Shown here: positions 1 through 64,000 of the stretch, in pieces
How positions within the stretch are numbered: position 1 is the stretch's first letter
How the letters are laid out: every line of letters starts with the position of its first letter
DNA from: Trueperaceae bacterium
Lineage (GTDB): Bacteria; Deinococcota; Deinococci; Deinococcales; Trueperaceae
Reading direction: 5' to 3'
Assembly: GCA_965213705.1 (NCBI GenBank)
Contig: OZ243913.1
Span: 3,488,001 to 3,552,000 of the forward strand
Length of the DNA: 64,000 nucleotides
The notes under the pieces: model-generated
Databases searched by the model: none
Seen by the model: only the letters and a program-made list of their open reading frames with translations
Told to the model about the DNA's origin: nothing
Made by a program: the position numbers and the translations under genes

Positions 1-814
1 AGGTGTCGAGGTCGTAAGCGTGCGACGGCTGACCCAGCTCAAAAGTTAAAAAGTTCGTCACGTCCACGACGTTGTTGCGCGGGCGTAAGCCGAGCGCGGC
101 CAGGCGGCGCTGCAACCACACGGGGCTAGGCGCGACCGTGACGCCGTCGACGCGCCGCAAGGTAAAGCGGGGGCACGCCGCCGGGTCGTCAATTTTTACC
201 GTGAGGCCGTCGTCTACAGTTTCGTCTCCAAGCTTGAGGTTTGCCGCAGGGTGTCTGTACGCCACGCCGAGCTTGGCCGCCAAGTCCCGCGCCACGCCCA
301 ACACGCTGAAAGCGTCGGCGCGGTTGGGGGTGATTTCCAGCTCGAGCACCGTCTCTTCCGGCCACAGTTTCCCGAGTTCAGCCCCGACGGCAGCGTCCTC
401 GCCGAAAACGATAATTCCGCCCGCGTAGTCGTACAGCCCCAACTCCTTCGGACTGCACAGCATTCCCTCGCTTGTTACGCCCATCACCTCGCGCGTTTCG
501 ACGTTCAGGTCGGCGGCGGGCAGGTGCGTTCCGGGTTTAGCCAAGGCGCTCAGCATGGGGGCGCGCACGTTCGGCGCGCCGCAGACGACCGTGTAGGTGC
601 TCGAGCCGTCGTCCACCTTGCAAACCGTGAGGTGGTCCGACCCGTCAAGCGGCGTCACCCCCGTCACCCGCGCCACAACTACTCCCGCGGGCGGCGCGGG
701 CAAGGTGAACACCCGCTCCACCCCGAGGCCGAGCTGGGGCAGCAAGTCGGCGACTTCTTCCAAGGGTGGCAAACTGGGGACGAATTCCTTGAGCCAGCTG
801 TAAGGCACGTTCAT
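1..814 (-). CDS. pheT: Phenylalanine-tRNA ligase beta subunit (5' part; runs off the window)
   Basis: Reverse ATG at 814 with AGGAGG RBS (821-826) reads MNVPYSWLKEF..., with VCGAPN, SEGMLCS and LEITPNRAD motifs; lies directly downstream of pheS. Confidence 0.95.
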   Translation of the reverse strand, partial: MNVPYSWLKEFVPSLPPLEEVADLLPQLGLGVERVFTLPAPPAGVVVARVTGVTPLDGSDHLTVCKVDDGSSTYTVVCGAPNVRAPMLSALAKPGTHLPAADLNVETREVMGVTSEGMLCSPKELGLYDYAGGIIVFGEDAAVGAELGKLWPEETVLELEITPNRADAFSVLGVARDLAAKLGVAYRHPAANLKLGDETVDDGLTVKIDDPAACPRFTLRRVDGVTVAPSPVWLQRRLAALGLRPRNNVVDVTNFLTFELGQPSHAYDLDT

Positions 815-902
815 GACAAGCCTCCTGCGAAGAGGAAAAAGGGAAGGAAAAGGAGAAGGGGTTTAACCTTTTTCCTTTCCACTTTCCACTTTCTCCTGCC
901 TC

Positions 903-2062
<1,160 letters not shown>

Positions 2063-2126
2063 CCGGAACCACGCGACTTTGGGGACGACGAGGTTTGGAG
2101 AGGGTTACTTTTAGAGACGATTACAC

Positions 2127-2168
2127 TGCGGTGTCTGTTTTGCGGTATCTGTCTTGCGGTGTCTGTTT
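2127..2168. repeat. 3 x 14-bp tandem repeat TGCGGT(G/A)TCTGT(T/C)T
   Basis: Read directly in the intergenic region. Confidence 0.85.
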
Positions 2169-2367
2169 GTAGCAGGTTTCTTTTCTCGAGACCAGTGGTT
2201 TGCAGCGTGACTCTGGATCTGCTGAGAAATCCGTTACACGAAGTCGACCCGTCGCAACGCTTTGTGACGTCCGTCCGGCTGTGTCGTTCGGCATCCCCTA
2301 AACTGTTTACTCTTGAGAGTACACAACCTATTTTGGAGGTAAACTCGTGTTCGGAGGCAGCGTCAAT

Positions 2368-2589
2368 ATGGAAAAGTGGGTCGTGAGCATAAACGAGACG
2401 CAGTTGGCGTCGTTGAGCGAGGAACAGCGGAACTTGGGCACGGTGTTGCAGGGGCCGGGGGGCGAGCACTTTTTGGTCTTTCGGGACGGTTTCGTGGCGC
2501 TCAAAATGGCGTCGCAACTCGGCGCGACCTGCAAACCGGAGAGGGCGGCCGCCACGAACGCGACCAGCTACGCCCCGCCCGCCAACTGA
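2368..2589 (+). CDS. Small hypothetical protein (73 aa)
   Basis: GGAGG RBS at 2353-2357, ATG 2368, protein-like composition (MEKWVVSINETQL...). Confidence 0.6.
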   Translation: MEKWVVSINETQLASLSEEQRNLGTVLQGPGGEHFLVFRDGFVALKMASQLGATCKPERAAATNATSYAPPAN

Positions 2590-2608
2590 GTTAGGGGCAC
2601 GTTTCCGC

Positions 2609-3184
2609 TCAGGCGTCGGCGTCGAACACGTCGCAAAACCACGCGTTCCCCTGAAACACGGTGTCGTGGATGAGGCTGCCCCGGCCGCTTACACGCGCCT
2701 CGCCCCAAGCTTCGGCCTCGGCGTGGGTGGTGAACGGGCCGACGAGCCGATTCGCCTCGCCCGACCACGTGGCGGGGTTCAAGGGCAGGGCGAGTTGCCG
2801 GTGCTCGCCCTGGCGGTCGGTGACAACGCGGTAGTAAACATGGTTTTCGGCGTGAACGTCCAGGGCGGCCAGCCGCCCCAAGGCGTCGTCGAGACGTTTT
2901 GTTTCGGTAGGCGTCAGCGGGGGAAAGACCAGCAAGGTCGTCGCAGCGTCGCCCGGCACCTCAAACAAGTCGTAGTGGCGAAAGGCGGCGAAAAATACGG
3001 CGCTCGCCGCCGGTTGCAAGTCGGGTGCAACTTGCAGCAGGGGTGCGGCGTTCAGCATCTTGTAGCGCTGCGGGTCGCTGCGTTTCAGGTCGTCCAAGTC
3101 GAGACCTGCCGCCGCGGCGCGTTGCCGCGCGGCCTCGGTGGGGATGTGGTGCTCGAGCACACTGTTCGTCCTACCGTCTGTCAT
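2609..3184 (-). CDS. Hypothetical protein (191 aa)
   Basis: Long ORF with host-like codon usage; no motif recognised. Confidence 0.7.
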   Translation of the reverse strand: MTDGRTNSVLEHHIPTEAARQRAAAAGLDLDDLKRSDPQRYKMLNAAPLLQVAPDLQPAASAVFFAAFRHYDLFEVPGDAATTLLVFPPLTPTETKRLDDALGRLAALDVHAENHVYYRVVTDRQGEHRQLALPLNPATWSGEANRLVGPFTTHAEAEAWGEARVSGRGSLIHDTVFQGNAWFCDVFDADA

Positions 3185-3319
3185 AACCGTCCATAGCGCT
3201 CAGTTTAGCGTGTTCATGACGGGTCTTCTACCGCGGAAATTCGTGAACCGGGTATTAAGACTTCTTACCGTCTCCACCTTCGCCAGGTGCTAAGGTCTGT
3301 GGGTGAAAAGGAGGTCGGC

Positions 3320-4501
3320 ATGAACCCAACCTTGATTCGCTCGACCCGACTGCTGACGAAAACGCTGCTGACCGCTGCCCTGTTGGCCCTGGTGACCGCT
3401 CAGGCTCAGGACAACGTCGTCATCAGCCCACAGTCAATCGTCGTCAACCCCAAACCTGCGTTCGGCGTGGAGGTGTCGGTGGACAAAGACGCCAGTGGCG
3501 ACAGCGCGCCGAGTTACAACGTCGGTGAGACCGTCACCATCAGCGTCAAAGTCACCGAGACCGCCTACGTGTACTTGTTCAACGTGCGCTCGAGCGGCGA
3601 GATTCAGCAAATTTTGCCCAACCGCTACGACGACGCCGGCAAAAACAACCGTGTCCAGGCGGGCCAGACCAAGGTTTTCCCCGCACCGAACGCGCCCTAC
3701 ACGTTTTCGGTTGAAGGGCCGCAGGGTCTCGACAAGGTTATCGCGGTCGCCAGCAAGGAACCGCTCGACACCTCGACCCTCGCCGACTTCGGCCAGGACC
3801 CCAACTTCGCCTCGAGCAACCAGAGCGAACAGAGTTTCGCGCAGAGTTTGAGCATCGTCGTCACCCCCAAACCGCAAAACAGTTGGGTCACCGACACCGC
3901 GCTGCTCTACGTCGGCTCGGCCCCAGCGACGCCGGTCTACGGCACCTTGAACATCACCTCTACGCCGTCCGGAGCGGCGGCGTATGTAGACAGCCAGTTC
4001 GTCGGCACCACGCCGGTTCGTTTCGGCACGCGCGCTGGCACGCACACGGTCCGGTTGGAGCTGTCCGGTTACGCGCCCGTCAGCACCGACGTGACCCTAA
4101 ACGGCGGGCAGTCGCTGCCGGTCGACCTGAGTCTGGGCGGGAACGCCCCGCAACCACAGTCGGTTGCGGTCACTGCGCCACAAGCTCAGCCGGTAACGGT
4201 CAGGTCCGGAGCCCTCAGCGACTCACTCGGGCTGAACCTCTATCCGGGTGCAACGCTCCGCAAGCTCGAGCAGGACTCCGGCAAGCTCAAAGCCCAGTTC
4301 GACAGCGGCGCTTCGCTCCAACAAGTTTACGACGACCTGCACCGCCAACTCTCAGAAAACGGCTGGCAACGGACCCTGTTGCAAACCAAGGACGCGGCGA
4401 CCAAGCTGGAGGCCGACTACGCCCGCAACGGGCAAGGGTTGGACATCAAGCTCGACCACGAGGGCAAGAGCGGCAAGTACAAGCTCGAGCTGAAGTTTTG
4501 A
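3320..4501 (+). CDS. Secreted DUF4384 + PEGA domain (S-layer-like) protein
   Basis: GGAGG RBS, signal peptide, ISPQSIVVNP and YVYLFNV..G.IQQILPN motifs, PEGA repeat (TSTPSGAAAYVDSQFVGTTP). Confidence 0.85.
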   Translation: MNPTLIRSTRLLTKTLLTAALLALVTAQAQDNVVISPQSIVVNPKPAFGVEVSVDKDASGDSAPSYNVGETVTISVKVTETAYVYLFNVRSSGEIQQILPNRYDDAGKNNRVQAGQTKVFPAPNAPYTFSVEGPQGLDKVIAVASKEPLDTSTLADFGQDPNFASSNQSEQSFAQSLSIVVTPKPQNSWVTDTALLYVGSAPATPVYGTLNITSTPSGAAAYVDSQFVGTTPVRFGTRAGTHTVRLELSGYAPVSTDVTLNGGQSLPVDLSLGGNAPQPQSVAVTAPQAQPVTVRSGALSDSLGLNLYPGATLRKLEQDSGKLKAQFDSGASLQQVYDDLHRQLSENGWQRTLLQTKDAATKLEADYARNGQGLDIKLDHEGKSGKYKLELKF

Positions 4502-4613
4502 TACCCCGTCATTGAGAAGCAGCTTTACCGAGCAGCTTTACCGAGAAACAGCGAGGGCTCAGCAAATTCCGCTGAGCCCTCAGTTTTTGCCTGGCAGTCA
4601 GGGTTGGGACAGT

Positions 4614-5774
4614 TTAGGCCGGTACCAACACCTCGTCAAACACCGTGCTCAGGTGAGGTTTGCCCAAAATCTCACCGAGGGCGCTCATCAGGCGGGCGTA
4701 GTGCTCGAGCCGGGCGTTTTCGCCCATGAGTCCCAAGCGCCAGATTTTGCCCGCCGTTTCGCCCAGGCCGCCGGTCACGCTGATGAAGTGTTCTTCGCGC
4801 AAGCGGCGGCGCACCGACACGTCGTCCAAGCCTTCGGGCAGTCTTACGGCCAGCACAGTAGGCAGGCGGTAGGCCTCGGGGATAAACGCGCTGAAACCCG
4901 CGGTCTCGAGGGCGGCCAGCGCCGCCCGACCTACCTCTTGAACGCGGCGGGCACGGTTGTCGATGCCTTCGTCCAGCGCCGCTGAAATCGCCTCGCCCGT
5001 GGCCCAGTGGAGTTGCACCGGCACCGTGTGGTGGTACTTGCGGCCTTTTTCGCCGACGGCCCAGTAGTGCTCCATGCCGAGGGCGTCGTTGTACCAAGTT
5101 GTCACGGGCGTTTTGCGCTCCCGAATCGCGGCCATCGCCCGTGCGCTGAAGGCGACCGGGGCCAGACCGGGCGGGGCGGACAAGCATTTTTGCGAACCCG
5201 TGTAGGCGTAGTCGACGCCCCAGGCCGCCATCTCGAAGGGCAACATGCCGACCGTCGTCACCGCGTCGACGGTGTAGAGCGCGTTCACCTCGGCGGCAAC
5301 GTCGCCAATCGCTCGAACCGGGTTGAGGACGCCGGTGCTCGTCTCGCCGTGAACGGCGGCGATGAGTTTGGGCCTGACTTCAAGTGCGGCTTGTCGCACC
5401 ACCTCGACGTCGACGGGTGAAGAGGCCGGAAAACGCACCTGGGTAACGTTCGCGCCGAGCCGCGTCGCCATCTCGGCCATGCGCTCGCCGAACACGCCGT
5501 TGTTGACGACGAGCGCGCGGTCGTTCGCCTCGAGCAGGTTGGCAAACCCCGCCTCCATCCCGAGCGAACCCGTGCCCGAGAGCAGACTCGTGAACGCGTC
5601 CGGCCGGGTGCGGTACAAACGGTGCAAATCGGCGACCACGCGGTCGTTGTAGGCGAACACGTCCGCGTCCATGTGGCCGCGCATCGGCCAGTGCAGCGCG
5701 GCCAGGGCTCGAGGGTGTATCGGTGTGGGGCCGGGGGTCAGCAGCAACACTTCTCTCGTCAAGTCCATAAACAT
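4614..5774 (-). CDS. Class V PLP aminotransferase (alanine-glyoxylate/serine-pyruvate family)
   Basis: LLTPGPTP, HGETSTGVLNP, VDAVT and GSQKCLSAPPG (PLP lysine) motifs. Confidence 0.93.
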   Translation of the reverse strand: MFMDLTREVLLLTPGPTPIHPRALAALHWPMRGHMDADVFAYNDRVVADLHRLYRTRPDAFTSLLSGTGSLGMEAGFANLLEANDRALVVNNGVFGERMAEMATRLGANVTQVRFPASSPVDVEVVRQAALEVRPKLIAAVHGETSTGVLNPVRAIGDVAAEVNALYTVDAVTTVGMLPFEMAAWGVDYAYTGSQKCLSAPPGLAPVAFSARAMAAIRERKTPVTTWYNDALGMEHYWAVGEKGRKYHHTVPVQLHWATGEAISAALDEGIDNRARRVQEVGRAALAALETAGFSAFIPEAYRLPTVLAVRLPEGLDDVSVRRRLREEHFISVTGGLGETAGKIWRLGLMGENARLEHYARLMSALGEILGKPHLSTVFDEVLVPA

Positions 5775-5957
5775 CCTTGTCTGTAGCGCTCAACTCTCAA
5801 CACCAAAAAAAACGACCACACCTGACAGGCGGGTCATCGGGGATGCGACGCGTATCAAAAACGGGTCGCGGTCAAAAAGCTCGCGGCGCTAAACTCATAC
5901 TAGTGAGTAGTTTACACAAGATGGTGCTCTTTGTAAAGTTCGAAACTTCATACAGGG

Positions 5958-5988
5958 CAAAAAAGCGGAGGTGCAAGCACCTCCGCTC
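5958..5988 (-). terminator. Intrinsic terminator after secDF
   Basis: AGCGGAGGTGC-TT-GCACCTCCGCT hairpin followed by a T-tract on the minus strand. Confidence 0.8.
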
Positions 5989-6001
5989 AGAAAGCTTCAG
6001 C

Positions 6002-8242
6002 TCAGGCCGTGCGCCGTCTGGACGTGCTCGGCTTGCGCTGCCAGCGCTTGAACCACACCACCAGCGGCGCGAGGATGAAAATCGACGAGTAGGTGCCGAT
6101 GCCGATGCCGATGAGAAGTGCCGTGCTGAAGTCCCGCAGCACGCTGCCGCCGAAGAAAAACAGCGCCAACACCGGCAACAACGTGGTGCCCGAAGTCATG
6201 ACGGTGCGCGACAGGGTTTGGTTGACCGACCTGTCCACGATGGCCTCATAACTCTCGCTGCGACTCCTGCGCAGGTTCTCGCGGATGCGGTCGGCGATGA
6301 TGATGGAGTCGTTGAGCGAGTAACCCACCACGAACAAAATCGCCGCCAACACCGGAATGCTGAAGGTCGCGTTGATGAGGTCGAGCCCGCCCATGACGAT
6401 GCCGACGTCGTGGATGACCGCGATGATGGCGGCGACCGCGATAATCCAGTTCGGCCAAAAGCGCCAGGTCACGTACACCAAAATCAGCGCCAGGGCGACC
6501 AACAGGGCGTAAACGGCTCCCTGCCGCAGGTCCGAGCCGACCGACGGCCCGACGAAGTCGGCCGAGAGCAACCGGGCGTTCAGGCTTTGGGCCAGCGCGC
6601 TCGAGAACTGGTCGCTCGCTTCGTTTTCGCTCACGCCGGTGCGCACCGAAATGAGCTTGGTGTTGGCGAGTGCTGGGGTCGCGTCGGTGGCCGCGTCCGG
6701 CGCAGCGCCGACGCTGCTGATGGTGGGGTCTTGCACCTCTTGAACGAGCGCGCCGCTGCCGCTCAGGCCCGCCAGCCCTAAGGCGTCGATGGCGGTACGC
6801 ACGTCGTTGACGCTTGTGTTTTCGTCCACCTGGTAGAGCGCGGTGGTGCCGCCGGTAAAGTCGACGGACAAGTCGAGGCCGCGGACCAAGACGATGACGA
6901 GCGAGCCCGCCGCCAACAAGCCCGAAATCGTCATCACCACGGGCGCGAGCTTGATGAACTTGATGCCCGTAGAGTAAAAGCCGTTCGGCATGAGCGGCCG
7001 CTTAATTCTCAGGGTGAGCACGTCGAGCAAAAACGGCACCACGACGATGTTGACGAACACCGCCGCGACGATGCCGATGGCGAGGGTAATCGCAAACCCA
7101 CGCACCGGCCCCGTGGTGTACTGGTAAAGCGCCGCCGCCGCGAGAATGGTGGTGACGTTGGCGTCGATGATGGCGGACAGCGAATGGCCGAAGCCCGCCT
7201 TCATGGCGAGCCGCAAACTTTTCCCGGTGCGCAACTCTTCTTTGATGCGCTCGAACGAAATCACGTTGCCGTCGACCGCCGCGCCGATGGTCAACACGAG
7301 TCCGGCTAAGCCGGGCAGCGTGAGCACCGCTCCGAGCCCGGCCAACGCGCCGAAGATAAAAAGCACGACGAGCACAAGCCCGAAGGTTAAGACGCCGCCG
7401 AAAAGCGGGCCGTAGTAGAGCAAAATCGTCGCCACGACGAGTGCGCCGCCGATGAGCGCCGCGCGCGTACCCGCGGCAATCGAGTCCTGGCCCAGGGTCG
7501 GCCCGATGGCGCGAATCTCCTCGACTTCCAAGTTGATGGGCAGTGAGCCGCTGCGCAGCACGAGCGCGACGTTGGTCGCCTCGTCGAGCGAGTCCATCCC
7601 GGTAATCTGGCCGCTGTCGCTTATCGCACCCTGGATGCGCGGCGCGGTAATAACGTTGCCGTCCAGCACGACCGCCATCCGGTTGCCTATATTGCTGCGG
7701 GTAAAAGCGCCGAAGTCGCCCGCAAATTCGCGCTTGACGTCGAACAAGACGACCGCCCCGGTGACGGTTGCGCCGCCCAAGCGGTCGAAGTCCGCTCGAG
7801 CGTCGCGCAAAATCTCGCCGGTAAAGGCGGTCGGTTCCATGTCGGCGTCTACCAAGTCGGCGGCGAGTTTGTCACCCACCTCGGCCCTGACGACGCGGAA
7901 CTCGAGCACCGCCTGTTGGCCGATTAAACCCAGCGCCCGGTCCTGGTCGTCGGAGGAGAGCCCCGGCAACTCGACGACGATGCGGTTGCCGCCGGAGGTT
8001 TGAATGAGCGGTTCGGACACACCGAACTCGTTGATGCGGTTTTCAATCACGTTACGAGCGGCGTTCATGTCCTCGGGGGAGGGGTCGCCCTCTTGCGCCT
8101 GCAACACCACGCGCAGGCCCCCTTGCAGGTCGAGACCCAGCCTGAGCGGCTCGGCCGCCACGTTCCAGGGTTGCCACAGGTACAACAGCGAGGCGGTAAT
8201 CGCGGCGAGGACTATCACGCCGGTAAAGTTTCTTCGGTTCAT
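6002..8242 (-). CDS. secDF: Protein translocase subunit SecDF (fused)
   Basis: LGLDLQGG, IGPTLG, VDGNV..FERIKEE, DFTGG and GYSLNDSIIIADRIREN motifs; SecD and SecF halves in one ORF. Confidence 0.97.
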   Translation of the reverse strand: MNRRNFTGVIVLAAITASLLYLWQPWNVAAEPLRLGLDLQGGLRVVLQAQEGDPSPEDMNAARNVIENRINEFGVSEPLIQTSGGNRIVVELPGLSSDDQDRALGLIGQQAVLEFRVVRAEVGDKLAADLVDADMEPTAFTGEILRDARADFDRLGGATVTGAVVLFDVKREFAGDFGAFTRSNIGNRMAVVLDGNVITAPRIQGAISDSGQITGMDSLDEATNVALVLRSGSLPINLEVEEIRAIGPTLGQDSIAAGTRAALIGGALVVATILLYYGPLFGGVLTFGLVLVVLFIFGALAGLGAVLTLPGLAGLVLTIGAAVDGNVISFERIKEELRTGKSLRLAMKAGFGHSLSAIIDANVTTILAAAALYQYTTGPVRGFAITLAIGIVAAVFVNIVVVPFLLDVLTLRIKRPLMPNGFYSTGIKFIKLAPVVMTISGLLAAGSLVIVLVRGLDLSVDFTGGTTALYQVDENTSVNDVRTAIDALGLAGLSGSGALVQEVQDPTISSVGAAPDAATDATPALANTKLISVRTGVSENEASDQFSSALAQSLNARLLSADFVGPSVGSDLRQGAVYALLVALALILVYVTWRFWPNWIIAVAAIIAVIHDVGIVMGGLDLINATFSIPVLAAILFVVGYSLNDSIIIADRIRENLRRSRSESYEAIVDRSVNQTLSRTVMTSGTTLLPVLALFFFGGSVLRDFSTALLIGIGIGTYSSIFILAPLVVWFKRWQRKPSTSRRRTA

Positions 8243-8320
8243 AAGGCTCCTAAAGGCAGTAGTTAAGTCAGTAGCTTGTGAGGGTTTGGAGTTGAAACGT
8301 GTTGACGAAGTGCGTTGGAA

Positions 8321-8388
8321 AGTACCGAGTACCTAGTACCGAGTCGAAAGTGTTTTTACTCGGTACTTTTCACTCGGTACTCGGCACT
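8321..8388. repeat. Heptamer-based palindromic repeat (AGTACCG units), copy 1
   Basis: AGTACCG AGTACCT AGTACCG followed by inverted ACTCGGT units; related copies at about 41270 and 43120. Confidence 0.8.
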
Positions 8389-8391
8389 ACT

Positions 8392-8721
8392 TCACCCACC
8401 CTCGAGCTGCAACTGCCCGAAGCTGATGAGCAAGTCTCGAGCTACGTCGGCCGCGCCGTGGTGCAAAAAACGCCCGACGAGTCGCCAGTGCCGCGCTGAG
8501 ACGCCCAGCAGGGCGACCTCGAACGAAAAGGTGTCGAGGCGGGCCCCGCCGGGCGTGCTCGCGCTGAGCTTGAGGCTCTCGAGCAGAGCGGACGCGCGCG
8601 TGCCCATGCCCACGCCGCCCCCGTCCGGTTGCGCCGCCCGGTGCGACGCCGCGACGAGCGGCAACAACGCGAGTGCAACGCTGAGCAAAACGGGAAGGAG
8701 GTAGGAATTTCGCTTGGTCAC
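8392..8721 (-). CDS. Small protein with N-terminal signal/TM segment upstream of secDF (109 aa)
   Basis: N-terminus MTKRNSYLLPVLLSVALALLPLVAAS, C-terminus FGQLQLEGG; co-oriented with secDF. Confidence 0.65.
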   Translation of the reverse strand: MTKRNSYLLPVLLSVALALLPLVAASHRAAQPDGGGVGMGTRASALLESLKLSASTPGGARLDTFSFEVALLGVSARHWRLVGRFLHHGAADVARDLLISFGQLQLEGG

Positions 8722-8834
8722 AGGGTACTTTCGGTCTTTACCGTAGGCGGGCTGGGTTGTTGCTACGCCGTCTCAGCCTGTGGCTTGTGGCGAGTGATAG
8801 AACCACAAGCTACAAGCCACTCGCCACCGGCTTT

Positions 8835-10610
8835 CTAAACCGGCACTTCCACCATGTCGTAAACCTCGATAATGTCACCTTCTTGGGGGTTGTCGTAGTT
8901 TTGCAGGTTGATGCCGCATTCGAACCCGGTGCCGACCTCGCGCACGTCGTCTTTAAAGCGGCGCAGTTGGGCGACGGAACCTTTGTACACTTCCTTACCG
9001 CCTCGTATGAGCCGCGCCTTCGCGCCGCGGCGAATCGTTCCGTCGGTGACGTAAGAACCGGCGATGTTGCCACTCCTGGGCACACGGATAATCTGACGCA
9101 CTTCGGCGTGGCCGATGACTTGCTCGGCGAACTCCGGCTCGATTTGGCCGCGAATCAGGCGCTGCACGTCCTCGATGAGTTCGTAGATGATTCGGTAGGT
9201 TTTCAGCGTGACACCCTGGCGCTCGGCGGCTTTTTTGACGCTCCCGGCCGGGTTCACCCCAAAGGCCATGATGGTCGCGTCGGCGGTGCCGGCCAGCAGC
9301 AGGTCGGACTCGGTCGGCGCGCCGACCTCGGCGAGCATGAGGTTGAGGTCGACCTCGTCGGTCACGGCGGCCTCTTTGATAAGAACGCCTTTGATAGCCT
9401 CGAGCGAGCCTTGCGTGTCGGCCCGCAAAATCAGGTTGAGCGTCGTGACTTTCGTGGTGCCGAACAGGTCGGCGAGCGTCACGTTCTTTTGACCGATAAG
9501 TTCACGCTCGGCGTCTTCACGGGCTTCGCTGCGCGCGGCGGTCAAGTTTTTGGCGGTCACTTCGTCCGCTACGGCCTCGAAGGTTTCGCCGGCGGCGGGC
9601 TGGTTGCTGAAGCCCAAAATCTGCACCGGGAACGACGGCCCCGCCGCCTCGACGCGCTTGCCCGCCGAGTCGTTCATGGCGCGCACCTTGGCCCAACTGC
9701 GGCCTGACACGAGGTAGTCGGTCACGTGCAGCGTGCCTTCTTGAATAATCAGCGTCGCCAGCACGCCCGCGCGCTTGTCGAGCACCGACTCGATGATGAC
9801 GCCTTTGGCGGGTGTGTCGGCGGGCGCGCGCAGGTCCTCGACCTCGGCGACGAGGGAAATCATCTCGAGCAAATCGTCCACCCCTTGCCCGGTCTTGGCG
9901 CTGATGGGCACCACGATGGTGTCGCCGCCGAAGTCCTCGGGCACGAGTTCGACCTGCATCAGGTCTTGCTTGACCCGGTCGGGGTTGGCCTGGGGCAGGT
10001 CGATTTTGTTAATCGCCACGATGATGGGCACGCGTGCGGCCTTGGCGTGGGCGATGGCCTCGCGCGTTTGCGGCATGATGGAGTCGTCCGCGGCCACGAC
10101 CACCACGGCGATGTCGGTGGCGTTCGCGCCGCGCTGCCGAATGGCCGTGAACGCTTCGTGGCCCGGCGTGTCGATGAACGTGACCAGCCCGCGCTCGGTC
10201 TGCGCCTGGTACGCCCCGATGTGCTGGGTAATGCCGCCCGCCTCGCGCTCGGCGACGGCGGTTTTGCGGATGAAGTCGAGCAAGGAAGTCTTGCCGTGGT
10301 CGACGTGACCCATCACGGTGACGACCGGCGCGCGGGTCGGGCCGGTCGGCGCGGCTTTTTGGGGGGCGGGTTCGGCCGCGACCTGCGCCGCGCGAGCCTC
10401 GGCTGCGGCGGCGTGCTCGAGAGCCGCTTCGGCTTCGGGTGCGCCGCCTTCATCGGCGATGAGCTGCCGGATGGTGTCGGCGATGTCGCCTTCCAAGGTG
10501 CTCGAGTGCGACTTGTACTCGACGCCCATCTCGTCGAGGATGGGCAACAGGTCTTTGGACTCCATGTTCAAGTCTTTGGCTAACTGGTAAATCCTTACCT
10601 TATCGGACAT
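8835..10610 (-). CDS. infB: Translation initiation factor IF-2
   Basis: [20 protein letters not shown] and ECGI motifs; GGAGG RBS upstream of ATG 10610. Confidence 0.98.
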
Positions 10611-10944
10611 TCGTACCTCCACGGTTCGGGGTTGGGGCGGGTTTTTGAGCTGTGTTTTGGACAGGCTGAGGCGCGGGTTGTGCGCCGGTTTGCGCCACAG
10701 CGTGGTTGAGATAAGCCGAAATTTGTGCGGCGACGTGCTCGGCCTCAGCGCGGAAAAAACGTTTTAGGGCTTTAGGGCGTTGACACGTTTCCTCGTCGCG
10801 GCACAGCCACGCGCCGCGGCCGCCGCCTTTGCGCGTGGCGTCCAGCTGCCAGGCGTCTTCTACCTTGTAAAAGCGCAGCAGTTCGGCCTGCGGGCGCGAG
10901 TCGCGGCACACCACGCAGCGGCGTAAGGGGACGTGTTTCGCCAT
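10600..10944 (-). CDS. ylxR: YlxR/DUF448 family RNA-binding protein
   Basis: HVPLRRCVVCR and GRGAWLC motifs; lies between nusA and infB. Confidence 0.9.
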   Translation of the reverse strand: MAKHVPLRRCVVCRDSRPQAELLRFYKVEDAWQLDATRKGGGRGAWLCRDEETCQRPKALKRFFRAEAEHVAAQISAYLNHAVAQTGAQPAPQPVQNTAQKPAPTPNRGGTNVR

Positions 10945-10946
10945 GT

Positions 10947-12158
10947 TCAGCTCGCGGCCTCTTCGGTTGCTGTTTCGGTTTCCGCTGTTTCTGCGGGTTC
11001 GTCCGACTCGCCTTTGGGAGACCCGAACAGCGCGTCGAAGGCGGCGCGTTTGGTCTCGCTCGAGGTCTGCACCAGCGGGTCGCCTATGCGCGAGGCGGCG
11101 GCCTGCACGGCGGCGTCCAAGTCGCTTATCATCTCGGTCGCGTTGAGGTCGATTTTGTAGCCGGTGAGTTTGGCGGCCAAGCGCACGTTTTGCCCGCCCT
11201 TGCCAATCGCCAGCGAGAGCTGGTCGTTCGAGACGAGCACTTTCGCGTCTTGCTCGTCCATGTTGATTTCAATCGTGCCAACTTTCGCGGGCGAGAGCGC
11301 GTTGCGGATAAACTCGCGCGGATTGCTGTCCCACAAGATGATGTCCACACGCTCGCGCTGCAACTCGCCGGTGACCGACTGGATGCGGCTGCCGCGGTGG
11401 CCGATGCACGCGCCGATGGGGTCGACGTTCGGGTTCGAACTCGTCACGGCGACTTTCGAGCGCTGGCCCGCTTCGCGCGCGACCGCCTTGAGTTCGACGG
11501 TGCCGTCGGCGACCTCGGGGATTTCCTGGCGCATGAGGTACTGCAAGAGTTCGGGCGCGGCTCGAGACACCAAGATGCTCGGCCCACGGGCCGACTGCTC
11601 GACGTTCATCACGTACACTTTTAGGCGCATCCCAATCATGTAGCGCTCGCCGGGAATCTGCTCTTTTTGCGGCATGATGGCCTCGCCGCGGCCCAGGTCC
11701 ACAAAGGCGTTGCGCTTGTTGTCGGTGCGCGACACGATGCCGGTGATGACCTCGCCCGCGCGGTCCTTGTACTCTTCAAAGACGATGGAGCGTTCGGCCT
11801 CGCGGATTTTTTGGGTGATGACCTGCTTCGTCGTTTGCACCGCGATGCGCGTGAACTTGTCCGGGTCGACCGGAAACTCCATCTCCATGCCGACCTCGAC
11901 CGTGTCGTCTAAGTCCAGGGCCTCGCTCAGCAAAATCTCTTTGTCCTCGTCTTCGATTTCCTCGACCACGCGCCGCACCACCAGCACGTCGATTTCGCCG
12001 GTGTTCGGGTCGATTTCGACCTCGATGGTCTTGCCCGGCTCGACGTTGCGCTCGTACGCTTGCTCCAAGGACTCCTCGAACGAGGTCAACAGCTGCATCT
12101 TGTCTAAGTTGCGTTCGGCAGCGAGTTGGTTGAGGGCGTCTATAAATTCTTTGTTCAT
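10947..12158 (-). CDS. nusA: Transcription termination/antitermination factor NusA
   Basis: S1/KH motifs AREAGQRSKVAV, GACIGHRGSRI and LAIGKGGQNVRLA. Confidence 0.98.
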   Translation of the reverse strand: MNKEFIDALNQLAAERNLDKMQLLTSFEESLEQAYERNVEPGKTIEVEIDPNTGEIDVLVVRRVVEEIEDEDKEILLSEALDLDDTVEVGMEMEFPVDPDKFTRIAVQTTKQVITQKIREAERSIVFEEYKDRAGEVITGIVSRTDNKRNAFVDLGRGEAIMPQKEQIPGERYMIGMRLKVYVMNVEQSARGPSILVSRAAPELLQYLMRQEIPEVADGTVELKAVAREAGQRSKVAVTSSNPNVDPIGACIGHRGSRIQSVTGELQRERVDIILWDSNPREFIRNALSPAKVGTIEINMDEQDAKVLVSNDQLSLAIGKGGQNVRLAAKLTGYKIDLNATEMISDLDAAVQAAASRIGDPLVQTSSETKRAAFDALFGSPKGESDEPAETAETETATEEAAS

Positions 12159-12180
12159 CGTTATGCTCCTATTCAATTGT

Positions 12181-12230
12181 AATTTTCAGAGGTGTCATCT
12201 CTGAATGAATCAGGGAGGTGCCTCTAAGTT
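12181..12230. repeat. About 50-bp palindromic dispersed repeat (AGAGG..CATCTCT family), copy 1
   Basis: Aligns by eye with 33731-33782 and, more weakly, with 33452-33502. Confidence 0.7.
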
Positions 12231-12233
12231 CTT

Positions 12234-12674
12234 CTAACGAGGTTCGCTCGGCCACTCGGCCAGTCGAGCTTGGATGTCCGCAAGCTTGTACCGCTTCGTT
12301 TCTTTGCCGACCTCGAGCACCACTTCGTCCCCGTCGACCCCGCGGATAGTTCCCTTGAAGGTCTCGTTACCCGTGCGGACTTTGGTCTGCAAGTCGTGAA
12401 ACCGCTCGAAGTGCCGCGCTGTAAACAGGGGCCGTTCAGAACCCGGCGACTCGACCTCTAATTCGTAAGGCTCGGCAAACGGGTCCAAACGGTCGAGTTC
12501 GAGGCCGAACACCTGCGTCGCCAGCGTCACGTCTTCCATCGACACGAGTTGCTCGTCCAAACGGTCGATGCGGAGCAGCAAGCGCCGCTTTTTCCCTTGG
12601 CCCGTGCGCTCCAGCTCCAGCACCTCGAAGCCGAGCGGCTCCAGCACCTCTCGAGCAGCTTGTGCCAAGTCCAT
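12234..12674 (-). CDS. rimP: Ribosome maturation factor RimP
   Basis: YELEVESPGSERPL motif; first gene of the nusA operon. Confidence 0.95.
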   Translation of the reverse strand: MDLAQAAREVLEPLGFEVLELERTGQGKKRRLLLRIDRLDEQLVSMEDVTLATQVFGLELDRLDPFAEPYELEVESPGSERPLFTARHFERFHDLQTKVRTGNETFKGTIRGVDGDEVVLEVGKETKRYKLADIQARLAEWPSEPR

Positions 12675-12722
12675 ACAACCTCCTACACTCTCGCTTAAAC
12701 CTTCTAAACCTCCCGCCCCAAC

Positions 12723-12786
12723 AAAAAAGGCGGCGTGCTACGCACCCACCCTCGCGGTAGACGGGATTATTCCAAACGGCAGTATA
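12723..12786 (-). promoter_or_regulatory. rimP leader: -10 box and terminator-like hairpin
   Basis: TATACT (12786-12781), then GAGGGTGGGTGC-GTA-GCACGCCGCCTTTTTT, resembling the conserved rimP-nusA leader attenuator. Confidence 0.65.
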
Positions 12787-12945
12787 CAGCTTCAGGCGTG
12801 CTTGTGGCAAATCACAGCGACAAAAAGTCAGGCGTCAGCTTCAACCCAAACAGATACGCCTGGCACCGTCGTCAAGAAGTCTCAGCTAAACTGAGGTTCG
12901 TCGGTGGAGGTTGCCGGGACTTTGAACGTTCAGAAAGGCGTGGAG

Positions 12946-13875
12946 ATGAGAGGTTTTGCGAAACACGCGACGCGGTTTGGCCTGAGTTTTTTCCTGCTGC
13001 TCGGCTGGGTTTGGGCGCAAGAAGTCGTGCCCGTTTACGAGGGGCAGCGAGCTTACCTGGACGCCCTGCAAGCCGAGCCCGGGCTGCTGTCCAGGGAAAA
13101 GCTGGCACGCTTCGACCAACTCGTCCTCTCACCCTATGCCGAGCCGTGTGCGGAAGGATATGAAACCGGTTTTGTCGCAAGTTACTTTTACGACCGGGTC
13201 GTGGACGCACCGGCTTTTACGGACGCCCTGGAACAGCTTATCGCCGCCAGCGCCGACGTTGAAGAAGCCGTTGGGCGAGCTATGGCGACTGTAACGCCGC
13301 TGCTGCCCGCAGCCCCCATCACCTTTTGCCTTCTCGTTCCTCGTCCCGACGATGCCCTCGAGACCGAAATTATTAAGAAGATGGGCGGCGCGGCAGGCTC
13401 TGTAGGCTCCTCGTACGTCGTCCACTTGCAGGTGTATCCCCAGGAAGGGTGGCTCGAGCGGCTCGAGTACGTCGTCGCCCACGAGTACCACCACGCCGTT
13501 TTAGCTCAGCGCTTCCCGAACGGCCTCGGAGAATTTGACCTGCTGGCCTACCTCGTCCACGAAGGAAAAGCCGACAGCTTCGCCCACCTCGCCTACCCCG
13601 AGGTTCGAGCGCCCTGGACCAGCGCCCTGACGACCGACCAGGAGCGTGAACAGTGGCGGGCGTTGCAGCCGCTGCTTACGGCGACCCCGGCAACAAACCC
13701 GTCGCTATTTCGAAACGCGATGTTCGGCTCTAGCGCTTTTCCGACCTGGACGGGCTACACCGTCGGCTTTCACATCGTGCAGGCCTTTTTGCAAAGGCAT
13801 CCCGAGACGAGTGTCGAAGCGTGGACGGCGCTGGACGCGCAGACGATACTGGAGCAAAGCGGCTACAGTCCTTGA
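12946..13875 (+). CDS. Secreted DUF2268-type Zn-dependent protease
   Basis: Signal peptide, AHEYHH zincin motif, EGKADSFA and WTGYTVGFHIVQAFL. Confidence 0.85.
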   Translation: MRGFAKHATRFGLSFFLLLGWVWAQEVVPVYEGQRAYLDALQAEPGLLSREKLARFDQLVLSPYAEPCAEGYETGFVASYFYDRVVDAPAFTDALEQLIAASADVEEAVGRAMATVTPLLPAAPITFCLLVPRPDDALETEIIKKMGGAAGSVGSSYVVHLQVYPQEGWLERLEYVVAHEYHHAVLAQRFPNGLGEFDLLAYLVHEGKADSFAHLAYPEVRAPWTSALTTDQEREQWRALQPLLTATPATNPSLFRNAMFGSSAFPTWTGYTVGFHIVQAFLQRHPETSVEAWTALDAQTILEQSGYSP

Positions 13876-13970
13876 TGAATTTTAGGGCTGCAGCCGAGCT
13901 GGCACCTGCACCGGCGGCGCAGAGCTTACGAAACCCCGAACCCCGCACCTTCCTATCAAGTCTCTTAGAA

Positions 13971-14002
13971 AGGCCGGTCAGGCTAGCTAGCCTGACCGGC
14001 CT
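13971..14002. terminator. Perfect inverted repeat between convergent genes
   Basis: AGGCCGGTCAGGCTAG/CTAGCCTGACCGGCCT. Confidence 0.7.
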
Positions 14003-14035
14003 CGTAATTGTTCGGTTAACCCTCGTCGAAAAAGT

Positions 14036-14500
14036 CTACTCTTCGCTCTTTTGCTCGTCCTGAACGTCCACGTCCTCGGACTTGCCCTGCGACGACCTCA
14101 CCTCGACTTTGCGCGGCTTGGTGCTTTCGGAGCGCGGCACGGTGAGAGTCAGCACGCCGCGCTCGTACTCAGCCTCGACTTTTGTGAGGTCGAAGCTGGT
14201 GGGAATGGTGAAGTTGCGACTGAACTCGCCCTTGGGCCGACCCTGGTAGTGAACGGTCTGGTTCTCGTCTTTTTGGTAGTGCCGGGTCGCTTTGACGGTC
14301 AGGTTGTTTTGCTCGGTGCTCACGTCCAAACTGCCGTCGTCGACGTCGGGTAAGTCAAGGTAGATAAACAAGCCTTCGGTGTCTTCGACGATGTCGGTGG
14401 CCGGTGCCCAGGCTCCCACGCTTTCTTCCCCCTTTGTCACGCGGCTTAAACGGCGCTGCATGTCTTCCAGCTCTTGCCACGGATTCCAACTTTGTAACAT
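14036..14500 (-). CDS. Hsp20/alpha-crystallin small heat-shock protein
   Basis: WAPATDIVE, GEFSRNFTIP and AEYERGVLTLTVP motifs; GGAGG RBS before ATG 14500. Confidence 0.92.
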   Translation of the reverse strand: MLQSWNPWQELEDMQRRLSRVTKGEESVGAWAPATDIVEDTEGLFIYLDLPDVDDGSLDVSTEQNNLTVKATRHYQKDENQTVHYQGRPKGEFSRNFTIPTSFDLTKVEAEYERGVLTLTVPRSESTKPRKVEVRSSQGKSEDVDVQDEQKSEE

Positions 14501-14556
14501 GACTGCCTCCCAACGGTCAGGATAGGAAGCGGGACAAACCGTGAAAGTAGGAACCC

Positions 14557-15894
14557 TTACGAATCCAGCGAGAAGCCGTTGTTGCGAACGGTTTCCTGAT
14601 ACCAGAAGTAAGAATCCTTGGGATAGCGCGCCTGGTCGTGATAATCCACGTAGACGATACCGAAGCGTTTGTCGTAGCCTTCCGCCCACTCGAAGTTGTC
14701 CAGCAGCGACCACACGAAGTAGCCGCCGACGTTCGCGCCCGCTTGCAACGCGCGGTGTACAGCCTGCAGGTAGGCCGCCAGGTAGGCGACACGCTTCTCG
14801 TCGTGAACCTCGTTTTTCGCGTCCAAAGTATCGGGAAAAGCCGCTCCGTTCTCAGTGACGAACACCTGCGGGTTGCCGTAGTTTTCCTTGAGGTCAACGA
14901 GCTGCTCAAAGAGCGCGTCCGGATAAACTTCCCAGCCCATGCCGGTCAGTTCGGCGTCGGGGGGCGGGGCGGCCTGGCTCATGCCGACGAGGCTGGCTTT
15001 GTCGGCCTTGACGAGCACACGCGTGTACAAGTTGAGACCCAAGAAGTCCAGCGGTTGCTGAACGAGACCCAAGTCCCCGTCTTGCACGTGAGGGGCCAAC
15101 ATCGCGCTCGTCAACTCGGGGTAAGTGCCTTTGAGAAGCGGGTCGAGGTAGGTGCGGTTCCAGAGCGCGTCGAACAGGGCGGCGGCGGCGGCGTCCTCTT
15201 CCGTGTCCGACTCGGGGTGGACGGGCTGCAAACTTAAGACGGTGCCGAGCTGCCAACTGCCGTTTGTGCTCCGCAACCGCGACAGCGCCGTGCCCGTGGC
15301 GAGGTTCAGGTGATGCGTCGCCGCGCCGTAAGCAACGATGTCGGTTAGGCCGGGCGCGTGAAGGCCGAACAGGTGGCCGAGCAACGCGACCACGCTGGGC
15401 TCGTTCATCATCACGAAGTGTTCCACACGGTCGCCGTACTGCTCGGCCGCATACGCCGCGTAGTCGGCAAAGTAGTGAACCGTGTCGCGGCTCGTCCAAC
15501 CGCCCTTGTCCTGCAGGGCTTGCGGCAAGTCCCAGTGGTAAAAACACAACCAGGGCTCGACGCTTTGGCTCAGCAACTCGTCGATAAGCCGGTCATAGAA
15601 GTCGCGGCCTTTGGCGTTCGGCTTACCGCGACCTTCGGGAAACAGGCGCGGCCAAGCGGTCGAGAAACGATAGGCGTCCAAGCCGAGGTCGGCCAGCAGT
15701 TTCACGTCTTGTTTATAGAGGTGGTAATGGTCGCAGGCTACGTCGCCGGTGTCACCGCCCACGACCTTGCCCGGCGTGTGGCTGAACGTGTCCCAGATGC
15801 TGCGGCCCCGGCCGTCCGCCTGAACGGCCCCTTCAATTTGATAAGCCGCGGTCGACGCTCCCCAGACAAACCCGGCCGGAAATTCGATGTCCAC
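14557..15894 (-). CDS. GH1 beta-glucosidase
   Basis: WGASTAAYQIEG, YHWDLPQ, NEP (acid/base), TENG (nucleophile) and WSLLDNFEWAEGY motifs. Confidence 0.96.
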   Translation of the reverse strand: MDIEFPAGFVWGASTAAYQIEGAVQADGRGRSIWDTFSHTPGKVVGGDTGDVACDHYHLYKQDVKLLADLGLDAYRFSTAWPRLFPEGRGKPNAKGRDFYDRLIDELLSQSVEPWLCFYHWDLPQALQDKGGWTSRDTVHYFADYAAYAAEQYGDRVEHFVMMNEPSVVALLGHLFGLHAPGLTDIVAYGAATHHLNLATGTALSRLRSTNGSWQLGTVLSLQPVHPESDTEEDAAAAALFDALWNRTYLDPLLKGTYPELTSAMLAPHVQDGDLGLVQQPLDFLGLNLYTRVLVKADKASLVGMSQAAPPPDAELTGMGWEVYPDALFEQLVDLKENYGNPQVFVTENGAAFPDTLDAKNEVHDEKRVAYLAAYLQAVHRALQAGANVGGYFVWSLLDNFEWAEGYDKRFGIVYVDYHDQARYPKDSYFWYQETVRNNGFSLDS

Positions 15895-16298
15895 AAGTGT
15901 GCCCCTTTCGTAACGGCCTCAGCTTACCTCTCCGGCCCACAGAACGTGAAAGGCAGGCTGCTGTAAGGCTTTGTTGCTTATAAGTCTTTGCTGCTTGTAA
16001 ATCTTTGTTGCTCAAAAGGCCTTGGTGCCTGAGCAGACCCGGCTTTGACTTGCCAAGCTCGTTTGCAGCTCGAGCATCGCGAGGAGCCTCGTTCGTGGTA
16101 AAGCGAAGGAAAATGTTTATTCTACCGAGTTCGAACCCGGACCGGCGGTCTGGCGCGGGCTCGAGCCAGCCGACCTCAAGTGCACTCGACATTCGGGGCC
16201 GGGCGCGTTCGGTGCCGGGCGTTCGGTGCGGGTTTTTAAGACCTCGAGAACACCGGCGCGGGGCCGGGGCCTCGCTCGGTTCGCGCCCACTCTGCGGT

Positions 16299-17216
16299 AT
16301 GGTGGGCGGCGCTGTGCCCGCTACCTCGCCTCCACCCAAACGTGTTTACGCGGTTTTGAGCGTCGGCCTTGTCGCGGTGAGTTTGGCGGCTATTTTTATC
16401 CGCCTCGCCGACACGAACCCGCTGATCGTCGCGGCCTACCGTATGGCGCTGGCGAGCTTGGCGCTGTTGCCCTGGAGCCTGCCCGCGCTGCGCCGCGCCA
16501 AGTTTACGCGCGCCAACACCCTTTACGCCGTGCTGGCGGGCTTTTTTTTAGGGTTACACTTCGTCACCTGGATAAGCTCGCTGGCTTACACGAGCGTGGC
16601 GGCCAGCGTGAGTCTGGTCGCGTCGCAACCCTTGTGGGTGGCGCTGTTGGGCTGGCTGTTCGCCGGGCTGGCCCCGTCGTTTCTGACCTTGCTCGGGGTG
16701 GTGACGGCGGTAGCCGGGGGAGCGCTTATCGGCTTTGGCGACTTTGGTAGCGGCGCGGCCCCGCTGCTCGGTGACGCGCTCGCCGTAACCGGGGCCGTGG
16801 CCGGAGCGGCTTACTTTTTGCTGGGCCGCGCCGCGCAACGCCAGGGTTTGAGCTTGAACGCTTACGTCGGGGTAGCTTACGGCGTGGCGGCCGTTTTTCT
16901 CCTACCTCTGCCCTGGTTTGCGGGTGTGTCTTACGGCGGGTACAGCGCCGAGACCCTGGTGTGGGTAGTTCTGCTCGCGCTCATCCCGCAGCTTGTCGGT
17001 CACACGGGCATCAACTATGCGTTGCGTTACCTCTCCCCTACCCTGGTGGCGACGGCGGTGCTGCTCGAGCCCGTCGGCGCAGTCTTGTTGGCGGTGCTCG
17101 TCTTTGCAGAATTTCCGTCTTGGGTGACGGTGGTCGGCGCTGCCGTTTTGCTGGCCGGGGTCATGTTCACCGTTCAGGGCAGCCGCTACGCTGACCCGGC
17201 AGGTCAAGCTGACTGA
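16299..17216 (+). CDS. DMT/EamA family transporter
   Basis: About 10 hydrophobic helices with LHFVTWISSLAYTSVA and PQLVGHT motifs; the longer N-terminus in the ORF track is likely spurious. Confidence 0.9.
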   Translation: MVGGAVPATSPPPKRVYAVLSVGLVAVSLAAIFIRLADTNPLIVAAYRMALASLALLPWSLPALRRAKFTRANTLYAVLAGFFLGLHFVTWISSLAYTSVAASVSLVASQPLWVALLGWLFAGLAPSFLTLLGVVTAVAGGALIGFGDFGSGAAPLLGDALAVTGAVAGAAYFLLGRAAQRQGLSLNAYVGVAYGVAAVFLLPLPWFAGVSYGGYSAETLVWVVLLALIPQLVGHTGINYALRYLSPTLVATAVLLEPVGAVLLAVLVFAEFPSWVTVVGAAVLLAGVMFTVQGSRYADPAGQAD

Positions 17217-17591
17217 GCACTGCGCGGGGACAGGCTCGAGCCTGCCGGGGAAAAGGGACCAGCGTCGACCCGCCCTGAGGGCACAGCGGAGGACACACAG
17301 CAAACCCCCAGGCCTTCGGTTCGCCGACCCGTTTCGACCCACTGCACCACCCGTTATGCAACCCGTCACGTAAAAGTATGCAAGGCTTCAGTTTTTCTGC
17401 TATACTGCCCTACGTGAGCGCGATTTTGAACTCTCCGGGATTTATTTTAAACGCGCTCGGTACAAGCCACGCCAAAAACTGTCTTTATTAGGTTCTTCGG
17501 CCCAGAGCCGTGGGGCCTTTTGGTGTGTTTGTGTGTGGCGAAAGTGAGTGACCAGCAAAACCAAATACGCAAGTGACAGTCTGAAGGGAGC

Positions 17592-18104
17592 TTGATTTTG
17601 AAAGAAATGTCCAAAATGTTCAAGAGTGGCGACCAGGTCGTCCTACCGCCCTACGGTGTAGGCGTCGTGTCGGGCACCATGACGCGTATGGTCGCAGGCG
17701 CCGAGTCGAAGTATTACCAGGTCGACTTTCCCAACGGCACCTCGCGCGCTTACGTGCCGGTGCAAGCGCCGCAAAAGGCCGGTCTCCGGCCCGCCCTGAC
17801 CGAAGAAGAGGTGCGCGCCGTGACCGAACGCCTCGTCGACGGCCACGTTACTCTGCCCAAGCAGTGGGCGGCGCGCCACCGCAAAGTCACCGAAATTTTG
17901 ACGAGCGGCGACCCCTACCAAATCGCCACCTTGGCGAGCGAGTTGCGCCGCTGGGACTTAGAACGCGGTCTGCCCGACTTAGACCGCCAGGCATACCGCC
18001 GCGCCCTGCGCCTGCTCGCCGGCGAAATCAGCGCGGTGCTCAACATTTCGACCAAAGAGGCGAGAGCCTTGATGGAAGTCGACGACGACACCGAACTGAA
18101 CTAA
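17592..18104 (+). CDS. carD: CarD family RNA polymerase-binding regulator
   Basis: FKSGDQVVLPPYGVGVV, AYVPV and LPKQWAARHR (Trp wedge) motifs; exact start uncertain. Confidence 0.92.
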   Translation: MILKEMSKMFKSGDQVVLPPYGVGVVSGTMTRMVAGAESKYYQVDFPNGTSRAYVPVQAPQKAGLRPALTEEEVRAVTERLVDGHVTLPKQWAARHRKVTEILTSGDPYQIATLASELRRWDLERGLPDLDRQAYRRALRLLAGEISAVLNISTKEARALMEVDDDTELN

Positions 18105-18126
18105 AACAAAACCAACCCGATACTAC

Positions 18127-18152
18127 AGCCGAGCTTTGCGCTCGGCTTTTTT
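18127..18152 (+). terminator. Intrinsic terminator after carD
   Basis: AGCCGAGC-TTTGC-GCTCGGCT followed by TTTTT. Confidence 0.85.
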
Positions 18153-18245
18153 GTGAGCGGTCGGCAGTTCGCTCCTGTGGCGCGTTCACGGGCTACACAC
18201 ACGCTTGCTTCAAAAACAAACTTATACCGAACTGCTCAGTTAATG

Positions 18246-18834
18246 TCACAGTTGTTCGACAGCCTGTTTCCACCAGGGGAAGTTGGTGAGTTGCTGTAGG
18301 CGCTCAGGGTTGTGCCAGTAGGACTCGAGCACGTTTGTCAAAGCAGCTTCTAGGGCGTCGAGCGAGTCAAAAAGCCGGTTAGCGAGGATGCGTCTGAACT
18401 CCAAGAACCACCTTTCAGCGGGGTTGAGTTCGGGGCTATAGGGCGGGAAAGCTAAGGGGAGAATGTTGTCAGGTATGACGACAGCTTTCTTGATATGAGC
18501 AGGTGCGTTGTCGCGGGCAAGGCTAATCAAGTCCTCGGGATAGCGCTGGCTCAGGTGCTGAAGAAAAACTTCATAACAGTTCCCGTCTAAGCGGGGCAGG
18601 TACAAACAGAAATCTTCGCCAGTGACGGGTTCTACCGCGGCATAAAGCCAAGTCCACTCATACTTGCGCCTGAGCAGCCAAGCTGGCCTGATGCCCTTGG
18701 GGCAGTAACGACGTTTATGCCAGGTGATGAGTCCAAAGCGTGCCTCGTCCATAGCGAATACCCGCACTCTCTGGTTCTTTGACTTGACAACGGCCTTGGA
18801 CGTTTCTTTCAAACATTCAGCGAAGTTTTTTTAA
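18246..18834 (-). CDS. IS630 transposase OrfB (DDE part), reached by -1 frameshift
   Basis: FAMDEARFG, RDNAPAH and PPYSPELNPAE motifs; frame is open from the A-tract. Confidence 0.9.
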
Positions 18835-19306
18835 AGTCTGCTTGAGCCTCTTCATTGGCCTTTTCATGACGATAGCGGCCGGTCTTGGCTTTGATGTGGT
18901 GTCGTTTGAAAAGACGCAAGACACCTGTCTCGTCTTTGTAGTGGATCCCATGCTCAGCCAGCAGTTCTTGAGCCTGCTTATAGCTTGCAATCTCACCCGC
19001 TTCGAGTGCCTGCTGCAAAGCTTGCCATGCCTCGGTGTTGTCCCATTCCCGACGGCCGCGTTCGGAAACATTGTTCTCCAGCAGTTCACCCAGTCCGCCT
19101 GAGCGGTAAGTGGTAAGCCAGCGATGGCACTGCCTAAAGCTGTAGTTCAGCTCTTTAGCAGCCGCGCCGAGACTTCTGCAACGTCCGCTCTTTAGCAGTC
19201 GCAACATCTTTACCCGCTGAGTAAGATGGCTGTAGCGGTGTTTTTTCTCCAGTCCCAGCAGTTCCTCTTCACTTTCTTGAATCAGCTCTTGATAGGTCGG
19301 TCGCAT
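18809..19306 (-). CDS. IS630 transposase OrfA (HTH part)
   Basis: HTH-like region; ends ADFKK across TTTAAAAAAAC. Confidence 0.88.
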   Translation of the reverse strand: MRPTYQELIQESEEELLGLEKKHRYSHLTQRVKMLRLLKSGRCRSLGAAAKELNYSFRQCHRWLTTYRSGGLGELLENNVSERGRREWDNTEAWQALQQALEAGEIASYKQAQELLAEHGIHYKDETGVLRLFKRHHIKAKTGRYRHEKANEEAQADFKKTSLNV

Positions 19307-19658
19307 AACTATAGTATGACACGAAATGGGCAGTTTGGTATTAGAGCACCCCTAAATCACAAGTACCGCCTGTGGCTGCCGGGTTCCGGCAAAGTGCCAA
19401 GAAGACTGCCGGTTCAAAGATGTCGTCGCAGTTTCAAAAGGGCTAGACATCCTTGTGTGGCCTCGTTTGGACTACCCGGCCCAAAGAATTACCTTCCCAA
19501 GAACGGGGGCAAGGCCGAAAGCGTTTTTGTCTCAACGAGTCGAGGAAAAGCTGAACGAGGAAAAGCGAGGGTTCAGTCGGGTAAACGACGCGTTTCTGTC
19601 AGGTTCGTGCCTGTCAGCACCGAAACCTGCCAGTACCGAAAAGGGCAAAGGCTGACGA

Positions 19659-20033
19659 CTAACTGTTTTTGCTTTGCAGGTAACGCAGGGCGATGGCGTA
19701 AGCCGCGTAGTCGTCTATGGGGCGGGGCGGCGACCACAGACCTCTGGGGAGCAACCGGGTCAAACCCCGGGGCGGATGGTCGCGAAAGTAAAGTCCCCTC
19801 GCCTCGAGCGTCGTGCCTTCTTCGTTGACGACGACAACTTCCAGCTCGAGCTTCGCCAGCACGTCCTGGACAGCCCGGCTACCGGTGCCGTCACCCACCA
19901 CGAGGGTCGCGTCCGGGGGGTACTCGAGCCTTTTGAGCGCGCCCAAATCCAGAATCTCACGGCGCAACAACCGGCCGTCCTCGCCGACGTGCGCGACACC
20001 GATGTTGCGGCCGGGGTCGAAGGCGATAATCAC
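19659..20033 (-). CDS. YqgF/RuvX-like RNase H-fold nuclease
   Basis: IIAFDPGR, VVGDGTGS, VNEEGTTLEAR and PIDDYAAY motifs. Confidence 0.8.
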   Translation of the reverse strand: MIIAFDPGRNIGVAHVGEDGRLLRREILDLGALKRLEYPPDATLVVGDGTGSRAVQDVLAKLELEVVVVNEEGTTLEARGLYFRDHPPRGLTRLLPRGLWSPPRPIDDYAAYAIALRYLQSKNS

Positions 20034-20059
20034 CCTTACAGAGTAACGAATTGCAGGAC

Positions 20060-20089
20060 AAAAAGGGCGGCCCGCGGGCCGCCCTTTTT
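20060..20089. terminator. Terminator after rpoC
   Basis: AAAAGGGCGGCCC-GC-GGGCCGCCCTTTT. Confidence 0.85.
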
Positions 20090-20103
20090 GTTGAGAAGCG
20101 AGT

Positions 20104-24681
<4,578 letters not shown>

Positions 24682-24730
24682 GCGGTGTCCCTTCGCGAAG
24701 GTTCAAAAACGCGTTCTGCGCTGAATGTCA

Positions 24731-28108
<3,378 letters not shown>

Positions 28109-28477
28109 TTTCACCCCTTTGCAGAACCTGCGTCGCACCGCGCAAACAAACGCCACGAGGCTCAAGCGCCTCCTGGACCCGTTTCACGCAGTCTAATTTG
28201 AAACCTTTAAAAAATACTTCAACCGTGTCCTAGCTGCCGTCCGGCTTGGCTAAATCCGCCTGGATAACTTCGACATGGATGGTAAGAAATGAAGCTTGCG
28301 AGTTGCCGCCGTTTCCTTTGCAACTCCCTCCCTTTTGTCGACTGCCTCAGTCAACAACCAGACAGTGTACGCTGCCGCAAAGTGAGCGGGCGTAAGCCAG
28401 ACTACGCGATTTTAAAATAGTTAAGTTGGGGGGCAGAGGCGTTCTTACACGCCTCTACCCTGCACCCCAGGTCGGCC

Positions 28478-28861
28478 CTACTTGACTTCGACGGTTGCGC
28501 CCGCAGCTTGCAGTTTGCCCTGAATTTCAGTAGCTTCGTCTTTGCTGATGCCTTCGCGCACCACGCCGCCCGCTTCGACCAAGTCTTTGGCCTCTTTCAG
28601 ACCCAAGCTGGTAATCGCGCGGACCTCTTTGATGACTTGCAACTTCGACGCGCCCGCTTCTTTGATGCTGACCGTAAACTCGGTCTGCTCTTCGGCCGGG
28701 GCCGCTTCAGCGCCGCCTGCTGCCGCCATCATCATACCGGCGGGCATCGCCGCAGCCGCTTCGACGCCCCACTTTTCTTTTAACCCTTCGACCAAGTCGA
28801 CGAGTTCCAACACGGTCAAGCCCGAAAGTTGTTCCATCACTGCTTCTTTGTCAAACGCCAT
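28478..28861 (-). CDS. rplL: 50S ribosomal protein L7/L12
   Basis: EEQTEFTV and [11 protein letters not shown] motifs. Confidence 0.98.
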
Positions 28862-29391
28862 CAGCTTTCCTCCTTGAGTTTATCCGAGTAGTTTTGAAGT
28901 ACACCAACCAAGTTTCGTGGTGGGCCTTGTAACACGCCGACCAACTGCTGCAAAGGGGCCAGCAGAACGCCGACCAACTCGCTTTGGAGCTGTTGCCGAG
29001 AGGGTAGCTTGGCAATTTTTGCCAGCGACTCGGGCGTTACCCTTTTGCCTTGCAACCGTCCGCCCTTGGAGACGGGTAAGTCTTTGGCGTGCTTTTGCGC
29101 GTAGTCGGTCAGCGCTTTAGCGGGTTCGACCGGGTCTTCGCCGATAAGCACCAGCGCCGTCGGCCCGGTGAGGGTGTCCGCAAAATCCTCGACGCCTTGT
29201 TCTTTGAGAACGACGTTGATGAGGGTGTTTTTGGCGACCAAAATACGCCCGCCGGCCTCGCGCACCTTAGCGCGTAGGCTGTTGAACTCGCCTGCGGAAA
29301 GGCCCTGGTAATCGACCAAGTAAAACGTCTGCGCGTCGCCGAGCAGGGTTCTCATCTGCTCGACAGCCGCTTGATTTCTTGGATTAGCCAT
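28861..29391 (-). CDS. rplJ: 50S ribosomal protein L10
   Basis: DYQGL, VAKNTL and LTGPTA motifs. Confidence 0.97.
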
Positions 29392-29523
29392 GCCTACCTT
29401 TCTCGTTTATGATCCTGGCCCCTGAACGCAGCGGGCCGTTTCTTATTGAAGTCCACCAAGGACTCCATTTCAATGTGGGGTTCGTCAACCGCGAAACGCA
29501 GCTAAAAGGGTCAACCCCTTTTA

Positions 29524-29572
29524 CGCCTCGGCAGGATCTTTAAGCTGGCTAAGCCCCTGCTGTCTCCAACGC
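29524..29572 (-). ncRNA. L10 leader (rplJ autoregulatory RNA)
   Basis: GAGACAGCAGG...TTAA...CCTGCCGAGG core between rplA and rplJ, matching the known L10-leader pattern. Confidence 0.8.
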
Positions 29573-29668
29573 CAAAAGGTGCTACGCACCGGGGTGCTGA
29601 AAAGTATCTTGCCAACGCTCGAGAGTCAAACTGTAAAACCGCGTCCGCAAAAGTGTCGTTTACAAAAC

Positions 29669-30364
29669 CTACAAACCGACGCGTACGCTCGGTCCCATTG
29701 TCGAGGTCAGGTAGAGGGTACGAAAATACAAGCCCCTCGAAGTGTCGGGTTTGGCCGCCTCGACCGCGCTTTTGAGCGCACGCAAGTTCTCCGCCAACTG
29801 CTCGCTGGCAAAGCTCGCCTTGCCGATGGGCGCATGGACCACGCCGGTTTTGTCGGCGCGAAACTCGATGCGGCCCGCCTTGAGCGCCGTCACTATTTCG
29901 GCGATGTTCGGTCCGACCGTACCCGCTTTGGGGTTGGGCAACATGCCGCGTGGACCCAAAACCCGGCCCAGCTTGCCGCCCACTTGCGCCATCATGTCAG
30001 GTGTGGCGACGACGGCGTCAAAGTCCGTCCAGCCTTCCAGTATGCGCGCGATAATGTCTTCACCGCCGACAAAGTCGGCTCCGGCTTCTTGGGCGGCGGC
30101 GACATTGTCGCCTTGGGTGACGGCGACGACGCGGACCGTTCTGCCGGTGCCGTGGGGCAACGCGACCGTACCGCGTACGGTCTGGTCGGACTTTCTGGGG
30201 TCGACCCCGAGCCGAAAATGCGCTTCGACGGTTTCGTCGAACTTGGCCGTCGCCAGCTCTTTGACGAGGACGGTCGCTTCTTCGGCAGAGTAGATTTTAC
30301 CCGGCTCGAGCTTCTCTTTCAGGTTGCGGTAACGCTTGCCGTGGTTGGCTGCCAAGTTAGACAT
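29669..30364 (-). CDS. rplA: 50S ribosomal protein L1
   Basis: [19 protein letters not shown] and [11 protein letters not shown] motifs. Confidence 0.98.
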
Positions 30365-30797
30365 CGCTGGGTCTCCCCTCGACGACGACGCCCATAGAAC
30401 GGGCGGTGCCGGCGATGATTTTGGCCGCCGCGATTTCGTCGTTGGCGTTGATGTCGGCCATTTTTTGACGACCCAAATCCAGACACTGGTCCCAGCTCAG
30501 TTTACCGACCTTGTTTTTCTGCGGCTCGCCCGACCCTTTGGGTATACCCGCCGCCTTACGAATAAGGTAGCTCGCGGGCGGCGTCTTGGTAATAAACGTA
30601 AACGAACGGTCGGCAAAGATGGTGAGTTCTACCGGGATAATAGCGTCACCTTGACCCGCCGTTTGAGCGTTGAACGCCTTGACGAACTCCATGATGTTCG
30701 CACCGTACTGGCCCAGCGCCGGACCGACCGGGGGGGCCGGGGTCGCGCTGCCCGCGGGCAGTTGCAACTTGACCATGCCTGCTACTTTTTTCGCCAT
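30357..30797 (-). CDS. rplK: 50S ribosomal protein L11
   Basis: [13 protein letters not shown] and GTARSMG motifs. Confidence 0.99.
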
Positions 30798-30898
30798 ACT
30801 GTCTCCTTTCGCTCCCTCTGGCCCTTACGGACCGTGAGGTTCAAGCGCTCCCGGGGCAACACAAGTCCCCGGATCAAAGGCCGGCTTCGAAATCCCGG

Positions 30899-31456
30899 CT
30901 AACTTTTTACGACCTGCGAAAAATCGAGTTCGACGGGCGTTTCCCGACCGAAAATAGACACCAACACCTTTACCTTACCCTTGTCGGCGTCCAGGTCGGA
31001 CACGACGCCGGTAAAGTCCGAAAAGGGGCCGGAGGTAACCTGGACCATGTCGCCCCGGTTGAAAGTGATTTTGACTTTGGGTTTTTCTTTGCTGCCGCTG
31101 ATACCCAAGTTGCTGAGCATCCGCGCCTCTTCTTGCTGTGTCAAGGGCACCGCGTGGGTCGCCGTGCCGACGAAACCGGTCACGCCCGGCGTGTAGCGCA
31201 CCACTTCCCAGGCCTCGTTGGGCTCGTCCGGGTTGTCGCCCAAGTCGGTTTGCACAAAAATGTAGCCGGGAAACGTTTTGCGCTTGATGACCTCTTTCTT
31301 GCCACCGCCCGCGTGTTCGACTGTTTCTTCGGTCGGTACCACAACTTGGTAGATGCGGTCAGCAATCCCCAGCGAGCGCGCCCGGTTCATGATGTTTTCG
31401 CGGACCTTTTCTTCGTGGCCGACGTAGGTGTGAACTGCGTACCATTCGATGCTCAT
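30899..31456 (-). CDS. nusG: Transcription factor NusG
   Basis: WYAVHTY, FPGYIFV, KOW motif and [10 protein letters not shown]. Confidence 0.98.
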
Positions 31457-31473
31457 AATGACCTCTTAGACAC

Positions 31474-31653
31474 CTAAAGAATCGCTTTGATGAGGTTGCC
31501 CAAGATAGTGTCGGTGGTAAGTAGAAAAAGCAGCGTCAACACGACGAAGATAAGCGTCGCTTGGGTTGCCTGGATAACCTCGTCCCGGGTCGGCCAAGTG
31601 ACGCGCCGCAACTCGGCTCGAGAATTGCGCAAGTAGGTGAGAACCGAATTCAC
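31474..31653 (-). CDS. secE: Preprotein translocase SecE (59 aa; not in the ORF track)
   Basis: Manual translation MNSVLTYLRNSRAELRRVTWPTRDEV plus one TM helix; lies between rpmG and nusG. Confidence 0.95.
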   Translation of the reverse strand: MNSVLTYLRNSRAELRRVTWPTRDEVIQATQATLIFVVLTLLFLLTTDTILGNLIKAIL

Positions 31654-31655
31654 CG

Positions 31656-31820
31656 CTACACCTTGACTTCGCGGTGCGGCGTGTGTTTCCGGTCCCAGGG
31701 GCAGTACTTGCTCAGCTCGAGCTTCGCTTGGGTGTTGCGGCGGTTTTTGCGCGTCGTGTAGTTGCGCCGTTTACACTCGGTACACTCGAGCTGTAGTTTA
31801 ATTCTTACGTCACTTGCCAT
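31656..31820 (-). CDS. rpmG: 50S ribosomal protein L33
   Basis: [21 protein letters not shown]...[14 protein letters not shown]. Confidence 0.97.
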
Positions 31821-31921
31821 AGCCAACTCCTCGTTTACGACCCTTGAGCATAACAAACAAAAGCCGAAATACCTAAACGTAGACTACCAATGCAGCCTAC
31901 GTGCAGCCTGTGTTCGCCGGT

Positions 31922-33139
31922 CTACTTCGTCACTTTCGTAACCACACCGGCACCCACAGTCCTGCCACCCTCACGAATGGCAAAGCGTAGTCCATCTTCC
32001 ATCGCTATAGGCTTGATGAGTTCGACACTCAGCTCCACATTGTCCCCGGGCATCACCATCTCCACGCTCTCAGGGAGAGTCACCACGCCCGTGACGTCGG
32101 TCGTGCGAAAGTAAAACTGCGGCCGGTAGCCGGTGAAGAAGGCGCTGTGCCGGCCGCCTTCTTCTTTCTTCAAGATGTACACCGACCCGTCGAAAACGGT
32201 ATGGGGAGTGATGGAACCGGGTTTGGCTAACACTTGACCTCGTTCGATGTCGTCGCGGCCCACGCCGCGCAACAGCACGCCTACGTTGTCGCCGGCCAGA
32301 CCCGAGTCGAGCGTCTTGCGGTGCATCTCGACACCGGTCACGACCGTCTTTTTGGTGTCGCTTAGCCCGACGATGGAGATTTCTTCGCCGGTCTTGACCG
32401 TGCCCCGTTCGACCCTGCCCGTCGCCACGGTGCCGCGGCCGGTGATGGTGAACACGTCTTCGACCGGCATCAAGAACGCCTTGTCGACGTCGCGTTCAGG
32501 CGTGGGGATGTAGCTGTCCACCGCGTCGAGCAGGTCCCAGATTTTATCGACCCACTCGTTTTCGCCGCGTTGGGTATTGGGGTTGGCTTGCAGGGCTTCT
32601 AGGGCTTTCAAAGCCGAGCCTTGTACCACCGGGATGTCGTCGCCGGGGAAGTCGTAGGAGGCGAGCAGTTCGCGCACTTCCATTTCGACGAGTTCGAGCA
32701 GTTCTTCGTCGTCGACCATGTCGGTTTTGTTCATGAACACCACGATGTAAGGCACGCCCACTTGTCTAGCCAAGAGGATGTGTTCGCGCGTTTGCGGCAT
32801 CGGGCCGTCGGCGGCGCTGACCACCAAAATAGCTCCGTCCATCTGCGCGGCACCGGTAATCATGTTCTTGACGTAGTCAGCGTGGCCCGGGCAGTCGACG
32901 TGGGAGTAGTGGCGCGCTTTCGTTTGGTACTCCACGTGTGAGGTGTTGATGGTGATGCCCCGAGCTTTCTCTTCGGGCGCTTTGTCGATTTGGTCGTAGC
33001 TTTGCGTCGTCACTGTCGGGTCGGCCGCCGCCGCTGTAAAGGTGATGGCCGCTGTCAAAGTGGTCTTGCCGTGGTCCACGTGACCAATCGTGCCTACGTT
33101 TACGTGCGGTTTCGTGCGCTGGAATACGCTTTTTGCCAT
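31922..33139 (-). CDS. tuf: Elongation factor Tu
   Basis: [21 protein letters not shown] and [11 protein letters not shown] motifs. Confidence 0.99.
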
Positions 33140-33222
33140 TGTGGTGCTCCTTTGCTTTGGTTGAAATCCGCTTTTGCACAGCGGAGGACCAGCCCCTTTT
33201 AAGCCGGTCTGAAAGTTTTAGT

Positions 33223-33297
<75 letters not shown>

Positions 33298-33503
33298 CTA
33301 CCAGACCCCCACTTTGGAGCAAACGTCCCCGCTCGAGCCGCCGCTCCTAGTTTCCCACCTTGCAAATCTCCAGCCTTGCAAAACGGGAATACTGTTGCAG
33401 TCAGTTTTAGGGAAGCATCTTTACGTTAAAGACGATACCTCTAAAACCTTGAAACTTACAGCTAACACCCACGAGTGGATTACAGACGGTAGCTCTAAGT
33501 TTT

Positions 33504-33579
<76 letters not shown>

Positions 33580-33582
33580 GTG

Positions 33583-33628
33583 GGTCATTGGTATTATCAA
33601 TGATTTATCATTGATAATACCAATGACC
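33583..33628. repeat. Perfect 22-bp AT-rich inverted repeat between tRNA-Tyr and tRNA-Gly
   Basis: GGTCATTGGTATTATCAATGAT-TT-ATCATTGATAATACCAATGACC. Confidence 0.95.
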
Positions 33629-33631
33629 ATT

Positions 33632-33716
33632 TGGTGGGCCGGGATGGATTTGAACCATCGTAGGCGAAGCCAACGGATTTACAGTCCGTCCCCTTTAACC
33701 ACTCGGGCACCGACCC
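33632..33716 (-). tRNA. tRNA-Tyr(GTA)
   Basis: GGGTCGG...CTGTAAA...long variable arm...ACCA. Confidence 0.97.
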
Positions 33717-33730
33717 GCACTGTAAGCTTA

Positions 33731-33782
33731 AATTTTAGAGTCAACATCTCTAAATGAATTAGAGATGATACCTCTAAAATTT
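33731..33782. repeat. About 50-bp palindromic dispersed repeat, copy 2
   Basis: AATTTTAGAG..CATCTCTAA-ATGAA-TTAGAGATG..CTCTAAAATT. Confidence 0.75.
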
Positions 33783-33858
33783 TGGAGCCACCCATCGGAA
33801 TCGAACCGACAACCTTCCGATTACAAATCGGATGCTCTACCAGTTGAGCTAGGGTGGC
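33783..33858 (-). tRNA. tRNA-Thr(TGT)
   Basis: GCCACCC...TTTGTAA...GGTTCGATTCC...TCCA. Confidence 0.97.
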
Positions 33859-34036
33859 GCGTCGCCCGAAGGTGTTCTCCAAGACGCTTTCGCGTCCGGC
33901 TAGACAGCCTAGCACGCCCTTCAAAAGCGTGTCAACAACTTTTCAACTCGTCGAAAAGCTACTAGAAAAGCTATCCAAAGAGGGGTCCGAACACCGCTCT
34001 CAGGGCGCAGTTTTCAAGATGGGGAAGCAACTAATC

Positions 34037-34732
34037 TCAGATAGTAGCTGCGGCGTCGCCCAGGCCCTCAAGCCGCCCCTCTTCTAAGCGGTAGCGGCGG
34101 TCGACGTCGCGTACCAAACCCTCGTCATGGGTAACCATCACTACTGCGCTACCCTCGTCGCGGGCTAATGCGACCAACAGTTCGAACACGGCTCCGGCAC
34201 TTTGCCGGTCGAGGCTACCGGTCGGTTCGTCGGCCAAAACGAGGGCGGGGTTGGCGTAAAGAGCGCGCGCCACGGCGACGCGTTGGCGCTCGCCGCCGGA
34301 CAGCTTGGCGGGCAAGAAGTCGCGCCGGGCTGCCAAACCGACCGCACGCAACAAAGACTCACCGCGCGCCCCGTCCACTTTTCCCGCCAACCGCCCCGAA
34401 AGGGTCACGTTTTCTATGACGCTCATGTCGTTGAGCAGGTAGTGGTTTTGGAACACGAGTCCGACGCGGCTCAGGCGCAACCGCGCCAAGGCGTGGTTGT
34501 CGGCTTTGTGAACGGCGACCTCTTGCCAGTAAATCTCACCCTCGGTCGTCTTGTCGAGTCCGGCCAGCAGGTGCAGCAGGGTCGACTTGCCCGAGCCCGA
34601 AGGCCCCAAGACAGCGACGACCTCACCTGCGGCAACCCGCAAATCGACACCCCGAAGCACCGTCACGGTTCCGGCGGGGCTCGAGAAGCTGCGGTGAACA
34701 TTTTTACACACGAGCGCGCTCACTGCCGCCAA
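34037..34732 (-). CDS. ABC transporter ATP-binding protein (LolD-like), no adjacent permease
   Basis: GPSGSGKST, LSGGERQRVAVARAL, LADEPTGSLD and VTHD motifs. Confidence 0.93.
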   Translation of the reverse strand: MAAVSALVCKNVHRSFSSPAGTVTVLRGVDLRVAAGEVVAVLGPSGSGKSTLLHLLAGLDKTTEGEIYWQEVAVHKADNHALARLRLSRVGLVFQNHYLLNDMSVIENVTLSGRLAGKVDGARGESLLRAVGLAARRDFLPAKLSGGERQRVAVARALYANPALVLADEPTGSLDRQSAGAVFELLVALARDEGSAVVMVTHDEGLVRDVDRRYRLEEGRLEGLGDAAATI

Positions 34733-34837
34733 CTATACCGGCTGTGCTAGGCTGTGGGCGAAAATGGACTCAGGAACACAGCCCCACCAACACAGTCTCG
34801 GCAACACAGTCTCGGCAACCAAGACAGGCAGGAACAC

Positions 34838-35533
34838 ATGGCAGATGTGAAAACTTTTTTGACGGGGGTCCCTCTTTTCAAAGACGCCCCCGAACGCGCC
34901 CTCGAGATAGCGGCGTCGGTCATGCAGTTGCGCAAGTTCGATACCGGCAGCGTCATCTTTCAAGAGGGTGACGTCGGCGAAGCGCTCTACGTGCTCGTGG
35001 GCGGCCTCGTCAAACTTTCCAAGGTGGACTTGGGCGGTTACGAGAAAACCCTCGCCATTCTTCAGCCGCCCGAGTTTTTTGGCGAGATGGCGCTGTTGGG
35101 TGCCAAAACGCGGAACGCGACGGCGGAGGCCTTGGGCAGCGTCGAGGCTTACTTGCTGTTCGGCGACGACTTCAACAAGCTCCTCCAGACGTACCCGACC
35201 GTCAGCTTGAACCTCACCACGACGCTGGCCCAACGCCTGCGCGGCATGGACGACGAAGCGCAAATTCTGTCTTACAAGGACGCTCAAGGACGCGTTGCCT
35301 TCGTCTTGTTGCGGCTCTACCGCAGCGGCGTCATCGACCTGACCGAAAGCGGTCAGGCGCTCGTGCGCCTGACGCACCAAGACATCGCCAACCTGGCGGG
35401 CACGAGCCGCGAAACCGTGACCCGCGCCCTCAGGGTGCTCGAGAACGAACAAGTCATCGCCACCCGCCCCAAGGAAGTCGTTCTGACGGACGTTCAGGGA
35501 TTGGAAGAGATTTTGCACGGCATCAGGGAGTAG
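34838..35533 (+). CDS. Crp/Fnr family transcriptional regulator
   Basis: cNMP-binding FFGEMALL..RNATAEA and HTH THQDIANLAGTSRETVTR. Confidence 0.95.
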   Translation: MADVKTFLTGVPLFKDAPERALEIAASVMQLRKFDTGSVIFQEGDVGEALYVLVGGLVKLSKVDLGGYEKTLAILQPPEFFGEMALLGAKTRNATAEALGSVEAYLLFGDDFNKLLQTYPTVSLNLTTTLAQRLRGMDDEAQILSYKDAQGRVAFVLLRLYRSGVIDLTESGQALVRLTHQDIANLAGTSRETVTRALRVLENEQVIATRPKEVVLTDVQGLEEILHGIRE

Positions 35534-35700
35534 GCGCGGTGCGCTCGAGCCGCGCTTGACTCCGCTTTTCTTGGGTGGGTCGTTGCCCGAACCTTGGTTC
35601 GGTCCCTCACGCGTGCAGCTTCTGTGTTGAGCACAGGTTGTGAGCACAGTCTTGACGGCCGTATACACTGTTCGGCCTCGGCTCGGTGTAGCGTTAGCGC

Positions 35701-35874
35701 ATGATAGGACCGTTCGGGCTGTGGGAAATCGTCATCGTCGTCGCCGTGGTCGTGCTGCTGTTCGGCGCACGCAGCTTGCCCAAAATCGCCAAGGACGCGG
35801 GCAGGACGTTCAAAAAAGTGCGCAAGGAAGTGCGCGAGTTCAAAGACGACATCGACATCACCAAGCCGGATTAA
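35701..35874 (+). CDS. tatA: Twin-arginine translocase TatA/E subunit (57 aa; not in the ORF track)
   Basis: MIGPFGLWEIVIVVAVVVLLFGARSLPKIAKDAGRTF...REFK. Confidence 0.9.
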   Translation: MIGPFGLWEIVIVVAVVVLLFGARSLPKIAKDAGRTFKKVRKEVREFKDDIDITKPD

Positions 35875-36047
35875 TGCCGCGTCAGGCTAGAAACCATAAA
35901 CTCAAAACAGTTCAGGGCGTTCGGAAGCCGCGCTTCGGAGTCTTTGAACTAAAGTTTTCAAGCAAGCCAGTTATCTCAAACCGAGCAAGGCGGACCGGCT
36001 GAGCCGAAGCGGTTAGACTGACAAGGTATGAAAAGCGGCTGTGACGG

Positions 36048-37193
36048 ATGACTATGGTTGTTGACAAGGTTGAGGCTGCCAAGCAGCGAGAAGCCGTCGG
36101 TTTGGCCCGTGAACTCGCTCAGGGGTTCAGGGCCGGAGCTGGGACCGCGGACGAGCAAGGAGCCTTGCCCGCTGCGGATGTCGCCGCGCTCGAGAGCGCG
36201 AACTACCCCGGTCTCGCCGTGCCCGAAGCGTATGGCGGCCGGGGCGCCTCGCTCGAGGCTTGTGTCGCGGCGCAACTCGAGCTGGCCCAGGGCAGCGCCT
36301 CCACCGCGCTCGTCGCCGCGATGACCCTGCACATCGTCGGGCACGAACGCGAGGTGCGAAGTTGGACGCCCGCAGCCCGCGACGCTATTTTCGCCGACGT
36401 GGCGCGCGGCGCGCTGCTCAACAGCGCGGCGAGCGAGCCGCGCCTCGGCAGCCCGTCGCGCGGCGGGCTGCCCGACACCTACGCTCAAAAGAGCGGGGAC
36501 ACACTCCTTGTCAATGGTCACAAAAATTGGGTGACCGGCGGCGAACACTTGACCCACCTTCTCGTGCGTTTGCGTCTGGCGGACGAGGCGGTGGTGGTGT
36601 GGCTGCCGAGCGACACCCCCGGCTTGCGCTGGGAAAAAACGTGGGGGGACGGCCTCAGCTTGCGGGCCAGCGACAGCCACGACCTTTATCTGGAGGACGT
36701 GCGGGTGCCTGCCGCCAACCTCGTCCAGCGAGGCAAGTCCCCGGGAAACGTCTGGTTTCCCATGTTGGTCGCGGCGACCTACCTCGGCACCGCTTGCGCC
36801 GCGCGGGACGACGTCGTTCGGTACGCGCTCTCCCGCGTGCCCACCGCCCTCGGCAAGCCTATCGCCACGCTGCCGGGCGTCCAGCGGCAAGTCGGCGACA
36901 TCGCCATTTCCTTGCAGGCGGCGCGAAGCTTTTTGCTGGCGGTCGCCGCCGAGTGGCGCGGGCTCGAGGACGAGCGCGAAGATTTTTTGGCGAAAGCCGC
37001 GAGCGTCAAGCACGTGGCGGTCGAAACGGCGCTGCAAACGACCGACAAGGCGCTACGGGTCGCGGGGGCGGCGGGAATCGACAAGGGGTTGAATTTGGAG
37101 CGTTACTTCCGCGACGTGCGTGGCGGGCTGATGCACCCACCCTCGAGCGACGCCGCCCTGGAGTTCGTGGGACGGCGGGCTCTGGGCCTGTAA
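36048..37193 (+). CDS. Acyl-CoA dehydrogenase family flavoprotein
   Basis: SEPRLGS, NGHKNWVTGG, LRASDSHDL and LERYFRDVRGG motifs. Confidence 0.9.
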   Translation: MTMVVDKVEAAKQREAVGLARELAQGFRAGAGTADEQGALPAADVAALESANYPGLAVPEAYGGRGASLEACVAAQLELAQGSASTALVAAMTLHIVGHEREVRSWTPAARDAIFADVARGALLNSAASEPRLGSPSRGGLPDTYAQKSGDTLLVNGHKNWVTGGEHLTHLLVRLRLADEAVVVWLPSDTPGLRWEKTWGDGLSLRASDSHDLYLEDVRVPAANLVQRGKSPGNVWFPMLVAATYLGTACAARDDVVRYALSRVPTALGKPIATLPGVQRQVGDIAISLQAARSFLLAVAAEWRGLEDEREDFLAKAASVKHVAVETALQTTDKALRVAGAAGIDKGLNLERYFRDVRGGLMHPPSSDAALEFVGRRALGL

Positions 37194-37462
37194 GCTGCAA
37201 GACTGTGGCAAAATTGTAGCTGCAAGGCTGTAGCGGCTGTTCGTACAAAACGACTCGCGCGAACCGGCGGCGAAGGACTCCGCCAGCGCCGCGCGCAAGT
37301 GTCAACTGAGCAACCCCGAGACCGGCGCGTGTTCCGCGACCGATTCGCACAAGGCTCGGCTTACGCACGAAGTGCCGTCAACAGACCCCCGTTGTCCACC
37401 TCGTCTCGACCACCAAGCTCTATTCGGCTTCCCGTCGCCGGTGTACGGGTATGCTGTAGGGG

Positions 37463-39463
37463 ATGGCAGCTCGAGACAGTCATTCCCAACGCCGCAGCAC
37501 TTACCTGCTCGTGTTGCCCCTTACCGTCATTGCCGTCGCCGTCACTTACCTGGTCGAACTCGGCCAAAGCAGTGTCGACCCGTTCAACCTAGTGGCGTTG
37601 CCCCTGCTGGCTTTGCTGTTCAGCCTGCTGGCGACCGCGCACCTGCTGAACTTGCTGAGCTTGCGCGCAGTCGAGGCCGGACTTTTCGCCACCGCCGCGC
37701 TCGCCTTTTTCGGAAAGCTCGGTCACACGCTTTTGTTTGCTTACTCGCCCTTCGAGCGGGCGCACGAGTTGAGCCAGGTTTTTATCTGGACGCCGTTCGT
37801 CTACGCGGTGGCTTTTCTGGTCGGCACGCCCAGGACGGGGTTGTACCGTGCCGGCGCGGTCTACTTTATGAGCGTCGGCATCGGCGTTTTTGCGGCGTTG
37901 CGGGGCGGCGCCCTGGGCGACTACCGGCTCGGTGAATACTACCTGGGCAACCTGGTGTTGCTCGCCCTTTTGTACCTCGTCGGCAGCCTGCGGGTGCGGT
38001 TGGGCGAGCTGCAGAGCAACTTGAGCGAAATGGCGCGCCTGGCGACCTCGGACTTTTTAACCGGGGTACCCAACCGGCGGCGCTTGGAAACGCAGTTGCA
38101 ACGCGAATTAGAACAGCACCGCCGCTACGGCGCGCCGGTCTCGGTGATTTTGTTCGACATCGACAACTTTAAAAGGTTCAACGACACCTACGGCCACGCG
38201 CTCGGCGACGGGGTGCTCAAAAAAGTGGCGAACTCGGTACAACACGAGTTGCGCTCGACCGACGCTTTCGGACGTTGGGGCGGCGAGGAGTTTTTGGTCG
38301 TCGCGGGCCACACCGACGCGCGCCACGCGACGCTGCTCGCCGAACGCTTGCGGCAGCGCGTCGAGGCGAGCGAGGTCGCGGGAGCCGGCCCGGTCACGGC
38401 CAGCTTCGGGGTGGCCGCGTGCCACGACGACCTCAGCTTAGAAACGCTCATCGAGCGGGCAGACGCGGCGCTCTACCGCGCTAAAACACTGGGCAAAAAC
38501 CGCGTCAGCCTCGACAGCCCGGACGGTTTACCGGCGGCGGTTGAGTTGCCGCAACTGGACTACCCGTTTGCCGAAGTGCTCAAAAAGCCCGACGCCGCGG
38601 TTGTGACGGCGGTAACGGCCTGGTTGGCGGGGTTCGGGCTCGGGCCTGTGCCCGCCGACTTGCGCGAACACGTGGCGCGCAGCTTCAGCTGCTTGGCTAC
38701 GACCCTGCACCCTTACGCGAGCAAAGACTGGCAGGTTTTGCTCGGCAAGTGGTACTGCTGGGCGTTTTTGCACGACGACCGCTGTGACGGCAGCGAGTTG
38801 GGACGGCAGCCGGAGCGGCTCGAAAGCTTGACCGACAGGCTGGCTGAGCTGTTCGCCGGAGCGCCGGTCCGGGCGGACGACGAACCCCTCGGCCGGGCGT
38901 TGACCGACCTGCGCGCCGAACTGCTGAGCGCGGCCGGCGACGTTTGGGTGGAGCAACTGAGTGAAGAGCTCGAGCGCTACTTTGCCGCCCTGGCTTGGGA
39001 AGCGCAGAACCGGGCCGACAACACCACGCCGAGCCTGAGCCGCTACTTAGAAATGCGGCCCGTCACGGTCGGTTTGCGGCTGGACGACCTGTTCAGCCGT
39101 GCCGACGGGCTGCACGTTCCAGAAGGCGTGCGCAACCTTGCAGGCGTGACCGCCCTGACCCGCTTAGCCAACGAAACCGTGTGTTGGGCCAACGACCTCG
39201 TGTCGCTCGACAAAGAGTTGCGGCAAGGTGACGTACACAACTTGGTTCACGTGTTGCAACACGCTCACGGCTTCGACTTGCAAAATGCGGTCCAGCAAGC
39301 GAGTTTGCAACACGACCAAACGCTGGCCCGCTACCTGTCGGCCGAACAGCACCTAAAAGAACGGCTCGACGGTTGGCGCGACTTAGACCTGTACTTGGAA
39401 TTGCTCAGGGCGCGCGTGCGCGGCATCTACGACTGGTCGTTGGTGTCGGGGCGGTACCGCTAG
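37463..39463 (+). CDS. Membrane-anchored diguanylate cyclase (GGEEF) fused to a class I terpene synthase domain
   Basis: About 5-6 TM helices; DFLTGVPNRR, FDIDNFKRFNDTYGHALGD, RSTD I-site, RWGGEEF; then HDDRCD (DDxxD), YLEMR, NDLVSLDKE (NSE) and WSLVSGRY. Confidence 0.9.
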   Translation: MAARDSHSQRRSTYLLVLPLTVIAVAVTYLVELGQSSVDPFNLVALPLLALLFSLLATAHLLNLLSLRAVEAGLFATAALAFFGKLGHTLLFAYSPFERAHELSQVFIWTPFVYAVAFLVGTPRTGLYRAGAVYFMSVGIGVFAALRGGALGDYRLGEYYLGNLVLLALLYLVGSLRVRLGELQSNLSEMARLATSDFLTGVPNRRRLETQLQRELEQHRRYGAPVSVILFDIDNFKRFNDTYGHALGDGVLKKVANSVQHELRSTDAFGRWGGEEFLVVAGHTDARHATLLAERLRQRVEASEVAGAGPVTASFGVAACHDDLSLETLIERADAALYRAKTLGKNRVSLDSPDGLPAAVELPQLDYPFAEVLKKPDAAVVTAVTAWLAGFGLGPVPADLREHVARSFSCLATTLHPYASKDWQVLLGKWYCWAFLHDDRCDGSELGRQPERLESLTDRLAELFAGAPVRADDEPLGRALTDLRAELLSAAGDVWVEQLSEELERYFAALAWEAQNRADNTTPSLSRYLEMRPVTVGLRLDDLFSRADGLHVPEGVRNLAGVTALTRLANETVCWANDLVSLDKELRQGDVHNLVHVLQHAHGFDLQNAVQQASLQHDQTLARYLSAEQHLKERLDGWRDLDLYLELLRARVRGIYDWSLVSGRYR

Positions 39464-39728
39464 TTAAAACGCCTACAGGGGTTAACGAGCCGTGGGCAAC
39501 GTCTGGCGCGCCAAGAAACTACCATCCGGTTTTAAGCCGGCTCGAGCGCTCGAAACACGCGTCCGAATGCAGAAAGCCCAAGACGACTTGTTAAACTGGA
39601 CTCATGCCAAGACCTGTCCTGAGCGTGCCCTTCTTGTGCCGGACCCTTGCTCGTCCCGCTTCGCTAGAGTCTGTGATTGACAGTATAAGTAACGAGTCTA
39701 TGGTCAACGAGTCTGCAAAGCGGACGCC

Positions 39729-41267
39729 TTGGCAGACGCCGTGACGGACGCCAACCGCCCCGGCGCGGGTATCCTGGTGATTTTCGGTGCCGGGGGCGAC
39801 CTCGCCTGGCGCAAACTGCTGCCCGCCCTGTTCGACTTGTTCGTCGAAGAGTTTTTGCCCGCGAAGTTCGCCGTCGTCGGTTTGGACCGCAAACAGCTGG
39901 ACGACGAGGAATTTCGGGCGCGGGCCAAAGACGGCGTCGAGACGTTTGCACGCTTTAAAGGTGACGTGGCTGAAAAGTGGCCGGCGTTTGCGGACTCGCT
40001 CTACTACCTCGCCGGCGAGGTCGACACGCCCGACACCTACGTCGCGCTGGCCGCCAAACTTGCAGCGCAAGACAACGCTTGGGACGTAAGTAGCAACCAC
40101 ATTTTTTACTTGGCGACGCCGCCTTTTCTCATCGAGCCGATTTCGGCGGGACTCGCGGCGGCGCACTTGCTGGACGCGAGAGACAGCACCCGCATCGTTG
40201 TGGAAAAGCCGTTCGGGCACGACCTCGCCTCGGCTGTGGCCCTGAACGCCCAACTTTCCAAACTCTGTCCGGAATCGCAAATCTACCGCATCGACCACTA
40301 TTTGGGCAAAGAAACCGTGCAGAACATCCTGGCGTTCAGGTTCGCCAACGCGCTGTTCGAACCCGTTTGGGACCGCCGCTACATCGACCACGTGCAGGTC
40401 ACGGTGGCCGAAACGGTCGGGGTCGAGCACCGGGGCGGCTACTACGAGTCGGCCGGGGCCTTGCGCGACATGGTGCAAAACCACCTTATGCAACTGCTTT
40501 GCTTAGTGGCGATGGAGCCGCCGGTCTCGTTCGGCGCGGAGGAGGTGCGCAGCCGCAAGGTGGACGTGCTGCGCGCGGTACGCCCCATCCTGCCTGACAA
40601 CGTGTTCGACGTGGCCGCGCGCGGGCAATACGGGCCGGGTTGGGTGATGGGCGAGAAGGTGCAGGCTTACCGTGCGGAGCCGGGCGTCGCGCCGCGCTCG
40701 AGCACCGAAACGTTCGCCGCCCTCAAACTTTACGTCGACAACTGGCGCTGGCGCGGGGTGCCCTTTTACCTGCGCAGCGGCAAGCACTTGCCCGAGCGCG
40801 TCTCCGAAGTCGTCATCCGCTTCAAACCCGTGCCGCACCAGGCGTTTCCCAACGGCGTGAGCAACCCCATCGAGCCCAACGACATCGTTATTTACATCCA
40901 GCCGGACGAGGGCATTTCCATCGACGTGCAGGCCAAAAAGCCGGGGCTGAACATGCGCCTGGGTGAAGTCGACATGCACTTCGCTTACGAAGAAGCGTTC
41001 CGCGAACCCTCGCCCGAAGCTTACGAAACGCTGCTGCTCGACGTGTTTCGGGGTGACGCGACGCTGTTTATGCGCAGCGACCAGGTCGAGCTGGCCTGGG
41101 CCATCGTGATGCCGGTCCTGAACGTGTGGGCGCAGGCCGAAGACATCAGCTTCTACGACTCGGGCACCTGGGGACCGGACGAGGCGACCGAACTCATCGC
41201 TCGCGATGGCCGCAGTTGGCTCCGCCCGCAACGCCTCAGCACCAAAATCAAAGACAAAAGAGCGTGA
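39729..41267 (+). CDS. zwf: Glucose-6-phosphate 1-dehydrogenase
   Basis: FGAGGDLA, EKPFG, RIDHYLGKE and DMVQNH motifs. Confidence 0.97.
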   Translation: MADAVTDANRPGAGILVIFGAGGDLAWRKLLPALFDLFVEEFLPAKFAVVGLDRKQLDDEEFRARAKDGVETFARFKGDVAEKWPAFADSLYYLAGEVDTPDTYVALAAKLAAQDNAWDVSSNHIFYLATPPFLIEPISAGLAAAHLLDARDSTRIVVEKPFGHDLASAVALNAQLSKLCPESQIYRIDHYLGKETVQNILAFRFANALFEPVWDRRYIDHVQVTVAETVGVEHRGGYYESAGALRDMVQNHLMQLLCLVAMEPPVSFGAEEVRSRKVDVLRAVRPILPDNVFDVAARGQYGPGWVMGEKVQAYRAEPGVAPRSSTETFAALKLYVDNWRWRGVPFYLRSGKHLPERVSEVVIRFKPVPHQAFPNGVSNPIEPNDIVIYIQPDEGISIDVQAKKPGLNMRLGEVDMHFAYEEAFREPSPEAYETLLLDVFRGDATLFMRSDQVELAWAIVMPVLNVWAQAEDISFYDSGTWGPDEATELIARDGRSWLRPQRLSTKIKDKRA

Positions 41268-41269
41268 GC

Positions 41270-41359
41270 AGTACCAAGTCCCGAGTTGAAAGTGAATTCA
41301 CTCAGGACTTTTCACTCGGTACTCGGTACTTTTGACTCAGCACTTTTGACTCGGTACTT
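41270..41359. repeat. Heptamer-based palindromic repeat (AGTACCG/ACTCGGT), copy 2
   Basis: ACTTTTCACTCGGTACTCGGTACTTTTGACTCAGCACTTTTGACTCGGTACT. Confidence 0.8.
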
Positions 41360-41449
41360 CCCTTGTCACTTCTCCCGCCGACGAACCTCAGCAAGAGATA
41401 ACAACTGCACTTCACGTTCGGCGTTCACATGCTAGTCTCATGAAAGCCC

Positions 41450-42481
41450 ATGAGACGCTACGCCCTGCCCGTTACCCTGTTCGTCGTTTTGACGGTCGTC
41501 GTGAGCGGCTGGTTGGTCACCCGCCGGGCGGGGGTGCAGGGGGTCGAAACGGCGCGCGCGCAAGACGGCCTGCGCGGCGAGGTTAGAAGCGTGCGTGTCG
41601 AAACGTTTCCCGTGATGAGCCGTTCCGGCGAGTGGACGGAAGCCGCCGGCAGTTTGGAGAGCGAAACCCTCTACACGCCGCAGGGTAACCTTTTAGAGGT
41701 AAGTCGCTACCGCCCGGACGGCGGGCTCGAGTACCGCCTCGTCCACCGTTATGAAAACGGCCGACTCACCGAAGAGACGAGTTTCGGCGACGGCGACCGA
41801 CCTCTTTACAGCTGGTTTTACGTCTACGACGGCGAGGGCCGCTTGACGAGCCTGAGCGGTTACGACGACCGGGGCGTGCTCGAGGTCAAGACGCTTTACG
41901 GCTACGACGCCGAGGGCCGTTTGGCAACCGAAACGTCCTACAGCGCCGACGAGACCCTAAGCTACGAGGCCCGGCAGAGTTACGCGCAGGGTTACACGCG
42001 CTCGACCGTTTACTTTGCCCAGGGCGAAGCCGAGTCTCGGCTCGAGGAAGTGTTCGACACCGCCGCTCACCGACTGGCCGAGGCCAGCTATAGCCCCACG
42101 CGAACCCTACAGTACCGGGTCGAATACAGTTACACCCCCCAAGGCGACCTGCTGACAGAAAGCGCCTACAGCGCGGACGAGACCCTGGAATATCGTCTTG
42201 AAAACCGTTACGACGAGGCCGGTCTGCTGCTCGAGACCACAGAATACGACGCCGACCTTGAACCCTTTTACCGTTACAGCTACGCCTACAACGACAAAGG
42301 TGACCTTACAAAGCGCGAAAGCCGCGGCGTGGACGGCGGCGGCTCGACGCTAGCTTACACCTACACTTATGACAAACACGATAATTGGACGGTTCGGCGC
42401 ACCTCAAAACTCATCACCCATTCCGACAAAGAAAGCCTAGAGCCGAGCGAGGTCGCGCGCCGAACCGTCAGCTACTACTGA
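41450..42481 (+). CDS. Exported YD/RHS-like beta-repeat protein
   Basis: N-terminal TM, GLRGEVRSV, repeated YxYDxxGxL units, C-terminal YDKHDNW..RRTVSYY. Confidence 0.8.
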   Translation: MRRYALPVTLFVVLTVVVSGWLVTRRAGVQGVETARAQDGLRGEVRSVRVETFPVMSRSGEWTEAAGSLESETLYTPQGNLLEVSRYRPDGGLEYRLVHRYENGRLTEETSFGDGDRPLYSWFYVYDGEGRLTSLSGYDDRGVLEVKTLYGYDAEGRLATETSYSADETLSYEARQSYAQGYTRSTVYFAQGEAESRLEEVFDTAAHRLAEASYSPTRTLQYRVEYSYTPQGDLLTESAYSADETLEYRLENRYDEAGLLLETTEYDADLEPFYRYSYAYNDKGDLTKRESRGVDGGGSTLAYTYTYDKHDNWTVRRTSKLITHSDKESLEPSEVARRTVSYY

Positions 42482-42538
42482 CGGCTATTTCCACTTTTAG
42501 AAATTTGAACCTCTACTTTTATTCTGGAAACCAAAAAA

Positions 42539-42760
42539 CTAGTACCTGTCGCGCAGCGCTTCGGCGTTGTCGGCCAGTGTCGAAAACAGTGCCCACACGG
42601 CGACTCCCCCAACGAGGTAGTAAAGCATGTGGCTGAGGTTCAGCCACCACGGCGTCGAGGTTTCGGCAGCAACAAAAAAGGTCGGGACAGAGGCGAGCGC
42701 GAGGGCAAGCCCCCCGACGAGCGCCGACCACGCAACAACCCTGAGGATAAAAATTTTCAT
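42539..42760 (-). CDS. Small two-TM membrane protein
   Basis: Two hydrophobic helices; TAAAGT 6 nt upstream of ATG. Confidence 0.6.
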   Translation of the reverse strand: MKIFILRVVAWSALVGGLALALASVPTFFVAAETSTPWWLNLSHMLYYLVGGVAVWALFSTLADNAEALRDRY

Positions 42761-42791
42761 GGACACACTTTAGCCGATTCGGCCCCTTTTG

Positions 42792-43088
42792 TCACTCCCC
42801 CGCGTCGACCGTCCGCGGCACCTTGAAAAAGCCGTCTTCCGACTCTACAGCGAGCTTCATGGCCGTTTCGTGGCTCAAGGACGGCTTCACCTCGTCCTCC
42901 CGAAAAACGTTTTGTAAGTTCACAGGCCGCGCGAGTTCTTCCACGCCGTCGGTAGGAAGCGAGCGCAACGTCTCGAACGCCTCCAAAATACGGTTGAGGT
43001 CGTCTTTGAATTCCTGGGTCTCGTCCTCGCTCAGGTCGATGCGGGCGAGGGTTTTGAGGTGCGCCATGTCGGCGTCGGTGATGCTCAT
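42792..43088 (-). CDS. gatC: Asp/Glu-tRNA amidotransferase subunit C
   Basis: HLKTLARI, NVFREDEV and DGFFKVP motifs. Confidence 0.93.
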   Translation of the reverse strand: MSITDADMAHLKTLARIDLSEDETQEFKDDLNRILEAFETLRSLPTDGVEELARPVNLQNVFREDEVKPSLSHETAMKLAVESEDGFFKVPRTVDAGE

Positions 43089-43239
43089 GGGTCGAGTCTA
43101 GCAGTTGGGGGCAAAGAGCGCCGAGTAGAAAGTACCGAGTTGAAAGTAAAAAGTGAAAAGGAGAAAGAAGGCGCGACTCGAGCGAATATGCACCTTTTGA
43201 GAAGCCTCGGCAAACACGACTGGCAACGTTGGACGTGGG

Positions 43240-43725
43240 TCACTCGAGCCACTTGTACATCACGAGTGCGTCGGCAAAGCCCAAGCTCGAGTGGTTGAAC
43301 GCCCCGGGCAACGTCCCGACGGTTTCAAAACCCAGTTCGTGCCACAGCTTAACCGCCGGGTTCGTGCTCACGACGAGGTTGAACTGCATCGCCTTGAAAC
43401 CGAGCCTCACGGCCTCGACTTGCGAGTGCAAACAGAGAGAGCGCCCGACGCCGCGGCCTCGAGCCACCTTACTCACCATGTAGCCCGCGTTGCAGACGTG
43501 GCTTCCCAAATCCGGTTGGTTCGCCTTGAGGTAGTAAGTACCGACAACTTCGCCGTCCAAAACACCGACGTAAGTGGCGAGCGGCGCGTCCAGCCAAACC
43601 TGTTTCGCCCCGTCGCGGTTCGTGTCCGGCGCGTAGGCGTAGGTGTCGCCCGCCGCGACGACCTCCCGAAAGATGGGCCAAATCTCGGTGAAGTCGGCGT
43701 CGGTGGCGGGTCGGACGGTGAGCAC
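43240..43725 (-). CDS. GNAT N-acetyltransferase
   Basis: SHVCNAGYMV, ARGRGVGR and AMQFNLVVSTN motifs. Confidence 0.92.
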   Translation of the reverse strand: MLTVRPATDADFTEIWPIFREVVAAGDTYAYAPDTNRDGAKQVWLDAPLATYVGVLDGEVVGTYYLKANQPDLGSHVCNAGYMVSKVARGRGVGRSLCLHSQVEAVRLGFKAMQFNLVVSTNPAVKLWHELGFETVGTLPGAFNHSSLGFADALVMYKWLE

Positions 43726-43785
43726 AAGCTAGTGTAACCGAGTCTCCTGCTGGCCTATACTGAGGTTTCAAGCAGGAGGTTTGCC

Positions 43786-45237
43786 GTGGCTATCGAAACC
43801 CTACTCCCTGAATTGGCCCGTATCTATCCGGCGACGCGGCTCTTGACGAGCGAAGCGCAGCTCAGCACCTTCGAGTCCGACGGCTTGACGGCGTTCAAGG
43901 CCAGGGCCGGAGCCGTCGTTCTGGTCGACAGCCAAGAAGAGGTCGTCGAGACCGTGCGGCTGTGCTACAAACACGACGTACCTTTTGTCGCGCGGGGCAG
44001 CGGCACGAGTTTGTCGGGCGGCTCGCTGCCGATTGAGGGCGGCGTGGTCATCGCGCTCAACCGGCTCAACCGGGTGCTCAGTTTCGACCCCGACGCCCGG
44101 ACGATGGTGGTCGAACCCGGCGTCATCAACGCGGCGGTGTCGCGCCTGGCCGCGCCGCACGGGCTGTACTACGCGCCCGACCCCTCGTCGGGGCCGGTCT
44201 GCACCATCGGCGGCAACGTCGCTTTCAATTCCGGCGGGGCGCACTGTTTGAAGTACGGCATGACGAGCAACCACGTCCTCGGACTGAAAATCGTGCTGCC
44301 CGACGGTGTGGTGGTCACACTCGGCGGTGATAGTTTGGAGGGTGTCGGCCCCGACCTGACAGGACTGTTCGTGGGCTCGGAGGGGTTGCTTGGGGTGGCG
44401 CTCGAGATAACCCTGCGACTCCTGCCCAAGGTCGAAACCTACCAAACCGTCTTAGTTGCTTACGACAGCCTCGCCGCGGCGGGCGACGCGGTGGCGAGCG
44501 TCGTCGCGGCGGGCCTGTTGCCGGGGGCAATGGAGATTATGGACCGGCTGGCGATGGACGCCGCCGAGGCCGCTGTCCACGCAGGCTACCCGAAGGACGC
44601 GCAGGGTTTGTTGATCGTGGAACTCGAGGGTCCACGCGAAGAAGTCGAGGCCGAGTTTCCCGAACTCATAAAGGTTATCGAGGCGTCGGGCGCGTTCGAG
44701 GTGCGCGTCGCTCAAAACGACGCCGAGCGCATGAAAATCTGGAAAGGTCGCAAGGGTGCCTTTTCGGCGGTGGGCCGCCTCAGTCCCGAGTACATCGTCC
44801 AAGACGGCGTGGTGCCACGCACGAAGCTCGGGGAGGCCCTGACGGAAATCGACCGGCTGAGCGCCGAGTACAACATCCGCGTGGCGAACGTGTTTCACGC
44901 CGGCGACGGCAACCTCCACCCGCTCATCTTGTTCGACGGCAAAAACGAGGGCGAGTTGGAGCGCGCCGAAGACCTCGCCGGGGAAATTCTGCGTCTGTGC
45001 ATCCGCATGGGCGGCTCGATTACCGGCGAGCACGGCGTCGGCGTGGAGAAGCTGGCTTACTTGGGCGAGATGTACGGCGCGACCGACATGGCCGTGATGA
45101 CGCGCGTCCGCCAGGCGGTCGATACGAAAGAACTCGCCAACCGCGGCAAGATGCTCCCCGCCGCCGAAGCGCCCGCGCTGACGACTTTTCACGGCCCGCA
45201 CCCGCTGGAAAAGCAAGGCGTGATTTTCCGTGATTAG
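43786..45237 (+). CDS. glcD: Glycolate oxidase FAD subunit
   Basis: [30 protein letters not shown] and GEHGVG motifs. Confidence 0.92.
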
Positions 45238-45243
45238 TACTTT

Positions 45244-45355
45244 GCCCCCCTTAACAAGGGGGGTGGCCCTGCGGGCCGGGGGGATTCGCTTCTGTGACTG
45301 CTTCCCGAGTCCGTTCCAGAAGCAAATCCCCCCAACCCCCCTTGTTAAGGGGGGC
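45244..45355. repeat. 112-bp MITE/REP-like element with perfect 21-bp terminal inverted repeats
   Basis: GCCCCCCTTAACAAGGGGGGT ... ACCCCCCTTGTTAAGGGGGGC; each end is itself a hairpin. Confidence 0.85.
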
Positions 45356-45363
45356 TTTTGGGC

Positions 45364-46470
45364 ATGAACCTTATGACTCAGTTCGGCGAACACGTCGCGC
45401 GCATCCAGGACGCGGTGCGCTCGAGCGCCATCCGCCCGGTCGGCGGCGGCAGCAAACCCGCTCTGTCGAGAGGCGGCAACCTCGAGCTGAAAAACGTTTC
45501 AGGCGTGCTCGAGTACGACCCGCTCGAGTACACTTTTACCGCGCTGGCCGGTACGACGTTAAAAGAGGTCGGGGCGCTGCTGGCGGCGGAAAACCAGTAC
45601 CTCCCCTTCGACCCGCCGCTGGCCGACAAGGGCGCGACGCTCGGCGGGACGGTCGCCGCGGGACTGTCCGGGCCGGGGCGATGGCGCTACGGCGGCGTGC
45701 GCGACTTTCTGCTCGGCGTGCGCTTTGTGGCGGGTACGGGCGGGCTTGTGACGGGTGGCGGCAAGGTGGTCAAAAATGCCGCGGGGTTCGACTTTCCCAA
45801 ACTCATGGTCGGCGCGTTGGGGCAGTTCGGCGTGATGGTCGAACTCACCTTCAAGGTTTTTCCGCGGCCCGAAGCTTACGCGACGCTTAAAGCAGACATG
45901 GGTGGTTTGGACGCCGCCGTCATTGCGATGCAGCGGTTGGCTGTCGCGGGATTCGAGTTGACCTGTTTGGACTTGGAGCCGCCTTCCGTGTTGATTCTGC
46001 GTGTCGGCGGCACGGCGGCGGCGCTGCCGAAAAGGCTCGAGCGCCTGCAAACTTTTGTAGGTCGCGCGGGCGAGGTTTCTACCAACGAGGCAGACGAAGC
46101 TTTTTGGCGGGAGGCTCGAGCTTTTTCCTGGCTGAGTGCTGAGCACAGCCTCGTCAAAATTCCCCTCAACCCGAGCAAGTTGGGTGAACTCGAGGGTGCA
46201 TTCGAACGACTCGAGACCCCCTTACCCCGCCGCTACAGCGTCGGCGGCAACGTGTTGTGGCTCGGTTGGCCGGACGAGTCGGGGGAGCAGGGGCTCGAGG
46301 CCCTTTTGAACGGCCTCGAGCTTTCGGCCCTGGCCCTCACGGGGAGTTGGCGAACGCCACTGCTCGGGCGGCAGGTGGGGCAAGCGTTCGGGGCGCGGGT
46401 CTCGAGCGTCCTCGACCCCGACGGGAAGTTCAGCCTTTCCAGCGTCGCAGGTTTGGCTGAACGAACCTGA
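45364..46470 (+). CDS. glcE: Glycolate oxidase subunit GlcE
   Basis: ATLGGTVAAGLSGP and GGKVVKNAAGFDFPKL motifs. Confidence 0.9.
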   Translation: MNLMTQFGEHVARIQDAVRSSAIRPVGGGSKPALSRGGNLELKNVSGVLEYDPLEYTFTALAGTTLKEVGALLAAENQYLPFDPPLADKGATLGGTVAAGLSGPGRWRYGGVRDFLLGVRFVAGTGGLVTGGGKVVKNAAGFDFPKLMVGALGQFGVMVELTFKVFPRPEAYATLKADMGGLDAAVIAMQRLAVAGFELTCLDLEPPSVLILRVGGTAAALPKRLERLQTFVGRAGEVSTNEADEAFWREARAFSWLSAEHSLVKIPLNPSKLGELEGAFERLETPLPRRYSVGGNVLWLGWPDESGEQGLEALLNGLELSALALTGSWRTPLLGRQVGQAFGARVSSVLDPDGKFSLSSVAGLAERT

Positions 46471-46533
46471 CCTATGGGCTAGCTGTGTAAAAAACACGTA
46501 AATTTCCTGTATACTGTTTGCGAAGGAGGCGTT

Positions 46534-46809
46534 ATGCCTAAGAACGAAACAGTGCGTTTGACTTTAGACGTTTCCGAAGACCTCAACAACGTCATCGAGT
46601 CTTTGGCGAAGGCGGCCGGCACAAACAAGAGTGAAATCCTGCGGCGCAGCATCAACTTGATGGACTTCGCTTACCGCGAGTCGTCCGAGGGTAAAAAGGT
46701 GGGGTCGGTCAGCCTGGACAAGCCGCTCGACACCGAAGTGGTCGGCTTAGGGTTTCCGCGGGCGCAACCCGCACAGACTTACCCGTCGGCAAGCGCGCCG
46801 ACCGATTAG
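46534..46809 (+). CDS. Ribbon-helix-helix (CopG-like) DNA-binding protein
   Basis: VRLTLDVSEDL...GTNKSEILRRSI; AGGAGG RBS and TATACT upstream. Confidence 0.8.
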   Translation: MPKNETVRLTLDVSEDLNNVIESLAKAAGTNKSEILRRSINLMDFAYRESSEGKKVGSVSLDKPLDTEVVGLGFPRAQPAQTYPSASAPTD

Positions 46810-46827
46810 ACCTCAGTTTTTACAACG

Positions 46828-47133
46828 ATGAGCCAGCAGTTCGACGTCGACCGGGAGAACCCGAACCAGCGCTTGGAAGTCACCACCGAGTTCGAGGACG
46901 AACGTTCGGCGCGGCTGGCCAGTATAAAACGTCAGCAAACCTTCGACCTGTGGATAAAGGGCAGTTTGTTCGGCCTGCTGACCTTCGGCGCGGTGTACAG
47001 TTTGTGGGTGCTCAACAGCGGCGCCACAACCCTCGACGCCAAAGACGCCGCCCGGACCATCATCGGGACGGTCGTGGGCGCATTCGCGGGTTACTTCGCG
47101 GGCAAGGCTCCTGGAGTTTCATCTAGGCTTTGA
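46828..47133 (+). CDS. Small two-TM hypothetical protein
   Basis: Charged N-terminus, two hydrophobic helices, C-terminal GAFAGYFAGK. Confidence 0.7.
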   Translation: MSQQFDVDRENPNQRLEVTTEFEDERSARLASIKRQQTFDLWIKGSLFGLLTFGAVYSLWVLNSGATTLDAKDAARTIIGTVVGAFAGYFAGKAPGVSSRL

Positions 47134-47148
47134 CTGGAGTGTGACACG

Positions 47149-48405
47149 GTGCAGCACGACATCCCCGTCGACAAACTAGGCCCCTTGGGCCAGCCGATGG
47201 CCGACGCCGTCGAGAGTTGCGTCCACTGCGGCTTTTGTCTGCCGACCTGTCCCACCTACGTGGTGCTCGGCGAGGAGATGAACAGCCCGCGCGGGCGGAT
47301 TTTGCTGATGAAGCAGGTTTTAGAGGGGGAGTTGAGCGTGGCGCAAGCCGTCCCCTACACCGACCCCTGTTTAGGCTGCGTGGCCTGCGTGACCGCCTGC
47401 CCGTCGGGCGTCGAGTACGGCAGTCTCATCACCGGCTTTCGGATGCAGACCGAGGGGGAACGCGAGCGCTCACCGCTCGACCGGGCGCTGCGGCGTTTTG
47501 TGGTCGAGACGTTGCCCTACCCCAAACGCTTTCGCGCCGCGGCCACCTTGGGCCAAGCGGCTAAACCGTTCAAAAAGCTCGTGCCGGGCCGCCTCGGGGA
47601 CATGTTGGACTTGCTGCCGAACGGCGTGCCGAAGGCTCAACCCCTACCCGAGGTTTATCCCGCCGAGGGGCAGCGGCGGGCGCGGGTCGCGCTCCTGGCG
47701 GGCTGCGCGCAGCAGGTACTCGAGCCGGACATCAATTGGGCGACGCTGCGCGTGTTGGCGAAAAACGGGGTCGAAACGGTCATCCCTAAAACCCAGTCCT
47801 GCTGCGGCGCGCTCGCGGCGCACACCGGCGTGGCTTGGCAAGCGAAAAAGTTTGCCAAAAACAACTTGCAAGCTTTCCCGGACGACGTGGACGCGATTAT
47901 CACCAACGCCGCCGGTTGTGGCTCAGGGATGCACGAGTACGCGCTGTGGCTGCGGGGCGAACCCGAGGAAGAGGCGGCAAAAAGTTTCGGCAAGCGCGTC
48001 CAGGACGTGAGCGTGTTTCTGGACGCGCTGGGTTTGCGCGAAACACCGCGACTGAGCGCGCCGCTCAAACTCGCCTACCACGACGCCTGCCACCTCGCGC
48101 ACGCGCAGGGCGTGGTGTTGCCGCCGCGGTCTCTGTTGAAACAGGTCGAGGGGCTGCAGCTGCTCGAGCCCCCGGAGGCCGAACTTTGCTGCGGCTCGGC
48201 GGGAACTTACAACTTAGAACACCCGGACATCGCCTGGGAACTCGGGGAGCGCAAAGCCAAGGCCCTGCTCGCCACGGGCGCGGAAGCTGTGGCGACCGGC
48301 AACATCGGCTGTTTGACGCAGCTCGGTACGCACCTGCAAGCCCTGGGGCGACCCCTGCCCGTCTACCACACCGTCCAGGTGCTCGACCGGGCCTACAGAC
48401 GTTGA
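47149..48405 (+). CDS. glcF: Glycolate oxidase Fe-S subunit
   Basis: [24 protein letters not shown] and two CCG domains. Confidence 0.94.
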
Positions 48406-48738
48406 CAACTGAGCCACGTTTAGCGCCGCCTTTGCGGGTTGTGTCTCGAGCCAACCCGTAATCACCCCCCCATTCTAAAAAAAGCGTTGGGGGTAACATC
48501 AGCTAACCGAGAACGTTGCTGTCCGGGCCTCGTGCCGAGGCCGGCTTTCGGGGGGCAGACAACCGGCGCTGGCGTCAGGAGCGGTGGGTGGGGGCTTTTT
48601 CGCTCACAATTTCCGGCTCAGCCAGGTCAGCGCGGAACGTCTGACTGCGGTTAGCTGTGGCGATGAACTGCGGCGAACGAGGCGGCTTCGGCAACGGGGC
48701 GCAAGTCAAATACGAGAACAGCGTAAAAGGGAGGCAAC

Positions 48739-50007
48739 ATGGCTGGATTTTTTAGACAATCGGCTTTTAAGTGGACGGGTTTTCTTTTGGCAACGAGTCT
48801 TTTGACCCTGGGCGCAACCCTCGCCCAAACCCTGACCGTGGCGGCGCATTACAGTACGGAAGAGGCGGCCCCGCTCGAGCCCTGCTTCGCCGAGTACGAA
48901 GCGCAGAATCCGGGCGTGAACGTCGAATATCAACAAATCGCCTACGGCGACTATCTTCAGACCGTCCTCACCGCGCGCATCGGTGGGCAGTCGCCGGACA
49001 TCTACCACCTCTACAACATCTGGGCTCCGCAGCTCGTCGACAACGGCGTGCTCGCCACACCGCCCGCCGAGCTTGAGGGTTGGATCAGCGACACCTACGT
49101 CGCCTCGACGGTCGACACCGTGACGATAGGCGGCCAAGTGTGGGGCATTCCTACCGAGGTCAGCGACTACATGTTGGTCTACAACAAAAAATTGCTCGCC
49201 GACGCCGGTTTCAACGAACCCCCCGGCACCTGGGACGAACTCGTCAGCATGGCCGCCGCCATCACGGAGCGCAACGACCAGAACAACATCACCACCGCCG
49301 GCTACGCCTACGGCCCCAGCACCGCGACGGTTGTGCATCCCTTCTTGATCATGTTGGCGTCCAAAGGGGTCAACCTGTTCAAGGACGACTTCAGCGGCAC
49401 CAACCTCACCAGTGAAGCGGCGCTGGAGGTGTTGCAGCAGCAGCTCGAGCTGTACAACCAGGGCATTACCGACCGCAGCGTCGAGGTGTGGGACTTTCCC
49501 AGCGGCTCCGTCGCCATGATGTTTATGGCGTCGTGGTACGAAGCGGAACTTAAAGCAGGCTTCGGTGACGCGTTCGAAGACACCGTGGGTGTCGCGAACA
49601 TTCCGATGGGCGACGACTGGCGCTCGCTGCAGTACGCTTTCTTTTACGGCGTCGACGCCAACTCGCCTAACCAAGAAGCCGCTTGGCAGTTTTTGAAGTG
49701 GCTCAACACGGCGCAGGCGGCGGGTGAGACCTCGTGCATGGGCACGATGCTGCTGAGTCTCGGCGCGCTGACCGCCAACCAAACGGACATCGCCGCCGCA
49801 CCCGACCAGTTAGGCGACAGCTACACCGCGCCCTTCATCGAGGCGCTCGAGCGCGCCGTGCCCGAACCCAACGTGATTCAGGCCAGCGAAATCGAAAGAA
49901 TTCTTCAGGGCTACATCGAACGCGCCTGGAGCGGCGAACTCAGCCCCGAAGACGCGCTGGCGCAAGCCGACCAAGAAATCACCGGTATCCTGAACGAGTT
50001 TTATTGA
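48739..50007 (+). CDS. Carbohydrate ABC transporter substrate-binding protein
   Basis: Signal peptide, MLVYNKKLL..AG..EPP.TWDEL and EAAWQFLKWL motifs. Confidence 0.9.
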   Translation: MAGFFRQSAFKWTGFLLATSLLTLGATLAQTLTVAAHYSTEEAAPLEPCFAEYEAQNPGVNVEYQQIAYGDYLQTVLTARIGGQSPDIYHLYNIWAPQLVDNGVLATPPAELEGWISDTYVASTVDTVTIGGQVWGIPTEVSDYMLVYNKKLLADAGFNEPPGTWDELVSMAAAITERNDQNNITTAGYAYGPSTATVVHPFLIMLASKGVNLFKDDFSGTNLTSEAALEVLQQQLELYNQGITDRSVEVWDFPSGSVAMMFMASWYEAELKAGFGDAFEDTVGVANIPMGDDWRSLQYAFFYGVDANSPNQEAAWQFLKWLNTAQAAGETSCMGTMLLSLGALTANQTDIAAAPDQLGDSYTAPFIEALERAVPEPNVIQASEIERILQGYIERAWSGELSPEDALAQADQEITGILNEFY

Positions 50008-50025
50008 TGGTCAACCCGGTAAGGG

Positions 50026-50057
50026 CGGTAGGGAGTGACGCGTCACTCCCTACCGCG
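50026..50057. repeat. Perfect palindrome between the binding-protein and permease genes (likely mRNA-stabilising hairpin)
   Basis: GCGGTAGGGAGTGACG/CGTCACTCCCTACCGC. Confidence 0.75.
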
Positions 50058-50072
50058 ACAGCGAGGTAAAGG

Positions 50073-50996
50073 ATGGCAACCGAAACGCTTCGGCGCACCT
50101 CTGCACCGACCAAACGCAAGCGCCGCCTGCAACAAAAAGACTGGGCACCTTACGCTTTTTTAGCTCCGCTTATTTTTTTCTTCGTCGTCTTTTTCGCCCT
50201 GCCCGTCGGTTTCGCCCTGTACCTCACCTTTACCCGCTGGAACCCGCTCTCGACGCCGAAGTTCGTCGGGCTCAAAAACTACACCTACCTGCTCACCCAA
50301 GACCCGACCTTTTACCTCACGCTTAAAAACACCTTTGTGTTCGCCTTCGGCACGGTCGCCATTGGAGTGCCTTTGGCGCTGGTGGTGGCGTTCGTGTTCA
50401 CGCTCAGCAAGGGCAAGACTTTCTGGCGCTCGGTCTACTGGCTGCCGATGGTTACAAACGTGGTGGCGGTCGCTTATATCTGGCAGTACATCTTGGACGG
50501 CACCTACGGCCTGGTCAATCGCCTGTTGGCTTTTGTCGGCATTGGCGGGCCACAGTGGTTGACCGACCCCGGCAGCGCCATGACGGCCGTCATCATCGTG
50601 GCGATTTGGACCGGGTTGGGCCAAAACATGCTGCTCTTTTCGGCGGGTCTGGAAGGCATCGACGAGAGTTACTACGAAGCCGCGCGCATCGACGGGGCGA
50701 ACACCGCGCAGATTTTTTGGGGCGTCACCCTGCCGCTGCTGCGCCCGACGCTGCTGTTCGTCACCATCACCAGTTTTATCGCCGGGATGGGCTCGTTTAC
50801 CCTCATCCTCGTTTTAACCGGGGGCGGGCCGGTGCAAAGTACCAACGTGACGGCGCTCTACATGTACCAAATGGCGTTTCAGGACCTGCGGATGGGCCGG
50901 GCCTCGGCGCTGGCCTTTATCCTGTTCGTGCTTATCTTCATCGTCACGCTTCTGCAACTGCGCATTTTCCGGCGCGGCGGCGTCGAGGCTTACTAG
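50073..50996 (+). CDS. Carbohydrate ABC permease 1
   Basis: FVGLKNY and EAA loop YYEAARIDGA. Confidence 0.93.
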   Translation: MATETLRRTSAPTKRKRRLQQKDWAPYAFLAPLIFFFVVFFALPVGFALYLTFTRWNPLSTPKFVGLKNYTYLLTQDPTFYLTLKNTFVFAFGTVAIGVPLALVVAFVFTLSKGKTFWRSVYWLPMVTNVVAVAYIWQYILDGTYGLVNRLLAFVGIGGPQWLTDPGSAMTAVIIVAIWTGLGQNMLLFSAGLEGIDESYYEAARIDGANTAQIFWGVTLPLLRPTLLFVTITSFIAGMGSFTLILVLTGGGPVQSTNVTALYMYQMAFQDLRMGRASALAFILFVLIFIVTLLQLRIFRRGGVEAY

Positions 50997-51022
50997 GTGG
51001 CTGTCACGGGAGGGAGGCCGTC

Positions 51023-51916
51023 GTGGGTGTAACGAAACGCAGCAGGCTCTCGGTCGTTTTGAGTGTCGTGAAGTACGGGGTGCTCATCGCCGGGGCGGTC
51101 GTCATGATTTTGCCTTTTTTCGACATGTTTATCGGCGCGCTGCGCACGCCCGCCGAGCGCCTGGCCCGGCCGCCCGTGTACTGGCCGCACACCCCGCAGT
51201 GGAGCAACTACCGCCGCGCCCTGACCGAGTTGCCGATGTTGCGCTGGTACTTGAACAGCATCTTCGTCACCTGCGTTATCACCTTCATCCAGCTCCTGAC
51301 GAGTTCGATGGCGGGTTTCGCCCTCGCCAAGTACGAGTTCAGGGGCAAGAAATTCCTCTTCAACAGCGTCTTGGCGGCGCAGATGTTTCCCTTTTTCCTG
51401 TTTCTGATTCCGCTCTTTTTCCTGATGCGGTTTTGGCCGCTGGCGGGCGGCAATGGTTTGACCGGGCTGGGCGGGACGGGTTTTTTAGGCACCTACACGG
51501 CCCTCGTACTACCCTTTATGATTACCTGGTACGGCGTTTTTCTGATGCGGCAGTTTATGATGTCGATTCCCACCGCGCTGATGGAGTCGGCGCGCATCGA
51601 CGGGGCTTCGGAGTTGCGCATCTACACACACATCGTGTTGCCCTTAATCAAACCCGCGCTGGCAACGCTCGGCATCTTCGTTTTTATCTACCACTGGAAC
51701 GAGTTTATCTGGACCATGACGATTACCCGCACCGCGCCCGACCTGCAAACGCTGCCGGTCGGTATTTACCTGCTCAGGAGCGCGTTTCAGAACGTCCAGA
51801 ACGAGTCGTTGCAGCAGGCCGCCCTAGCTATCAGCGTCGTGCCGCTCATCGTGCTGTTTTTGTCGCTGCAGCGTTTTTACGTGAAAGGCTTGGCGACTTC
51901 GGGAATAAAGGGGTAG
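51023..51916 (+). CDS. Carbohydrate ABC permease 2
   Basis: GGAGG RBS plus GTG 51023; ESARIDGAS and HWNEF motifs. Confidence 0.92.
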   Translation: MGVTKRSRLSVVLSVVKYGVLIAGAVVMILPFFDMFIGALRTPAERLARPPVYWPHTPQWSNYRRALTELPMLRWYLNSIFVTCVITFIQLLTSSMAGFALAKYEFRGKKFLFNSVLAAQMFPFFLFLIPLFFLMRFWPLAGGNGLTGLGGTGFLGTYTALVLPFMITWYGVFLMRQFMMSIPTALMESARIDGASELRIYTHIVLPLIKPALATLGIFVFIYHWNEFIWTMTITRTAPDLQTLPVGIYLLRSAFQNVQNESLQQAALAISVVPLIVLFLSLQRFYVKGLATSGIKG

Positions 51917-52102
51917 TTGTCAGAGGGCTGGTGCGGAGGGCTCGAGTCCCGTCCACACCCGTTTCTCGAGCCGGTACGGGCAACCTTGTTGCGGTTCTCT
52001 TATAACAGCGAAGTCGGAACGTTAAATTTTGAGACGCAGGAATTCTGTAATTCGTAGGACTCGAGGGAGCCGAGCAGCGTTTCTCGGCTCCCTTTTCCAC
52101 CC

Positions 52103-53098
52103 TCACCCAACGTAACTCAGCCAGTGCTCGAACTCCGGCACCTTGCCGGTTACGACGTTCAGGTAAGTCTCGCGCATGGCAAGCGCGTACGGCCCCGCGA
52201 CGCCGCTGCCGATGGGGCGGCGGTCGATAGAGGCAATCGGCGTGACCTCGGCGGCGGTGCCGACCATGAACACCTCGTCGGCGATGTAGAGTTCGTCGCG
52301 CGTCGCCATCGTCGGCTTGACATCGGTGCCCTGCCACTCGGCGATTTTGACAACGGTGTCGCGGGTGATGCCGCGCAGGTTGACCGAGTGGGCGATAGGG
52401 TACAGGGTGTCGCCTTTTAAGAAAAAGATGTTTTCGCCCGAGCCCTCGGCGACAAACCCTTCTTTGTCGAGGAGCAGCGCCTCGTCGAAGCCGTTGTCGC
52501 GCGCCTCGCTGTTGGCGAGGACCGAGTTGACGTAGTTGCCGCCCGCCTTGGCCTTGGTCGGCATGATGTCGCCCGAACTGCGCCGCCACGAACTCGTCAT
52601 GAGTTTGGCCCCCTGCCGCACCGCCTCCTCGCCCAGGTACACGCCCCAGGGCAGCGTCGCCACCATAAAGTGAACCCGGTTGCGTGCCGGACTCACGCCC
52701 AAGGACTCGGCCCCGTACCACAGGAGGGGCCGGATATAGCAAGACTTGCGCTCGTTTTTGCGCACGGTTTCCAGAATTGCCTCGTTGATGTCTTCTACCG
52801 AGAGCGACACGGGCATCCCGATAATTTTGGCCGAGTCGAGCAGGCGCTGGCTGTGTTCTTGTAAACGGAACACCGCCGCGCCCTGGTCCGTTTCGTAGGC
52901 GCGAACGCCCTCGAACACGCTCGTTCCGTAATGCAGTGCGTGAGTCAGGACCGACACGTTCGCTTCGGCTTGCGGCACCAAGTGACCGTCAAGGTAGATA
53001 AGCCCGGCTTCGACTGCCGAGGTGCTGGACGCCGCTTCACCGGACGCTGAAGGGTTAGACGCTGAAGGGCTGGACGGGTTTTCGGTTTGTGTCGCCAT
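52103..53098 (-). CDS. ilvE: Branched-chain amino acid aminotransferase
   Basis: HALHYGTSVFEG, KAGGNY, EGSGEN and GTAAEVTP motifs. Confidence 0.96.
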   Translation of the reverse strand: MATQTENPSSPSASNPSASGEAASSTSAVEAGLIYLDGHLVPQAEANVSVLTHALHYGTSVFEGVRAYETDQGAAVFRLQEHSQRLLDSAKIIGMPVSLSVEDINEAILETVRKNERKSCYIRPLLWYGAESLGVSPARNRVHFMVATLPWGVYLGEEAVRQGAKLMTSSWRRSSGDIMPTKAKAGGNYVNSVLANSEARDNGFDEALLLDKEGFVAEGSGENIFFLKGDTLYPIAHSVNLRGITRDTVVKIAEWQGTDVKPTMATRDELYIADEVFMVGTAAEVTPIASIDRRPIGSGVAGPYALAMRETYLNVVTGKVPEFEHWLSYVG

Positions 53099-53339
53099 AG
53101 TCGGCCTCCTGTTAAACTTAGTTTACCTGTTCGCCTAGTTTACGACCTCAGGGGGGTGAAGAGGCTACAAAGCAAAGGAGAGGTTGTGTAAGAAAAAGGC
53201 GGGTGACAAAGACAATACAAAAGGTAATACAAGCGGTAATAAACGGACTGACAGCCTCTCTTAAGGTTAACGGCGCGTGAAAACTCAGTGAATTTCACTC
53301 ACGAGTGCCTGTGATAAGCTACGGCGTTTGGAGAAACCC

Positions 53340-53933
53340 ATGAAACGACTTTTACTAATCTCGCTTTTTCTATTAAGTTTCGCTTTCGCACAACAAAATG
53401 CGACGGTAAGTGGCATCATTAAAACCGCAGAGGAGATGCCTGAGGGAACGCGCGTGGCAATCCACGTCGTTGATCGTGACAACGTCTGGCAGCGGGAAGT
53501 GGCGAGCGTGGCTCCGGCGGGCGGCACGTTCAGCATCACGACCACACCGGTACCCGAGGACGAACTGCAACCCTTTCGCAACGGCGCAGTTCTTTTGTCG
53601 GGATTGCAAAATGAGTATACTGTCACCCCAGACGACGCCAACTACATACAAGGACGCATCAACATGTATGTGGACACCAACACCAATGATGTGTTCGACC
53701 GCATCGCCGACGGATTTTACATGGGTTTAGCCAGTCTCGAGAATCCTGAAGGTGTCGGCTTTTTTTCTCTTATATATGTCGACAAAGACGTTACGTTGTC
53801 GGGTGCTGGTCGAGAACTCGACCTCAAAGCCGGTTGGAATATTTTCACCTTCCGTCTTCCTGAGGGCGGCGAGGAAACCTACGCGGTCTCACAGTCCATC
53901 GACGACGTTGTACTCGATGTGTTTTTACCCTAA
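53340..53933 (+). CDS. Secreted hypothetical protein
   Basis: Signal peptide MKRLLLISLFLLSFAFAQ; LDLKAGWN near the C-terminus. Confidence 0.75.
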   Translation: MKRLLLISLFLLSFAFAQQNATVSGIIKTAEEMPEGTRVAIHVVDRDNVWQREVASVAPAGGTFSITTTPVPEDELQPFRNGAVLLSGLQNEYTVTPDDANYIQGRINMYVDTNTNDVFDRIADGFYMGLASLENPEGVGFFSLIYVDKDVTLSGAGRELDLKAGWNIFTFRLPEGGEETYAVSQSIDDVVLDVFLP

Positions 53934-53990
53934 TTCCTCAAACGTTTATCCAAGTCGTGAATTGGGTACCGAACGAGGGATCGTGATGTT

Positions 53991-54464
53991 ATGAAAACCG
54001 TAAGTGGTTCTTTGAGCGCGAGCGGCCTCCGTTTCGGCCTCGTGGTGAGCCGTTTCAACGACCTTGTCACGCAGCGGTTGCTGCGGGGTGCTTTGGATAC
54101 CCTCGAGCGCCACGGCGCGGACCCTGAAACGAGTGAGGTCGTGTGGGTGCCGGGGGCGGTCGAGTTGTCCCTGGTTGCCAAAACGCTCGCCGCCTCCGGA
54201 CGTTTCGACGCGGTCATCACGCTCGGCTGCGTGATTCGCGGGGCGACGAGCCACTACGATTACGTCTGCAGCATGGTGGCGAGTGGGATAAACAGCGCGA
54301 GCCTGGAGACCGGCGTGCCGGTTATTTTTGGCGTGCTGACGACCGAAAACCTGGAGCAAGCCCTCGAGCGCGCAGGCAGCAAAGCAGGCAACAAAGGGTC
54401 GGAAGCGGCGGCCGCCGCCGTCGAAATGGCAAACCTGACGAAGATGTTGAACGAACCTCTGTAA
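53991..54464 (+). CDS. ribH: 6,7-dimethyl-8-ribityllumazine synthase
   Basis: [24 protein letters not shown] and GNKGSEAA motifs. Confidence 0.97.
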
Positions 54465-54605
54465 AAAATCTGCGGTTTGGCCCGCCGAGGGCGGGTAAGC
54501 TTGCAAAGCTGACGTCTGTTTTTGGGCTGACATACACGTGCTAAATTCTGCTGCGCTGTGCGTTCCGCTAGGGCGGGCGGCAGCGGGGGCGGTTCGGGAG
54601 TATTT

Positions 54606-56288
54606 ATGCGAGTTGCAAGTGTTTTGTGCCTTCTTTTTTTGATGACCGGCTGTAGCGGCGCGCGGACCGTCGGCACCGAGAACACGCCGCCGACGGTCCG
54701 TGTTCTCGAGCCCGCCGACGGCAGTGTGGCGACAGTGGGCGAACGGGTCGCCGTCGTGGCTCAAGCCGACGACGCGGGCGGCGGCGTCGCGAGCGTCGCG
54801 TTTTACGTGAACCGGACAGAAGTCGGTGTCAGGGAGAGCGCGCCCTACGAGTATACGTTTCAAGCCGGGGCGAGCGGTCCCCACACCCTCAGCGTTCGGG
54901 CCTACGACGACAAAGGCGCAAGCGCCGAAGAGTCGGTTACCGTTTTTGTCGAGGACGTTCGCACCCCGTCACCCCCACCCCCGCCCCCGCCGTCGCCCCC
55001 GCCCGGCACGTTTACGGTGACGGCCGCGGTGACGGGAAACGGAACCGTCTCGAGCGCGCCCGCCGGAATAGAGTGTCCCGGCAGGTGCGCCTACAGCTTT
55101 GTCGCGGGAACGGCGGTCGAACTCAGGGCTGAACCCGCTGCGGGCAGCGACTTTTCAGGCTGGGCGGGCGACTGCTCGGGGACGAGCTGTACCGTGAACA
55201 AAGTGGCGAGCGTTACGGCCGCATTTCAGCGCAAAGCCGCCGCCGCTTTTACAATCGTCGCCCTGCCCGACACCCAAAACTACGTTTGTTATGGTGACGA
55301 CGGCGACGGCTGCGGCAAACAGTCCACACGGTTTTCGCAGCTGTTCGAAGCGCAAACCCAGTGGATTGCCGACCAAGTCGAGACTGCCAACATCGCTTTT
55401 GTTACCCACGAAGGCGACATGGTCGACAACGCCCTGCGAGAGGCTGAATGGTTGGACGGCGACCGGGCGATGGACAAGCTGGACGGCAAGGTACCCTATT
55501 CGGTCGCCACCGGCGACCACGACTACGGCCCCGAGGAGTACCGTGACGGCGACACGACGTTTTACCGCCGCTACTTCGGCGCTGAGCGCTATCAGGACTA
55601 CGCCTGGTACGGCGGCGCGTCGCCCAGCGGTCTCAGCCACTACCAGCTGTTTACGGCGGGCGGGCGCGAGTTTTTGCACGTCGCTTTGGAGTGGGAAGCG
55701 CCCACAAGCGCCAAAACCTGGGCCAAGACGGTGTTAGCAACTCACCCCACCACACCCACCATCATCACCACCCACGCTTACCTGCGCGACGGCGACGCGT
55801 CGGGCCGTTCGACGTTTACCCAAGCTTGCTTTCAACCCGGCAACCCGGCCGGAACCAAAAAATGCCCCGGTGGCAAAGAAGGCACCAAGGATTCGGACGC
55901 CTCGAGCGGTCAGGACATCTTTGACGACCTCGTTTATCCGTACCCGCAAGTATTCATGGTCTTGAACGGCCACTTCCACTACAACGGTCGGCGCGAGTCG
56001 TCTTGCACGGGTGGGTATCTCGAGTGCGACAACGGCGAGTACCGGCAGGTGTCGCTCAACAGCGCCGGGACCCAAGTTTACGAAATGCTCGCCAACTACC
56101 AGGACTACGACCGCGGCGGCGACGGCTGGTTGCGGCTCATTCGTTTTGTACCCGGTGGCGGCGAGAACGGCCTCGACCGCATTGAGGTCAAAACCTACTC
56201 GCCGGTGTTGGACAGCTACCAGAGCGGCGACGCGAGCGACTTTTTCTACGACCTCAGCTTTGCAGAGCGGTTCAGGCTCGAGCCCTGA
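54606..56288 (+). CDS. Lipoprotein with Ig-like domain, Pro linker, B-repeat-like domain and calcineurin-like metallophosphoesterase
   Basis: Lipobox MTGC; PDTQNY, HEGDMVD, GDHDY, THAYL and NGHFH motifs. Confidence 0.85.
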   Translation: MRVASVLCLLFLMTGCSGARTVGTENTPPTVRVLEPADGSVATVGERVAVVAQADDAGGGVASVAFYVNRTEVGVRESAPYEYTFQAGASGPHTLSVRAYDDKGASAEESVTVFVEDVRTPSPPPPPPPSPPPGTFTVTAAVTGNGTVSSAPAGIECPGRCAYSFVAGTAVELRAEPAAGSDFSGWAGDCSGTSCTVNKVASVTAAFQRKAAAAFTIVALPDTQNYVCYGDDGDGCGKQSTRFSQLFEAQTQWIADQVETANIAFVTHEGDMVDNALREAEWLDGDRAMDKLDGKVPYSVATGDHDYGPEEYRDGDTTFYRRYFGAERYQDYAWYGGASPSGLSHYQLFTAGGREFLHVALEWEAPTSAKTWAKTVLATHPTTPTIITTHAYLRDGDASGRSTFTQACFQPGNPAGTKKCPGGKEGTKDSDASSGQDIFDDLVYPYPQVFMVLNGHFHYNGRRESSCTGGYLECDNGEYRQVSLNSAGTQVYEMLANYQDYDRGGDGWLRLIRFVPGGGENGLDRIEVKTYSPVLDSYQSGDASDFFYDLSFAERFRLEP

Positions 56289-56455
56289 GCTTTTTAAAAA
56301 ACGGTTTTTCGTTCGGCTCGGCTCACTTTTTGTAAAAATGCAGCGTGACGAAGTGCACGTCCTCGCTTTGTCATCCGTGCCAACGTGAGAGGTGCCCGAG
56401 CAGGGCTAAGATAGCGAGCGTCGACCAGACCCTGGACTCGAGGAAGGGACCGACC

Positions 56456-57676
56456 TTGCCCGGTTGGAAAAAAACGCTCTACGTGATGGTCACCGCGCAA
56501 CTGCTCTCGGCGGTCGGCTTTTCGATGATTTTCCCGTTTTTGCCGAAGTATGTAGAGAGTTTGGGCTCGAGCTTCGGGCTGAGCCTCGTCTTTTTGGCCG
56601 GGGCGGTGTTTAGCGCGCAGGCCATCACGATGGCTATTGCCTCGCCGATTTGGGGCGCGCTCGCCGACCGCTGGGGCAAAAAGATGATGGTTCAACGGGC
56701 CATGTTCGGCGGCTCGGTGATTATCTTGTTGATGGCCTTTTCGACCTCGGCGGAGATGTTGGTGGGGTTACGGGCGGTTCAGGGCCTGATTACGGGCACC
56801 GTCGCCGCGGCGAACGCGCTCGTCGCCGCCACCGCGCCGCGCGAACGGGCGGGTTACGCAATGGGCGCGCTGCAGGTCGGCTTGTGGAGCGGCGTAGCGG
56901 TGGGGCCGCTGCTGGGCGGGTTTTTGGCGGACGCGTTCGGTTACCGGATGGCCTTTTATTTTACCGCCGCGCTGCTCTTCGCGGGCGGCCTGCTCGTGCA
57001 GTGGGGCGTGGACGAGAGCGGGGCGCGCGAACGGCCCGGCGCCGAGCAACCGGGCATGGTCGCCGAGTGGCGGCACGTGCTCGCGACGCCGGGCGTCGGG
57101 CTCGTCTTCTTTTTTCGGTTTATGGCTTGGTTGGGGCGGAACGTGCTCGTGCCCTACCTGCCGCTCTTTATCGCCACGCTGCTCGTCAGTGAAGCTCGCG
57201 TGAACACCCTGACCGGCCTCACCATCGCCGTCGCTTCGGGGGCGGGTACGCTGAGCGCGCTTTTGCTCGGCCCCCTAGGCGACCGCGTGGGACACAAACG
57301 TGTGCTGCTCGTTTGCGGCGTCGCCGCGACGCTCTTTTACATCCCGCAATTCTGGGTGACACACATCTGGCAACTGCTCACTCTCCAGGCCCTGACCGGC
57401 GCGGCGGCGGGCGGCATTATGCCGGTGCTGAGCGCGCTTTTAAACCACTTCACTGAACCCGGCGAAGAGGGCGCGGCTTTCGGCTTCGATAACTCGGTCG
57501 TGTCCCTGTCGCGCGCCCTCGCGCCGATGCTCGGCGCGGTCATCGTGCTGTGGGGCGGCTACCGGACGCTTTTTTTGGTGGCGTCGGTCTTGTTCGGCGT
57601 GACCGTACTCCTCGCCTACTGGAAACTGCCCGAGCCGCAGGTTGCGCTCACCGCCGAGCCTGCACTGGGGGATTAG
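56456..57676 (+). CDS. MFS transporter (DHA1/MdtG-like)
   Basis: PIWGALADRWGKKMM, LRAVQGL and GPLLGG motifs; 12 TM; start uncertain. Confidence 0.92.
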   Translation: MPGWKKTLYVMVTAQLLSAVGFSMIFPFLPKYVESLGSSFGLSLVFLAGAVFSAQAITMAIASPIWGALADRWGKKMMVQRAMFGGSVIILLMAFSTSAEMLVGLRAVQGLITGTVAAANALVAATAPRERAGYAMGALQVGLWSGVAVGPLLGGFLADAFGYRMAFYFTAALLFAGGLLVQWGVDESGARERPGAEQPGMVAEWRHVLATPGVGLVFFFRFMAWLGRNVLVPYLPLFIATLLVSEARVNTLTGLTIAVASGAGTLSALLLGPLGDRVGHKRVLLVCGVAATLFYIPQFWVTHIWQLLTLQALTGAAAGGIMPVLSALLNHFTEPGEEGAAFGFDNSVVSLSRALAPMLGAVIVLWGGYRTLFLVASVLFGVTVLLAYWKLPEPQVALTAEPALGD

Positions 57677-57685
57677 CACCGGGGG

Positions 57686-58129
57686 CTAGGGCGCGTTCAT
57701 CTCACGCCGGCGCATCGGCATGGCGTTGATTTGGTCGAAGAGGTCTTGGGCGCCCACCACCGCCTCGGCGCGCCGCTTCACCGTGCCGTCTTTGCCGATG
57801 AGGATGAGGGTGAAGGCGTTCGGGTCGATGTCAAACCGGTCGCGCAGACCGGTGACTTCTTCTTGCGTCAGGCTCTCCTCGCCCACGTGGCTCGAGCCCG
57901 CACCGAACAGGTGAAAAACGAGGAGGTCGCGGTCATTCAAACCGGCTCTTGCCCCCTCCAAGGCTGCTACTTGTTCCTGGTAACGCGCGTCTTCGGCGGA
58001 GGGCGCGAACAGCAGGATGAGCCGGTTTTGCCACTGATACTGCGCCAGGTCAAACGGGGCCAAGTTGGATGATTGCGCCATGATAGCTCCTAGAAAAATA
58101 AGACTGAGAAGAAGGGTTGCTTTGCTCAC
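57686..58129 (-). CDS. DUF4174 family secreted protein
   Basis: YQWQNRLILLF, LIGKDGTVK and INAMPMRRREM motifs. Confidence 0.85.
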   Translation of the reverse strand: MSKATLLLSLIFLGAIMAQSSNLAPFDLAQYQWQNRLILLFAPSAEDARYQEQVAALEGARAGLNDRDLLVFHLFGAGSSHVGEESLTQEEVTGLRDRFDIDPNAFTLILIGKDGTVKRRAEAVVGAQDLFDQINAMPMRRREMNAP

Positions 58130-58269
58130 GACTCACTGTAGGAGTGGAGGCTCGGAGAAACAGCAGCGCACCCCGTAAACTTTTGCTCGAGGCCCGTCCA
58201 GCCGCAACTTTCCCGCCGGAACCGTTTTGGCTACGGTCTTTTTCGAGGAGCCGACGTAGGCTTGACGAC

Positions 58270-58893
58270 ATGGAAATTTCCGCAGACACCCTTAGTTCGT
58301 CGCAAATTTACAAGCTCATGACCGGCAGCGTCGTCCCGCGCCCGATTGCCTGGGTTTCGACGCTGTCTCAGGACGGCAGCGCGAACCTCGCACCGTTTTC
58401 GTACTTCAACGCGGTCAGCGCCGACCCGCCGGTCGTCATGTTCAGCGCCGGGCTGCACACGGCCGACCGCCCTAAAGACACGCTCCGCAACGTGCAGGAA
58501 ACGGGCGAGTTCGTCGTCAACATCGTCACCGAAGAGGTGGTCGAGGCGATGAACGCCACGGCCGTCGCCGCGCCCTACGGCGTGGACGAGTTCGAGTTTG
58601 CGAACGTTACCCCTGCGCCCTCGAGCCGGGTCAGCGCGCCACGGGTGCTCGAGAGCCCCGTCAACTTCGAGTGCAAGGTTTTGGACATCTACCGCGTCGG
58701 CGGCGAGGCGGCTACCAACAGCGTCGTGTTCGGCCGAATCGTCCACGTCCACGTCAACGACGAACTGTTGGAGGACTACAAAGTCGACCCCGTCAAACTG
58801 CGGCCCGTCGGGCGTTTGGCGGGCACCACCTACAGCCGCGTGCGCGACCTGTTCGACCTGACGCGGCCGGTGTTTGAGGAGACGCCTTCGTAG
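58270..58893 (+). CDS. Flavin reductase family protein
   Basis: VVPRPIAWVST, NLAPFSYFN and KDTLRN..ETGEFVVN motifs. Confidence 0.92.
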   Translation: MEISADTLSSSQIYKLMTGSVVPRPIAWVSTLSQDGSANLAPFSYFNAVSADPPVVMFSAGLHTADRPKDTLRNVQETGEFVVNIVTEEVVEAMNATAVAAPYGVDEFEFANVTPAPSSRVSAPRVLESPVNFECKVLDIYRVGGEAATNSVVFGRIVHVHVNDELLEDYKVDPVKLRPVGRLAGTTYSRVRDLFDLTRPVFEETPS

Positions 58894-58907
58894 CTGCTAA
58901 ACTGAGG

Positions 58908-59483
58908 TTGGAGACCCCTATGATTGAAGAACTCGAGCAACGCTCCGAGACTCGGCGGCACAAGTTCAGCGTCGCGGACTACTTCACCTTGTCCGAACTC
59001 GGGCTCTTGGGCGAGGCGACCGAGCTTCTCGAGGGAGACATCTACGAAATGACCGCGCATTCACCCCGTCACCGAGCTTTTGTCGACATCGTCGCAGATA
59101 ACTTTAAGACAACTTTCAGAGGACGAGCGACCGTCTTTGCACAAAGCACCCTCGCTTTTGAGGGTTGGAGCCCCGAACCCGATGTAATGCTCCTCAAACA
59201 CGACCCCAAACGCTACCGCGACCGGCAGCCCACGACCGACGAAACCCTGCTCATCGTCGAGGTGTCCGACACGACGCTTGCCAAGGACAAGGGCATCAAG
59301 CTTAGGAGTTACGCTCGGCAGGGCGTTCGGGACTACTGGATTGTCAACCTCGTCGAAAACCTCACCGAGGTCTACCGCAAACCGCTGGGCGAAGAATACG
59401 GCGAGAAGAGGACCTACGGCTTCGGCGACCCCGTCGCGCCGCTGGCCTTTCCAGACGACGAACGGGTGTGGCTCGAGGATTAA
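58908..59483 (+). CDS. Uma2 family (PD-(D/E)XK) endonuclease-like protein
   Basis: ELLEGDIYEM, PEPDV, LIVEVSDTTL..D and YARQGVRDYWIVNL motifs. Confidence 0.9.
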   Translation: METPMIEELEQRSETRRHKFSVADYFTLSELGLLGEATELLEGDIYEMTAHSPRHRAFVDIVADNFKTTFRGRATVFAQSTLAFEGWSPEPDVMLLKHDPKRYRDRQPTTDETLLIVEVSDTTLAKDKGIKLRSYARQGVRDYWIVNLVENLTEVYRKPLGEEYGEKRTYGFGDPVAPLAFPDDERVWLED

Positions 59484-59668
59484 GGCTCGAGCCCAACTAC
59501 CCCTGCACCGAATCGTCACGTCGGAACGGGGCGGTTCCACCTTTAGGCGGACGCGCGCCCGCGCGCGCGGCCCTACAGTAGAATCTAATGTATGGCAATC
59601 TTAAAAAGAATTCACAGACAGGCGCGGGGCTCGAGACGGCACCTGCTCCAAACGGCGAGGACGACGTT

Positions 59669-60313
59669 GTGACCCCATCCGAAACGATTCGCCTGCTTCT
59701 CGTCGACGACCACGTGGTGGTGCGGCAAGGTCTCAACATGGTGTTGTCGTTGGAGCCCGACCTGGAAGTCGTGGGCGAGGCGGGCAACGGCCGTGAGGCT
59801 CTGGAGCAGGTCGCCAAGCTGACACCCCAAGTCGTGCTGATGGACCTGCTCATGCCCGTCATGGACGGGGTCAGCGCCATACGCGCCATCAAAAAAGACC
59901 ATCCCGACACCGAAGTGGTGGCCCTGACGAGCGTCCTTGAAGACCGGCTCGTCGTCGACGCGGTCGAGGCGGGCGCGGCCGGGTACCTTCTCAAAGAGAG
60001 CGGACCCGGCGAACTCGTCGAGGCGATTCGTGCGGCGGCCAAGGGCGAGGTGCGGCTGCACCCCAAGGCGCAAAAACGCCTCGTCAAAGAGGTGCGCACG
60101 CCGGAAATGCGCGAGTCTTTAACCGAGCGCGAGACCGAGACATTGCGCCTCGTCGCCAAGGGCCACGCCAACAAGGACGTCGCCGAAATCATGGGCGTGT
60201 CCGAAGTGACGGTGAAGACGCACGTCTCGAGCATCCTGTCCAAACTCAACCTGAGCAGCCGGACCCAGGCGGCGCTGTTCGCCCTGAAAGAGGGGATAGT
60301 AGGGCTCGACTAG
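59669..60313 (+). CDS. NarL/LuxR family response regulator
   Basis: LLVDDH, LMDLLMP, GYLLK and LuxR HTH VKTHVSSILSKL. Confidence 0.96.
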   Translation: MTPSETIRLLLVDDHVVVRQGLNMVLSLEPDLEVVGEAGNGREALEQVAKLTPQVVLMDLLMPVMDGVSAIRAIKKDHPDTEVVALTSVLEDRLVVDAVEAGAAGYLLKESGPGELVEAIRAAAKGEVRLHPKAQKRLVKEVRTPEMRESLTERETETLRLVAKGHANKDVAEIMGVSEVTVKTHVSSILSKLNLSSRTQAALFALKEGIVGLD

Positions 60314-60314
60314 G

Positions 60315-61847
60315 ATGAGTGACACCCCCTTTTTAAAGCGGCTCAGCACACGCTTCGGCCTGCTGATTCTCGTCATCGTGATGGTGCTCGCCGGAGCGAC
60401 GGCGATTTTGCTGAACCGCGGCTTCAACCAGCTCAACGTCAACACCGTCGAACAGCTCAGGCAGTTCAACGTCGAGCCGACGGCTCCCTTGAGCGACATC
60501 ATCCGCAGTACGGTCGTAAACCTCATCGCGGTATTTTTGCTCACCCTCGTCGGGGCAACCCTGTTCAGCCGCAGCCTCGTCACCGAACCCATCACCTCGC
60601 TCGTCAAAGCGACGCAAGAAGTTGCGGCGGGCAACCTGGGTGTGACCCTGCCGGTCACGTCGCGTAGCGAGTTGGGGGTGTTGGCGAGTTCGTTCAACAC
60701 CATGTCGACGAGCTTGGCCGAGCGTACCCAGGAACTTTTGGAGGTCAACCGGGCCCTGCGTGAGAGCGAAGTTCGGTTGGAAGCGCGCGTGGCCGAGCGC
60801 ACCAGCGAACTTTTGGCGCTCTTAGAACTGTCCAACAGCATCGCGCTGACCCTGGACGACCTGCCGCTCATCGAAGAGATTTTGGCCGAACTCCACGACA
60901 TCACCCCGTACCGGGCGGCGGCGGTGTTCGAGCGCCTGGGCGACAGCACCTTTCAGCAAGTCGTAAGCGCGGGAAACTTCTCGCGGGTGGACGAAATCAG
61001 GCTGCTCGAGGCCGTAACGAGCAAAAACAGCTTGAGTTTGCGAGTTGACGGCGCGGCCCAACTCGTTTTTCCGCTCATGGTCCGCGACAAGGCGGTGGGG
61101 GCGCTGCTGTTGGAACTCGGCAGCGACGCGCCGCTGGACGAGCGCAAACTACGTCTCATCACGGCGTTCGCCAACCAAGCGGGCGTCGCGCTGGAAAACA
61201 TCAGCTTGTACCGGCAAGTCCAAGAGACGGCCGCGTTCGAGGAGCGGCAACACCTGGCGCGCGAGCTTCACGACTCGGTGTCGCAGGCGCTTTACAGCAT
61301 CGTGTTGGGCACCTACGCGGCGCAAAAACAGCTCGAGACCGAGCCCAAAAAAGCCGCGCAGGCCCTTGGGTACGTGCAAAACCTGGCCGAGGCGGGTCTC
61401 GCCGAGATGCGCGCCCTCATTTTTGAGCTGCGCCCCGAAGTGTTGGAGCAAGAAGGGCTTGCCGCCGCGTTGCGCAAACAAGCCGAAGCCCTGGAGGTGC
61501 GCCACGGTCTCAGCACCGAGTTCGAAACGCGTGGGGACGTGACCCCCTTTACGCTGCCTTTCGCCACCAAACAAGCCTTTTACCGCATCGCTCAAGAAGC
61601 CCTGCACAACGTCGTCAAACACGCAGCGGCAACCCACGTCGCCATGTATTTGACCCACACCGACACCTGCATCGAGCTGAAAATTACCGACAACGGCGCA
61701 GGTTTCGAGACCGACCGCGAGTTTCCGGGGCACTTGGGCCTCAAGTCCATGCGCGAACGCAGCTTGTCGCTGGGCGGCACTTTCAAGGTGGAAAGTGTCC
61801 CCGACCAGGGCACGACCCTGACCATCGAGGTGCCCAAACGTGCCTGA
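60315..61847 (+). CDS. Sensor histidine kinase (TM-HAMP-GAF-HisKA_3-HATPase)
   Basis: ERQHLARELHDSVSQ, QEALHNVVKHA, DNGAGF and GLKSMRER motifs. Confidence 0.95.
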   Translation: MSDTPFLKRLSTRFGLLILVIVMVLAGATAILLNRGFNQLNVNTVEQLRQFNVEPTAPLSDIIRSTVVNLIAVFLLTLVGATLFSRSLVTEPITSLVKATQEVAAGNLGVTLPVTSRSELGVLASSFNTMSTSLAERTQELLEVNRALRESEVRLEARVAERTSELLALLELSNSIALTLDDLPLIEEILAELHDITPYRAAAVFERLGDSTFQQVVSAGNFSRVDEIRLLEAVTSKNSLSLRVDGAAQLVFPLMVRDKAVGALLLELGSDAPLDERKLRLITAFANQAGVALENISLYRQVQETAAFEERQHLARELHDSVSQALYSIVLGTYAAQKQLETEPKKAAQALGYVQNLAEAGLAEMRALIFELRPEVLEQEGLAAALRKQAEALEVRHGLSTEFETRGDVTPFTLPFATKQAFYRIAQEALHNVVKHAAATHVAMYLTHTDTCIELKITDNGAGFETDREFPGHLGLKSMRERSLSLGGTFKVESVPDQGTTLTIEVPKRA

Positions 61848-61871
61848 GGCAGCTAGGGTTGGGGGCGGGGG

Positions 61872-62477
61872 ATGAAGAGTCCTCGAGCCAGAACCGTCGC
61901 TTACTTGTTGCTGGGAGCGGGGGTGTTTCTGTTCCTCGTCAACACGGGCGTTTTCGGGGCGCTGCCCGCGTTCTTGTGGCTGACCCTGCTTTTGGGGGTC
62001 GGTGCGGCGTTCTGGCTGGGCTCGTTCGGGGCGCTGTCCTTGTGGCAGCGCGTGGCGGGTTTTACCGGCATCGGCGTGTTCGCCGTCGTCACTTCGGGGA
62101 GCTTTGCGGGCGTCGCCGCGCTCGGCTTTCCGGCGCTGGGTTTCGGCCTCGTGTACTTGCTCGATTCCAGGCGCTGGTGGGCGCTGCTCCCGGCCGGCTT
62201 GGTCGGCAGCGTCGCCCTGCTCGCCGGTTTGGACGCGCTGTTTCCCCGTTGGGACACGACACCCATCCTCTTTTTGGGCTTCGCCGCGACCTTCAGCCTG
62301 CTTTACCTGCTGTCGCCACGGCGCGGCGGCAAGCGCTGGGCGCTGTTCCCGGCCATAGGCTTTATCGTGTTGACGGTCCTCAGCAACGACCCGAGCGGCG
62401 GCACACCGGGCTGGTTCGTTCCGCTGCTGTTCGTCGGCGGCGGTTGGTGGCTGCTGTGGTGGTGGCGCAAGCGCTGA
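61872..62477 (+). CDS. Multi-pass membrane protein downstream of the two-component pair
   Basis: Almost entirely hydrophobic with repeated WALxP motifs; 24 bp after the kinase. Confidence 0.8.
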   Translation: MKSPRARTVAYLLLGAGVFLFLVNTGVFGALPAFLWLTLLLGVGAAFWLGSFGALSLWQRVAGFTGIGVFAVVTSGSFAGVAALGFPALGFGLVYLLDSRRWWALLPAGLVGSVALLAGLDALFPRWDTTPILFLGFAATFSLLYLLSPRRGGKRWALFPAIGFIVLTVLSNDPSGGTPGWFVPLLFVGGGWWLLWWWRKR

Positions 62478-62567
62478 ACTTTGAATATGGGAATGAACTG
62501 TCAGTCGGGAGACAGGGGTTGAAAACTACTTCTGCTTACAAACTCTTCGGTTTGAGTTACCAAAGTC

Positions 62568-63356
62568 TCAGCGGGCGCGCGCGACCTCTAGGACAGCGCG
62601 GGTTTCCGCAACGGTCAGGGTTCCTTGCCAGACGAAGCCGTTGTGCTCAACGGTCACTGCGGCGCGGAGCCCGTCGGTCATCTGCTCAGACTTTTCGACC
62701 TGCCACTGTTGAGTTGTAAGCTGGCGAGCGAGGTCGCCGAAGATGTTTTGGGGAGCCAAGCCGGTGTCAAAGCGCGCGGTCACGACGAAGCCGTCACCGC
62801 CACCACTCATACCGCTGCCGCCCAAATTCACGCCCTGCGGCAGGATGAGGTTTGGCAGCGGTAAACCCATGTCCTGGTCGTTACGGCAAAAGTCGTAAAG
62901 TCTGACGATGACCAAACTGGTGCGGCTCGACAAGCGACTCGGCTCGAGCGAAGCGCTTTGCGTTCCGTCGGGGCTACAGTATTCGTTTAGAACCCTGTCC
63001 CTATTTTGACCAGCTACTGCAAAGACGGTCGGCCCGTAGGTGTCATAGCCGCGCCAACCGTTCGCGCTCAGGGTCTCCCCCACCCGGCGGGTGCTGTCGT
63101 CAAACCAGTTGGGGCCGTCCACATCAACCTCGAGCACAATTTCTGCCTGCTCCGAGCCGATGGTGACGCTGCCCTGCAAGCGAGCGTCGTCCGGTAAAGG
63201 TAATGTCACGTCGGGCGGTAGAACGTTGGGGTAAAAGGTGACCGCGTCGCCCTCGCCGATAAGAAGTTCGGCAAGGCGGAGTGGGTCGGTCGGTACGGCA
63301 TCCTGAGCCACCGCGACAGGCAGACAGAGTAAGGCTGCAAACAAAAGTCGGCGCAT
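62568..63356 (-). CDS. Secreted hypothetical protein
   Basis: Signal peptide MRRLLFAALLCLPVAVAQ; purine-rich RBS upstream. Confidence 0.75.
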   Translation of the reverse strand: MRRLLFAALLCLPVAVAQDAVPTDPLRLAELLIGEGDAVTFYPNVLPPDVTLPLPDDARLQGSVTIGSEQAEIVLEVDVDGPNWFDDSTRRVGETLSANGWRGYDTYGPTVFAVAGQNRDRVLNEYCSPDGTQSASLEPSRLSSRTSLVIVRLYDFCRNDQDMGLPLPNLILPQGVNLGGSGMSGGGDGFVVTARFDTGLAPQNIFGDLARQLTTQQWQVEKSEQMTDGLRAAVTVEHNGFVWQGTLTVAETRAVLEVARAR

Positions 63357-63442
63357 CTTAATTCTCCCTCTTTTACTCAGTATATTTGACAGAGTACAAA
63401 ACGCTCTGCGAGCCCTGGGTAAAGGCCTGACTCGAGCCACGC

Positions 63443-63472
63443 TTGCCTAACGAGCGTTCGTTAGGTTATAAT
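63443..63472 (+). promoter_or_regulatory. Promoter TTGCCT-18-TATAAT with embedded palindromic TetR operator
   Basis: CCTAACGA-GCGT-TCGTTAGG (63446-63465) overlaps the -35 box and spacer. Confidence 0.8.
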
Positions 63473-63482
63473 GTAAACAGTT

Positions 63483-64000
63483 ATGAATCAAGTTTTAGAC
63501 CGACGCCGACAAATCCTCGCCACCGCGGGCGACCTGTTTCGCGAGCACGGCTACCACGCCACCTCGATTCGGGACATCGCCAAAAGCCTCGACATGCGCG
63601 GCAGCAGCTTGTACGCGCACGTCGACTCTAAAGAACAGATGTTGCTCGAGATTGTCACCGAGGCGGCTGATGCGTTCTTGCAAGGAGCGGAGCAAGTCGA
63701 CAAAAAAGACCCTGCGGCGAGGCTCCGCGCGCTCATCCGCGCTCACTTAGCGGTCGTCGTCGACGAACTGCCCAACGCGACCGTGTTTTTTCACGAATGG
63801 CGCTTTTTGTCGGATTCTTCGAAAGCCGCCATCATCGAGCGGCGCGACGCTTACGAGCGCTACTTTCGTGACACGGTTCGCCAAGGGGTCGAACAAGGTG
63901 TTTTCGAGGTCGACGACGTAAAAACGGCGACGCTGTTCGTCTTGAGCGCGCTCAACTGGAGCTACCAGTGGTTCAGTGCGGCGGGCACACTGAGTTTGGA
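63483..64000 (+). CDS. TetR family regulator (PaaR/KstR2-like), 3' end outside the window
   Basis: MNQVLDRRRQILATAGDLFREHGYHATSIRDIA..GSSLYAHVDSKEQML; SALNWSYQWF near the window end. Confidence 0.93.
   Translation, partial: MNQVLDRRRQILATAGDLFREHGYHATSIRDIAKSLDMRGSSLYAHVDSKEQMLLEIVTEAADAFLQGAEQVDKKDPAARLRALIRAHLAVVVDELPNATVFFHEWRFLSDSSKAAIIERRDAYERYFRDTVRQGVEQGVFEVDDVKTATLFVLSALNWSYQWFSAAGTLSL

Follow-up and report, generated by a model that had tools for sequence, protein, structure and literature searches.

To our knowledge, the role of bacterial terpenes for the organisms that make them is largely open. Class I terpene synthases (TSs) of bacteria are recognised by a DDxxD motif, an NSE triad, a pyrophosphate-sensor Arg about 46 residues before the NSE and an RY dimer (PMC5082573). 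One of them is the (+)-T-muurolol synthase of Roseiflexus castenholzii (PDB 9hqd, 9hqi), a free-standing enzyme of 326 aa whose neighbouring sensor gene goes unmentioned in the available text of its description (PMC5082573). Two more come from Rubrobacter radiotolerans, RrNerS (AHY47823.1), forming nerolidol/linalool, and RrBerS (AHY45426.1), forming bergamotene/linalool, with FPP and GPP as substrates (PMC7192455; the words “fusion” and “Deinococcus” are absent from the main text as available). Produced recombinantly, all three show activity on their own (PMC5082573; PMC7192455). Here we describe a gene from a Trueperaceae bacterium (Deinococcota), located in a 64,000-nucleotide stretch of contig OZ243913.1 that we call the window, in which a TS is joined in one chain to a GGDEF protein with a predicted membrane domain. 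The fused TS has the DDxCD, sensor Arg, NSE and RY of the T-muurolol synthase, and is 37% and 27% identical to RrNerS and RrBerS, which, unlike it, are unfused and have a partner gene with another membrane domain plus an EAL domain. The preliminary description of this DNA knew of no characterised fusion of a diguanylate cyclase with a TS, and our literature search likewise found no paper on the fusion or on TS-sensor cassettes; subscription papers and the supplementary tables of large terpene-synthase surveys, which may list such proteins, fall outside its coverage.

A GGDEF protein and a terpene synthase in one reading frame

The uninterrupted frame and its three parts, already read from the bare sequence in the preliminary description, were confirmed by translation, Pfam and, for the membrane part, hydropathy, and the motifs quoted there (RSTD, GGEEF, DDRCD, R532, NDLVSLDKE and WSLVSGRY) are all where it placed them (Table 1). 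In the GGDEF domain, which also scores 162 against NCBIfam TIGR00254 (cut-off 37), the diguanylate cyclase motifs DxDxFK, N240, D249 and GGEEF are invariant in 29/29 fusions, the DxLT turn is present, and the RxxD motif and R295 are invariant across the fusions. Judging by these motifs, the domain may be an active, feedback-inhibited diguanylate cyclase. The TS matches Terpene_syn_C_2 (PF19086) at aa 429-622 with 146 bits (cut-off 23.7) and, in a PDB search, 73 sequences at E<=0.001, the best being 9hqi/9hqd (E 3e-40, query residues 5-306 of 307). All the diagnostic features of bacterial class I enzymes are found in it, with R532 standing 45 residues ahead of N577, against the usual spacing of about 46. 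The motifs, the dN/dS values given below and the three active characterised relatives suggest that it converts a prenyl diphosphate into a terpene; a C15 product is likely from the close characterised relatives. No product name can be assigned, since the best score against the product-specific NCBIfam equivalogs (isoafricanol, delta-cadinene, selinadiene, epi-cubebol) was 132 bits, below their cut-offs of 400-680.

Table 1. Features of the fusion gene, in window positions
Feature	Position	Strand	Remarks
Fusion gene (P0001)	37463..39463	+	666 aa, stop-free translation; order of parts: predicted membrane domain, connector helix, GGDEF domain, linker and class I TS
Predicted six-helix membrane domain, aa 12-178	37496..37996	+	From hydropathy and conservation
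Amphipathic connector helix, ending in DxLT motif	37988..38050	+	Joins last membrane helix to GGDEF; from sequence
GGDEF domain, aa 194-347	38042..38503	+	Pfam PF00990, 149 bits (cut-off 23.8)
RxxD inhibitory-site motif RSTD	38252..38263	+	Five residues ahead of GGEEF; 32/32 fusions
GGEEF active-site motif	38279..38293	+	32/32 fusions
Linker, 14 residues	38507..38548	+	Length 12-14 in 32/32 fusions; sequence unconserved
Class I TS domain, aa 363-665	38549..39457	+	Full length compared with T-muurolol synthase
DDxxD motif DDRCD (D438/D439/D442)	38774..38788	+	32/32 fusions
Pyrophosphate-sensor Arg532, with T535 and G537	39056..39058	+	Arg in 31/32 fusions, His in L140
NSE motif NDLVSLDKE (N577/S581/E585)	39191..39217	+	32/32 fusions
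WxxxxxRY motif WSLVSGRY (R664-Y665)	39434..39457	+	32/32 fusions

The five to six N-terminal helices proposed earlier correspond to six hydrophobic segments at aa 13-183, as judged by hydropathy, and the alignment of the fusions shows conserved P47, E71, K85, W109-x-P111 and E158 in this region. MASE6 (PF20966) finds no match in the 666-aa protein, and among 29 fusions it exceeds the cut-off in one and stays below it in one more; Atlas matches of the membrane domain lead to MASE6/MASE2/MASE5 clusters at 0.86-0.87, which we take as a lead. The connector helix, presumably a dimer or signalling helix, aligns with the helices that precede GGDEF in the solved cyclases 5llw/6et7. The same family of membrane domains also heads cyclases free of a TS, which are encoded by five other genes of the same genome and at loci with titles such as Bacillus, Rubrobacter and Ideonella. 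Relatives of this TS-free kind were supplied by a search of genome contigs with the whole-protein alignment, in which ordinary GGDEF genes dominated and none of the 79 loci was a fusion.

The joint between the two enzymes is real. Seventeen other proteins carry both domains, with 37-87% identity in the TS part, and this is what decisively rules out an assembly chimera or a lost stop codon. In addition, the architecture is seen in independent assemblies of several sources, contigs of 2/2 sequencing runs (possibly the source sample itself) cross the junction with unchanged letters, and the GC content per codon position is alike in the two halves (0.65/0.44/0.82 and 0.69/0.43/0.81). The only named member is annotated merely as a diguanylate cyclase, which hides the fusion in databases. 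Among the best 150 matches out of 1.84 billion representatives, reaching down to 265 bits, there was no second, independent GGDEF-TS architecture: seven contain both domains, six with the membrane domain described here and one as a fragment.

Only 22 of the 364 genomes of the phylum carry a TS, in a patchy distribution, and in 21 of these 22 it is fused, making the fused form nearly the only one found in the phylum; no other class I TS turned up in the genome of the window. No internal stops occur in the 21 fused genomes, and both active sites are kept down to about 35% identity, with all metal-binding residues invariant. Both enzyme domains are under purifying selection (dN/dS 0.10-0.34 for the TS and 0.04-0.25 for GGDEF, over nine non-independent pairs). 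In quick IQ-TREE searches, with SH-aLRT support only, the membrane-GGDEF halves form one clade against ten TS-free relatives (support 98) and so do the fused TS domains (99, and 26, 79 and 86 in three other trees). The trees of the two halves have 21/29 splits in common, no supported conflict and a patristic r of 0.98. Since both halves form clades and their trees agree, the phylogenies indicate a single old fusion.

Across 21 loci there is no conserved biosynthetic cluster and no neighbour common to the family, and the genes next to the fusion are shared solely with G027. The earlier statement that no prenyltransferase or P450 lies adjacent holds for the window, where the fusion is flanked by genes for an acyl-CoA dehydrogenase-like protein and for G6PD, but not for genus g13, in which a divergent P450 gene is found 65-95 bp away in 3/3 genomes. 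Five loci of family f2 have a PAS-GGDEF-EAL gene directly upstream on the same strand, and at locus L128 the fusion has a convergent PAS/GAF-GGDEF-EAL neighbour. Neither a c-di-GMP riboswitch nor another RNA was found near the gene, the RNAs of the window being four tRNAs.

Free-standing relatives and their sensor genes

The closest free-standing relatives of the fused TS belong to three other phyla and mostly adjoin sensor genes. In Rubrobacteria a signalling neighbour was present at 28/29 TS loci (the unpublished G373 left out). The 3' neighbour is a GGDEF(-EAL) gene at 23 of them, a PAS histidine kinase at four, a PAS protein truncated where the contig stops at one and none at the last; only 7-26 GGDEF genes per genome were counted (five genomes). 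The partners share one six-helix domain, here named A5 (ALPY...LWQF profile). With this profile, itself built from TS partners, 103 Rubrobacteria genomes divide into 23 with both TS and A5, two with TS alone, one with A5 alone and 77 with neither. The pairs are arranged tail-to-tail in 18 cases and in tandem in 10, and the sensor and TS trees agree across layouts and output swaps (15/22 splits in common, no supported conflict), bearing in mind that neighbouring genes co-diverge by linkage.

Similar pairs were found elsewhere. A5 lies directly downstream of the TS in 26 of the best 31 TS matches from Chloroflexales, with STAS, kinase or GGDEF outputs, and adjoins 1/19 of the weaker ones. The domain is not exclusive to TSs in this group (105 matches in 63/151 genomes, only 27 beside a listed TS), which counts against a terpene signal. 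At individual methanotroph loci the TS relatives sit just downstream of dCache_3-PAS-GGDEF(-EAL) genes, and the extracytoplasmic Cache domain of these partners fits a diffusible product. In metagenomes, a signalling gene lies no more than 600 bp away at 37/59 unfused TS loci, while 11 have none with full flanks and 11 none with a short flank; this set overlaps the genome sets, and in all these counts kin are not independent. The background with the same probes was 77/3319 genes of the fusion's own genome (2.3%). A Chitinophaga-type subclade lacks signalling neighbours. Altogether, the TS group stands beside at least four different sensor types. The association of terpene synthesis with signalling, which the preliminary description read from the fusion, is not accidental.

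The characterised enzymes are part of this pattern. L296 has exactly the sequence of T-muurolol synthase 9hqd, and its gene directly precedes an A5-STAS sensor gene, while L174 and L198, identical to RrNerS and RrBerS, each adjoin an A5-GGDEF-EAL gene. The products of the three enzymes are published and the neighbouring sensors are orphan, so that these unfused cassettes are candidate ligand-receptor pairs.

We also asked whether A5 is related to the membrane domain of the fusion. Homology is unsupported: hhalign gave probabilities of 0.1-1.6% in four comparisons, there was no HMM cross-hit above background, and A5 occurs in 0/364 genomes of the fusion's phylum. The two domains have a same-looking top Atlas cluster, a lead only.

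A possible signal synthase joined to its receptor

Next to unfused TSs the membrane sensor is kept while the output is swapped among GGDEF-EAL, histidine kinase and STAS, so that the TS seems to supply what the sensor detects, and not to be a target of c-di-GMP. The comparative evidence thus favours a reading absent from the preliminary description, namely that the fusion is a terpene-signal synthase and its receptor-cyclase in one gene, to which we give a probability of about 0.45. The TS would use farnesyl diphosphate to form a sesquiterpene, or an alcohol of one, as its close characterised relatives suggest; the product would enter the membrane and, from the gene context, could be read there as a signal by the predicted membrane domain, which in its ligand-bound state would alter c-di-GMP production by the GGDEF dimer in either direction. 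Being tethered, the cyclase would monitor the terpene flux through its own protein (the supply of prenyl diphosphate or the retention of product) more than cell density. Six-helix receptors for hydrophobic autoinducers can indeed gate a nucleotide cyclase, as in the CqsS-Rv1625c chimera (PMC4821796). Several observations count against a signal receptor: no relationship between the membrane domain and A5 could be detected, the family of this membrane domain occurs in TS-free cyclases and as a family is not terpene-specific, a synthase tied to its own receptor would tend to saturate it, and the P450 of g13 fits an ordinary biosynthetic output.

Four other explanations deserve consideration. The TS domain could itself be the sensor, as the preliminary description suggested, with the binding of FPP/PPi and Mg closing the active site and the movement passing through the linker to the GGDEF dimer, and c-di-GMP would then report prenyl-diphosphate status. 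This we regard as unlikely. It would explain the constant length of the linker, a fusion never split among 21 genomes, and R401, H416, D548 and R651, conserved in the fusions and not in free TSs, and GGDEF domains are known to be switched by neighbouring domains that permit or block dimer formation (PMC7825114). However, the sequence of the linker is unconserved, the four residues may reflect shared ancestry, and both the extracytoplasmic dCache partners and the tail-to-tail kinase or STAS pairs are left unexplained. Moreover, regulation of these cyclases normally enters through the N-terminal helix, a side already taken here by the membrane domain. Ranking somewhat below this idea is that of two independent enzymes, the fusion merely co-expressing them and holding the TS at the membrane, near prenyl diphosphates and the site where the product partitions. 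A membrane-GGDEF family that works without a TS, the lack of a common neighbour and the patchy gene content are consistent with it. A neutral fusion, though, would be expected to split again, and recruitment of the TS group beside so many sensor types is not predicted by co-expression with a random cyclase.

The other idea of the preliminary description, that the TS is the output, turned on or off by c-di-GMP that the GGDEF domain makes or binds (RxxD site) in the manner of local cyclase-effector signalling, appears lower again in probability. The invariant RxxD and R295 agree with it, the GGDEF-EAL genes next to the f2 and L128 fusions might form a local c-di-GMP circuit, and the g13 P450 suggests a tailored product. 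But RxxD is common in ordinary cyclases, the unfused relatives are found equally beside kinase and STAS outputs, which make no c-di-GMP, and the three characterised enzymes work in isolation (PMC5082573; PMC7192455). Finally, with the artefact refuted, a dead TS relic is very improbable. In the G000 subclade one residue is missing between the sensor Arg and the NSE (45 vs 46 residues) and Lys429 stands where relatives carry Asp/Asn, and in one relative the sensor Arg is replaced by His; independent assemblies, purifying selection and invariant metal-binding residues speak against decay.

The signal-synthase reading can be extended, more tentatively still, to bacteria of at least four phyla, in which sesquiterpenes would be dedicated signals, made and read by cassettes of synthase and receptor. 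A TS subgroup would there be paired with a six-helix sensor not described before (output GGDEF-EAL, kinase or STAS), with dCache-GGDEF in methanotrophs, and would in Deinococcota be part of a self-sensing fusion. If so, nerolidol, bergamotene and T-muurolol would be known ligands for three orphan receptors. A TS and a second-messenger enzyme in one chain, with relatives that travel with sensors, make the possibility that terpenes are self-signals directly testable.

Comparison with known signal synthases and receptors

In the CqsA/CqsS system the signal is an alpha-hydroxyketone and CqsA is its synthase. The likeness lies in the receptor, a six-helix membrane protein that recognises a hydrophobic autoinducer and, as part of a chimera, was able to gate a class III cyclase (PMC4821796), although the natural output is a histidine kinase and the synthase is separate. 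In the RpfF/RpfR DSF system of Burkholderia the synthase of a lipid signal is coupled to, and directly contacts, a receptor that governs c-di-GMP, but the signal is a fatty acid, the receptor is soluble and there are two proteins (PMC6361424). Pfam and NCBIfam find only GGDEF and terpene-synthase families in the fusion, and none of RpfF, RpfR, CqsA or CqsS. For its front half the nearest likeness is to ImcA (PDB 8wcn, matching aa 112-349 with E 3e-27; PMC10904736) and the AdrA/MASE-type cyclases, which have the same six membrane helices, helix and GGDEF but are without a C-terminal enzyme domain. What the fusion has in common with the two signalling systems is a small-molecule synthase genetically tied to a predicted sensor with a signalling output, fused here and adjacent in the relatives; at most it works like RpfF/RpfR or CqsA/CqsS, and is a member of neither.

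The fusion gene, its setting and its spread

The 666-aa protein is translated from a single uninterrupted open reading frame without a stop, and all the GGDEF and terpene synthase (TS) motifs quoted in the preliminary description were found at the positions first given. Pfam places GGDEF at residues 194–347 (149 bits) and Terpene_syn_C_2 at residues 429–622 (146 bits), both far over the cut-off, and hydropathy gives six hydrophobic segments within residues 13–183, in agreement with the about 5–6 N-terminal transmembrane helices already claimed. The C-terminal 307 residues matched 73 PDB sequences, among the best T-muurolol synthase (9hqi and 9hqd, E 3e-40, residues 5–306 of 307) and 10-epi-cubebol synthase. 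None of the product-specific NCBIfam models searched with the fusion protein attained its cut-off.

The gene is solitary, with an acyl-CoA dehydrogenase-like gene 269 bp before it and G6PD, with a sigma-70-like site of its own, 265 bp after. It is the sole class I TS found in its genome, where we also detected about 30 GGDEF and 10 EAL matches, an MshEN protein with three repeats and two polyprenyl synthases. No P450 adjoins it in the window, as had been noted, nor is any of the six P450s of the genome adjacent. No gene common to the neighbourhoods of the whole fusion family was found. A divergent P450 lies 65–95 bp from the fusion in each of the three genus g13 genomes, at five loci of family f2 (same phylum) the fusion is immediately preceded by a co-oriented PAS-GGDEF-EAL gene, and at one locus (L128) a PAS/GAF-GGDEF-EAL gene is convergent with it.

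Both domains were found in 17 other proteins (TS-part identity 37–87%), one of which, named from Deinococcus metalli, is annotated as a diguanylate cyclase only. PF19086 exceeded its cut-off in 22 of the 364 genomes of the phylum, Deinococcota: 13/128 of the own family, 9/125 of family f2 and none of the other four families. In 21 of these 22 the TS is fused behind the membrane domain and GGDEF (in G192 the fusion is cut by a contig end, in G132 it is split across two); the exception, G080, has a distant free TS of 313 aa on a contig of 47% GC. Of the 150 top-scoring sequences out of 1.84 billion representatives, seven have both domains, six of them with the same membrane domain. The TS tree and the membrane plus GGDEF tree have 21 of 29 splits in common and no conflict at branch support ≥90. 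The membrane plus GGDEF halves form a single clade (support 98), every tree has a branch that sets the fused TS domains apart from the rest (support 26, 79, 86 and 99, depending on model and sampling), and the linker measures 12–14 residues in all the fusions compared. The fusion is real and old, and the tree agreement, the clades and the linker length fit a single fusion event followed by joint inheritance. Its patchy spread, together with the grouping of the own-genome fusion with family f2 and not with other own-family members, suggests transfer or loss in its history.

Features and loci referred to in the analysis
Feature	Location	Remarks
Fusion	window:37463-39463:+	
Sigma-70-like site of G6PD	window:39677-39704	
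Crp/Fnr-type cyclic-nucleotide-binding regulator	window:34754-35533	two genes upstream of the fusion; absent from that place in G027, a genome sharing the neighbours of this fusion
EAL domain with internal TGA	G000:C1:946833-947543	own genome; possibly a broken gene
Fusion with insertion	L124:7344-9512	21 residues within the TS domain
Cytochrome P450s of g13	L122:5586-6980, L123:9874-11268, L140:9920-11284	divergent from the fusion; best PDB match 7wzl
SAM-dependent methyltransferase	L296:2461-3294 (also L297, L298)	directly upstream of T-muurolol synthase, giving a methyltransferase-TS-sensor run
A5 sensor genes	L171-L198, L282-L305	outputs GGDEF-EAL, kinase or STAS; usually adjoin a TS
TS between two c-di-GMP genes	L181, L184, L188	three-helix GGEEF cyclase upstream, A5-PAS-GGDEF-EAL gene downstream
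Tandem pair of TS genes	L306, L308, L309	next gene encodes a membrane protein that matches A5 weakly
Four tandem TS domains	P0032 (1617 aa), P0164 (1542 aa)	resemble doubled geosmin synthases; several cluster members full-length
dCache_3-PAS-GGDEF(-EAL)	L205, L206, L208, L210, L217, L218, L222, L223, L225, L238, L250	directly upstream of TS; methanotrophs
Membrane histidine kinase, 4-5 helices	L272, L275, L276, L278	follows TS; sensor matches neither A5 nor the fusion domain

Unfused synthases and their sensor partners

In Rubrobacteria (unpublished G373 excluded from all counts) a TS was found in 25 of 103 genomes (e.g., locus L001, Rubrobacter). At 23 of 29 loci its 3' neighbour is a GGDEF(-EAL) gene (the 14 of these scanned with Pfam all have the EAL domain); four others have a PAS histidine kinase, one a PAS protein truncated at a contig end, and the one without a signalling 3' neighbour is a TS fragment. 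The pairs are tail-to-tail (18) or tandem (10), and GGDEF genes number only 7–26 per genome in five genomes of the class. These partners begin with one six-helix domain, A5 (ALPY and LWQF motifs), for which Pfam has no family and which the kinase partners have in common with the GGDEF-EAL ones (E 1e-62). TS and A5 occur together in 23 genomes, TS alone in two, A5 alone in one (these three attributed to contig ends or a fragment) and neither in 77. By hand count, 27 of 30 A5 copies adjoin a TS. The A5 and TS trees are concordant through rearranged layouts and outputs.

Similar pairs were found in Chloroflexales, where 34 of 151 sampled genomes have a TS (e.g., locus L076, Roseiflexus). A5 lies directly downstream in 26 of the 31 best matches and only 1 of 19 weaker ones, with STAS, kinase or PAS-GGDEF outputs; it is also frequent there where no TS is present: of its 105 matches, spread over 63 genomes, 27 adjoin a listed TS. 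The metagenome set held 80 loci, 66 after rough de-duplication: seven fused, 37 with a signalling gene within 600 bp (background with the same probes on own-genome genes, 2.3%), and, without one, 11 with full flanks and 11 with a short flank. Among the 37, eleven have dCache_3-GGDEF(-EAL) genes directly upstream, two of them in Methylocaldum and Methylomicrobium lacus, and at four loci the partner is a membrane histidine kinase of a different kind. A Chitinophaga-type TS clade has no signalling neighbour. The three sets overlap, kin among their loci are not independent, and the A5 alignment used throughout was itself built from TS partners.

Three of these synthases have been characterised. 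The TS of L296 has the same sequence as T-muurolol synthase 9hqd across 326 residues, an enzyme described as converting FPP to T-muurolol (PMC5082573, in the part consulted), and the next gene is A5-STAS; the methyltransferase on its other side might act on the prenyl substrate. L174 and L198 match RrNerS and RrBerS exactly. With FPP these are reported to yield nerolidol and bergamotene, and with GPP linalool (PMC7192455, in the part consulted), and each adjoins an A5-GGDEF-EAL gene. Since related synthases act on FPP, and RrNerS is 37% identical to the fused TS, a C15 product is the likeliest.

The membrane domain and a proposed role for the fusion

The membrane domain of the own-genome fusion has no Pfam family; one of the 29 fusions scored above the MASE6 cut-off, and the Atlas clusters (MASE6, MASE2 and MASE5, 0.86–0.87) are leads only. 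TS-free GGDEF proteins at Bacillus, Rubrobacter, Ideonella, Piscinibacter and Calidithermus loci begin with this domain, as do those of five other genes of the own genome, and therefore the TS was joined C-terminally to a membrane cyclase of an ordinary kind.

In the unfused cassettes TS and sensor are the constant pair and the output is exchangeable, and so the fusion can be read as a signal synthase and its receptor in one gene. A sesquiterpene produced by the TS domain at the membrane would be sensed by the membrane domain, and the GGDEF dimer would answer; GGDEF domains are described as requiring dimerisation and as switched by adjoining domains (PMC7825114, in the part consulted). We give this reading a probability of about 0.45. 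Its weak step is that the fusion membrane domain has no detectable kinship to A5 (homology probability 0.1–1.6%); both carry a TP/P motif in helix 4, and their top Atlas cluster looks alike.

Of the other explanations, direct gating of the cyclase by the TS on binding FPP or PPi is unlikely. That two independent enzymes have a common membrane anchor is slightly more doubtful, and control of terpene output by c-di-GMP a shade less probable again. An artefact or a dead domain is hardly credible: GGEEF, RxxD, DxDxFK, DDxCD, NSE and WxxxxxRY are present in 32/32 fusions, the pyrophosphate-sensor Arg is retained in 31 of 32, and dN/dS over nine overlapping pairs is 0.10–0.34 for the TS, 0.04–0.25 for GGDEF and 0.12–0.67 for the membrane part.

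Each domain belongs to a known family; in the literature searched (subscription papers and supplements being outside its scope) neither GGDEF-TS fusions nor TS-sensor cassettes are treated in any paper found, and so far as searched both are undescribed. ImcA (8wcn; PMC10904736), the nearest membrane cyclase with a solved structure, has no TS tail, unlike the fusion. The TS-sensor cassettes recall the synthase and receptor layout of RpfF/RpfR (PMC6361424, in part) and the CqsS-type six-helix receptors, described as able to gate a nucleotide cyclase (PMC4821796, in part). If the synthase-receptor reading is true, fusion and cassettes would operate as autoinducer synthase-receptor pairs do, using a new chemistry.
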